DNA of 64,000 nucleotides from Laetmonice hystrix. Its lineage: Eukaryota. The stretch covers positions 50,530,001-50,594,000 of the forward strand of contig OZ249437.1 in assembly GCA_965235115.1 (NCBI GenBank). The letters run 5' to 3'. The translations under genes and the position numbers were made by a program. This document shows, in pieces, positions 1-64,000 of the stretch (its first letter is position 1; each line of letters opens with the position of its first letter). The notes below the pieces were generated by a model. That model was given only the letters and a program-made list of their open reading frames with translations. It did no database searches and had not been told where the DNA came from.

Positions 1-576
1 TGTAGGCCTAATGCAAAACGGAGTAGGCCTATCTAGGCCTACCGTAACCCGGCCGTCACCCGCTTGTAACCTCGGGGGTTTATCTGCTATGCACTGTTCT
101 TTTTTAAGTAAAAGTAAAGCGGAAATAAATTTAATATTGAGGGGAAAGGCAACATAATTATTTTGTTTTCTTTCCAATCATAATATCAAGAGATGTGGCT
201 CCAGTAAGCGACAGTAATAATTTGTTTTAACACAACACTGACGAAACCTTGTGTTCGATGCGTTTGCTAGAAATCTGCAATGTGCAGTCAGCTAAAAAGA
301 AATGTAGTAAAAAAAAATGCTAAAATTTTTAGAAACAGCCGAGGCTTCATCATTAAAAACGTCCAAAAAAAACTATATCATAGACCTTCCTGGCTGCTGA
401 GAACCTCCAATCGCTCGCATTTTGAACTCCGCAGAATGAAACCTTTATTCATCCCTATGCATGGCTCCGTTTCAATCAAACAAAAAACGCCGCGATTTTT
501 GAAATAGCTGTGCGTTGAATGGTTCATTTGCGGCCGGAACATTTGTGGCAGAGCAAAGGGCAAAGCCAACCGTGTG

Positions 577-880
577 CAGGTACGGATCCAGCACTGCACG
601 AAAGAGGGCGCCTTTGAGCGCCGAAGGCGGGAGGCAAACATGACATTGTGTGTGTGTGTGTGTGTTGGGGGGGGGGGGGGGGTCTAGGGGTCCTCCGCAG
701 AACATTTTTGAATTTAGAAAGCAAAAAAAAACGCTATTTCTCTGAATCTGGATATAGAAATTGTGAAGTTTCTCAAAGCATTTTGGCCTATAGCCTCCCA
801 ATAATTGTTGTCACTTCTTCAAAAAAGGGGGCGCCTCTACCCCCCCCCCCCCCCCACCCCCACCCCTGGATTCGCGCCTG
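577..880. mobile_element. Non-autonomous DNA element (MITE) of the CAGGCGCGGATCCAG family
   Basis: Ends caggtacggatccag / ctggattcgcgcctg are imperfect inverted repeats. Internal blocks recur at about 16186-16250 (cagcactgcac...cgaaggcg) and about 36730-36800 (gatagaaattgtgaagtttctcaaagcattt). Contains (TG)n and poly-G/C tracts. Confidence 0.65.
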
Positions 881-1200
881 GTGTGGGTGTGGGTGGGGGG
901 GGGGGAGCGGGGGAGCGGGGGCCACCCTCCTGATGGGGGGGGGGGGGGTGTTCTCCCTCCCTACCTGGGCCAGGCAGGCGATCAAGGCATTGAAAACTCT
1001 CCATTTAGTTCATTCTCATAATTAATATTAATAATGATCATAGTAGCTAATCTCGAATCGAATAGTGACTTCTGACGCTAGTTTTATGGGGTTTAACTTT
1101 TATGGCAACCTCTGCGACAAAGAGGCAACTAGTAAATCTATTTTATAGCCACTTCCGGTAGTAAGGGCACATAAGTCTGGCTCGATGGCTGGATTGTAAC

Positions 1201-1428
1201 TTGGTATAACCGCCGGGCCAGGATTGTTTTGGTATACCTTGGTATACCGCCGGACCAGGATTGTCTTGGTATACCTTGGTATACCGCCGGACCAGGATTG
1301 TCTTGGTATACCTTGGTATACCGCCGGACCAGGATTGTCTTGGTATAGGGCCTACCTTGGTATACCGCCGGACCAGGATTGTCTTAGTATACCTTGGTAT
1401 ACCGCCGGACCAGGAGTGTCTTGGTATA
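1201..1428. repeat. 37-bp minisatellite, block 1 (about 6 units)
   Basis: Unit ataccgccggaccaggattgtcttggtataccttggt starts at 1244, 1281 and 1318 (period 37). Confidence 0.95.
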
Positions 1429-1819
1429 GTAATGACGTGAAACAAAGATGGCGTCACAATTCAGTGATTTGTCAGTGGCGACACCATGCGTCGGAGGAGA
1501 TAAACTAAACGCCCTCCATAGGAAAAGCATGGCGTGACAGGTTTAGGACAACATTATCTGACAAATGACCTGCATTTGGTGGCAGGTGTAAAAAAAATAC
1601 GGTACTCGGATGCCCAGGGTAGCCATATTCCCGCTAGGCTACCAACCTATGTCCAAAATGGGACTGAGGACGTTCCCAGCCGGGCTCATGCATAACTTGC
1701 CATAGGCGCATTGTAGTTTATCTCACCCGTCGCCGTCACTAGTGGTCACGGGCGCAAACCGGAAGTTTCAAATCGGCCTATCTCGTTTCTAATCTGTTTG
1801 TGTATGCTAATCTGTGGTG

Positions 1820-1968
1820 TATACCGCCGGACCAGGATTGTCTTGGTTGGTATACCGCCGGACCAGGATAGTCTTGGTATACCTTGGTATACCGCCGGAC
1901 CAGGATTGTCTTAGTATACCTTGGCATAGAGGTCTACCGCCGGACCAGGAGTGTCTTATATACCAAGG
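1820..1968. repeat. 37-bp minisatellite, block 2 (about 4 units)
   Basis: Same unit and orientation as 1201-1428. Confidence 0.9.
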
Positions 1969-4900
1969 TGGTTCGGTGTACTTGCATCGAGCCAGACATA
2001 ATATAATATAATTATGTGCCTTTAACCGTATTTTTAAGATTTACCCCTACGGTTATGGTTAGTGTATAAATTGATATGATATAGATGTAATATTAAGCCA
2101 GGAATTCAGATCCGTCGAACTTGCATTTAAGGAAGGCTTGGAAATAATATATTAGCCTATGTCACACCAGCCATTTCGGATACTAAGTTTGGTGGGGGGT
2201 CCAACAACCATTATTGACAGAAGCCTAATTCTAATAGGTAGAATCGGATATCCCGAGGAGAGCTGCAAGTTTTCAATCAAATGAGTCTGTGCTTTGTGTA
2301 CCTCGAAGTCGACACATGACCTGCCTAAGTTGAAACTTGGCCTGCCAAAGCCCTGCCGGGCAATAAATAGGCCTACTAACTTTGAGGCCACATGGGCTTG
2401 CATGCGACGTCAACCGATTTTTTTACTTCGCTTATACGATGAAGATAGAGAAAGAAGATTTTACCTGTTCAAAGCAAAGCATTAAGGCGGATTTATAGTC
2501 CGTCGCTATATAGACCGCCGCTCGGCAGTCCAATGGCCGACAACAGTCGTTGGCAGACTTTAGGCCTACTGTTGTCGCGCCACGTGCTGACATTGTTGTT
2601 GGTCTGTCCAGCGACCAATCACATGTCAGGCAGGACGTGAATCTTTGTGATGGTTGACTTTAATCACCGGACGGCGGCCGACAGACGGACTCTAAAAGTA
2701 GAGCTATGGGCTTTGTTGTCTTGTTGACATGACCTTCACATCACGCATACTTGTAGGCCCTATTCTTATTGTTGCGTATTGCCTGATAGAAAACTTATTT
2801 TCTAAGCAAATCCTAACCGCGCATGCTAGGAGCCATGCATGCAGGTTAGAAAAAAAACAAATGTTCAGGTAGCCGGTTAATAAGCCATCAAGTATGTATA
2901 CGTTAGTATGTGGGACTATGTGTCACAGACCGTCAGTTTCTACACAAATATAAAAAGAAGTGAAAAAGTCCAGTAAGTGGCAAGAACGGCACGTCGTTAT
3001 GCACCACTGAAGTTAGTTCTTTATGTTTCTATGGCATGCCTTCCAATTCATGTAAATTCAGGTTCTACTGGTGAATAGGCCTCGGTGGGAATTTTCCCGA
3101 ATAGCGTCATATTAATTTCTACAGGTGGACTAACGAGGGGCACATTTCACTAGCGATTTCAAGTGTTCCCTTTTATACGAGACATTATTATTTGGTCAAG
3201 TTATAGATGAGACAATACAACGCTCAAAATTAATCAGTGCACCAAAACTAGGTCATAATTATGACGTTTCTGACCAAGTGTCCAAACGACGCCGACCGAA
3301 CGAGGTCAGCATGTCGCAGTACTCCCATTTCTCTATACTACTACTCGAGCTTTCGCTTTCGGTGCCACAAAATGACGGCCCGCGTGGCGAAGTACGGGGC
3401 TCCCGGAAAAAGTGAACCCACCGCATTTAACGACTTGTTATAGCGCTGACATCTGCGTACAGCCTAGAGTATTGCACTATATCACCACAGATCATACGAA
3501 TAGTACACGTAATCGAAGAAAACCAGATTCACAGAAAAAAATTGATGACAAACAGGAAGTGGCGTTTTGTAGGACATCCATGTCCTCGACCGAGTCGCGA
3601 TATCCGAGCACATTCTATCCCTCTGTTGGCGATATTCGGTGGGGGGGGGGGGGGGAACAAAATGTGGTTAAAAGTACATTCAGATTATTTCTAACGACAG
3701 TTATAATTATAAGTCCCATACAAACATAAGAGTCAGGATCGGTATAGATAGTGGAATGAGTGGAGCCTATTTCGGAGGAGAGCAAATTAGCTTTGAGCTT
3801 TGAATCCATAAGTTGTAAACCTTTTGACCACGGAAGATTGTTTGTCTATTTAAAAGAATATCAAATAAAGTTGCAACATTCTATGCGTTTACGGACAACT
3901 TTTTCCTCCGGCCCCACGTGACAATAACCCTCTTCCTGAAATACGTCTACCTATAACAATTGTTCAGCGGTAGAAATCGGGTTGCCAGCTTAAAATGGGT
4001 TTACTATATTATAATTATTGTCCAAACACCTGTTTCCAGTAAAGATTTCATTGACTTAGAATCTAGATCTATCACCTATTGACCTATCACTTGGGCCTAT
4101 TACATCACAACCACGTTGGTGTAGAGATCTATAGCCTAGCTAAACTGTCCCGCGCTGCCGTCAATATGCATATACTCTTCATCTCTGATGGGGTTTCCAG
4201 TAAAGCCATTACATACCAAGGTGCAAATTACGGACAATTATGGCCAATTTACATGTGGTTGTCTCATTGAGGTTACGTCATGAGTGTATTCCCCTAAAGC
4301 TGTATTGGGTGTTTTGGGCAAATGGTGTGCCGTGGTATAGGCGCGCGGTCTCTCACAGAAATAACGGGAACGCAGGTCTATTGATAACCGCGCCGCGTTA
4401 TTTATTCACCAGTGAAAAATTAGGTGATGGGAATGTGTTCCACTAAGAGCAGCCGAGCCTATCTCAGCGACAGGGATGAGACTGGCTCCTCGTAATTATG
4501 CCAATACAAGACGACCTAGCGACTGACCTACAAAACATCGGGCAGGTCAAGACCTACATAATATCGATGGCCAATATTACGTCTTTGCTGTTGCTGTTTA
4601 TAACACGGCCTCACAGGATTTATGGAGTTTTTAATTCGCCTTGCAATAAGTTATATTGATGCAATGAGGATTTCAGAAATTCCGTGTAGGCCGTGAAACA
4701 TTTAAAATCTCAGTCGGGATAAAAATGTAAGAGAATCAGGCCTAACCCAAATAAAGCACGTTAGTCAGCTGGCGTGCAATACTATGGTGGTGGTTTCGTG
4801 GCCACGCTCGGCGTTCAGGGCCAGGCAGCAGTGGTGGTGGTGGCGGCGGGCGGGAGGCCGGCGGCCGGGGCTATGTAGGCCAGGCGGCCGACGGTTTGGC

Positions 4901-7900
4901 CTGTACCGAGCGCCACTTCTAGCGCCTTTCGCCGGTAGAGGCCTCGGCCCCGCCGACCAGTCGACCCTATTCCGCCGGCCTTCCTGCTAAAATCGGACCG
5001 TGGCCTACATGCACGAGACACACTATTGCAAGGCCCAGCAATAGACTCAGCGCATCTGAAGCTGAATAAAAATACCACCTCCACGGTTTAGTGCCATGCA
5101 AGCGCGCAGTTTTCGCTATCAGGGTCTCTTAGTAAATCGTACACTTGGCATAGGTACAATTGGTGTCAATCGATATGATGGTGTACAATGTAAGCTCTGT
5201 TGTGAACGTATGGTAAAGGTGGCGATTAAGGCCTTGCTGAGTGGGGCGGCCCCAGTGGCCGGGCCAGCGCCTGCCTCACTGGTCGGTCGGCAGTAGATCG
5301 CGGTCATCATCCGCAGCAGGCTATCTGCATGCCGCAATGGCCCTGTTCATCCATGTAGCTGGCGACAGCCGCAGTCGGCGGCCTCCCTTCCTGGATTCCC
5401 CGAAGATGGCCACAGGGTGGGAAAAGCAAGGTTCTTCATAGTTTCTCCTCAGATACCACAGAGGGATGGAAGGGGGAAAAGTATGAGCGGATAAAACCAC
5501 TTGAGGGTGAGGGATAATAAAAGAGATTATAATTACCTAGGTAACATGGTTTGTCTCATCAGGCGGTATGTCTGGTGGCAGTGGTGGCCGCCCAGAGGAC
5601 GGTTGGTAGGACTTTGATCCCTGCTGGCAACACCTTCCATCTCTATCCCTCCGCATGTCTTCAGGCGTACTCCACGGGTAATACTGAGTGGTTCTCTTTG
5701 AAACTCGCCGGCAGCGCGGCGGCCGGAGACTCCTGCTCGGAGACATGTTGAGACAAGGAGAGCCTGTTCTCCGATACGTGTGCCGTGACCGGGCCGACAG
5801 TCTATATTGAACAGTCCGCATGGAGGAGGCGAAGCGGCCCCGATGGCGCTTGTAGGTCAAAACCTATATTACAGAGGCCGCTAGCCTCATTCTCTTCCCG
5901 ATGACCAGCCTACACGTGCCCCACTTTGCAGTGGAAACAAAACAATCCAGTTTACCCTCTCCAATAAAGGGCAGCCCAACCGCTTGCAATTGGGTGTAGA
6001 AAGCCAGCCCAAGTCCTGCTTGTCCACTATATTGTATATTGTAAACGTCAGGCAGACTTCTGCAGCATCCACGAACGGCGGTTCTCTGTTCTCCGGGGAC
6101 GAAGGGCGGGAGAGAACGAGGGGCGCACGCTGTCATCTACACCAAGAGCACGGCGCGCGACCAGCCAGGTAAAACGAGGGCGCTTACAAAAAGCACCACT
6201 CGTTGGTAAATTGGTCAGTGTGTCATTGTAAACGTTACAAGGACGTTTGACATTACAATCCGATGTTTATTAATTTCAGATATGGCGAAGGTTAAATCTT
6301 TCGTCCACCACCCGCCAGTTTTCTCTCCCATCGTTTAGTGTGTCAGTGTGTCATAATGCCATTCTCCCGCTAAATATACCCCAAACGCCTCCATATCATC
6401 GGTTGGCTTAATAATTCAGCGCAGGCCACCACTACATGTGATACTTCCATGAAAATCACCTTGAGGAACAAGCGCGCCACGCGCCCTCAATCTTCCAGGA
6501 AATTCCAGGCTGCGCGTTCCGAGTCCGACAAAGTGTCGTCATTGTTTTCACCCCTACGGCCTGCACGGCGCAGACGTGAAGAAGTCACACTTTCTCTTGT
6601 TGGCACCGGCCCGACGTAGTTGTACACGTGTTGTACAGATGGGTTGGGGCCTCGTTTATAGGTTGTTGCGAGGTCAAGCACTTGTGACGTAATGACAAAG
6701 CTATAAGACTCGGGAATGAACACATCGGAAAATAATCGAAAAGCCCTAGGTCGGCAAGTCTGGGCAGCACTGCGCGCTATAGGTCACGACCCACTTCTCC
6801 AACAAGCGTCTCGCTCGGCCCTCGTTCCTCGCATTAAATGCATGTATCACACCCACTTACATTATAGGGGTCAGAGCCATTGTCGTCGGCAAATTAAATG
6901 TGATGGATAACTACAGCATTGTTTTACTGAATGTAAATGACTCGAGTGAATCGCGTCAGGCCTCTACCCGACGAACTACCGTTCCTGCGATGTCCGGCAT
7001 TTTGTGGTGTACAAAATGGCGTGGATAAAGAGACCTAACGTGAGGCTGATAATAAGTCCGTCACAAAACGATAAAACTATGTTTAACCGATGTCAGAATG
7101 TCTCGTCTACAGCATTATCGCCCAGGAATACTAGGACGGCAAGCATATTACAACAGCATGGCAACCACTCGGGCTTAGGATGGATTCCATCTTTGCTGCT
7201 CGTTCTGTTAGGGACAAATAATCCACATTCAGGCATATTTTTAGGAAATAGCCTCATCGCAACAGATTTCAGAGTGAAACAGGCATTGGTAGGCCTGCTC
7301 TGTGAAAATATGATTTATGGTGATAATGGTGAGAGTTATTTCAGAATATAGGCCTACGCTTCCTGTTTTGTGCATGGCCCGATGCCCTACAAATTTGGCC
7401 CTTTCGCGCGCAAGTTGGCCTAGGCCTATAATACGGAAGTAGGCGAAAGCATGTCGGCCACATCACAATAGACATAAAGTGGAGCGATAAATTCTTATCG
7501 CAAGTTCTTGTAAAGTCCTTACATAAATTATATCTGTGTTGTACCGGCAGCTCAATATCCCTGGGTATGGAGTACGCAGACTAAGCCTATCCACATACCA
7601 ACGTACACGGATTTGTAGAATATCGTGAGAAAGAATGGATGATAAAAGAGGCTTGATAAAAGGGCGATGCACTAGGCCTACACAAAGGTGGGCCCATGCA
7701 GACTAAAACTAGAACAACGCGTTTAGCTCACGAGAAGAAAATAGGCCTACATATTCTCAACAAAAAGGCTGCATATTACACACCGGTCAATACTCTCGAG
7801 GCTATAGAGATAGTTATGCACAACGTCGGTACAGAATTAGATGGCTCTAGATATCGGTAACTATACAAACATAGGCATAAATATGTCTACATGTAGGCCT

Positions 7901-9516
7901 AGCAGTGAAAGTACGCTGTCCACCATACTATGTAAAACCAGGGCGAACCTCACAAGGTATTTGGGACATTACCACAAGCACAGCTATATGGTGTCAAAAT
8001 GGGTTAGTATGTACCGCACTGATAGCCGTAGCGCCTGCCAACGAGAGCGCAAATTTCGTTCCGTGAAACGAACATAGGTTAAAACTAGCGGGAAAGAGCC
8101 CGTGGTCGTTATATTTACCAAATTCAACTATTGCCCCACGTATACGTCCGGCGTATCCGTGGCCAAAGGAAAATGTCCAAGGACGAGGGATCCCGACTTA
8201 GAAAACTTCGAAATGTTTTAAGGGTCATATAATGAGGAAGCCATAGAGGTCTATATATAGGCCTGTATACTGGGCTTATATTTTTGTCCAAATCCAGATG
8301 ATTGTAAAGGCCGAGACCTACTTCTCTATAGTGAGGGTTTCTATATAGGCCTACACGTACATTGTACACTAGGCCTATTGATGCGCCGGACGACAGCGTT
8401 GCGATTTCCATGTAGAGGGGATTATAGGGGACCACCCCCCCCCCCCCCACACACACACAGAATTTAAATTTGACCGTTCAACTAATTCTGCATGTTAGAA
8501 CAATTAGCCCACCCCTCCCTAATCTTTTCTGCTTCTGTCTTGCAGTGTTGCACCGAAGGTCGAGAAAGCGCAGGTTTTGGTACCTTCCACGTAATATGTG
8601 TGAAGTTTGAGAACGGTTAAAACACAGATCATCTACACCTATTATCAAGACTTACTTTGAACATACATCCATCAGTAGACCAGTAGTGAATATTAAGCTG
8701 GGTTTCCATGTGTACGTTTCCGTTATCCGTTTCCACTATCCGTTTCCGATTCGACCATACAACCCTATTTCCTATGGGGCGTTTCCATGTGTATGCCATC
8801 CTCCCACGCTCGGGGTTAAACCGCTTCCATTGATTCCCCCCCCCCCCCTTCCCTCACCCCAGCCCGCCTATTCTCACAAGCGTGTACTTCGCAGCGCCAT
8901 CTGTTTTCCACCTACTTTCAGTACCCGCAAGTAGACCGGAAGCAGTCTTAGCACCAATCAGATTACAGCCTAGGCCTAAAACATAAATGATCAATATTAT
9001 CATATCCCTGGTGTAAATCCCTATCTGACAGTCTTCATTGACACTCCCCGGCCTAGCTGTGCGATATTCCCCATAACAACCTGTGGCTATGCGAACAGTT
9101 TCCCTCATTGGCGTCGGGTTGTGAAATCCTGTGCTATTAGAAGAAATTAGACATTAGTTGGGCAAACGAGCTCCCTAGCACCCCCTGGCTATGTGAACTG
9201 TCTTCATCAGGCCAACATCCAGTTTTTATACCTTCTGGGCTGCAAACAGATTAATGACAAGATATTTCATGGGTTCCTTGTCAGTGCTGGAGTTAGACCG
9301 TCCAGTCTTTATCCTATTTGCCGATAGAGCGACAGGCTCACATAACTCACGACAAGCAACAGGGGCGCGGAACAAGAATGGGTAGCCTGGGGGGCAGAGC
9401 ACTGACAAAAGTGATTTTCAATGGGGAAACGAACAACCATTTTAGGCCCACGCGTTTAGTCTATTTTCTAGTACGATAGTCTAGTTGTGGATATCAAGGT
9501 CACTCGTTCTTGTAAA

Positions 9517-10153
9517 CAATCGGAACTAGCGAGCCATTTCCGGTTTACTTTGCTATTCGGGAAATAGACTCGGACAGTGAAACAAGTGTAGAAATTCTAC
9601 GGACATTTAACGGCAAACCGCTGGAGATGTGGTGTGGTCTCTGATCCGGCCGATTGAAGATTTAGTGCAGTCGATTTACCAACTGTTTTAGGTGTTGCTC
9701 CTCTTGCTTCTCTCGAAGACTTGAAGGGCAAACGAAGGTTGACGCTCGCATATTGAACCGCAATTAGGAATTCAACATCTTCCAAGGGAGTCTCCATTGA
9801 AGGCGTAATCTATCGCACGTGCACTTTGTTGTCATCGTGTGTGCGCCGCCATTATAGAAAAAGTCGGACTGACGAAATCGTATTGTTACATTAAATTATG
9901 TGAACCTGTTACTTGTTTGCTTATTATCAACACGTAGGCCTACAGTTGGTGAAAAGTTGTTTATTATGCACACAACACCTAAAACAGTGGTAAATCGACT
10001 GCACTAAATCTTCAATCGGCCAGAGACCACACCACACCATACCACACTCCGGCGGATTGCCGTCAAATGTCCAGAATTTCTACACTTTCACTATCCGAGT
10101 CTATTTCCCGAATAGCAAAGTAAACCGGAAATGGCTCGCTATAGTTCCGATTG
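9517..10153. repeat. Long inverted repeat (about 180-bp arms, about 275-bp spacer)
   Basis: 9517-9697 matches the reverse complement of 9973-10153 with a few substitutions and small indels. Confidence 0.9.
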
Positions 10154-10793
10154 GCTTGTAAAGTGTCATTGAAACATCCAGTCATAAAGGTTGACCAGTA
10201 CGCGAAAGGTCGCCTCAAGGAGTGCGAGTAGGCGACTAGCCTAAGCTTTATAGCGAGAAGTGACTAGGTAAGACACTAGGTGCGCTAGAGTATAGGCCTC
10301 CAGACAGGATTCCCACTATGTCCTGTGCGGCTATACCTGCTTTAGGGGTCTATAACTAGGAACCATTATATAGCAGCGTTCTGTGTCGGATACATCATGG
10401 CTACTCAGTTTGTGGAGAGGTTATCCGGGATCCGCGTGAGGATTTTGCCCATAAGGTAGGCCTAGTTACCCCAGTTGTCGCGGTTTTTAAAATATAGTTG
10501 TTTCCACCATCAGAGTGAATTTCGCAGCTGTCCCCTTATAGGATGTGTTAACAGAATCAATATGAAAAACTTTCACTGCCATGAAGTACGTCAGTGGCGA
10601 GTATTGGCGCATAAATCTCAAGATTACGGTCGGTTCGGCGGATGATATACTCCCTTTAACATCAGTAAGAAAGGAAAGCAAAAAGTATTGCTGAATTCTA
10701 GTCAATAGGGCACTCATTAATAGCCATTATAATATCTACTATGAACTGCAATTCAAAGGTTACACAATGATATAGGTATACATGTAGCCGTAG

Positions 10794-11108
10794 TAGACCG
10801 TGCGCGGAGGGTCGGGTCGGGGGGGGGGGGGGTCCGGGGTGTCTGTTTACCCCCCCCCCCAATCCAAAATTAGGTAGGCCTATCTGTTTACCCCCCCCCC
10901 CCCTAATCCAAAATTAGGTAGGCCTATAGGGCTTGAAAATTATCACTTTTGACATGTCATTTCAGACCTGCTCTAAGATGCACCAAATGCCACCAATTTA
11001 CACCTTAAATATCACAATTTTCCGGATCCCCCGAACCCCATAGCATGCATGGCTTCCCCGGCCAAAGTGTACCCCCCCCCCCCCCCTAAAGATCTGCGCA
11101 CAGCCCTG
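10794..11108. mobile_element. GC-rich MITE with poly-G/poly-C tracts
   Basis: Imperfect TIRs gaccgtgcgcgga / tctgcgcacagccc, plus an internal duplication of tgtttaccccc...aatccaaaattaggtaggccta. Confidence 0.55.
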
Positions 11109-12971
11109 GTAAGGTCAGATAAGATCTATAGGTCCACTGGGAACAGATAAACAAATCAAACGAATAGGAGCTAGCATGTTTCTTTTATTGTCACAAACTA
11201 AATAAAACGCGTTTTGTGACATCGAAACCTCATTGATTTCGAAAACTTATTCATGCACTGACAAAATCTATTACAATCAAACGCTGGGGTTTCACACCTC
11301 AGAAGCATTCGGGATTCAAGAAGAAAAACATTCTGCACATATTTATCATATCTCTCAACTTCCGCTTCCCTTTTCCACACTTGACGTGGTCCCTCACAAT
11401 AAATATTTCCCAAAACAAAAGTATATTCGTGGATTGCAAATCTAAAGTTACAAAATGGCTTACAACCTTACAACCAGTCACCCACCGGGAATGTTTTCCA
11501 TTTGAAATGGAACGGTAAGCATGCGGCGACTGGGCGCAACTACAATAAGCACAGCAGTCAGGTCTCAAACAAACGCATTTCTTTTTGCATTTCATTCTAT
11601 AGTTCGAATTGGCAGTGATGCCGCTTTTGCTTTATGTCCCCTCGAGAAATCTCACCAGATTTAATTTAAAACGGCTAGGGTGAAACAGGTCTAACCAAAA
11701 CGTCAGACACGAGCAGGGGTCTTCGGCAGCCAAATCAATAATTCGAAGGATAGAAATATCGCTGTGTCACATCTCAGTTCTACTCCCGCTTTGATGTCCT
11801 CTTATTTGTTCATCTATGATTTATAATACATGTACGTTCTCTTTTGCGTCATTACAAACAACTACACATGTAGGCGTCTATAGGCCCCTAATATCCAGGA
11901 AGGCAGTGGGCCCTATTTTGTGATCGTGACCATCACACAACTCGCCAATAGCAAAAGCGTCGAAGTTCATGCATCTTGCACCTTTTCAATATTTATCAAT
12001 AATATTTTCTGAAATAATAACCAGTTCATCCTCTTAATGCAAGGTGCCGTGATTTCATAGACCGAAGAAACAATAGGCATCACGTATATGTGTGTATGAG
12101 GTTGCACTGCAATATTATGTGAGCGTGAGACCCATGAGGCATTACTTTCATAACAAGCACAACATGAAACCTCAACAAAAACCTCTGAAAATATAGTCTC
12201 ATACACGTAGCATAGAGCAGCTTTGGCGTCTGCGGGAAATCTAGTACTCCATGAGTACTCAACAAAATTCAACGTTTAACAGACTTACACAATTGACAAA
12301 GAATACATCGATATGTCTTCTGTGGTTCAAAATGTACAATTAGTTGAATAGATAACAGTAGACCCTACTTCTGTTTCTAATATACATGTATTGTATTCAC
12401 AAACGTTTAGGTCACTACAAATATAGTATGAAAAGAATCATGCCCATCATTTCTAAAATGTGTCATAAAACACGAAAGTCTAAACTTCTCAGTTCTTTTG
12501 TGACGTGTTTCTTGAAAACCTTCACGACATTTCTAACTTTAATCGCAAAAATACGGGCATACAAAAGTCTAGAAAGAACTGTTAGACGTTCACCAATTTA
12601 TTATAACAGTGGTACCTTGAGAAGGCTCTGTTTATCACCTTTAAAACTATTACTCGCAGTATTTAACTGACAGTGTACTCGATCTCTAAGGCAGTAAAAA
12701 TAGACTCCCATGTTTTCAAACAAATAGATTTTCCTACAGTGTGTACATTAGAATATATACCTGTTTTTCTAGAACATTTCCAATCACTTTAGTTGTGCAC
12801 ATGGCTACATCTACCCGTCTGCATAGACTCTACACGATACGTATGTATTCAAACATCACTGAATTACGAGAAAAACTGTACTGGGCCCGTACCGCTTCCA
12901 TACCAAGTGACAAGCGTTTAGTCTTCCAGTTAGTATCCTAGGCCTCCGTGCAGAGGCTTACAATGGGGATC

Positions 12972-13116
12972 CAGGGGCGGGTCCTGAATTTGGAAGGGGG
13001 GTCCATGGGGGCATCTGGCAAAGGGCGGGGGTCCAACACAGTTTATTCAGAAAGCTCTATGGGGAAAACCAAAAAAAAACCTAACCCCGTTACCCCCCCC
13101 CCCCGATCCGCCACTG
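12972..13116. mobile_element. MITE of the CAG(G/T)GGCGGATCC family
   Basis: TIR-like ends caggggcgggtcc / gatccgccactg, the same end motif as the copies at 20903, 52372 and 56381. Confidence 0.6.
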
Positions 13117-13160
13117 GGTTCCGTGTTGACAACTTGACCTACAGGCGGCGTCAGCAGTGG

Positions 13161-13650
13161 GATTCGTAATGCTATAACAGTGACGTAACATTGACGAGTG
13201 ATTCGTACTGCTGTAACATTGACGAGTGATTCGTAATGCTATAACATTGACGAGTGATTCGTAATGCTATAACATTGACGTAACATTGACGAGTGATTCG
13301 TAATGCTATAACAGTGACGTAACATTGACGAGTGATTCGTACTGCTGTAACATTGACGAGTGATTCGTAATGCTATAACATTGACGAGTGATTCGTAATG
13401 CTATAACATTGACGAGTGATTCGTAATGCTGTAACATTGACGAGTGATTCGTAATGCTAGAAACATTGACAAGGAATTCGTAATGCTACAACATTAACGA
13501 GGTCTTTGTAAGGCTAGAAACATCGACGAGGGATTTGTAATGCTATAACACTGACGAGGGTTTCGTAATTCTACAACATTGGCGAGGGTTTCGAAATGCT
13601 ACAACATTGACGAAGGTTCGTAATATTTGGAACATCGCCGAGGTATTTGT
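13161..13650. repeat. 28-bp minisatellite (about 16 units)
   Basis: Unit gattcgtaatgctataacattgacgagt. Some units carry an 11-bp (a/t)gtgacgtaac-type insert, and units degrade toward the 3' end. Confidence 0.95.
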
Positions 13651-15047
13651 AACATTGACAAAAAATCAGGTATGGAAATAATCTCGCCGAATTCAACGTT
13701 TGACTGTGTTCAAATCTTTTCTGACTTGCTTAAAATTTCACGGCCTTTGTGCCTGCCCTGTACAAACTGGGGGAAGCCTTTCCTTTTAAACGCACGACCG
13801 GTTAACGATGGTTGTGAAGCGTTTCATTGCGTACGGTTACGTGAATGCACATGCAGTTTTTCATTTGGCTTCACAAAAGCCCTTAGCTACAAACACCTAC
13901 AAAGATTATCCATGGTAGTTACTGGAGATAGGTCTACTGAGCAGGTCAACGACTATAGCATGAGCGTCGTCGACTTTTGATTATAGTGGAAGGCTTACGT
14001 TTAAATGATGAAGTAACCTTTTCTGGGTTTAATAATTGAACATATACAAGATAATAAAGAGTCTCATACACATGGGTAACCTTTTGCAAAATCTTAACGG
14101 TTGATTTTCTAGAAGAGATGCGGGTTTGAAAGTTTCATCTGAACAATATTGAATATCAAAAAGTTACACTTATCTTAACCAGTTAATGACTTATCCATTT
14201 GAAGTATTATATCATCATAGTTTTATATCAAAGTCAGCATTCAATCCCTTGCATCGTTAACCAAGACCAATACTGAATTGAAAAGACACCCTCGTGGCGG
14301 ACTAAAGATATTGCTTTCGTGAAAAAAGTCTGGGCAAGTTCCCAAAACTTTTCAAAGGCGGTACAAATACCACCAACTAGCAAAACGTTTTCAAGCAGGC
14401 AGCACTACAACTTACACCTGTCTCAAGAAGCATAGTAAGTTTTGATCCTTCATCCTATAAAGGGAAACCCACCGCCATATGGAACCATTTAATTCCATTG
14501 CTAAAAGAAACCTGATCATATTAACTTTCAACGGTCACTCTTTCAGCAGTATCCGAGACGTTCTCCTATAAAAGACGGCGGTGCAGGATTTTGCATTAAC
14601 AATTGAAAACGACTTTTTTTTATATTAAGCACCTCACTTTTTAAAGCCGGAGGCTCTTGTTTTAGTCAGTATTGAGTATAATGATTATATTCTTTTCCAC
14701 TGTCTAACCTGACTGAAACGGGACACTGGTCAAAGCATTCTGTACTTTTTGATCATACTCGCTATCATTAGGTCATCGGTGGTACGCTAAATATTCTAAC
14801 ATTTTACCCCCGTTATTTCTCCTTCAAAACTGAAAATAATGATGAAATACTACAACTTACAATCACGCAGAAATAAGCACTGAATTACCTGGAAACATTT
14901 ACAATGTATAACACTGTACCTATATCTTTCAAACAAAAGTTTTCTTGACAAGGAGCAAGCGTAGATCTATAGGTAATAACACATTAACAACTACAGTGAC
15001 CAGGTACGGCGTTTACATTTCCTAATGACGTCACCCATGCAGTCGGC

Positions 15048-18000
15048 TCACTTTATCTTTTTGGCGGCCTCGCTGGGTATAATATGGCCATTAGTGGTGC
15101 CGTTCACACCAAATTTACCGTTGACGACATTGTTGAGGTCCCTGCCGACGGCACCGTTACTCACACCATTAGTCGCACCATTTACACTAAGTTTTGCCTT
15201 CCTTTGGCGAGACTTCCGTAGATATGCTTGGAAATAGAAGTTGGAGAAGAGAATGACCATGCTGACCATATAACCAATCAGCAAGATCTTACCCCACTTC
15301 GGGAAGTCACATCCTGAGAAATACATCGTGCAGGAGTGGGTAAACGTGATCACAAACTGAGTCTGTAAGGAGATAAAATAACTACGTTAGCAAAAGCACC
15401 TTACAAAAACTACTATACACAAACCAAACAATGATAGTATTCCGATTTCCCACTTGCCTACAATAACGCTATCCCTTTGTTTTAACGAAATCAATGTCAC
15501 TTCTAATTTTCTACCAGATCGTATCGTAATGACGCACAACGACTCTGAATGACACGCATATAAAACAGGATTGAAAATAACGAACTAACTGAACAAATGA
15601 TTGAACCTGATGATGGCGTTGAGTAAGAATTGACGCTAACATACTCACCAACTGAAATCGTGTAATATACCTCTTCCACCAGAGTTTGTTCCTCATGGAA
15701 GGGATGGAGGACAGTCCGTAGTATAGATACATCACCACGTGTACTAAGGAATTAATACACGCCCCAAACCAGCCTGAAAGTAACGGCAAATTCTTTAGTA
15801 AAACACTTCATATCGTTGTATTACTCTAGTGAAACCCTACATATCGTATTTCTTTTAGTAAAACCAACGACCATGTAGCTGCGTAGCTACAGCATCGTTG
15901 GTAAAACCCTATACATGTATATCGTTGTTTTTCATATTTTGATTACCGCGCAATGAAATAATCATGTGTGCATCGTCTTCCTATATTCCTGTTCTGTATC
16001 CGACTTAATTTTAGAGGAAAAATACCTTTAAAAAGATATTAAAATAATGCGTTTGCTGCATACATCCCAACGACGTAGGAACCTGACAAAAAGTGTGTGT
16101 GTGTGTGTGGGGGGGGGGGTCTGACAGGCCTACTCGATCGGTTGGGCGCGCATTTTTAAGTCTTGGTGAAGTTTCAACGGATAATCAGGCGCGGATCCAG
16201 CACTGCACCAAAGGGGGCCGAAGGCGCAAGGCGAACATGCGCGGGGTCCTCCCCCAGAAAAAAAGTAAGATTTTACCAGACTTACCTGGGTACAGTTGAT
16301 GTATTTTAGAAGGCAAAAAAAACGCTAAATTCTAGGTCTGAACGGGGGACTAAAAACATAACCCCCCCCCCCCCCAACACTCTGAAATGTGCTTCCCCCC
16401 GGTTCCTATGCCGGTGCATCCCTATTCATTGAGAATGGCACTATATTATCGACATTCAGGCTGTCCGTTAAATATTTTCACAGAAACCAATATAACTTGT
16501 GTTGTAAAACTTACTAAGTCCACCGGGAATGAACATCATCACCCACCACCAAATGTTCAACATGGAGATATGGTGGTAGACGTGCAGGAACGTTATTTGT
16601 TCAAACTTCTTGCGTACAATCATCAGGACCGTGTCGAACAACTCGATAGACTTGGAGAAGAAATACCACCACATCACTTTCGCCATCTGGTATCAAAAAC
16701 ACACACATGAAAACGGGGGAATTAACAATACTGCCACCTGGTGGGAATATAACAAACTATACGCCTTGGAGAAGATGTCACTCTTCATTTTCCCAGTCAA
16801 CTGTATTTAGCCTTTTTTTTCATTTTTAAAGCAAGCCGCCACCGACCTTTCCACACTAGGCCTATACAAGGATCTTATATCTATATTTTATTTTGTGTGT
16901 GTAGGCACAGTGTAAGCTCAGATTGGGAGGAAGATTGCAATGATCTTTCAGACCTCAACTGGGGCTAAAGCAATCCGCCAATGTTGTACTTACCCTGAGC
17001 TCCTTAGGGTTTTTGTGGGTCTCGGAGTTGTACGGGTCACACACGTAATTATAACCTGCATGAATCGTGCTCAGAATCATCTGTAACACAAGGGAGGAGT
17101 CATAATGTTAGCATCTCTTCACGATATGCACAGCTAATTTATGTAGGCTATAAGCCTCTGGCCTGGGTTTGGGGATTAGTTGTCAGAATCAGCATCATAG
17201 GTAGACCCATAGGACCTCCTGCCCGCTCGCTTCATTTATTGTTTTGATGTGGAGATCAAACGACACACATCTTTGCAACTATTTAAAACACAAGTTTGCC
17301 AGAATTCGATCGGTAACCCAGAGCCTATCGCCACCTAGCGGGAGTATGGGAACTGAGGCAATGGCAACACCGTAACATCATTAGGCATCACTCCCTGGCC
17401 CTGTTCATACAACCTCGTTAGTTGGATGCTGGATCTAAACAGGAACGTATGACCTGTCGTCAGAATATCAATGCTTTCCCACAGGATTTGGGGCGGTGGT
17501 ACACAAATCCTTCTACAGAAATAATAAATTGTCCCTTTGTTTATGCCTGTTTGCCATTTATAAATAAAACAACTAACAAAATAGGCTTAACAATATTATA
17601 CATTGTACACCCAAACGACTATGGCCATGATCATTTGTTGCATGCAGTGCACTAAGACTACCCCCTCTGGGCCTGAGCTTGTTTACCGGGGGACCGAACA
17701 TACTAATCAAAGTTTGTTTTCTGCGCGCATCTGCCAGTATCGAATGCACCTCTCGCGTGAGAACGTGTCTTGTCCCTTCATATCAGCCGAGACAGCATAT
17801 CTAACCCAAATACAATTAAAGAGCTAGGGGGCAATTCAATGAGACCTGTAACAGTATGGCAAGCCGTTTTAACATATATTCCCTATTTAGTGATACATGT
17901 ACCGCTAAATGAATTAGAGATATCGCTAATTCAATTTTTGATATCAAAAATTCATTTAGTGATATTGCTAAATATTTAGCGATATCGCTAAATAATTAGA

Positions 18001-19948
18001 GATATCAAAAAAGAATTATTAATATTGCTAAATGAATTAGCGATATCAAAAATAGAATTGGTGATATCGCTAAATGAAATAGCGATATCGCTAAATGAAT
18101 TTCTATTTTTGATATCGCTAATTCAATTTTTCATATCGCTAATTCAACTTTTGATATCGCTAATTCATTTAGCGATATGTCTAGGTCAATTTCTGATATC
18201 GCTAATTCTATTTTTGATATCAAAAATTCATTTCACGATATCTGTAAATCAGAGAATTATTGATATCGCTAAATGAAATAGCGATATCAGAAATTGAATT
18301 AGCGATATCAAAAATTGAATTAGCGAAATCAAAAATTGAAATAGCGATATCTCTAAATGAATTAGCGATATCAAAAATTGAATTAGCGATATCTCTAATT
18401 CATTTAGCGATATCACTAAATAGGGAATATGTGTTAAAACGGCTTGCCATAGACCTTGGGCCGGTTGCACCAAAGGTGTCCTTAGTGCTTTTGACTTGTA
18501 AGATACCCTACTTAGCATAGCCCTAAGACATGGCCTAAATCTAAGTGCTGTTGCACCAAAAACTCCTACGCATGTACTGAAGTCCGTCACTTACGACATG
18601 ACTAAAGGCTGATTAATATGGAATGCCGTTGGTACTTTTATTCAGCATTTCCAGATATCTTAAAATATTTGACGATATCTTCAATTCATTTGAAGATATC
18701 TTCAATTCATTTGAAGATATCTTCAATTCATCCAAGAATCTCTACATTTTTGCCACCTTTAGAACATAGAGCTGGTGCAACCCATTTCCATACAACTTTA
18801 CGACAGCATGTAAGTCCATTGGTGCAACCGGGCCCTGATACCCACCTCCCAGGGATTGCTGTGAGAAGCATCATTAGCCTTGTATTCTCACAAGTTATGT
18901 TTTTTTTAGCTTGCGACAGGCCCCCTGCTGTGATTACATTGTATATTTCCCAGGCAACATGGCTAGTGATGTGGCATTACTACGAATCTCTGAAGTTATA
19001 AAACTGGGAATGTCATGCAGTGCTGGTCGTCAACAAGCAGTGCTGCCACCTGTGAGCGGAGCAAGGCAAGGGCCAAGAACCGATGATATTCATGCCAATT
19101 TGTCCATGACAAAAATATGCAACTTTCTTAAAACTATATGGCAAGGCAAATAAAATAAAATCTTATTATAAAAATCTTTCTTTTTTCTGAAAAAGGATTT
19201 ATTCCCGTTAGTTAATACACAAGAATTTCTGCCGATTTCCGTCAACAGGTTGCCATTTGTTACGTCCAAGAGTAGTAACGAGAGATTTTTAGTTTCCATA
19301 GCCAAGTTTTGTGGAGACTTTACCATACGGTATCTAACTAACTCACCTCCAGGAACATGTAGACTGAGAGCGCCACCAGGGCCAGGTTGTAGACGACGAG
19401 AAAGTTCTGGAGTTTGAAAGGAGCCCTTTTCGCCATGACCTTGGGACCGAGCCAGATGATGAGCATATAGATTGCCGATATGGCCCACACGTAGACCGGT
19501 GAATCCCACACCAGGATCCAGTTGCGGGTCCGAGGGTCTGGAGAGGGTCGGGGAGAGAAAAAGAGTCGAGATGGCGATTGTGAACATGGCACAACGACAG
19601 TAAATTAGAAGACAACTCCCATCTCCACATCGGCTCATCTGTGCATGCACCGCTCTATCAAAGAGCGATGGAACTTCAGATGGTGGAGAACCTATTAAGA
19701 CAAGAAACTTTCCAGTGCCATACAAAAAGTTTAAACCTTCCGCAATAAGGTCAAAGGTTTACCATGCACCGCCTATTTCAAAATAGTTTCCGATCCCCTT
19801 GATGCTTCACATATCTTAGATCGAAATACCGGTTTTTCATGTTTAGCGTAGAGTAACTAAAGACTAAATTTTATTGTAGAATAGTCTTACCTGCGTGTGG
19901 AAAGGCCTCCTCATACTGCTGAATGAGTGTGGATAGAATTGGCGTCAT
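15048..19948 (-). CDS. elovl2/5: Very-long-chain fatty acid elongase, ELOVL2/5-like (PUFA-type), 315 aa
   Basis: Exons on minus: 19948-19891, 19537-19347, 17080-16994, 16686-16515, 15773-15649, 15362-15048. All introns GT-AG with compatible phases, 948 nt total. Motifs: [25 protein letters not shown] histidine box, [51 protein letters not shown] and a C-terminal KKIK ER-retrieval signal. Subfamily (2/5 versus 4) is less certain than the family. Confidence 0.95.
17329..17341 (-). promoter_or_regulatory. CTCF-like motif
   Basis: CCGCTAGGTGGCG on the minus strand. Similar motifs at 36147-36160 (CCAGCAGAGGGCAG) and 43549-43561. Motif match only. Confidence 0.3.
17855..18451. mobile_element. Fold-back MITE with internal 21-bp GATATC repeats, in ELOVL coding intron 2
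   Basis: About 40-bp TIRs tatggcaagccgttttaacatatattccctatttagtgata / tatcactaaatagggaatatgtgttaaaacggcttgccata with TA at both termini. The interior is gatatcgctaattcaattttt-type units in both orientations. Confidence 0.9.
18459..18834. mobile_element. PIF/Harbinger-like MITE
   Basis: TIRs ggc(c)cggttgcaccaa / ttggtgcaaccgggcc with 3-bp flanks ttg / ctg. Contains a nested fragment of gatatcttcaattcatttgaa repeats. Confidence 0.65.
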
Positions 19949-20370
19949 AGTTCTTTGCTTCCCCTTGAAATAAGCGAGACAAAAACCATTAGATATGCCA
20001 AAATAATCTTGAGAAGGTCTAAAAGAGCTTTCAACCGTCGATTCGTGCTGTTTTAGACAAGACAGAGCCACATGAACTGTTGGAGGCATACCTTTCGAAA
20101 ATCGCCACGGTCTGCAAGTCACAAACTGGCTTCACTTATTACTTAATATCATGATACGCCGGCTGTCATTACTCATTGAACCTTGGAGGAATATTCCTCC
20201 AAGATTAAATTTTATTATATGATCGGCACAATTCTTCAATGGTTGATCTAACGAGATGACTTAGGAAATAAAGAACGACGGAAATGTTTATTTGTCTTTA
20301 GATTATCACCAACACTTGAGGTTCGGTGCATGTGCACTCGGCAGACTAGTGGTCAGCCTTTAGACCTCAC

Positions 20371-20451
20371 CCGACAAGGACCAGAGTCGACGGCCCGAAC
20401 AGGGGTCGATGAGACAAATAGTCCAAAGGTTCGCTCTGCTCGCTCCTTATA
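20371..20451 (-). promoter_or_regulatory. Candidate TATA box and non-coding first exon of the elongase
   Basis: Minus-strand TATAAG at 20451-20446, then a CpG-rich stretch ending in a donor cgg|gtgagg at 20371. It would splice to the acceptor tttttgtctcgcttatttcaag| at 19963, 15 nt before the ATG. Confidence 0.5.
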
Positions 20452-20902
20452 GGATCCACCTTTCCAATAAACAGGCCGTGTTCAGGCTAGGACCGGGTCC
20501 TTTTGAGGATCATCATCATAAAATTATGGCAATGGCTGCTGCCAAAGTACTTTGGGCGGAAGACCACCAAAAGGCTATTGCCAAAGTACCAATCAAAATA
20601 CCGTATTTCTACTTTGGCAGCAACAAGCCAGGGTAATTGCTGCCAAAGTACCAATGGGCGACTGGCTTACAAACTGCTTGTTGCCTGATCCTGCCAAAGT
20701 ACTTTGGAATCAAGAAACATGTATACGGTCTTTATACTTTGTCTTTATACTTTGTCAGCAACTTTATCAGGAACTCTTATTGCACATGTGGACGAAGAAC
20801 TTTGTCTGGAAGCGCTGTTACCAAAGTCTATGGGTACACATACACTGAAGTGTGAAAGCACAAAAGTTGTTAGGGGACGTTCAGACTATTACCGCGTTAT
20901 AT

Positions 20903-21053
20903 CAGTGGCGGATCCGGGGGTAGGGAGTTAACCCCCCTAGCCAATTTTGTCTTTTTTCACCACTGAACGGTCTTAATTGTCCATGACTAATCCCCTCCCC
21001 CAGAAAATTCTTCCCTTAACCCCGCCCCCTTCCTAAATCCCGCATCCGCCCTG
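20903..21053. mobile_element. MITE of the CAGTGGCGGATCC family
   Basis: TIRs cagtggcggatcc / gcatccgccctg. Interior resembles 52372-52546. Confidence 0.65.
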
Positions 21054-21629
21054 TATCAATACGGTTTTTAATACCAAAGTAGGCCTACTTTAACAGGAAA
21101 AAGTGTTATTAGGCCTATAATACAATTTTTAAGCATGACCTACTGAGCCAACGTCCTTTTTGTCTGGAAACATGAAATCTCTGCACCTGAGATTTAGTTT
21201 TGACACACTTTTTCATGACACACGGGGACATTTTCGATGGCGAAGTACTTTGTCAGGTGACGCTGTCTTAACGTGACGTTTATTAACAGAATAAAGTCAG
21301 GAAGTCAATTGGTACTATATTTTGAACATGAGCTTTATTGCCAACGACCCTTCACATTGGACATAGAGAATTACAACTGTCGGTGTAGAGAAAATCTTAG
21401 GTGTAAAAGCAAAAGGTATACTCGTAGTTTGCTGACGTAGTCAAGGTAATGTAGGCCTACTTATATACATGTAGGCCTATATAATTTGGAGATGCCAATT
21501 AACATGCGAAACTGTGTAACCCTGAAAAAAGCCCTTCAGAACTTCTTTCGCGAGTTACAGTAAAACAGCCTGAGGTAATTTGGCCTGAATCTGAATAGTA
21601 ATATGGAACACTTGGAAAAAGTGGAAACC

Positions 21630-21860
21630 AGTGGCAACAGTAATTTGGTAATCGCAAAGCAGCCTAACCCCCTACCCCTTGCTGCCACAGTACCTTGGCA
21701 ATAACAATGCAGCCTAACCCCCTACCCCTTGCTGCACCATTACTTTGGCAATACCAATGCAGCCTAACGCCCTACCCCTTTCTGCCAGAGTACCTTGGCA
21801 ATAACAATGCAGCCTTACCCCCTACCCCTTGCTGCCACAGTACTTTGGTAATAGCAAAGC
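21630..21860 (+). repeat. 50-bp minisatellite, left array (about 4.5 units)
   Basis: Unit agcctaaccccctaccccttgctgccacagtaccttggcaataacaatgc, the reverse complement of the 22205-23190 unit. Confidence 0.95.
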
Positions 21861-22204
21861 GACATGACAATTGTCGCACTGGATTTTTTTGGCGCGGCCA
21901 GTCCCTGTGCAGTCCCTCGCTCCACAGTCATTTGAATGGTTCAGCCAAGAACTGCTGGTACGTATGTTGGCGGTAGTCTGGTACGTGGAGCTGCGTGAGT
22001 GATGGAGGTGCCACTCCTCTCACGAGTGCATCTGCATTCTGAATTAACAAGAATGTCGACACTCATCAATAAATCAATTTTATTTTCACCAAATTGATCA
22101 GTCTCTTTGCCATATATGGTAAAGTTTATGGTTACAGTGGAAGTAATCAAAAAGTCTATCAATTTTAACTGAAATGACAGATGGCATAGTTTCTGATTAG
22201 ATAT

Positions 22205-23190
22205 TACCAAGGTAATGTGAGAGCAAGGGGCAGGGCGTTAGGCTGTATTGTTTTTGCCAAGATACTGTGGCAGCAAGGGGCAGAGGGTTACACTGCATTG
22301 TTATTGCTAAAGTACTGTGGCAGCAAGGGGCAAGGCGTTACGCTGCATTGTTATTGCCAAAGTAGTGTGACAGCAAGGGGCAGGGGGTTAGGCTACATTG
22401 TTATTGCCAAAGTAACTGTGGCAGCAAGGGGCAGGGGTTAGGCTGTATTGTTATTGCCGAAGTAACTGTGGCAGCAAGGGGTGGGGGGTTAGGCTGCATT
22501 GTTATTGCCAAAGTACTGTGGCAGCAAGGGGTAGGGCGTTAGGCTGCATTGTTATTGACAAAGTAATGTGGTAGCAAGAGGTAGGGGGTTCGGCTGCATT
22601 GTTATTGCCAAGGTACTGTGGCAGCAAGGGGTAGGGCGTTAGGTTGCATTGTTATTGCCAAAGTAATGTGGTAGCAAGAGGTAGGGGGTTAGGCTGTATT
22701 GTTATTGCCAAGGTACTGTGGCAGCAAGGGGTAGGGCGTTAGGCTGCATTGTTATTGACAAAGTAGTGTGGTAGCAAGAGGTAGGGGGTTAGGCTGCATT
22801 GTTATTGCCAAGGTACTGTGGCAGCAAGGGGCAGGGCGTTAGGCTGTATTGTTATTGCCAAAGTAACTGTGGCAGCAAGGGGTGGGGGGTTAGGCTGCAT
22901 TGTTATTGCCAAAGTACTGTGGCAGCAAGGGGCAAGGCGTTAGGCTGTATTGTTATTGCCAAGGTACTGTGGTAGCAAGGGGTGGGGCGTTAGGCTCTAT
23001 TGTTATTGCCAAAGTACTGTGGCAGCAAGGGGCAGGGCGTTACGCTGCATTTTTATTGCCAAGGTACTGTGGCAGCAAGGGGTAGGGCGTTAGGCTGCAT
23101 TGTTATTGCCAAAGTACTGTGGCAGCAAGGGGCAAGGCGTTAGGCTGCATTGTTATTGCCAAAGTACTGTGGCAGCAAGGGGTAGGGCGT
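22205..23190 (-). repeat. 50-bp minisatellite, right array (about 20 units), inverted relative to the left array
   Basis: Plus-strand unit aggctgcattgttattgccaaagtactgtggcagcaaggggtagggcgtt. Confidence 0.97.
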
Positions 23191-25059
23191 ATTATCATCA
23201 CATCTGTAATAGCTACGGTCTGGCCTTGTTGCACCCCTGTAACAATCATGGCAAAATTATTTTAACTTCGCTCTGAGTTACCGTTAATTATGTCAAATAA
23301 CGTAGAAATGAACTAACCTTATCCCCTCTGGGATCCGTATGTCTTGTCTCCCTGGGTGTTTTTTAGATACGTCTTCACAGTTTCTGAGGCGTATATGTGA
23401 TAAACAACATTCTGACCCTGATCACCACTGGTCAAATGCCTCAGAAAAGCTATGGTCCGTCGGAAACGTGTCACCCAGCTTCATTATAGCAGGGCTAGTC
23501 AAGATGGCACCTCCTGGTCCTAGTCTTGGCGCCAAAAAATCTAGGTCGTTTGTAACAAAGCTTCTGATTGGTACTTTGACAATAGCGTTTTGGTCGTCTT
23601 CCACCCAAAGTACTTTGGCAGTAGACACTCCGTAAAAGGCAATATAAATGTTCATAACAATGATTTCAGCTGTTCGATGGAAATATTCAAGCCAACCATG
23701 CGGTTTGAAGTAATGCCACGCGCTGCATGACTAAAGGTGCAATATCCCGTTGACTGTGAATGCAACTATTAAAGGATAATGCCCTGTTGTCGAGAAGGTT
23801 CGGTTATTTTGGTTTATTAGTTTGTTTTATTGATTTGAATCACTATAATTGAATTTTAGAGGGGTCAGCTGTGTGCTGAAGCAGATATTTCATCTGGGAG
23901 TGAAGTCTCGACGTTGTCATGTCTAACATGCGCTCGACTTCTCCTCGTGCACATGCCATAAACCGTCTCGACATCTCTTCAAGATGTAATATCCACTAAA
24001 TCAAGGTGCCAGACACGGCGCCAACTTGCCGACAATGGTTGGTTTGACTTGCTCGACCCGATGCTGCTCGTTCTCAAGTCTCAGCCGACCTCAGCCGACA
24101 TGTGAGGCTCTAAGATCCGGGGGAACAGTACCAGGGCAGAGGCGGCAGCAGAGGATCAATTATTGACAGTGCTTAAGCTCTCAGTCTCCCATCTGGCTCC
24201 ACGCCAGAATATACAATAAAAGATACCATGCTCTTCGAAAATTTAATATTCTAGTATGATCAATAATAATACATAATGGAGGCAATAAGACGTCGAAACG
24301 GACTGGGATTCCTGGAGTTCAAGCGACGAAAGCCCAGCTTGAGCCCATATTTAGCACAAGCATGCAAGTAAACATTTTTTTTTTAAATTAACAGGGGTTC
24401 AGAATTATTTCATATGGCCTCTACACGCGACTTGAGGTCACAATCCTTGTGTCAGCTTGGCTCATTTGTTGAAGTGTTTCTTCAAGGCAAACCTCGGCGG
24501 TCTGGCAGCCTGCTTAGTCTGCCTGGTTCTCCCCACCCTCTCAGGGTGTAACTCGACAGTCAAGCAAAAGCTCAAAGTAACCTATGCAAGCCTGTGGCAT
24601 AGAGTCAATGTATAAACTTTCGGGGTAGGAATTGTATGATCCATTAAAGATATACTGAACGGCAATGAAAACGCATAGCTTGAAAATATAGCTCAAATAT
24701 TTATTTGAAAGGACCAGCTACATTTTATATTTGACAAGAAGCCGGATCAGTATCGGTAACTCAACGGAATAGACACTCAGAAAACAACATTCCTGTTGTC
24801 AACCTTTCCTGCATCTTTTGTTAGTTTGAATTGAAATAACGGACTAAAATTAACCTGGCCTCCAGAATTTTTTACCCTCAAATTTCCGAAATCTAGTGAT
24901 ATGGTGCAATAATCCTACGATTAACTTGTATGACCCCAAAGTGAATTTCAACTATAGAATGCCTCACAAACGATGCAAAACATTTTTTTAAAGCGATTCC
25001 TCAAATTGTGCATCTTTAATCCGTCAATGCAGCCCTGCCCGGTCTATGACAGATACAAT

Positions 25060-25553
25060 GGGTAAGGTCAAATCTAAAAGTTAAATGGGTGTTAACGCTA
25101 GGTATTAAGAAAGTGTTCTATAAATCGGAAATTTGACCTCGTCCTGGGTGTTTGCTTAACACTGAGTTAACACTGTCTCAACAACGTGTTAACACCTAAA
25201 ACACACCTTGGAAACACCTAGATAACTCAGGTGTCTCATTAATCTCAGTCAGGTCCCAGGTGTCTTTGGAATACCATAGAAAACCTATACCTAAAGTGTT
25301 AACCGCCTGTGGGTTAACACCTGAGACAGGTCAAAACTCAGAGTCAAGCTTATTCCTTATGCCACTGGTAGGAGTGGCGACCAGGTGTGGCTGATGTGTC
25401 AGGAAAGTGTTACCTGAGTTTTTCAAAGTATTAGCAAGGTGTTGTCAAAATGTTAACTGGAGCCTAGTGTTAAAGGTCCAGGTTAACACTTTTTCCTGAG
25501 ATAACACCTGGATAATCCAGGCGTATAGTTAACTCTCATATTTGACCTCACCC
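25060..25553. mobile_element. MITE with 14-bp TIRs and 3-bp TSD (Harbinger-like)
   Basis: gggtaaggtcaaat ... atttgacctcaccc, flanked by aat on both sides. Interior rich in gttaacac motifs. Confidence 0.75.
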
Positions 25554-26429
25554 AATGTATCACGCCAAGATCTTGCTCCTGTTTCATGAAGTGAATGAAG
25601 TTGTTAAAAATGTATCAAAGTAAAGAAGTTAAACTAAATTTCTAACATTCCTTCCACCAGATTAGTAGCCTCTGACAAAGTTATACAATGATACAGTATA
25701 CACCAAGGTGGGTCGACCGATCCAGAAAAAACAAGTACCGTATTCGACCTAATAAGCGTACATACAGTAAGCTGAAATTTTTATGGTGTGATTATGGTTC
25801 CTTCTAATAAGTCTACACCCAAGTTACTTTTCTAAACGTTACAGGAACAGTCGGGGCACTTGGGTAGCCTAGGCTAGGCCTAATGCAAAAAGATGTAACA
25901 GACTAATGCGAAAAGATGTAACAGTAGCATGTGTATAAGCCCAACACTAAACTGGTGACCGAACAAACTACATCGATTTAAGTCAGGTGTCCTTTTCGAA
26001 ACAAATGGCGGCGCACGCATAGTAGGGCATGTGCGCCTTAGGTCTAATACGGTATCTGGTCGACAAGTACAAAACGAGAGATACACCACTTGAGAGATGA
26101 ACAGGTACTTGTCCTACCGCAAGGACGCCCGTTGATCACTGATAACGACACGCGTGAGCTCGCGCCCTCAGGGAACTTTAACACCTGTCACCTGATGTTT
26201 AACCAGGACCCACTTCGGTCCACCTGAACGCTAATCGAAACTTGAAATTTGTGATTTCCATTACAAATGGAGACTTATAGGATACATTGACCACTGGAAC
26301 ATTGCCACCAATGAGAGGGTCTAGTATGTAGGGCATTGCCCGAGCTGTATCCACTGTATTCCAGATGTCACATGAACCTACTGCCAGTTGAGAAACTATG
26401 TAAATAGGATGTCACAGTTGCCGGTTTTT

Positions 26430-26652
26430 AAGGGGGCATACTGTGAAAAATATATCAAAATGTCGATTCTTCTCCCAAAAGGAAAAGCGACCCGTAAAAC
26501 CAATTATATGCTTATAAACCGCCGATGATTGTCACGATTTCACTGTATATTATTCAGTGAGCAAACGTGAACATTACCCATGCCCGTTTCAAATTTTAGG
26601 GAAGAAAATCGGCACTTGGTATTTTCTAATATTTTTCACAATGGGTCCCTTT
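26430..26652. mobile_element. Kolobok-like MITE
   Basis: Imperfect TIRs taagggggcatactgtgaaaaatat / atatttttcacaatgggtcccttta with a TTAA-type flank. Confidence 0.55.
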
Positions 26653-29600
26653 ACAGGACTATGTACTTGGCAAAATTCAGGTATAGGGCAGTACATGGAA
26701 ATGGAAAGGAACCATAATATATACTGACTTACATGCACCCTTTATCACAGTTCTCAAAAGCTTAACATTTAGGCCTACGTCTCGCAGCACGCAGAGATAG
26801 CTGCTGTAATTCAGCAAAGTGGAACAAAAACGGCTGCGCCAAAACTGGGGGTGGGGGTGGGGGGGTGTCTCAGGGGTGCAGGCAGAACTGAGTTGGGGGG
26901 GGTCCAACCGCTGTCTTCTTCGCGCCGCAGGAATACTCGAGGGTCTTTGCTGGCACCAAGGCTTGAATGTCCCCCCCAAAGCGCTCGCTTCTACGTTTTA
27001 CAAACATAAATTCAATTTATTTAGTTGTTTTTTTGGGGGGGGGCTCGAGGGGGGTTGGGGGGTTGGGGGGGGGAACTCGTAAGCCCCTGGATAATCTATG
27101 AACCATTTTCTACAATGCAACTTGTTACAAAATCTGACAAGATCAGGTCAGATCCTGTTTCTCTTTACTTTTCCCTCCCTGATCGAGGACCATGTGACAG
27201 TGATGGTGCCACTATCATAGTAAGATTTGTCCTCTCGCTGAGAGTATCGATATAAGCACTACATCAAGGACAACACTGTTATCTCGAGGACGTAACTACT
27301 TACAGACCACACGGCTCAAATCAGGGAATGGCCCCTAGCTGACTCCAGGGTTATCATTTTGCAGTAGATCTATCTACGGCGCACTAAGAGGTTTTATACA
27401 TACATCAGCACCCCCCCCCCCCCCCCCCCCGTTGCAAAATCCTGGATCCGTCTCTTGGCTGTAACCAGTCATGGTACGAAATGGCCTCTCAATCAGTTTC
27501 AGGTGATGGTAAAGAGTGCCAGAAGAGTGACAGCTTAACTTCTAAGGAAATCTGTATCGCTATAGATACAGGGTGAAAACCAGGCCAGTCTGCAAATCGG
27601 ATACACTGTATCCTTTCACGTAAAGTGCCGCGGAAAAAAATCTACTCGACCAAGTCTGCCAAGTCTAACGGGTCTTGTTCAGAAAAGCTTATTTCTTACG
27701 GAAAACGACGATAATCTTGTGCCCTTTGTTTATCAATCAATTTCAACGAAATTCCTCTTTAAAGTAACTGACGGCACACTTGCTATTATATGGCGCCTTC
27801 CTGAAGCTATAAGACACTTTTCTATAGTGACAATATCGCGCACTTATGAATGCATGGCTGACACAGTTCCAGCTATAATATCTTTACTGAAAAAGCATAA
27901 TAAAATTGAAATAATGCTCCACAGTCCCGGCAGTGTGATCCTAATTATGTCTAAGGACGCTTCGTGTTGTCCTCGGCAGGGCAGGCCATAAAATAAAGCA
28001 CTGCCATCAGACCCGCTGACCTTGAGCTTTAAATCGTCCGTCCAAGGTGAAACACAAAACAGTCGTCTTGGGACTGTCGACCTGATGATATTACTTTCCG
28101 ACGGACGGTTGAACTCTGCCCTACAGATCTGACTTTCTACCTGCCCTTCTCTCTAACTCCACCCAATGTTAGACACCAAACAACAATCATGAAAGGCTCT
28201 ACTTGCAGCCACAAATACCAGCATTCGCTGCCACTACGAGTTTGCAAGTTCAGTGAATGTTGTCAGGGGAAACAAAACAATATGCCGAATCACACAGCGG
28301 AAAGCAGATTCTACATCCAGGCCACGCGTTTCTGGAGGCTGAACCAATTTATGCAGAGTTTCACAATGAAATCATGTACTATCTGCTGGCAAGGCTCATT
28401 ATAATACTGAAAGATGTTATCCAAATTGATGGATAAGACCAACATTTAAAGAGCTACTACCGTATTATCAAAGATGTTCATGAGCATGCATGTATGGCCA
28501 CGATTATATAGAGATAAAGGTTTACTCGAGGTAGACCTCGAGTAAACCTAAATCTCTAAAAGGGACACATTGCACCCTATAAATCCTGGTTTCTTTATAC
28601 CAGCATGTCGGTCTCAATGTGTAACTATAGGTGCCTCATTCAAAGTACCCGCTCTGGTTCTATCATGGATACCAGGACACGCATTACGGCGCCCGACATT
28701 GTTCCTCCTTTTTTGATTCCGTAATTTATACCGCACAATCAATTATACTTCGGGTCCCAAAATATGCAACACATGCTTTATACTGATTATGGCTGCAGTT
28801 TTTTCTTCACGTGCACCTTTACTTTCACTATACCTGGTGCTTTGTTGCTATGGCATCGACAACGTCTTGTTTACCATAGCTGACCACCTGATCATTATTA
28901 ACGTATTCTGTTGAGATGGAGAAAAAAATCCAGGTATGTTGGTTCATGTATTTAGCCAAGGAAGGTTTTTACCTCGGCTTGTCTGACAGCCATGGGCATT
29001 GTATCAACTGATCAGAATCGCTAGCAGGAAAAACTTCCCATCAGGAATCCAATCAGGTGGCGCTGTACTAGGTGGGATCCGTGCCCGGCTGCTGCATTAT
29101 GGCAGACACCCGCACTGCACATCGACCACCTCCATTCTTCATGACTGGGCTGCCACTAAATGGCCGAGACGGGCTTATTCCTGAAACTGGTCTCATGCTG
29201 CATCCATCCGGTCTCAGTGAGAAAATTGTATAACCTGGTTTTAAAATATACCGGATATAACTTCAGGTGTAGGTTTATCGATCTATAGTCATCGTTTTCT
29301 AGTTTCAGTCGAAAATTTAGTCTCAATTAATTTGATAGGGTATAAACAAATAAGTCTAAATTACATTAAATTTCCGTGTATAAAGATCGTTCCCGAACAA
29401 AGAACTTGGCGAAAACACTTAAATACAATTATAGCAAATGTGACGATAAATAAGGGGAAATAAAATCCAATTAATATAGACATCTTATATAAACTGCATG
29501 GTTTTCTGTACAGAGTGTACAGGCCCCCTATAGGCTATCTGGTTCCGTGGCGAGGTCTAATACCACTGTCTCGTAGTTGTTGCTATCGGTAAGCCTAGCA

Positions 29601-32600
29601 ATCTGAAATAAGTGCATGGCTAGAATTCGCACCACACGTTGTCCAATCATTAGCGAGGTTTCGCAGGTCCGAACGGGTACGGGTAGACTGACGGGTGACA
29701 TAACTTTGACCGAAATGTGAACTCATCTGTAAACGTACCCGTACAGACCACATGCATGGGACGTGTGGAGGCGAGTTTACCAGTATATGGAAACGTGTAC
29801 CAAAATATTTAAAAATATAAGATCAAACTATAGAGTAACCTTAACACGTATATTGTAACATCAAAACATATGTGTTGGGTTTTGTTTTGGTATATATAAA
29901 CTATGGTTGGAAATAAGTGATAAATGGAATTAAACTGAGCACATTTTGCCTACTGATCAGCTCTGTCCTAACTAAACTGTGTCAATGCACCTGTGTACCT
30001 AGAGCGTCAGAGGGACTCATAGCAAAACAACTCTGCCTGACGGAACCTGTGGTCAGGTTGTGACCTTGCCTCACGTACACGGTGCAAAACCTCTCTATTG
30101 TTAGCTCAGGATGAGAGACAAATGAAAGACTACTTTATACAGGATTAACTTGGACTTCCACACGTCAAGAAAGACAGGGAAACCCAACAACCTTTTTTAA
30201 GATTTGGTTTTTGTATGAAAGTTATGGTAAGCATAAATGTGACAAACGCCAATTATCAGGTGGCCCCAATCGTTATTTTTATAACGATTATAGATACCAT
30301 CGTTGTCTATGAACCCGAAACACGCAGTCAGGTATACATTACCCGTGCTGTGACAGCTGGACCACCGGACAATACCAAACATGACTGATCGACTTATGCA
30401 GTGCTATGTCTACCGACAGTGGTGGAAAAAACGTAACCTATGACAGGCCACCCTGAAAATAATGTCCTATGTTTTTTTGACAGTGTCTGATGCATGGAGC
30501 AGGTCGAGGCGCTCGCCATGGATGAGGGTAAGAGAACCCTCATCACTTACATAAATGGGCAGGACATTGTTACGGTATACATGCACAGGTTAAGTACCAA
30601 TTTAATTTAATTAAACTGAATAATGAAATAACATTTCTGGTCGTGAAGATGGCCAACATTGTGTTGACAGGACAGTCGACCTGCACTCACTCTAAATCCT
30701 TCTATAGACCGATCCCGGTAAAGAAAAAGTCCACCAAAAATAGTTCTTGGGCGGACATGCAGCCTGGTCGTAATGATGGAGTGTCTGGCTATATTTAGGA
30801 AGCGATCGCTCTAAATAGGAATCCCCGTACACGAATCAAAAAATGTTAGGGGGGGTCGGGGATTCGTGTCAACGGCAGGTTGGAGGCAAGGTCGTGGGAA
30901 ACGCTCATCATTATGCCTACTATTTATCAAGTGTACATCGCGGCCATGCTCTGCACACATATGTACATCAATCTCAGGCACCTTCATAATACTGTATAAA
31001 TCAAATCTGCCATGTCGCCACGTATGAAGTGAATCAAAGTGCCCCCTAACTCACTGATCCTGAAGTTAAGCCACATGACTGACAGCTGGTTTGGAAATAA
31101 AAGACCAATCTCACCCTCCAATATACGGGTTAGACTTGTTAGTTGTCATGGATATCTATCTTAGACCTGTACATATTTGTCCAGGCCAACCTTAGTCTAT
31201 AGATGAGCGCCAAAGACATGACAATCCTGCTCCACTGATAACTGAAAAGGTTTAGGCCTATGTTCCATTGAAAAGATAGTAGAAATATTGTATGGAAATA
31301 ATGCAACAGCCGGCAACAACCAAGAAGAGTTCAAAATGATCCGCGATCGATAGGCGATTGATTAGACCAGGGTATTCTCATTCACACAAGAGTGTGAGTG
31401 TGCGGGCCCTATAACAGAGACCCAGAATGACGTCTTTAGAGCGGTGACCTGTTATTGGCTACCGTTGTGTCATCAGAACGTTGCTCGACTCAACTAAACG
31501 TATTAATCAGTTCGTCTCGGCTCACCGACACAGCTTCGTGTATTGCGGGTTATGTAGGGTATACGGTAGGAGTCGTAGGCCTGCTCGCTCGCTATGACTC
31601 ATAGAATACCAAGGTTACCAACTGTATCTTGACGACATTATACTAGACATGAGTCAAAAACAAATATACTGCCACACAGCCTGCTATAGTAGGCCTATCT
31701 CACAGTATTGCCAGGCGGTTGCTCTGGGCTTTGCCCTGCTGGCTGCCAGCCACAGGATATACAGGCCACAATAATGATCCCAGATGCTACACTCGCCCTC
31801 CACAGCAAACATAATCTGAAAAAAATACGCATAACCAGTCGGACTATATACTGCTGGTTATGGCTGGGGTACACCCTATTCCTCAACCTAACGAGGTCAA
31901 ATATATCGGAGATGAACAAGTCTAGATCTACACGATAACACGGAACCACCTGGTCCACTTAAATAGATCGGCAATGTCAATCTGGCATACAGACGGTGAG
32001 ACCTACATGCAGTTAGCCAGAAAGGCTTTTAAAAATAGATGAAATTGCAAGAGGCCCAGGGCCGTAGTCTGGCACAAATCTACGCAGGGGGCAGTGCCTC
32101 CTGAGAAAGTACCAGGTGTTCCAGTATCAACGTTGGGGACCCAGGCCCAATAACAATAAACTGGAAATCCCGGGGCTGCCCCCTTACCCCCCCCCCCCCC
32201 CCCCAGGCTACAGCCTGAATAGGCCTATCCTCTAATTGTATTGTCGCATGTATTCCAAGGCATCTGAAAAGAGAACTTGAGAGTGTGGGGGAAGCCACTT
32301 TGATAACAGATTAATCACGGAAGAAAATTACTTCAACAGCAGGCAAAATATGCGAATACTCCCCTTTAAACCTAGATTTCTAGTGTCCTTGCCTAAACTG
32401 TTATTGTCCGATCTCACTTTAACTGTGAAGGACGAGTGGGTTACGAACCTAAGCCCTACCACTGACTCGGAGTATATGGAAAAGTCTGTGTGAAGAGTAA
32501 CAAAATCCACCCATTGCGCTTATCTACAGGACAATATGATTTCACGTCCAACTGCCCATAACTGTCCCATTCGCGGTGCACTTAAATAAATAATTGGGCT

Positions 32601-32899
32601 GGCTTATAAAGTTAAATCATTCGAACAAGAGTCCATCACCACAAAATGGTTAGGTATACGACTATAGACTTGTGGGACAGTGCCCTCCTGCCCCCCAATT
32701 CCACCACTCATAGAGGTCTGAGACTCTATGCATACGTGCATGCCCGCTTCACATTGTGCTAGCAGTTTTTCACGCAGCAATTACCAATTTTCTGAGTAGG
32801 CCCCTATGTCACACAATTCTGATTGTTTTCATCAAAACTTCGACATGCATCCTGACTTTTCAAGTCATACAAACAGATAAGGTTAACTGGTGGACTGCC

Positions 32900-33560
32900 G
32901 CAGTAGATCTATCCGGGGTTTCAGGATAGGTGCACGCGGCGCCCCCCCCCCCCCCTTATTTACGGACCCCTGGGAGAGAAAGACCTGAAACGCGTAAAGT
33001 TGTTTTAATTCCTCAATAAAAACCTTTTTCAGCTAACTATAACACCTTTGATTTGTGTCCCATGTGCCAGGAAAACGCATATTTGGCACTTCAATTTTAC
33101 AATTTTTCTAGGGGAGGACCCCCAGACCCCCGCTATAAAGGCGCTCCCATGGTGGCCTCGTATACGCCCCACAATCCTGCATGAATATATAGGCCCACTC
33201 TTAACTTCATTTTACCAACGACATATACATAGGCCTACGCCTCTTTACTTATAGGAACAATAATTATGACAGTCCTGACTCAGTATAAGCAGAGACCATG
33301 GCGCAGTGGTGGACTGGTGGCTTCCGTGGGGACCACCCACCCCGGCGCCCCTCCTATAGGCCTACTTTTAAACTTCTATGTCCCATGCATAAAAATAATG
33401 GAGTTGGGAGAAATTACCACTCAATATGTTCAGAAAACACGTCTCCGGCGCTCCTGAGCAAAAGATTCTGAGGGGGGCCCCAGACCCCCCGAAAATGGGC
33501 CACCGATATATACCGAAAGGTGCCCCGCCCCCTCCTTTCCTGAAATCCGCCACGTGGGGT
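32900..33560. mobile_element. Cluster of GC-rich poly-C MITE fragments
   Basis: Poly-C tracts, gaggacccccagacccccg and ctgagggggggccccagacccccc blocks and a gaaatccgcc end. The block cagaaaacacgtctccggc recurs near 42180. Confidence 0.5.
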
Positions 33561-34719
33561 CGAGTATATTGCCCGGTACGGGCAACTAGGCCTATGTACG
33601 CAACGGGTATAGTTCTGCACCCCGACACCGGCTCGGCCGGCATGCACAACACTCCCACAAACACGGCAATGTCAATTATTGCAGGCTTATACAGTTTGTA
33701 ATATAAGAGCCCTCCCATCCTATCACCAGTTGCACCGACTGACGCCAAAATATGATGTCTATACGCTGCTGTCTGTCACTAACGCCGACCTAGCAATAAG
33801 TACATGTATCTATTCAATATAACCCAAACGGAGTTGGTGGTCTGACGTCGTCAGGGACCGCGCAAACAGACACCAAGGCGTTGTTTGTCTCATGTTATGT
33901 CGACCAAACCCATGCCTCCCGCCCCCACATGCCGGCATGGCATGCCTCCGCTCAACCCGGCTCAGTCTATACCGATACGAACGATTCCCGTACAAAACGA
34001 CCGGTTAGGCCTACTCACCTAGATAGTTCCGGATGAGCCAATATTTTGTCACATGTGACACTGATACCGTTCGCAGTATGATAGCCGCGGTGGTATAAAC
34101 CAGTAATGCCCTTGGCTTGGATGTCAATGTGAGATCCCCTCCCCCTTCGATGCTCACCAGTTTCATTCACACGAGATGGTTTGGCACGGCGCAGGCGCAA
34201 CAGAAATCATCCAATGGGGTCATCGTACCTAGATGGGTTCATGGTCACCTGTCTGCCGGCTGTAGGCCTAGATCTATACCAGGTCGTGTCTCGGCGGCTG
34301 TGGGGGCCCTTTGTACATCATAATACCTGGATACTACAATAGGCAGCTCTCGCCCGGGAGGGGGTGGGGTGGGAGGACACGTACACGTGCTATATGGTGT
34401 GGAGGGCTGGGTGGGGCTAGAAATTTTCAGGTGGTCCTCACTTCATTAGGGACGTATCCGGAACGGGGAATTCACCTCATGCCTGCAGTCTTTACGCCTA
34501 ATAACTTTCCTATAGATCTAAGTTCTCCTTAATTGGCTCTAATATAACTTCCTGTTCAAGAAAAACACATTCTGATTGGTTCTTGAGTCACTTGAAAACA
34601 TGGCTGGTGTATCAGGAATAAAATATAATGCGTTTGTACTGTGGTGGAGTCTATATAATGCCCTCTAGCTAGAGCTTAATGCCCTCTTTGCCTAAGTCGT
34701 ATTTTATGGATATAGGTAG

Positions 34720-35155
34720 CCCCCCCCCCCCCCCCGTAGACTTTTTTCAAGTCCATATATGGATGCAGGCGCGGCCATGGTGGGGGGGGGGGCGCAGCGA
34801 CAAAATAGGCTGACAAAAAGGAGAAACAAGGCGACAATTAAAGCAGACCCCCCCACACACACCCACACCTCAACCCCCCCCCCCCCCCCCCGGCAGATCC
34901 AGAGGAGGGCACAGGGGGCACGTGCCCCCCCCCTTTAGCTTCACTCATAGATTCTAGGCATATACACGCTATAACCTACTCAATTTTAAATAATTTTAAC
35001 ACTGACGGTGTATTTCAGGGAAACCCTGCGCTATTTTGTAGGCGTATACCTCTAAAACCTCCAATCATGAATTACTTTTCTGTGCCCCCCCCCCCCCCCC
35101 TTTAGTGAAATCCTGGATCCGCCAGTGACCCCCCCCCCCCGGATCCGCTCCTGGC
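34720..35155. mobile_element. Nested GC-rich MITEs of the GGATCCGCC family
   Basis: ggcagatccagagg...cctggatccgccagtg and ggatccgctcctgg ends, with poly-C/G tracts. Confidence 0.55.
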
Positions 35156-37198
35156 AAGTTCTTTAACTCTTGGATGCATAGATTTCAATTAGAAATGTAG
35201 GCCTATATAGGCCTATAGCCGCATCATTTCGTTCGCCCTCCGTTTTCACAGAATATGCGTCCATGGATACAGGTTTATTTTGGAAGACGTGGGTTTGTTT
35301 GTGTGGTTGGTTTGTTTCACTAGGTCATTTAGACTTAGATCGCTCGTTGGCAGTACACCACCTTCCGTGGGTTTGTTTGTGCGGTTGTTTTACTGGGTTA
35401 CCTTCCTACGCTTTCCCAGACGCCAGACCGTCAGCGAGCCATGGAGTGGGCGGGCCAAAACTCTGTCACGATCACCCGGACCTCGCCAGCCATTGTACGC
35501 GCTCGCCGTCCCCCGCAACCCAGGCTGGGCCAAAAGGTCTAGGAGAATACCTTCTTTGGGCTTGGCCAGAATCAAAAATTAGCTTTGGGTGGGGCATTAA
35601 AAGGCCACATAATTCTTTGAAGGAACCAACACTGTCACATGGAAGGATAGGTAGTTCCCCATTTAAAAAAATATATATTGGTAAAACTAAGCAGTATCAT
35701 TGTAACTTTCTAAATCATGTCGGTATTTTCACACGAGATTTAAGATGTCACGGCCCCAGCCGAATTGTGTATTACTGCATAAGGAGGTTACCTACTGGCA
35801 CGGTTCAACAAACAACTCATTTCGGCTTCTAACCGGGTCAATCTGTGGAACTGAACTATAGCTGCCATCCGCACTCTTCCAAGTAATGATTTCCACGCAG
35901 GGTCGGAGTTTGCGAAAAACCTTCTGGGGGCATGTCATATTCTATAATAAGCGTCCCTAGAACTGGCACCTCCATAAGTTTGGTGCATCCTTTGATTGTA
36001 TAATACGGGTGCCGACGTTAGGTCTCCCCAACACTACAGCGAGAGAGAGTCGGGTGACCGAGACTGCCCAACACTGGGTATCACCAACGCGACTCGTTGG
36101 TATCACCATACAACATAACTATAAAACAAGCCAACTCGCAGCAGAGCTGCCCTCTGCTGGTATTCTGGAATATTATTCCGCTGAACAGTCAGCCACGTCC
36201 GTCCGACATTAGAAGGCAATAACGAGGAATGCAAGTGTTATATCATATTCTATCATATATTTTATTGTAAACCAGTCTATTGGAGAGATTAACATCTACG
36301 CCGACAAAAGTGAAGCCTTATCGAAGGCGTCCTCTGTGAATGATTTGGGGCTGCACAGCAACAGTAAGAGTTACGATGAAACAACAGTATCTGCATCTTG
36401 CTGTACCACGCTACAACCTCACCAGGCACAACCGACAAATTTCATCAAAGTATTTTATACAGGCATTACAGAACAGGGAATTGGACATTATCTACTAATT
36501 GATAATCTTTACACAATTCTCACTTATGCACTTCAGCCATTACTCATCACGGTAACGAAATTTTTTTTCTGAATTCTGACCGGGAGCATTATTAAACAAG
36601 GTTTTTCGCATTATATTCATCTCTTTTGGCTTCAGATACATTTTTGTTAAAGATACACAAACAGGCACCCAAACGGAAGATGAGAGAGAGAGAATCAAGG
36701 CGGTTTCTTTGAATTTCCCGGCATCTGAAGATAGAAATTGTGAAGTTTCTCAAAGCATTTAGGCCAGCCTACCAATAATTTTTGTCACTTCTTCCCCCAA
36801 AAGGGGGGTGCCCATGCGCTCCTGATTAATAGTTCAGCGATTATAATCTTTGATGGATATTAATGCAAAAAGATAGTAGTACAATTGAAAAAAAAAAATT
36901 ATGTACCGGGGGGTATTCCCATTTAGCGAGCACCATTTCTTCGAGTTGTAGACGTAGAACTTTACAGGAAAGGAGATTTCTTGACATTTGACCTCCTACT
37001 GTGGAATGTGAAGACTGACAAAACCGCCAAGTCAATCAGGGATGACCTTAAGAAGATCGGCCTACCATCCTATCCTCTCCTCTACTTTATACACAGGGGA
37101 GTCGCGATAGAATGTTCAATCACGTGCTTGTCCAGTTCCTGGACCCGCAACAACAATCAATCCATTAATTTCTCCAAGGCAAATTCCGTGGGCATAAA

Positions 37199-40100
37199 TC
37201 AAAACTTCTGTTTTATCTTCTTTAAAATATTACTTTGTTCCAGTGCTGCTTTCCTCTTGCGCTGTGGGAGAAACAAACAAATCACTGATTTACAAACAAG
37301 GGAACGTTATCAATCGAAAATCTTTGTTAATAAAACTATAAACGACTATCACAGAACAGTATCATGAAAAAAATAAGATAATTTCACACGGCGAAAATAT
37401 ACTGTCAGTAGCTTTGTCTGCGCATTTTAAGGGTATTAACTTACATTTGGAGTTCCAGGAGTGGTAACATCAATCGGTTCTGTTTTAATGTTAGCAGGTG
37501 AATCAGGCATAGAGATATCGAGTCCAATACCACTCAGTGCTGACGTACTGGCCAGGGGTGTACTCGGCAACACCTCCGCTGTCGCTGAACTCGGCACGTT
37601 CCCGATGTCTGACATCTATGAGGCAATCACATAACAATCAACAATAGGAGGGGACTCATGAAAACTATTTTCACCAGTTACAGATTATTCATAATTAAAA
37701 TTTCGCTCCTTGCACCAGTCTTTTACAAATGCAAAAAAGGTGAAGTTCCAGTCATCTTTGACATTTCTGTTTAATATGACGGACATTGGATATTAGAAAG
37801 TGAGATTTTAAGATGGTCAGTGTTGTAATTCAGTGTTGTGAATTATTTCTCACTAACCTTATCCTATTTTCTGCCATTTTCTAAGGCAACATAACAAAAG
37901 AAAGAGAGAAGTAATAAGGTACTTACGGATGTGGTTCTTACCTTGCCGGGGGCCAAAGTATCGAACCGGTGACGTAAAGTTTGCAATTCATATTCACAGT
38001 TTGCCAGTGCTAACTTAAGCTCGTATAACAACACTATATCTTGTCGTAATTCATTGAAGTGTGGAACCATTTCCTCAAATGGCATTGGGTTAATCTCTGA
38101 AAGTGAATAATATAGACATTAATAATGAATGTTTTTTCATTTATACTTTGATGCATTTATGTAATTGTTTAAAAAGGACTGTCTTTTTGCATTGAAGGAT
38201 TACCATGCCACATAGATATCTTTGCCTCAGCATGGGACTATTGCCATTTACTGCTCACTTAGTCCATAGATAGCTGCAACAAGGTGCCAATCAGGCAACA
38301 ATCAAAATGAACAATACATGTTAGATGGAGATTGACAAATAATGATTGTTGCTTCTTCTTACCGGTACTTGTGTACTGACCTATACCAAGTTCATCTAGA
38401 ACTTGCTCTATAGCCTTGATCTTCTTCTGCCCAACTGATGCTGGTAGTTTTATCTAGAAACCCATTCAATATTGTTATTCCAACGACAGCCAGACCAGAC
38501 ATACATACATACACATACATTTTTGTTCCTTTATTACCGGCGATTTAAATGACTGACACCAAGTAATAGTCTACTAATTTTTTCCTCTCTTGTAAATCAT
38601 CAAATGAATTTTCTACTTTTATATTTCACATGAGAGTATATTTTGTGAATATATGTTTCTTGCTTACCCTTTGACTCCTTAATGATACTCCAGATTGTTT
38701 GAAGTCTGGGAATTTTATTCCACTTGTATCTGGGGTCATCTGTGGATTAAAAATGGTCTTTATAATCTGATTAAACACTGATTTCAACAGTATTTACCAA
38801 ATATTACACATTTTCATATTATTTTTATATACACTGCTCTTCAATGAAGATTCTGTCTGGAGTCAACAAAAAATCCTGTCATAAATCCTAACTGGTATAC
38901 ATGTACTTGGCAATGTATGGCTACCCTTTTTTAGACCTAAAATTTTAGGTAAATAGGAATCTGGGGTTATAAATTCTCCTGTTTTCTTTAAATCCTCAGC
39001 AGACACTTTTGATGCAGCACTTACAGCGCCACCTAACGATGCCTTTTGTGTTGTCAAAACCTTCTTCTTGGTTGCCTTCCTATCAGATCTCCGTGCTTCC
39101 ATATTACTGTCAGCAGCAATAATCAGTTTCTGTAGGTCTTGCGTCTTCTTTTCTCGCTCTTTCTTTCGTAGCTCAATCTTCTTCAGCTCTGCCACAAGAT
39201 ATTGTTCCTCTTCAACCTAAAGATATCAAGCGCTTGTATTAAGCACAGCCAGTAAGTATTACAGTGGGGAGTACAAGGAGTTAGAGTTTTACTCTTTCCT
39301 ATCCAGTCTTTGGCACAACAACATATATTTTGACAAAAAGAAATTTTAAAGGCTGCTTCTGTTCCCACTTCTCCAGAAAAGGTAGTTCTAAGAAAATGCT
39401 TTAGCCTCTGACCCGACATGACTTATTTGCTACTTACCTGTTCTTGGGTCCTTGTGAACAGTTTGTCTAGTTGTTCCTTTCTTCTCCGCTCATGATCAGC
39501 ATCAAATACCCTGACCTTAGCTTCACTGCCTGGTGGGGCTCTCACCTATACAGAAAACCAATTTTTTGCCAATATTTTAGTTATGGTGACTGACTGCAGA
39601 CACTGCAAGCATATAATTTATTTCCTTTAAATACTGCAATTCTGAAATATCAGAATAACTGAATTCTTCTGAAAAGCTTTTCCATCACCATATTAACATA
39701 CATTTTTGTACCACGAACTGTTAACCAAAACATCCCAAAGCCAAAAACTATTAAAAATTTTAATAAATTACCTTGGCTAGGATATTGCAAATATTGTAAT
39801 AGCGCTCTTTGAGATCTTCAATACTACGATTTGAGAAACGTTCACGGTCCCAGCGGTCATGAATGATAACAAATCGTAAGTCAAAACGTTTGCAGAGTTC
39901 AAAGAGATGGTCTGTTTCTTGACGTGTCCAACTGTCATCATGAAGATGCTGTTGGTATTCCATATCTGAGAAGACTGGTACATCAACGGTCTGGAAGAGA
40001 ACAAGTCAAAGGTTTTCAACTCCCAACAGATTCTGATAAAGGCTATATCAACTTTCAACCCCCAACAGATTCTGATATAAAGGCTATATAAAGGCGATAT

Positions 40101-41556
40101 CAAAGGACAAACTTTCAGGATTTACCAAACTATGCATGCAAATTGCAAAACATTTCAAGGTATATTTGAGAGAACATTTTCTCTCTATCATGCAAACAGC
40201 ACTGAAAGCTGAAATACCCCCCCCCCCCTCCCTCCTAACAACAATCTCAGTGCAGAGGAGTCTGATACCGAATACTGTAGATTGGCACAAGTGCAGTTTC
40301 AGTGGAATGCTTTTCTATCACCTAATGCCATCCATTTTAAGGGAACATCACATATAAATGATTTATATAAAAGTTATAAATAGATTTTTTTACTGGAAAA
40401 AGTCTAAAGTCTAACTTGAATCCCTGGGACTATAAACCAACACACCTTATTGAACCTTGCAAAGGGGTAATCCTTGCCCTCATCTGCTACTCTACGCCAG
40501 TGGTAGAATACTGCACCATCCTTAGGGAAAGAAAACAGACCTAAGTTGCATAACTTCCATAATCACTGCATATGGGTCCAACATCACTCTTTTGAATTCA
40601 TCAGATTAAAATTGTTTAAATACCTTCTCTTCTGTATGCTCGAGAAAAAAATATACTTAAAAAGTTTTAATCAATACTTGATTAAGACTACGTTTAAAAA
40701 TACTTCCCTTCAATACAGAACACTATGTAAAAGGTATTGCAGTGAGACAACAACAAAAACTGAATTCAACTACAAGGCATAATTTACCCGGTATCGCATC
40801 GCAGTTTGCAACCCGATTTCACCCCTTTGCGATTCAAAAACAGTATGCTTCGCAATAAATTGCTATTCAAATCCCTTCTGAGTAGCAGGCACTGCGAATC
40901 AATTCTCCTGAAGTAAATTATCCCTGAACTAACAAACCTTCCGTGCCGGGTTTGTGAATGGCATCCACTTCCATGGTCTGACTTTACTCCGACCTATTTT
41001 AGCTTTGGGTTGTTTGTAGCCTTGCTTGGAGTCTGTGGGCATGACAGGAGGTTGATCTCTGGAAGGAACAAAAGCTGCGTATAAACTTGAGCATTATGTG
41101 TGAAAGCTAAAGGATGAGATACATAACTTTGAGTTAGCACGCTGAAGGTGAGCGCTTTATTTCTATCCTAGAGAGATCCCTGTATCCTTACTTGTTGTCT
41201 GTCCATAGTAGGCCCCATAATTCTCGGTGCATGCCCTCTGGTCGTTTGAATGTCAAGTCATTCTTTTTCAAATTTTTTTTCTGAAAAGAAGAAATAGATC
41301 TTGGTTTTGGTATTTTTGGTAGCAAAAAATCATCATATTTCTAAATATATTGTATTGCTTATCATGATAAGTGATGCTTAAATCTATAAATTCAGAAAAT
41401 CACAATTGTGTAAAGGAGTACGATGTAGCTACTTTCTCCAACATTACATTTACAGCTTACCTTTTTGTCTCCAAAGAGAGCATCTTTGGTGATAAATTCA
41501 TTGTTCTGAGAATCATCTAACTCCAAAATGTCACGCACATCACTGCCCATCGCCAT
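37199..41556 (-). CDS. DMAP1: DNA methyltransferase 1-associated protein 1 (SWC4/EAF2 homologue, SANT domain), 477 aa
   Basis: Exons on minus: 41556-41461, 41280-41192, 41058-40938, 40520-40446, 39990-39772, 39545-39438, 39216-39025, 38739-38668, 38453-38381, 38096-37942, 37615-37445, 37261-37199. GT-AG introns with compatible phases, 1434 nt. Motifs: DVRDILEL, FKRPEGMHRE, VRPWKWMPFTNPARKDG, DYPFARFNK, WTRQETDHLFELCKRFDLRF, EDLKERYY, GIKFPDFK, VGQKKIKA, CEYELQTLRHR. Confidence 0.97.
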
Positions 41557-41668
41557 TGTACTTTAAATTATTCAGCTGAAAACAGAAAAACTCATAGCAA
41601 ATTCTAATCGTAAACCAAATCTGCATAGAAACAGGGATGGCATCAGCGTCTACGCATAATAATATGGC

Positions 41669-41907
41669 AGTGGTTATTCTGCCGGCGTATGGATGGGTCA
41701 TGTGACTGCAATACTGGATTCTTATTGGATGATGTCTGATGGCAGAATAGTGGATTATCTAATTAGTGCCTAATTAACAACAATTTTGGGACTAAACTAA
41801 CGCTAACCCTAGGCCTAATCTTCACCCTAACCCAAACACATTGTTTCATGTTGGTAATTAGTCAAACTAAATTATTTATTCTGCCGTCTGACGGCAGAAT
41901 AACCACT
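41669..41907. mobile_element. Small TIR element in the DMAP1 5' intron
   Basis: agtggttattctgccg ... cggcagaataaccact (16-bp perfect inverted repeat), with internal cctaacc-like repeats. Confidence 0.6.
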
Positions 41908-41973
41908 CAGGCCACTGGCACTGCCTAATAATTAGGAACAGGGACGCAAAATTTGAATGTATTAATATTATCA

Positions 41974-42289
41974 CAGGCGTAGGAACCGGGGGCAGCAGGG
42001 GGGGGGCATCAGCCCCAATATCAAAAGTGGGGGGGGGGGGGGGGCTGAAGTGTGTTTCAGCCCCCCAACATTTGGGTGCTTTCTTGATCGAGGCGGGTTT
42101 CATGCCGATTTTCTATGTATCACGCATTAAAAATGAAGGAATTTTGTAGATTTTAGAGAGATTTTTGCTTCGAGATGCTCAGAAAATACGTCTCCGGCAT
42201 TCCTGCAAATAAATTTTCGGGGGGAGGGCCCCAACCTTCAGCCCCCCCTCCCCACCCCACCCAACCAAACATAGCTTCCGACACCTATG
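41974..42289. mobile_element. GC-rich MITE
   Basis: Imperfect TIRs caggcgtaggaacc / gcttccgacacctatg with poly-G tracts. Confidence 0.55.
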
Positions 42290-42946
42290 AATGATTATGC
42301 TCCAATTTTAGATGGTACTTGCGTCCTTGGGATCCCCGGAAACCAAATTTAAAAACCGCTAGCCAGAACACTGGGGCATATGACTGACAGAGGAACTCAG
42401 GCACTTACTGTGTACGTTTTCTGGTGTGGTTACTAGATCTATTATTAGTATTAGCATTACTATACGTTATAATTACCTCTATTATCGCCCGCTTCCCGAA
42501 TTTTTTAAACCATTGTTGTTTTTAGTCCACCCATAGAAAAGACCAAGTAAGTACGTCAAAGTACAAGCAGAATAACTTCAATTTCTACCTACCGTTGATA
42601 AAATCCTCTTCTCAGTTTTCGGGATTAGTAAACCAACAATCATTTGTTCACTTATAGCTGCATCGTAGTTATCTCCAACACCTGCAGGTGGCGGTAGATT
42701 GTTTAGCCTGGTTCCCCTGCCCGCCGCTGCGCTCCTTGGCGCTAATGGTCGACCATCAGCGCCAAGGAGCGGCCTGACCCTGACCCCGTAGGCTACACCC
42801 CCTGAGGCTCCTCCCCCAAATCCTCGCCTGTCCCGTTGATTGGGAACCCCCCTGGCTACACCCTTGATTTTGGACAAATTGACCCTGTCTGCGTGATGCG
42901 GCAGCGCCTTCTGGAGGAAATTTTGATAACTATGCCGTCTAGCCTA

Positions 42947-43190
42947 GGCCCGGTTTCTCGAAAATACTTAAGTCTGAGTTTCACTCAACTTTACTCAACT
43001 CAGGAAATGGAGGATTCACATTGGCTAAAAATATAGGGCCCGGTTTCTCGAAAATACTTAAGTCTGAGTTTCACTCAACTTTACTCAACTCAGGAAATGG
43101 AGGATTCACATTGGCTAAAAACGTTCTTTTGAGTAGATTTGAGTGAAACTCAGACTTAAGTATACTTAAGTATGTTCGAGAAATCGGGCC
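42947..43190. mobile_element. PIF/Harbinger-like MITE with duplicated left end
   Basis: TIRs ggcccggtttctcgaaaatacttaagt / acttaagtatgttcgagaaatcgggcc with TSD CTA on both sides. The first 90 bp or so occur twice in tandem. Confidence 0.8.
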
Positions 43191-43430
43191 CTAGTCTAAC
43201 TTTACTGTCTTTAGGCATGGCCGAGTTCGCCAAACGAAACCACAAGTCATGTTGATATCGGATTAGTTGCAGATTTTCTTACAATCTGTAACGCTTCTAA
43301 AATATCCTTATCCCTGCTTGATATATGATAGTTATGTTTCTGTTTGTCGTTATTGATGTTTGAAGTGCCGATGCGCAGTGCAAGACGGTCTGCCTACGGT
43401 ACGGTCCTTTGGCTTTGACAGCCGCGCCAC

Positions 43431-43579
43431 TGATTAGTTCCATAATACCCGCTAGACGGCACTGAATAGGGTGCCGCCATCTATCGTTTTAACTCTGAAC
43501 TAATATCGAGTTCCAAGTCAAAAGGATAGATGGCAGCACCATTTTCCGTGCCATCTAGCGGGAATTATGGAACTAATCA
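43431..43579. repeat. 149-bp hairpin (55-bp arms, 39-bp loop)
   Basis: 43431-43485 is the reverse complement of 43525-43579 with about 7 mismatches. Confidence 0.9.
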
Positions 43580-43790
43580 CGTTTCATCGGCAGCGTGTCA
43601 AGGGGGCGTTAAGAAGTCAAAGGTTAAAATGATGATTGGATTCCCTGCAGGTTCAAACGTGTCGAACGTGTGTTGTTGATGTAAAATCATTTCAGCTTTC
43701 AAGGTTTCATAAAAGTGCCGCCAGAAGGCGCTGGTGTATATTGACCGTTCCGAGAATGGGTGGCCCGTGCATTTCAAAAAAGAAACTGAT

Positions 43791-44585
43791 AGTAACATGG
43801 GGCAAGACGCCCACCTTAAGCAGCTTTGCTCATAGCACACTAAATAATCAATTCTTTTGATTGAATTGCATATAGGGGAAATGTGAATGCTTATTCCTAG
43901 AAATCGGATGCATTAAATCTTAGAAACAATGATACGTCTGTTCATGGGAGTCAATGAAATATTTTCTCCAAAAAGGGCCTTTTGCCCCAACGCCGAGGCA
44001 AAAGGCCCACCTCCCAGGGGTAAAACGCCCACCCTTCTATTTTTTAAAAATAACGCTTCCGAATAAGTTAAAAGTTGTTTTTATGCCGAAAACCATATGA
44101 AAGTAATAGATTATGAGAAAACCATTAATCCGAAGTCCTTAACACCATCATTGGGGCAAAAGGCCCCTAGTGAGGCAAAAGGCCCACACTGGGCCCAACA
44201 CATTGTGGGCTTTTTGCCCCAGAGGATATCATGACGAATGACGTAGAGTTTCTCATTATCACCCCATTACTCTCCTCAGAATCTGATCTAAACTCAAAGA
44301 AAACATTCAAAACAATACATCTATTCCATTTCAGAAACAACTTGAGCACTTTATGGAGCAGGTTAACTATGTTTCTACCCCTCGATTTTACAAGAAATGA
44401 CACAAAATACAAAAAATGCGCATAAAATTTTAACGTGTAATGACGCCTACCTGGAATTTCAGAAGAATGAAACGACATATGGCAGGACCTGTATCATGTT
44501 CCAACAATGTTTGCATTATGCACCAGATGGCAGATATAGGGACTGGGCCTTTTACCCCGGGTGGGCGTCTTGCCCAGTGTTACTT
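43791..44585. mobile_element. Non-autonomous Tc1/pogo-like DNA element
   Basis: About 25-bp TIRs agtaacatggggcaagacgcccacc / ggtgggcgtcttgcccagtgttact with TA-like flanks and subterminal ggggcaaaaggccc repeats. Superfamily is inferred. Confidence 0.6.
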
Positions 44586-46470
44586 ACAGTCTACGACAGT
44601 GCCACTGGATTACCTTAACAGTCAATGTTCGGTAGAAATAATGTGTAGCTCTATCTAGGAAAATATGGATTCCGTCTCATTTCGGAAGATGTGTGTAGGG
44701 GGGAGGGTCCATTGTCCTGCTCGACCACCATTTGAAGCTCCTTTATTAGGGGAGTGGCGGTGGCCTAGTGGGCATGGATGTCGACACCTTATGCTATGCG
44801 AATGGGTGCAGTAATCTTGGGGCCGGGGTTCGATTCCTGTAGAGGACTATACAACTTTTCTCTTTAGGGACATTGTCAAAGTAATTGGGTTACCCCTGAT
44901 GCCCGTGCATTTTAAAAAAGAAAAATACAGTCAGGTCGGGTATAATATAGGTTCCTATTCACCCCGGGGTTCGATTCCTGTAGAGGACTATACAACTTTT
45001 CTCTTTAGGGACATTGTCAAAGTAATTGGGTTACCCCTGATGCCCGTGCATTTCAAAAAAGAAAAATACAGTCTACGCCAGTGCCAGGATTACCTTAACA
45101 GTTAATGTTCGGTAGAAATCACGTGTAGCTCTATCTAGGAAAATATGGATTCCGTCTCATTTCGGAAGAAGTGTGTAGGGGGGAGGGTCCATTTTCCTGC
45201 TCGACCACCAAAGCTCCTTTTTTAGGGGAGTGGCGGTGGCCGAGTGGGCATGGGTGTCGACACCTTATGCTATGCGAATGGGTGCAGTAATCTTGGGGCC
45301 GGGGTTCGATTCCTGTAGAGGACTATACAACTTTTCTCTTTAGGGACATTGTCAAAGTAATTGGGTTACCCCTGATGCCCGTGCATTTCAAAAGAAAAAT
45401 ACAGTCTACGCCAGTGCCAGGATTACCTTAACAGTCAATGTTCGGTAGAAATCATGTGTAGCTCTAACTAGGAAAATATGGATTCCGTCTCATTTCAAAA
45501 AGATGTGTGTAGGGGGGAGGGTCCATTGTCCTGCTCGACCACCAAAGCTCCTTTTTTAGGGGAGTGGCGGTGGCCTAGTGGGCATGGATGTCGACACCTT
45601 ATGCTATGCGAATGGGTGCAGTAATCTTAGGGCCTGGGTTCGATTCCTGTAGAGGACTATACAACTTTTCTCTTTAGGGACATTGTCAAAGTAATTGGGT
45701 TACCCCTGATGCCCGTGCATTTCAAAAGAAAAATACAGGCAGGTGGGGTATATAGCGGCCTAATCACACGCCAGTGCCAGGATTACCTTAACAGTCAATG
45801 TTCGGTAGAAATCATGTGTAGCTCTAACTAGGAAAATATGGATTCCGTCTCATTTCAAAAAGATGTGTGTAGGGGGGAGGGTCCATTGTCCTGCTCGACC
45901 ACCAAAGCTCCTTTTTTAGGGGAGTGGCGGTGGCCTAGTGGGCATGGATGTCGACACCTTATGCTATGCGAATGGGTGCAGTAATCTTAGGGCCTGGGTT
46001 CGATTCCTGTAGAGGACTATACAACTTTTCTCTTTAGGGACATTGTCAAAGTAATTGGGTTACCCCTGATGCCCGTGCATTTCAAAAGAAAAATACAGGC
46101 AGGTGGGGTATATAGCGGCCTAATCACACGCCAGTGCCAGGATTACCTTAACAGTCAATGTTCGGTAGAAATCATGTGTAGCTCTAACTAGGAAAATATG
46201 GATTCCGTCTCATTTCAAAAAGATGTGTGTAGGGGGGAGGGTCCATTGTCCTGCTCGACCACCAAAGCTCCTTTTTTAGGGGAGTGGCGGTGGCCTAGTG
46301 GGCATGGATGTCGACACCTTATGCTATGCGAATGGGTGCAGTAATCTTAGGGCCTGGGTTCGATTCCTGTAGAGGACTATACAACTTTTCTCTTTAGGGA
46401 CATTGTCAAAGTAATTGGGTTACCCCTGATGCCCGTGCATTTCAAAAAAGAAAAATACAGTCAGGTGGGG
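44586..46470 (+). repeat. About 360-bp tandem array (about 5 units) with a tRNA-derived SINE-like Pol III head in each unit
   Basis: Heads ggggagtggcggtggcc(t/g)agtgg start at 44749, 45225, 45559, 45919 and 46279. A box TGGCCTAGTGG, B box GGTTCGATTCC, A-rich tail. 45421-45780 and 45781-46140 are identical, and 46141-46440 matches them. Confidence 0.9.
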
Positions 46471-49367
46471 TATATATAGGGGAGTAATCACTACAATCAG
46501 TTGGTCCCGTGTCAGTCGTGTTGCCGAATCGAATTGGGCGGAGACTCAATGGGCATTGGTTATATTTTGATTAAGCTGCCTGTAGTGGTTAAAGAATAGC
46601 ACCTACCATAGAACTGTACTGTTACACAACAGACGCGAAGCCTCTGGCGAGGTCTGGGACGCGAAGCCTTCAGCGGGCTGGGGGGGGGGGGGTCTGCGGA
46701 CCCTCCCCAGAAAATACTGAGACCATTAAAGTGTCAAATATAGGGCCTACGCGTTTTTCTGGCATCTGGGAACACAATCCAAGGTCTTAGTTGGGCCTGG
46801 CTGAAAAAGCTTTTTTTTAAATTAACAAAAGCGGCCGAACACCTTTTATAAAAACCTTGACCGCAGTCAAATACTCTGTGATGGAATGGAACATGCTAGG
46901 AACATTTACATATAATATATGTAGGCCCTATATTATATGCATATATTATATGCTTATATGCCTATATATAATATCAAAAATTTAGGCCTAAGATATTGTG
47001 AAGTTCCGAGGCTCATAATCTACCAGCACCTTCTCACCATGATTAGAACACGGTGAGAAACAGATGCCCGCGTCAAAGGTTCATTTTCCAGTACTACTCA
47101 CTGGGCGGCCAGGCTTACGTTATAGCTCGGGATTCCCCGTGTCGACTTAGAGGTAGAAATTTATATGTATAAACGTTACTTGGGGCCAGACTCGGTGCGT
47201 CGGCTTAGGCCAAGTGGTGACTAAATATTCTACATAGAATTAACATTAGACCAAATCGGGACTTTGGGAATTTCGTCGACTTAGGTGATTTGTCGGCTTA
47301 CACGCTGGCGACTACGGAGTTTGCATAGCTATAGTAAAACTCAGCAAGCGCTGCATGGTGTGAGCCCATTCGGGATTCCCTCGGGCATATCATGTCATTC
47401 TGGCTATTCTAATATAGGCCTACCTTTCGAGTAGAAATGACCGAGGGATTCCCGATTAGGTGTTAGCCGTTCACTTGAGGTTTTCACTTGATTTTCACGG
47501 CGGGGGCCGGGTTATGGATGCGATGGGTTCGAATATTTCGATGGATAACGTAGGACGCCAAAGTAGGAAAAACAAAGTAAGAAGGGGGCAATTCACAAAC
47601 CGGCGTTAGAAAAAGGGATTTTATTCCCAGATTTATATTACAGTAGTTACTCATACTTGTTATGTCAACTGAAATGCACCGTAAAACGTTCCCTGTCCAG
47701 ACGATCAACGTCATTTCATTCAAAGATAATGTTGATAGGCCTAGGCCAACAGGCCATAATAACTGCGTCGAAAGTAGTGAAATATTTGGCTTATTATACA
47801 TGTGTTGTCCCAGGTGTGTAGCTTTCGAAAGCCAAACCAGCAGTTTTGGTATCCTTCTGACAATGACGATGATACAGGGGAGGAGAACCGTTCTACGGCC
47901 AAAAAACAACAACGACCCTCGGTGGCTGTCACAAGTTGAAACACAGTTGTCACAGTGATCTGTGGCACCTAATTACAGGTTGCCTATAGACCTTTTTAAA
48001 TGCAATGCCATAATTGTTATTCCCATACACGTACTTCTTTCTTCTTTTTATATTATTTCTATTGAGGGACCTAGGCCACTCAGCCCCATACAGGACCCAA
48101 GAGCTGAAGGTTTAGAGCCCTGTTCTTTGGTAACGTGGATAGAAGAAAGTAGGACTGATCAAGTATAGCCTATGCTATAGAATAATAATTATGTTGACGA
48201 TTTCTGCAATTTGCCAACGGACTGCCATCACACAAAATCACTTGCCCATCCCATTACAAAAAGATGACTCGACCCTTCCAGTTGACCTACAGGTCTATAC
48301 ACGTTAGTGTGGTAGGCCAAAGTGGACCACATTTTAAGTACAGTGTCATTAATCTATAAGGTTAAACTTCAAGCTAAGGTCACAATCGTGAAATCAGCAG
48401 TACTTGGTATATAAGGAGCGGATTTCAGACCTGCCAACCTGCTATACGTAAACAGCTGAATAAAGTATAAAAAAAATAAGAAATTCATATTTTGTTGTAA
48501 AAAATTGTATTGGCATATTTCTGCATAAAAACAAGAAAATGGATCAATTCGAATCATTATACAAAGTTCATATTGTGATTCCTGGCGGAGCTGTTCTTCC
48601 AAGGAACTGTCGCATTTTTCACGCGAGAAGAGAAAGTAAGCACCGGGACATAGAACATAGAAGAGGCACAGTTGACAGTCGCGTTATAATCTTGATTTCA
48701 TGTTGAAATACCTGTTCTAATTGCCCTCGGCTGGCCAGACATGGCGTTAGAACTCGTTAGACGAAAGTATGTTTCGGGAATTATGAGAGAAATATGAATT
48801 TTTCGTAAAATATAGTTCTGTTTTCACCAAATTTCTTACTGCCGTATTTTGAATACCAACTCATAGTAAATACGATTTTTTCGTAGTGGTTCGCAGGTCT
48901 GAAATTTGTTAAACATTTAGTTTCCTACTTAATAGATCAGTTCTATCGATAAAAGTTTTGCAGAATCTTTGACATTGTTGAGTATACGACTAGTTCGTCT
49001 AATCAGTCAAAATGATCGGTTTTCAATAAACCGGTATACAACATGATGCTAGAAATAATAATTTATCACAGACAGTCATACCAACACGACTATGATATAA
49101 TGACGGGAATATTAGTTTCCCGGCCATCTCGTAACTTTTGAACGCCACAACTGGTGTGTCTACACAGACGAATGGCACTCAATGATATCCTGTTCGTAAT
49201 TAATGTCTAGTGTAGCTTTACATTTACTTCTTTGTACATAATATATACACTCAAAGCCGTCAGAACGACATGATGACATAGTACTGTCGTTTAGATTGAC
49301 TACATACATCTCCAATCACCGCCTTTATTTTCCAAAGGCCTGAACAACCTTCATCCAATATCGCTTT

Positions 49368-52300
49368 TCAAAACGTAGTCAAATCGTCGCTAGATTCAAT
49401 CTCGACGACAACTTTGCCAGGTTTCAAGACGTCCTTCTCTTTCTTTCCCTTGCCGTACAGGTCGATGGTTAACGTTGTCCTGTTGTCGTAACTAATATCA
49501 TGAATCTCTCCCTGTCCCAGGAACTCATCGATCAATGTCTTGTGGTTCATCACCTGTACAGTATCAAAATGGTAACTTTAAACTCACGAAATCTGGTCGT
49601 AAACCTTCTCAACTACATTGTATGTCGTTCTATAGGCAAGAATAGCCTACGAATAGCAATAAAAAGCGCTGGCTCGAAAAAAACGGATTTCGTTCTAAGT
49701 TATAGCCCCATTGTTGCGCTCCATAAGCAGTGTGATAAGCATGGTAAACGCCGTATGGATTCATAAATCACTAATTGGTATGTAATAACCTACCTCAATT
49801 ATAATCGGGTGGCCAGGGTTCTTACGATAAAACAATAAATTAAAGATCCATTCTGGGTTGGCTGCCTCGCGACAGAATCCACTTTTGACCGTTTCTCCTT
49901 CGCATTTCACCGATACCATCGGATTTGGAACTGTAACATTTATATTGATTCCGGTAATTAGATATAAGTAGGACTTTTGAGTTTTGTTGGAGTTCTTTGT
50001 AACAGCAAATCTCTGAAGTAAAATAATATCAAACAGATAGGGACCTTATTACAGACCTCCTGCACGGGTAAACTGATATAAACACTTACTCTAAAACAAC
50101 GAATGAAAATAAATGTGCGAATACGTAAGACATATAAAGATACGTACGGACATTTGGATCCTTTAAACTTTGTAGACCTTCTGCACTCTTCAGAGATACA
50201 CGAGTGACAAGGGCGTATCCCTTCGCGCACGTGCCTTTCTTGGGACAGTCTAGTTCCAGTTCCCTGGCCGCTGCGCCTGCGCTGGTGTACATCCTGAGCA
50301 AGAACCTGGCAGCAATACCTGGTTCATGGGTCGAAGGAATGATGACGTAACGTCCTTTGTTCAAGGTCAGTCGCTGGAATATACTACGCGCCCTGGTGTA
50401 AGCTGAGACAGCCATCTTGTCCCCGGCAATGTGTACACGATATTTTCTGTTTTCTTCAACCTAGAGAATACAAATGTACGGGTGTGATTTTTTTAAAAAG
50501 AAAGGATGGATATAGTTGTCTTTTAGATACATAATTTCAAAAGCATGAAAAACCAAAATAGCTGGCATACATGATAGATTTGCCTACAGTAGGCCTACAG
50601 ATATAAAAACACCTTTGTATAGGCCTATACCCGTGGGGAGACACCCCACAACAAAAAGCCCCTAGGATCGTTCACTGACCCTCATGATGTGGAATCCGAT
50701 TTGTTTGTGGTCCTCGCCCGTCATCTTTCCACCTCCGGTGTCGTGTTGTTCTAGTGATACCATGAAAGTGTCGCCGGAAGCCGGGGTTATGTCGAACACG
50801 TACTGAAAAATACACAAAATTTACCGTCTGTGTCTTATTTGTCGGAAGTTATCGGCCCTACATGCCACGAGGACATACAAAAATGGGGGCATCGACGCAC
50901 CGAGCTGTCAAAATGTGATAGTATAGGCCTTGTCCTATACTACTCCGGTAATCAAGGCTGCTTTCTCAACTTATTAAAAGATTCTTTACAAAAAAAAGGT
51001 GGAACCATAGGCTTATAAATAACACAATTTTTACCTTTTCAAACGTTGCTATAGAAGGTGTGTATTGTTACCTGTGGGTTGTATAGGAATTTGTCAGGGA
51101 AATCCTCGCAGCCCCCGGCCCTGTCTCTCTTTGTGCCCCGGGCCCCCACAGTCCACTCCCCATGCATCATCGTTTCGTTCCAGGTCTTCTTCAGCGAGAA
51201 GAACGAAGTGTTCACGAAGTGGCAGATGTCTAACTTGGTGAAGTATTTCAAAAAGTCCTCGTATGCCATCCTGGAATAATGAGCATGCAGTCTGAGATCT
51301 AAATACGATACAGGCCTACATTATTGTGCATGGTGGAGGGCGAGATGCTAAACATTGCTCAGCGAGCCCGGAGCCTATAATTGACATAGGCCATAACACT
51401 CATAGAATGTAGAAAACTAATTTCTTACCAAAATTCTCCCTCCTGTTGAAATGTGATGCCCATTTCTTCTCTGTCTGTTAGTGACAATGATTTCCACTCC
51501 GGAGAACTGGCGGCAACAAGAAAACAATGTATTAAACAACTGCCATTACTATCTTATGGGTTCCATCGGAAGTCATATAATTATCAACAATGATAATATA
51601 GTAGGTGTAGGTTTTTTAAAGACCGCTGCGGAATTAGCGATTGAAACTTTAAGCCTACAAGCTGATTTTCACTGCATGGTTTTTTCAAATGCGGCAAATA
51701 CGCCAAAAACACATAATGTGGCTTAATTGACTCTACAGAGGAATAATTATTTACTGCTTAACTTCCCATAACAGTGGTCCGTCCACCTTGGCATTTCAAA
51801 GATACAAGTTACGAGTTAGCACTGCTGGATCCAAAATTTGGTTATGGTCGTTGGCTCTCATGTTTGTACAATGGGGGGTCAGTATAAGGTTAGTCTCAAA
51901 GGTGCCGCACATTTGTCACACAGAAGAAGGTTTTGGATCAACCAATGCTATGGGTCGTCTTACTCTTTCGACCATGCCCCCTTCCACTCCGTCGACGGAT
52001 TACGTAACCGTACAAGACGTAGACGGCTAACTCCCCAGGCAACCATTGCCGACTTCAAACCATGTCGTGCTTGTGTGCAGTGAGCAGTGAGCCTATTCTC
52101 AATGGACGTGCATATAGTTATGGTTATAAATGTGAAAAGGTTTATAAATTACAGAGACCATACAGATCCACTATCTCATAAGCTTGTTCATGACCTTAAG
52201 TGTTCCAAGGTCAAAGAAGACCATCACGATTTAGATTAAGAATGCGGTGCAGGTACTTGGACTTCAGTTATGGAATCGTTATGATGTATAAGTAGGCCTA

Positions 52301-55158
52301 CATGTACGTTGGGTTCTGTGGTGGATCTCTAGAGTCTCTATACAACAAACAAGCCATGGCACCAAACAAGACAGTGGCGGATCCATGGGGGGTTAGAGGG
52401 GTTGCCCCCCCCCCCGGCCCAGGCAGCCAATTTATCTTTTTTCTCCATTGAACTTTCTGAATTGACCATGCTAAACCTCCCCTAAACAAATTCTCCCCCT
52501 TAACCCCCCCCCCTTCTGACCACAATTCTGGATAGATCCGCCCCTGCAGGAACACAACCGTGTATAGATCCAACTCATGCACTCACTTAATAACGGTCAT
52601 TCTGCCACATGGGACGTGACAAGACAGACTGAATCACTGAACCACCCACAGACACAATGTACCAAATCTATGTACATTACAAATGTACAGCCTGAAAGAA
52701 GTATTAGTATCGATGCTACACAAATGTAGGCCTACATATTTGAAAATGTATTAGTGCTGTTCCCTTTCAAGTTTGTGCTTTTTAGAATTGTTCACCTGGA
52801 TACCTGGGCCCGGTTTCTTGGTGGAGCTTGAGCTGAAATTCTTAGCTCAAGCTCAAGGATTTGGAGCTTGAGTCAAGGATTCTCGGCTCAAGCTCAAATT
52901 TGGGTTTCACAGTCATGTCCCAGCTCAAGCTCAAGCTCAACGGCCGTCTGACTGTGAAACCCAAATTTGAGCTTGAGCCGAGAATCCTTGGCTCAAGCTC
53001 CAAATCCTTGAGCTTGAGCCAAGAATTTCAGCTCAAGCTCCACCAAGAAACCGGGCCCTGAAAACGGACAATATAGAAACAAAGAGAACGTGTAGTTTCT
53101 GGTTAGCTTCAATGTTTGAAAGGAAGAACATATCGAAATATGTTAGCAATCAGTGAATGTGAACAGCACCTCTATAAGAAAACAATAGGAAATCAAGTCA
53201 GGCCTTGAAAAAGTTCACATACTCGTCGGACCATTTGCCGGTCCACTCCTGCGTGCCCCAGGGGTTACTGAGTCGGAGGAGGCGGAGTCGGTCCATACCC
53301 ACCGCCGCCTTCATTCCCTTGTTAACCCTGATGTCCCGTACGTTCGTCACACCATACCCGTGCCCTTTGATCAAACCTTCGTCAGCATCCGACCCGATCT
53401 CCTCTCGGCTACACTGAACCAGAAATAGACCGATAAGACATTCTGAAGAACTAGCAGTGAAAACACACAACTTAATGGACTATACCTATTTGAACTTGTA
53501 GATCTACAGTTTCTTGGTAGTATTGCCTCGAATATCAAGGACATCAGTATTGGTATATGACATGACTGCACAGATCGCTTTGACAAGTTTGAGCTAAGAC
53601 AATGTCATATAGGGATGGTAGGCATGTACTTGTTCTTAAACGAAACAAAAAAGGTATCATAGCAAGACTTACACTGATGTTACAAATGATCATGGCCTTG
53701 TTTTCAGACGCAGAATGCAATTCCCAGAAAAGGCTGTCAGCAACATCCGGATCATCGAGATGATAATCAATGAGGTCCAACTTTTCGGCCACCCCTCCAC
53801 TAAAGTCAACTAAAGCTTCGGCGGCGTGTCCGGTCATGAGGGTCTCGTAGTCGCCGTACAACCTGACAGAGACCGAGGGAAGGACTTTTATAGAAAGTGA
53901 GACACATCAACGGGGCCGTTCTCGGCTTCAGAGGAAATAATCGATGATGATCGACCTTTGGGAAGTGGCCGCTCTTCATAACTAATGGACCAACAGCCCT
54001 TACTTGGGAATCTCCTCAGAACGCATGAATGCAATTTGTTGGTTGTCTGAAGGCCAAATTATAATGCAGTGGCGCAGAAAAGGGGGGAAAGTATGTTCCC
54101 CCCCCCCCCCAAGATTTAGCTCTTGGGCCGTGTAATAACAATGGGTACATTTGCATACATTTTCCGAACATAATAGAACTGGAGAGTAATGTAAGCATAT
54201 TCCTATCCTGTTAATCTGTTTTGATCACCATTTTTTGCTGTGAAGCTTGGTGTTATTGTAAGCTTGGTGTAGTGATACGTGTATGGTAGGCCTATGTATT
54301 GTGCATACTTTGCATAGGCTTTCTCCAGAAGGGCGCTCCAGAACTCGTTCCTTGATTTGGAGTGACAGAAAACGAGCTTGCCGTTTTTCGTGGGTAGCAT
54401 GTCATCGACAACAACATCGACCCATTCACCGAAACGCCAGAATTGAAAGTGAAAGATGCCAGCATATGGATTTTCTACGCCCCATTCCTGTTCCTTCTGA
54501 TTGGGGATAACCTGTTTGAAACCAAAATTGAAACGACATGCTCATCTAAACGCCTCTATGGGGAACAACCAAATACGGAATGCAGGAAAAAACTTTTTTA
54601 TAACTTTGTTGTTGTTGTTGTGTAGCGGTCCTCATTTATAGTTATATGCTGAGATATGTACCTTCGCAAAGAGTTTGGGTTCGATAGCGAGGCAGGAGCA
54701 TGCGCTGACGAACCACATGTTGCCGAGTTCTCCCTCGTTGAGGTCATCACAGGTGGCGCCATCTACGACCAACCTGGGCACCTTGCACAGTTCCTGCAAC
54801 ATCCGACTCCATTTATAAGCATATGTTATGAGGCAGGTGTATTGTGTGTCGTTCAAGAAACTATTATGCAATTTAGGCCCTATAACATAAACACACATCC
54901 AGAGATGGGGCGTAGGCATTGAACGTCTAGATCTCAGGCCAGGCATATTGGCCTAGTAGTGCAAATCTTTAAGTTGCAAGGGCAAAGTGCATTTCCAGTT
55001 ACCTTTGGGCGTTTCCATTCTATGTCCTTGTCTATCCGACTAAAGAACAAGGACTTGTGAGTTGGAGGGAATTCAGGGTCGACGAAAAGTTCCCCTTTCT
55101 TGAGTAAACTTTTCTTGGTGCTGTTGTACTTTTGCCCCTTGAATGACGTTCCAAACAT
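49368..55158 (-). CDS. CAPN5: Calpain-5/6 (TRA-3)-like protein with CysPc, domain III and C2 domains, 635 aa; catalytic Cys replaced by Met
   Basis: Exons on minus: 55158-55003, 54793-54662, 54511-54309, 53862-53673, 53413-53223, 51506-51429, 51270-51072, 50802-50680, 50460-50148, 49930-49794, 49553-49368. GT-AG introns with compatible phases, 1908 nt. Motifs: [92 protein letters not shown]-terminal C2 (KCEG..DEFLGQ) and no penta-EF hand. An in-frame TGA lies 2 codons before the ATG, and AATAAA lies about 40 nt after the stop. Confidence 0.95.
51964..52064 (-). pseudogene. Divergent duplicate of the 3' half of calpain exon 5, inside intron 5
   Basis: Reads [33 protein letters not shown]-ga|gtaag versus exon 5 [32 protein letters not shown]-ga|gtatg, with the same phase-2 donor position. 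Confidence 0.7.
52372..52546. mobile_element. MITE of the CAGTGGCGGATCC family
   Basis: TIRs cagtggcggatc / gatccgcccctg. Confidence 0.7.
52807..53057. mobile_element. Near-perfect palindromic PIF/Harbinger-like MITE
   Basis: ggcccggtttcttggtggagcttgagc ... gctcaagctccaccaagaaaccgggcc with TSD CTG on both sides. Arms of about 110 bp are built from gagcttgagc/gctcaagctc motifs. Confidence 0.9.
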
Positions 55159-56380
55159 TGTTCAAATTCTCTGGAAAAAGAACGAACAGGCAAATGTATA
55201 TCTTTTGATTTCGACATTTTCTCAATTAAGCCCTATCTACATTGAATTATGATGATTGCTCCTTTCGAAAATCCTATACGTCCATACCTGAGTCGGAATG
55301 GCGCTGGCCCAATCAACCTGAACAATACATCACATCACAATAGGGACGCTGGATAGCATTGGCAGCGGTATGCTTCAACCCTCTTGTTTCGATTTGCATG
55401 GGTGGTTGAACGATCAATAGATTAATCAATACAACTAACGTACTTGTTTTGTATAGCGAAAGATCTGTCTGGCTTCTTACTGGACAAATTGGTGCATTGT
55501 GAAGACATTTACCAAATGTATTGGATAAGATACGCTTCAAGAGAGTAAGCGTCTTTGAGATACTTGATGTTTATCCATAATAGAACTCGTGATGTAGGGC
55601 GTGCACGCGTGCGTCTGTACGAACGCTGTAGTATAGGCTCGTACGTCCATAGGAGCCTGTACATCTATAAGTCATTATACGTATACTAACCAAATCAACA
55701 GACGGCGTGAAACTATCGTGGTAGTGGACATGATGAAATCGTATGGGACCATGCCCATACGATTAGGTTTTAGGTGCAGGTTTCGTCGCCGACAAAAAAA
55801 TCGGCTTATAGTGGACACCCGGCTTTTAGTCACAGATTAACGGGTAGGCTATCTATAGATCTATAAGGCGGGTAAATCATAAACCCATGGAAATGAGGCC
55901 ACTTGTTAATACAACTTGATACAACCTGTTGATTGGTAATCCTTCGAGTAATTCTGCAAGGTAATTCTGGGTAAGAAGATCAGTGATACATTATACATTT
56001 ACTTCTATATGCTAGGGAAAAAGGTGATTGGATATTTATAATAGCCGTATACATTAACAATTAGGCCTGTACGCTAGCTGTTAAAATGATGCATACATTG
56101 CAAAACCGCATGTCCTGATCCATGTTTAAAAGTAAACTTCTCTGGGAGTTAACTGTGTTAATGATGTAGTATATAGATATTACATGTATGATGCCTTCTA
56201 TGGGGATAAGCCTACCGGTCTGGATAGGCCTACCGGTTTGGATGTTCATCGACGGAACGTACAGCGATCTTGGGGTGCGAGTCAAACATGTCATCATAAC
56301 AGTATGCATATTGGATTATTTATACAGTATATCCCTATGTCCCCGGCCAACGATGGTATCAATAAAATATAAAAGTCAGT

Positions 56381-56514
56381 CAGTGACAGATCCAGGGGGC
56401 TATGGGAGCTACAGCTCCCTAAAATCTTGATGTTATAAAGTGGCATGTATGGGGGGATTTACTGGTTGTACACACCTGTTAGTCACACCTAATAATTTCC
56501 TGCATCCACCACTG
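56381..56514. mobile_element. Degenerate CAGTGGCGGATCC-family MITE
   Basis: cagtgacagatccaggggg ... tgcatccaccactg. Confidence 0.55.
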
Positions 56515-56534
56515 CTTGTATTGCGGTATTTTAA

Positions 56535-57062
56535 AGGGGCATATTATGAGGAAACGTTAAAAATCGGTATTTTATAGAACTTTTGCTGTTTGCATAAAGA
56601 GATCCTTCATTAAAATTGCTTGGTAAACAAAGACAGACTTATCAGTTTCATTTTGCGTGAGAAATCGAAGTTTATTAAGCTCCCTTGCCCGCTTCTCTGC
56701 CGATTTCGTAAAATATTTTTTGGGTGGCATTCTGATGTCGGATGATCGAGTGCAACTGCTGAATTGTTTACAACTAAGTGAAGCACGTGACTAAGCACAT
56801 GCAGAGAGTGGACACACAGGATGTGACAGAGTATGCAATTACACGGGTTGATGGGAGGTTGTCCGCCAAATTATGGCGGGAGATGTGCTATCGGGAGAAA
56901 TTCTATAGGTTTGGTCGTATAGAACCTACTTGTGCTGCATACGCAGCGAAAGCACGTCGGAGGACAAAATGCTGTGGTAGGATTATTTACTTGGATCCTA
57001 GTACACGGTCATGTTGGATAATTGCCGGAAATCCTCAAAAACGTGTTTCATAGTATGCCCCT
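56535..57062. mobile_element. Kolobok-like non-autonomous element
   Basis: TTAA|aggggcatattatga ... tcatagtatgcccct|TTAA, i.e. TIRs plus a TTAA target duplication. Confidence 0.8.
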
Positions 57063-58364
57063 TTAATTCATTAAGAGAAAAGCTTTTTAAGGAGCATTTT
57101 GCTATTGCTATATTGTAGGCCTAGATCTATGTGCCTCCATAGGATCACAGCTTGGTACCAAGAAGTTTCATGCATTGATTATAATGCCAATATGGTGGTT
57201 GTCATGCACGTCAGCATTATTTCCATTGCCACAGCTATACAGAAAACATAATATTTAATCAAGGCAGGATGTCTTTATATATATATTTTTAAATAATCCT
57301 CGGGAAATATTGGATAAAGGCCTATATATGTCGCCGTTCATTTTGAACGTTTAAAATGATGAAAACGTCACCCATGCATGGCTATTTTCACGATACCTGT
57401 TTGAAATGGCTGTTTATACGGGAGTGCATTGATTATATTGGAATGCCATGACATTCTGCCATCAACACCCAAGCTGCAACAAACCATATAGTAGCAGGCC
57501 CAATAGCTACACTAAAGGTGGACAGAATATTATGGATCCTAATTGCTCTCTTAGCATTCTAATAAGGCTCAGATCAATCTCGAATCTAATGGTGACCCTT
57601 ATCAAACTAATTACAAAGTATATATGCCCTGGGCCTATAGAGCAAGGCCTTTTGACCGAAGATAAAATAAAGGGAACTGACGTTTTACCTGTAATCGTCC
57701 CATACACGGTTGAAAATATCCTGTTTGAATGTCGGCTGGTGTCGGGGGTCTGATGGTGTGGGGTTAACCTTGGGTACATCCACCCACGGTTCTTACAGTC
57801 GGTGTGGCGGCGCTGGCAAGGTGTGACAATCCTGTTGGTGTCCCAGTGTTGATGTCGCTGCCGTTGGATACGGGACGCCCAGAGCGGGACGATGGCTGTG
57901 GTGCCTGCGAGTTCGCACCGTGGTCGTCACCTGTCCGTCGGTCCGGACGCCGTGCTCAGCCGATAACGTGCAGCAGGTTCGCCGACACCAAACCCTGGCA
58001 ACATGACGCGGTTTGCACAGACGGGCCGCCATCGACGTCTCTCTGTCGGGAATATACGATTTCTGAGGGATTGGGCCAGGGAGCCTATACGGCAGAAGAA
58101 ACCACAGAAATGCTATTAACGTGAGGTAGCACTCCTCCCCTCCAACCGCACCAGTGGAATAACATTTTCACCATTTTGGTGTTGATTAAAAACGCAAGCT
58201 TCGCAGCTGCTTGAAGATAACCCTGCTGCGCGTCACGCAATCAGGAGGAACCACTCCAACTGAAGCTTTGTATCGTGATACTGGCTGGCATACCCACAAT
58301 TAAACCGTTGTAGAAAAAAAAATGTCACACTTACCGCTCCTCAGTCAAGTTTTCCTTTATGTCC

Positions 58365-58793
58365 AAATACCACCCGGTGTCACTTAACGTGAAAAGGTAC
58401 CTATCAAACGACCATCTACTAATACCAAATACCACCCGGTGTCACCTAACGTGAAAAGGTACCTATCAAACGACCATCTAGTAATACCAAATACCACCCG
58501 GTGTCACTTAACGTGAAAAGGTACCTATCAAACAGCCATCTACTAATACCAAATACCACCCGGTGTCACCTAACGTGAAAAGGTACCTATCAAACGACCA
58601 TCTAGTAATACCAAATACCACCCGGTGTCACTTAACGTGAAAAGGTACCTATCAAACGACCATCTAGTAATACCAAATACCACCCGGTGTCACTTAACGT
58701 GAAAAGGTACCTATCAAACGACCATCTAGTAATACCAAATACCACCCGGTGTCACTTAACGTGAAAAGGTACCTATCAAACAGCCATCTACTA
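58365..58793. repeat. 62-bp minisatellite (7 units)
   Basis: Unit aaataccacccggtgtcacttaacgtgaaaaggtacctatcaaacgaccatctagtaatacc, starting at 58365, 58427 and so on. Confidence 0.97.
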
Positions 58794-60960
58794 ACACTAA
58801 TCTCATTTCGCAATTAAAAATAGGAATATAAAGAAAAGAATTAACTGAAACACTTTGCCCATCTTTACACATGTTTATTTTTTCACCAGTGTGGTCTGAT
58901 ATATTATTAAGTAATGATCAAGTCATTCTCACTATAATGGATATGAGATGCATAGTTCGTGAAATGATGTCTCAGTACCTGGAAATAGTTTTCTCAGACC
59001 CACAAAGAAATAGAAATTAGTAGACTGTAGCAGCGGCAGCAGTAGCAGCAAACTGTACAAAATATTCGTGAGACACATCACATCCAACATTCAACAAATA
59101 CATCTGAAACTCGAACACAATACTGCGTGGTTTACTCCGACAGGCCTACAGTTGGGATGACATACACAGAACAAAAGCAACGTCATCGCCTTCATAACTT
59201 ATTTATCCGATGGAAAACTGATGTTTCTTTATCTGGCTTCTGGAGTGTAAATACATGTAAATACCTCATCATCACGGTCACTGATATACTTTGCCCACGC
59301 CCTGTACGAAAGATATACGACACAACGAGCTGTGCAATATGTCCCCCATATTGTAAACCATTCTATCATTCACAATAGCTCTCTCTTCATGATTTCAGTG
59401 AAATCTGTCCGCACGCTAACCAGACATAACATCTAATCAGAGTCGCTGATGAGAAAAGCACTGACGAGACCACGAACCATTAAACATTTTCGGTTGTTAA
59501 TTTATCTACCTTTTCTTCACGTCCTTCACACACTAGCGTTCTCTCTCTCTTATCACACACGATCCTTTCGATCTGCTATAAGTCGTAAAAATTTACAAAG
59601 TGCTATAATATTATGTCGTAAAACATTAAAACACATGCGATTTACAAAAAGATGCACTGATGACATCCACAACTCGACAGGTGACAACAAATGAACATCA
59701 TGTAATGAGAAACTTTCAATAGGGTCCCTAATGACTGCAGACACTGGGATCTGTACACATCAAGAACAGCATAACAATAACACGTGAGGAAGGAGGGACA
59801 ATCAGAATAGCAACGACACCATAGCCCATACCTGGACAAGGAAACTAATGGTAACCCTGATCTAACCACCCTACCGAACCTCTCAACGCGGGCACGTCGT
59901 CAGACATTGGCTCATACGAACCCCTTCCCCCTCCCCCGCCTCCTGGCGACAATCAAAGTGATGTACAGGAGCCTGAGGCCAGCCACTTTAGTCAGAATAT
60001 TCCCCATGCTTAAAACGATCAGTCCGAGCCAGGAATAACAATTTATGGGTGGTAACACTAATCAAGAGGTATCGATGAATCTTTTACTTCCAAAAGCGAG
60101 TCTGAAGTAAGGAAAGTTATAAGCCTTCAATATCAAGCCTCCTAATAATGCTTCCATTCTTAATAATGCTTATAACATTTTGGAGACGCAGCCTTCCTTA
60201 ATCAATCTACATACGAAGAACTAAGTAGATGAGGGATAGTATGATAATTTATGCTCCACCCAAAACAAAAAAATAAATTAAGAGTCAGTCTTGCCAGCAT
60301 TTTCCTTCACCATTTTCTTCAAACCCTCTGATGTATTCGAATGATATTTGCACACGAAGCTTGACCCTGCAGCTGTAACAGCGCACGACATTTCAAATAT
60401 TTATTCTTCCCGGACCCATCCTTTAAGCGGACATTCCCAGCAACATTCGCAAGGGCTCTGCAATGAATGATCAATGCCATGTTTAAAATCTACAACTAGG
60501 AACATCCACAGTATATACGGTACTGGTATATGCACTGTTCACATCTGGATCTATGATGACTGTTACAAAGCTCAGAGACCTAGAACACATCTAGCACAGA
60601 GCAGTGAATCACGCACGGTAAACAGATAACAAATCTACGACAGATATCATGATTAGACTCACTCTACAACCCTACTGCTATTATACACCTCTTGTACATA
60701 GTTATGAACTTCTTCGCAATGTTTGTATCTCATCTCTGTATCTTGTATACTAAAGTTTCAAAGACCTTCACATGGTAGGCATACAGTAAAAATGATTTTT
60801 ATTTAGACATTTTTTCACGTTTTTAGTGTGTTGGACCCTGTCAAAGTAACTAGTTACCACTGCACAGGCACTAGCGCCTACCACCAAAATGTTGGGTTCT
60901 GTATATACTTACACATACTATTACTCTAACAACATTCATTTCTATTAAAATCGGGTTATT

Positions 60961-61112
60961 CCCCCATGGTAACTTCCCCACAACATTTTTGGGCAGGGGT
61001 TCGGGTTAAGGTCAGGGACAGGGATATGTTTTTGGGAGGTGTAGGGATAAGGTCAGGGCTATGGATCTTTACTTTCGACCAAATTTTCTGGGTTTTAAGT
61101 TACCACGGGGGC
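60961..61112. mobile_element. Small TIR element
   Basis: cccccatggtaactt ... aagttaccacggggg, with internal gggttaaggtcaggg-like repeats. Confidence 0.55.
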
Positions 61113-62636
61113 CGTATCTAAAATCTTCTACAGGCATACGGATGTAGTGTTGGAAACTTTTCCTATAAAGTTATAGGATAAATTAGTTATGGCATTACGA
61201 TCGCAGGGGTAGCGCCAAATAAAACCTAGAAATGACGAAAAAATAAGAAGATGAACCCGATAACTTCAGACTTTTCATAATAATTTCATCTGATAGGAAA
61301 CAAAATTACGCAGGGTACGGATAGACCTAAAATTCATTCTGTATACTAGAAGCAGAACTTTCTGTTCTTGGCTTTATCTTCATATTTACACATTCCGGTA
61401 CAAGTCTCCAGATCTGATTTAACTCTTGTCACAAACCCACTGTATCATAACGGTCAAAATATCTCCTATTCTGTAATGCAGACTATGATAAGTTAACCCC
61501 TTCTATTTCTTTTTACTTTCTACGCTGCATTTAGTCCCTTACTAACATCACTTATGAACATTCATACAACGGAAGCTCATCAAAGAAGCTTGTTGTACGT
61601 CTTATGTAAGTTAAGAGGTTGCAGATTCAAACACCTAATGAAAGCAACGTCCATTAAAATAACCGCTGTATGAAACCACGAGACAACGCTTCATACTCTC
61701 TGGGCTGCTTGTCACACCGCCCTTTGGAATGTAATGTAGAGCTCTGTCTTTCACCAAGAAACCCGCAGCAGTTGCTGCACCAGTACAAGTTCCAACCCTA
61801 ACCAAACAATGGCGCACCACAACAGGTGTGGCCGATCACGGGAGGCGACCCACCGGCCGACATAGACTCTGTTCTTCACCTCACAACCACCGACAGCTTC
61901 TAATGTGGTGTGTGCAAAATACTCACACTTGGAACAGAAATCAGCAGCACGTTATAAATGACTGACTCAATCAACAGAATGACGGGAATAAATGAAACAG
62001 CGATGACATCAGAGATATCTGAGCGAGAGAATGGAAGTGCAGTTTGAGGCAGCAAGACGATTACTGAGTAGCAATATTCCAATGTACAATTCTACTTACT
62101 GAGGTCAAGACTTTTACACTTAGCGACAACGATCATTTACTCTAAACAACGGCAAAACCTTACAAAAGTCGTAATAAAAGAATTAGCAGGCCTTTCGAAC
62201 TAGGACCTCATATCTAAATCAAATTAAGGGACATTCAGTTGAATATTTCTGTACGACGTTATTTGGAGTCTTGTATTTGACTGAGAATACACTGAAGAGC
62301 ATTAGTGTGTATCAGTGTCGGCAGACAACTCTACGATTGGACCACAGAGTGGGAACCTGCCATCCACTTCCAGATATACCCTCTCACACTCTACCTCAGA
62401 CTTATACATAATATTATATACACCCTAACTATGGCCACATCATGCTTCCGATGTGCTGTGATAAAAAACAGTTGTCCAAACAGCGTGTCAGTAAGCCTGT
62501 GTGTGAATTATTATGACTGGATACAAAAATACATCTTCTCTTGATACAATAAGCTAAAAACGGAAGATATTCTGACGCTGTCAATTAATACATTGCAAAA
62601 CTACTTGTTGCTGGTATTCAGAGCCTTGCTTGGATC

Positions 62637-62740
62637 GAAATGTTTCGATTGTTGTTCAATGCGCATACACTATACAAACACTGCTAGTGAAATGTTGCGA
62701 TTGTTGTTCAACGCACATACACTAAACAAACACTGCTAGT
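62637..62740. repeat. Two-copy tandem duplication of about 52 bp
   Basis: aaatgtt(t/g)cgattgttgttcaa...cactgctagt occurs twice. Confidence 0.8.
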
Positions 62741-64000
62741 TTTCTCTTTTAATGGAAAGAATACTTTTCTGCAGCAACTTTAAAGAAATTTAATATTTTA
62801 ACCGTTTCATTTCGAAATGGGCCACCACAAGCCTGACTTCAAGCGCATCATTCTAGGTAAAAGTATCCTTTCAAATACATGTACCAGTTTGGCTATTCTA
62901 GAATATGTTCTGCACTATTCCATCGAAAACTGAAATTTCAGAGTATCATGGTCTCAGCGGCAGTTTTGTGCCGCGAGTCGCGCTTTTCTATCACTGACCC
63001 GTCTAACATATAATGTAATAACCAATGAACACCATATATGGTCCTCTTAACTCTAGTCACACTCCATGGATAAATACCACAAATGCGATTTCCACCCACT
63101 ACATTAAGTTGTTATACGATAATATCATGAATACCGAACCCTCTCTTCCATGTACGTGTACATCTCGACTACTTCAACCTCCGTATTCTGCTCCCTCGTC
63201 AACACAATTTGTGACGTCTTCTGGTTACACCATTTACACTTACAATTGTCCACAGATATAACAGCAAAACCTAATATCTTGGTCTTGGGTTACATGTCCA
63301 AACAAAGCCAGTTTTATTATTATAAATTATAGGTTCCTAGGGGAGACGACTGGTCACATTCACTGTGTATAAATAAATAGGATGAACGAACCATTTATCT
63401 CCTTGGCATGACCAGAATGTCAGACGAGTCTGTATAAAAGTACAAAAACATGCTTTCTCAACTCGCTGGTTCCGTATGATGTTTCGACACTAACTTCACG
63501 CTTCACGTAGCCAGAAGTAAACCCGATATCGGTTAGCTACGACAAGCTGCTACTTCACTCTCAGCCAGTAAAAGGTCATTTTGCTAACTCTTACTGTAGC
63601 ACCTTTGATGAGGAGTTTTTGATCACATTTCACATCCAGTTTATGGACTACCTCTGTCGTTTGCATCATCTAAAAAAACACAAGATTACTGACGATTTTT
63701 GGATAAAGGTTGACATACAAACGATTGACTCTCTGTAGGTCTTCATTGTTTATGATCTTGTGTCGAAATATTTCTTAATAACAAGAATGACCTGGTGGGT
63801 TTGTAGATTACGACAACATTTCCTCGTTTTCGTATCGACGACTCTATTCTTCTCACAAAACATTTTCTCCACATGGCACTTTGGCGATTTCAAGTAAATG
63901 TAATTCGTATTTTGTTGTCAAAAGTAGCTGTGTTTTTTTCTGTGTCACTGAACTGTGGAGTTTCTAAGACATTTGTCTGGAAAGGGTTTGCTAGTCAGAC

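What the first reader, a model, noticed from the sequence alone, without database searches (positions are those of the whole stretch)
54662..54793. Invertebrate calpain-5/6 pseudo-protease: catalytic Cys to Met and oxyanion Gln to Glu in an intact gene
Seen: the active-site exon reads [21 protein letters not shown] where active calpains have Q-G-x-x-G-N/D-C-W. The Cys codon is ATG (54718-54716), differing from TGY at all three positions, so a single-base error is unlikely, and the upstream Gln is Glu. Catalytic His (KGHGY) and Asn (SNPWG) remain, and all 11 exons are open with good splice sites (635 aa). Known: eutherian CAPN6 lost this Cys (to Lys) and works as a non-proteolytic microtubule/cytoskeletal regulator, whereas CAPN5 and nematode TRA-3 are active. 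Inference: an independent, convergent origin of a CAPN6-like pseudo-enzyme in an invertebrate lineage, probably a paralogue beside an active CAPN5 elsewhere.
Basis: partly seen in the sequence, partly recalled or inferred. Interest (0 to 1): 0.75.

Follow-up and report, generated by a model that had tools for sequence, protein, structure and literature searches.

The report
Cysteine-less calpain-5-like gene in a worm
This worm gene encodes a complete calpain-5/6-type protein whose catalytic cysteine is a methionine, so it cannot cut proteins in the usual way; it belongs to an old paralogue group, shared by molluscs, annelids, brachiopods and ribbon worms, that has lost this cysteine several times while the rest of the protein stayed conserved.

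Summary
On the minus strand, exon 54793-54662 reads ...[10 protein letters not shown]..., with ATG (54718-54716) at the catalytic Cys site and Glu at the oxyanion Gln site. His245 and Asn277 are kept. The gene has 11 exons, all with GT-AG introns, and encodes 635 aa. It aligns end to end with calpain-5-like proteins.

Contigs of three DNA runs from one sample keep the ATG. A fourth, RNA-like run has a contig spliced exactly at the exon 10/11 junction. It does not cover the active-site exon.

An active paralogue ([13 protein letters not shown], RNPWG) lies on another chromosome.

The loss is not specific to this lineage. The gene sits in a strongly supported clade of 45 lophotrochozoan "calpain-5-like" proteins, separate from CAPN5 proper and from vertebrate CAPN6. 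Only 6 of the 45 keep Cys. The tree needs at least 7 Cys/non-Cys changes, and an AU test rejects a single Cys-less clade (p = 3e-5).

Of 130 columns invariant in CAPN5 proper, the window protein keeps 118. The 13 relaxed columns include the Gln, Cys and His sites. Six of the seven listed exonic variants are synonymous.

Verdict: a real, selected pseudo-protease that arose independently of CAPN6. It is a new member of a known kind. Its function is untested.

The parts
55003..55158 (-). Exon 1 (start ATG at 55158-55156; 52 codons), N-terminal part of the protease core
   Evidence: Pfam Peptidase_C2 profile positions 1-32; in-frame stop upstream
54662..54793 (-). Exon 2, active-site exon: Glu72 at the oxyanion Gln site, Met78 (ATG 54718-54716) at the catalytic Cys site
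   Evidence: no variant at the codon in X1/X2 contigs
54309..54511 (-). Exon 3, protease core PC1
   Evidence: Pfam Peptidase_C2 E = 8.5e-30
53673..53862 (-). Exon 4, protease core; carries the only listed non-synonymous variant (53715, H213Q)
53223..53413 (-). Exon 5, PC2 with His245 (KGHGY) and Asn277 (SNPWG)
51429..51506 (-). Exon 6, end of the protease core
51072..51270 (-). Exon 7, end of the core and linker into the CBSW domain (domain III)
50680..50802 (-). Exon 8, CBSW / Calpain_III
50148..50460 (-). Exon 9, CBSW / Calpain_III and start of the C2 region. The donor C|GTACGT was chosen for phase and for fit to homologues; it has no RNA support
49794..49930 (-). Exon 10, C-terminal C2 domain (first part)
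   Evidence: Aligns in order with the C2 region of homologues; the donor is confirmed by a spliced X4 contig
49368..49553 (-). Exon 11, C2 domain (second part) and stop codon
   Evidence: the acceptor is confirmed by the X4 joint 49551->49792 (cut +2), which skips 240 nt with GT..AG on the minus strand

Best explanation
The gene is an intact, spliced member of a lophotrochozoan paralogue of CAPN5/TRA-3-type calpains (protease core + CBSW + C-terminal C2), and it is under purifying selection. The thiol nucleophile is replaced by Met78 and the oxyanion-hole Gln by Glu72, so it cannot carry out cysteine proteolysis. It is a pseudo-protease. This is the usual state of the whole paralogue clade: the nucleophile position drifts (T, S, A, G, V, P, R, M) while the surrounding cleft (G73, N77, W79, F80, Asn277, Pro278, Trp279) and most of the fold stay fixed. 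Inferred, not shown: the protein acts non-proteolytically, most likely as a Ca2+- and membrane-responsive binder or scaffold that still engages calpain-type partners through the preserved cleft, CBSW and C2 domains. This would resemble the way eutherian CAPN6 and insect 'dead' calpains work. Proteolysis in this family is left to the active CAPN5 paralogue on another chromosome.
For: Sequence and gene model: (ATG codon; 11 exons, 635 aa, all GT-AG).
Domains: Pfam Peptidase_C2 and Calpain_III on the exons. End-to-end alignment at 55-58% identity with P0176, P0178, Owenia and Lingula proteins, which carry C2.
Nucleophile site: it aligns with the Cys of the human CAPN5 core 6P3Q.
Clade: 45 lophotrochozoan rows, SH-aLRT 100, and the window groups with annelids. 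Only 6 of the 45 keep Cys. At least 7 Cys/non-Cys and at least 8 His/non-His changes are needed. The AU test rejects one Cys-less clade, p = 3e-5.
Selective relaxation: of 130 columns invariant in CAPN5 proper, 95 keep the same residue in at least 90% of clade-2 rows, and the window keeps 118. The 13 relaxed columns include Gln72, Cys78, His245 and their neighbours 82, 234 and 246. The Cys site ranks 112 of 616 in entropy (2.58 bits; median 1.34) and lies between invariant positions.
Selection: 6 of the 7 listed exonic variants are synonymous (P about 5e-4 against a 79% non-synonymous expectation). Against relatives, dN is 0.32-0.39 with dS saturated.
Transcription: a spliced X4 contig spans the exon 10/11 junction.
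Active paralogue.
Precedent for functional dead calpains: PMC3731218 (abstract seen), PMC7521557, PMC11387712, PMC3315469.
Against: There is no RNA over the active-site exon, so the codon is not confirmed in cDNA. The DNA runs come from one sample that may be the assembled individual. Other X4 contigs run into introns, so expression of a fully spliced mRNA is shown for one junction only. The variant table was truncated (57 differences not shown), so the 6:1 ratio may be incomplete. No close relative was available, so recent dN/dS could not be measured. No biochemical or localisation data exist for any member of this clade, so the binder/scaffold mechanism rests on analogy. The exon 9 donor was chosen by phase and homology alone.
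Confidence: 0.8

Rival explanations
1. The Cys-to-Met change is a recent innovation specific to this species or a narrow lineage. This is the narrow reading of the first-stage inference.
For: Met at this site is rare: 2 of 45 clade members and 1 of 150 representatives.
Against: The annelid relatives already lack Cys: Paralvinella T, P0176 T, L035 T (ACA), L033 S (TCC), Lamellibrachia R. So do most molluscs, Lingula and Tubulanus. Only the identity of the residue (Met) may be recent, since ACG to ATG is one step.
Confidence: 0.07
2. The protein is still a protease. It would use another nucleophile (for example the nearby Cys84 or Cys86) or a non-thiol mechanism with the retained His245 and Asn277.
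For: His, Asn and the Trp of NPW are retained in the window protein, and the cleft residues are conserved. A review notes speculation that CAPN6 'may employ different sites' (PMC7521557).
Against: Cys84 and its neighbours are equally present in active CAPN5 (ACS[CS]LA), so they are not a compensating novelty. Within the clade, His is itself replaced in 20 of 45 rows and Gln in 25 of 45, which is not expected for a conserved alternative catalytic mechanism. Cys-to-Ser or Cys-to-Ala calpains serve as dead controls (PMC5650170 S3 Fig legend; calpain-3 entries 6BDT and 6BGP carry S and A at the site).
Confidence: 0.06
3. The gene is a decaying pseudogene, or the Met codon is an assembly or sequencing artefact.
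For: X4 contigs run into introns 2 and 3, and no RNA covers exon 2.
Against: All 11 exons are open with canonical splice sites. Six of 7 listed variants are synonymous. The protein keeps 118 of 130 CAPN5-invariant positions. A correctly spliced contig exists. Three runs agree on ATG. All three codon positions differ from TGY. Orthologues in several phyla show the same loss.
Confidence: 0.04

Closest known systems
Eutherian calpain-6 (CAPN6)
   Same: Same domain plan (CysPc + CBSW + C2, no PEF). The active-site Cys is replaced while the gene stays conserved and functional (PMC3731218 abstract; PMC7521557).
   Different: The origin is independent. Vertebrate CAPN6 and CAPN5 form one clade apart from this gene. 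The residue is Lys in human CAPN6, and Met here (T/S/A and others in relatives). Here the oxyanion Gln is also changed. A microtubule or GEF-H1 role is untested.
CAPN5 / nematode TRA-3 (active Tra-type calpains)
   Same: End-to-end alignment at 43% identity to a rodent CAPN5. The best solved match is the human CAPN5 core 6P3Q. Exon boundaries are shared with the own-genome CAPN5 paralogue.
   Different: Those proteins keep Q/C/H/N. The window protein has E/M/H/N plus the clade signatures GHGY (not GHAY) and Gly234 (not Glu).
Lophotrochozoan 'calpain-5-like' proteins in public annotation (e.g. Paralvinella, Lingula, Mytilus, Haliotis, Lottia); probably also the second Tra calpain of Aplysia (AplTra2)
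   Same: Same clade (SH-aLRT 100), 55-58% identity, same loss of Cys. Hastings et al. 2017 list two Tra calpains in Aplysia (PMC5650170).
   Different: The passages of that paper found by my term searches, including Table 2, say nothing about lost catalytic residues in Tra calpains. I could not check AplTra2's sequence. The window protein is one of two with Met; the other is on a bivalve-like contig, L034.
Drosophila CalpC, insect 'dead' CalpA/B and C. elegans CLPR proteins
   Same: They are calpains with substituted catalytic residues that are retained and, where tested, biologically active. The loss arose repeatedly (PMC11387712; PMC3315469).
   Different: Those belong to classical or other calpain subfamilies, not the C2-bearing Tra type. 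Several have lost all three triad residues, whereas here His and Asn remain.

Membership tests
Calpain superfamily (CysPc, Pfam Peptidase_C2) | Recognisable calpain protease-core fold sequence | tested here: met
   Six exons hit PF00648 in order along the profile (positions 1-32, 33-76, 74-141, 140-180, 205-254, 255-280), with E down to 8.5e-30.
Tra-type calpains (CAPN5/CAPN6/TRA-3) | CBSW (Calpain_III) domain after the core | tested here: met
   PF01067 on exon 9 (E = 3.6e-12) and weakly on exon 8.
Tra-type calpains (CAPN5/CAPN6/TRA-3) | C-terminal C2 domain instead of a penta-EF-hand | tested here: inconclusive
   Pfam C2 did not fire on exon 10 or exon 11 scanned alone. The 635-aa protein does align end to end with P0176, whose residues 512-602 are PF00168 C2, and the KCEGETVK motif aligns in homologues. 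No PEF-like sequence is present.
Catalytically competent cysteine protease (clan CA, family C2) | Cys nucleophile in the GxCW motif | tested here: not met
   Met78, codon ATG.
Catalytically competent cysteine protease (clan CA, family C2) | Oxyanion-hole Gln, catalytic His and Asn | tested here: not met
   The Gln site is Glu72. His245 and Asn277 are present.
Vertebrate CAPN6 orthologue group | Phylogenetic grouping with vertebrate CAPN6 | tested here: not met
   CAPN6 (gar, crocodile, birds) groups with vertebrate CAPN5 (SH-aLRT 98-99), away from the window's clade.
Lophotrochozoan calpain-5-like paralogue clade (informal) | Grouping with brachiopod, annelid, nemertean and mollusc 'calpain-5-like' proteins; GHGY and Gly234 signatures | tested here: met
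   Clade of 41-45 rows with SH-aLRT 100. Gly246 occurs in 98% and Gly234 in 83% of the clade, against invariant Ala and Glu in CAPN5 proper.
Expressed gene | Spliced transcript | tested here: inconclusive
   One X4 contig joins exon 10 to exon 11 exactly. Other X4 contigs are unspliced, exon 2 is not covered, and no run is on record as RNA.

The most novel reading that the evidence does not exclude
A Tra-type calpain paralogue found in all four sampled lophotrochozoan phyla (molluscs, annelids, brachiopods, nemerteans) acquired an essential non-proteolytic role early. The clade-wide GHAY-to-GHGY and Glu234-to-Gly changes occur even in members that keep Cys, which fits an early shift. Catalysis then became dispensable, and the nucleophile was lost or drifted at least seven separate times across the sampled phyla. 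That would be a natural replicated experiment in how an enzyme becomes a pseudo-enzyme. It was not described in the papers I could search.
Probability: 0.55. Interest if true: 0.55.

Novelty: new member of a known kind. Interest (0 to 1): 0.42.

Why it matters
Dead calpains are already known: CAPN6, CalpC, insect dead calpains and the C. elegans CLPRs. A single Cys-less calpain is therefore not a surprise.

What this gene adds is scale and repetition. One conserved C2-bearing paralogue across molluscs, annelids, brachiopods and nemerteans keeps about 90% of the CAPN5-invariant positions. At the same time, its nucleophile, its oxyanion Gln and often its His are free to change.

That gives a clean comparative system. 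Lineus, Mactra and Sinanodonta keep the full Q/C/H/N set, Owenia and Liolophura keep Cys, His and Asn with Glu at the Gln site, and sister taxa lack Cys. Comparing them could show what a calpain fold does when it does not cut.

It also flags that "calpain-5-like" annotations in these phyla should not be read as active proteases.

Tried and rejected
- Gene models: my first two models (625 and 628 aa, weak exon 9 donors at 50178 and 50169) were replaced by the phase-1 donor C|GTACGT at 50148. This gives 635 aa and fits homologues better.
- Own protein in the databases: the window's own protein was not among the best 120 hits listed by either protein-database search.
- Fragment origins: the cluster look-up of the nearest fragments gave no organism names.
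- dN/dS: no close relative was found. The three genomic contigs fetched (L033-L035) are only 57-61% identical, so dS is saturated and dN/dS could not be computed.
- RNA: no run is on record as RNA. X4 looks like RNA but does not cover exon 2.
- C2 domain: Pfam C2 was not detected on single exons.
- Structure: no prediction was attempted, because the spliced protein has no reference form and long sequences must not be typed.
- Rooting: rooting with one distant calpain (P0034, branch 3.07) is too weak to decide whether the duplication is lophotrochozoan-specific or older.
- Literature: six searches found no description of this clade's Cys loss. The library is incomplete, so this does not prove absence.

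Full report
**1. The observation**

The minus strand of window 54793-54662 is a 132-nt exon bounded by ...ttgcag| and |gtacat. It reads [44 protein letters not shown]. The codon at 54718-54716 is ATG. It differs from TGT/TGC at all three positions, and the residue six positions upstream is Glu rather than Gln.

Pfam Peptidase_C2 matches the exon at profile positions 33-76. The best solved relative is the human calpain-5 protease core (6P3Q), in whose alignment the Met lies under the Cys of GNCWF. The other PDB rows with S or A at that place are engineered inactive calpain-3 cores.

**2. Gene model**

Three-frame reading and splice-site inspection give 11 exons on the minus strand:

| Exon | Coordinates |
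|---|---|
| 1 | 55158-55003 |
| 2 | 54793-54662 |
| 3 | 54511-54309 |
| 4 | 53862-53673 |
| 5 | 53413-53223 |
| 6 | 51506-51429 |
| 7 | 51270-51072 |
| 8 | 50802-50680 |
| 9 | 50460-50148 |
| 10 | 49930-49794 |
| 11 | 49553-49368 |

- Every intron is GT..AG. The CDS is 1908 nt (635 aa) with a stop two codons upstream of the ATG.
- The exon 9 donor (C|GTACGT) was chosen for reading phase and for fit to homologues. It has no RNA support.
- The catalytic-site residues are Glu72, Met78, His245 (KGHGY) and Asn277 (SNPWG).
- The exons hit Peptidase_C2 in order along the profile and then Calpain_III.
- C2 is not detected on single exons. The whole protein nevertheless aligns end to end with P0176 (55.6% identity), which has Pfam C2 at residues 512-602. 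It also aligns with Paralvinella, Owenia and Lingula proteins (55-58%) and with a rodent CAPN5 (43%).

**3. Reads**

The window is G000:C2:50530001-50594000 of a 627-Mb genome. Four runs of one sample hold the stretch, and none is on record as RNA.

- Contigs of X1-X3 cover 54317-55250. All differences of the X1 and X2 contigs are listed elsewhere (54528, 54529, 54586, 54598, 54626, 54912), so the ATG stands in them. X3 has two differences that were not shown.
- These runs may be the assembled sample, so this only excludes an assembly slip.
- X4 behaves like RNA. One contig joins 49551 to 49792 (cut +2), skipping 240 nt with GT..AG on the minus strand. That is exactly the exon 10/11 junction of my model.
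- Other X4 contigs lie in exon 9 or run from exons 3 and 4 into introns. Exon 2 is not covered.
- Transcription and correct splicing are therefore shown at one junction. The codon is not confirmed in cDNA.

**4. An active paralogue**

A Peptidase_C2 scan of the genome finds about 17 calpain loci. Only one other locus has a similar active-site exon, at G000:C10 near 24.13 Mb. It reads [35 protein letters not shown], and its Cys codon is TGC.

Its exons match CAPN5 proteins from the N-terminus into the C2 region, with GHAY and RNPWG. In the trees it falls with CAPN5 proper.

**5. Relatives**

A search of 1.84 billion representatives with exon 2 returned 150 calpain pieces, 108 of them with Cys. 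The nearest ones (66-82% identical) have T, S, R, Q, K, N or M at the site and mostly Glu at the Gln site.

Full-length searches gave proteins annotated "calpain-5-like". Their states at the Gln/Cys/His/Asn sites are listed:

| State | Taxa or rows |
|---|---|
| Cys lost | Lingula V; Paralvinella T; Lamellibrachia R; Tubulanus G; nearly all gastropods (T/S/G/V/A, often also His to Q/K/L/F); most bivalves (T/A/S/P) |
| Cys kept | Owenia, Lineus, Liolophura, Solemya, Sinanodonta, Mactra |
| Second protein with the full Q/C/H/N set, in the same species | Mytilus, Mactra, Mercenaria, Solemya, Liolophura |

**6. Trees**

IQ-TREE (LG+C20, quick search; the four trait columns were removed in the second run) gives two groups.

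- One group holds vertebrate CAPN5 and CAPN6, arthropod, hemichordate and lophotrochozoan CAPN5, and the own C10 paralogue.
- The other is a clade of 41 rows (later 45) made only of lophotrochozoan proteins, with SH-aLRT 100.
- Inside that clade the phyla sort as expected: brachiopod, annelids, nemerteans, then chiton, gastropods and bivalves.
- On this tree at least 7 Cys/non-Cys and at least 8 His/non-His changes are needed.
- Forcing all 39 Cys-less rows into one clade costs 436 log-likelihood units (AU p = 3e-5). The group was defined after I had seen the tree.
- A second Met (also ATG) sits on a contig that falls among heterodont bivalves (L034), so it arose independently.
- Annelid relatives use ACA (Thr) and TCC (Ser). 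Met here is one step from Thr (ACG).
- The single distant outgroup is too long-branched to date the duplication.
- Some Cys residues inside the clade could be chance re-appearances (Ser, Gly or Arg to Cys is one step). I cannot tell this from retention.

**7. Constraint**

- Of 130 alignment columns that are at least 96% invariant in CAPN5 proper, 95 keep the same residue in at least 90% of clade members, and the window protein keeps 118.
- Only 13 columns are relaxed. They include the Gln site (72), the Cys site (78), the His site (245) and their neighbours 82, 234 and 246. GHAY to GHGY and Glu234 to Gly are near-fixed clade signatures, present even where Cys is kept.
- The Cys site has entropy 2.58 bits (rank 112 of 616; median 1.34). 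It lies between invariant G73, N77, W79, F80 and A83. Asn277 is kept in 44 of 45 rows.
- Within the sample, 7 of the 40 listed variants are exonic (0.37% of exon bases, against 0.85% of intron bases). Six are synonymous and one is H213Q. This gives P about 5e-4 if 79% of random changes were non-synonymous. That figure ignores transition bias, and 57 variants were not shown.
- Against L033-L035, dN is 0.32-0.39 and dS is saturated.

**8. Mechanism**

Shown:
- The thiol nucleophile and the oxyanion Gln are absent.
- The fold and cleft are conserved.
- The gene is under purifying selection and is at least partly transcribed.
- An intact paralogue exists.

Inferred:
- The protein acts without cutting, probably as a Ca2+- and membrane-responsive binder or scaffold that uses the preserved cleft, CBSW and C2 domains.
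- The precedents are eutherian CAPN6, where Cys is replaced by Lys and which has microtubule-stabilisation and GEF-H1/Rac1 roles (PMC3731218 abstract; PMC7521557), and insect dead calpains that have developmental roles (PMC11387712).
- No member of this clade has been tested experimentally in the papers I found.

**9. Literature and novelty**

- Joyce et al. 2012 reported 344 calpain-like proteins with incomplete triads across kingdoms (PMC3315469).
- Dead calpains arose at least three times in insects (PMC11387712).
- Hastings et al. 2017 list two Tra calpains in Aplysia. The passages found by my term searches, including Table 2, do not mention catalytic-residue loss in them (PMC5650170).
- Six searches found no description of the lophotrochozoan Cys-less Tra paralogue.

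The sequences are public and the kind of thing is known, so I rate this a new member of a known kind. The clade-wide, repeated loss is the more interesting part.

Noticed in passing
window 51963-52148, minus strand (intron 5 of the calpain gene): An open stretch ends ...[21 protein letters not shown] and is followed by GA|GTAAGA. That is the same phase-2 donor layout as exon 5, which ends ...[21 protein letters not shown] + GA|GTATGT. It looks like a decayed duplicate of the 3' half of the His/Asn exon (the WG of NPWG is missing and there is no GHGY upstream), or an unused alternative exon. X4 does not cover it.
   Followed up: partly
window 52285-53080 (intron 5): Contig depth rises from about 55 to 4,000-32,000 in the DNA runs, with many loose ends, C-rich flanks and inverted joints. 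This is a very high-copy repeat inserted in the intron.
   Followed up: no
window 44967-46463: A tandem array with a 360-bp period, 4.3 copies, 94% matches. I did not test that reading.
   Followed up: partly
window 58363-58794: A tandem array with a 62-bp period, 7 copies, 96% matches and no indels. It produces a ladder of near-identical 37-aa mechanical ORFs on the minus strand.
   Followed up: no
L034:9974-10108 (ENA contig ctg29062 of ERZ26273219): A second, independent Met (ATG) at the calpain Cys site, here with the Gln kept (QGEIGNMWF). The contig's gene falls among heterodont bivalves in the tree.
   Followed up: partly
window 53715 (exon 4): The only listed non-synonymous variant, A>C on the plus strand. 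It changes CAT to CAG (His213 to Gln) and is seen in contigs of all four runs, so the assembly allele may be the minor one.
   Followed up: partly
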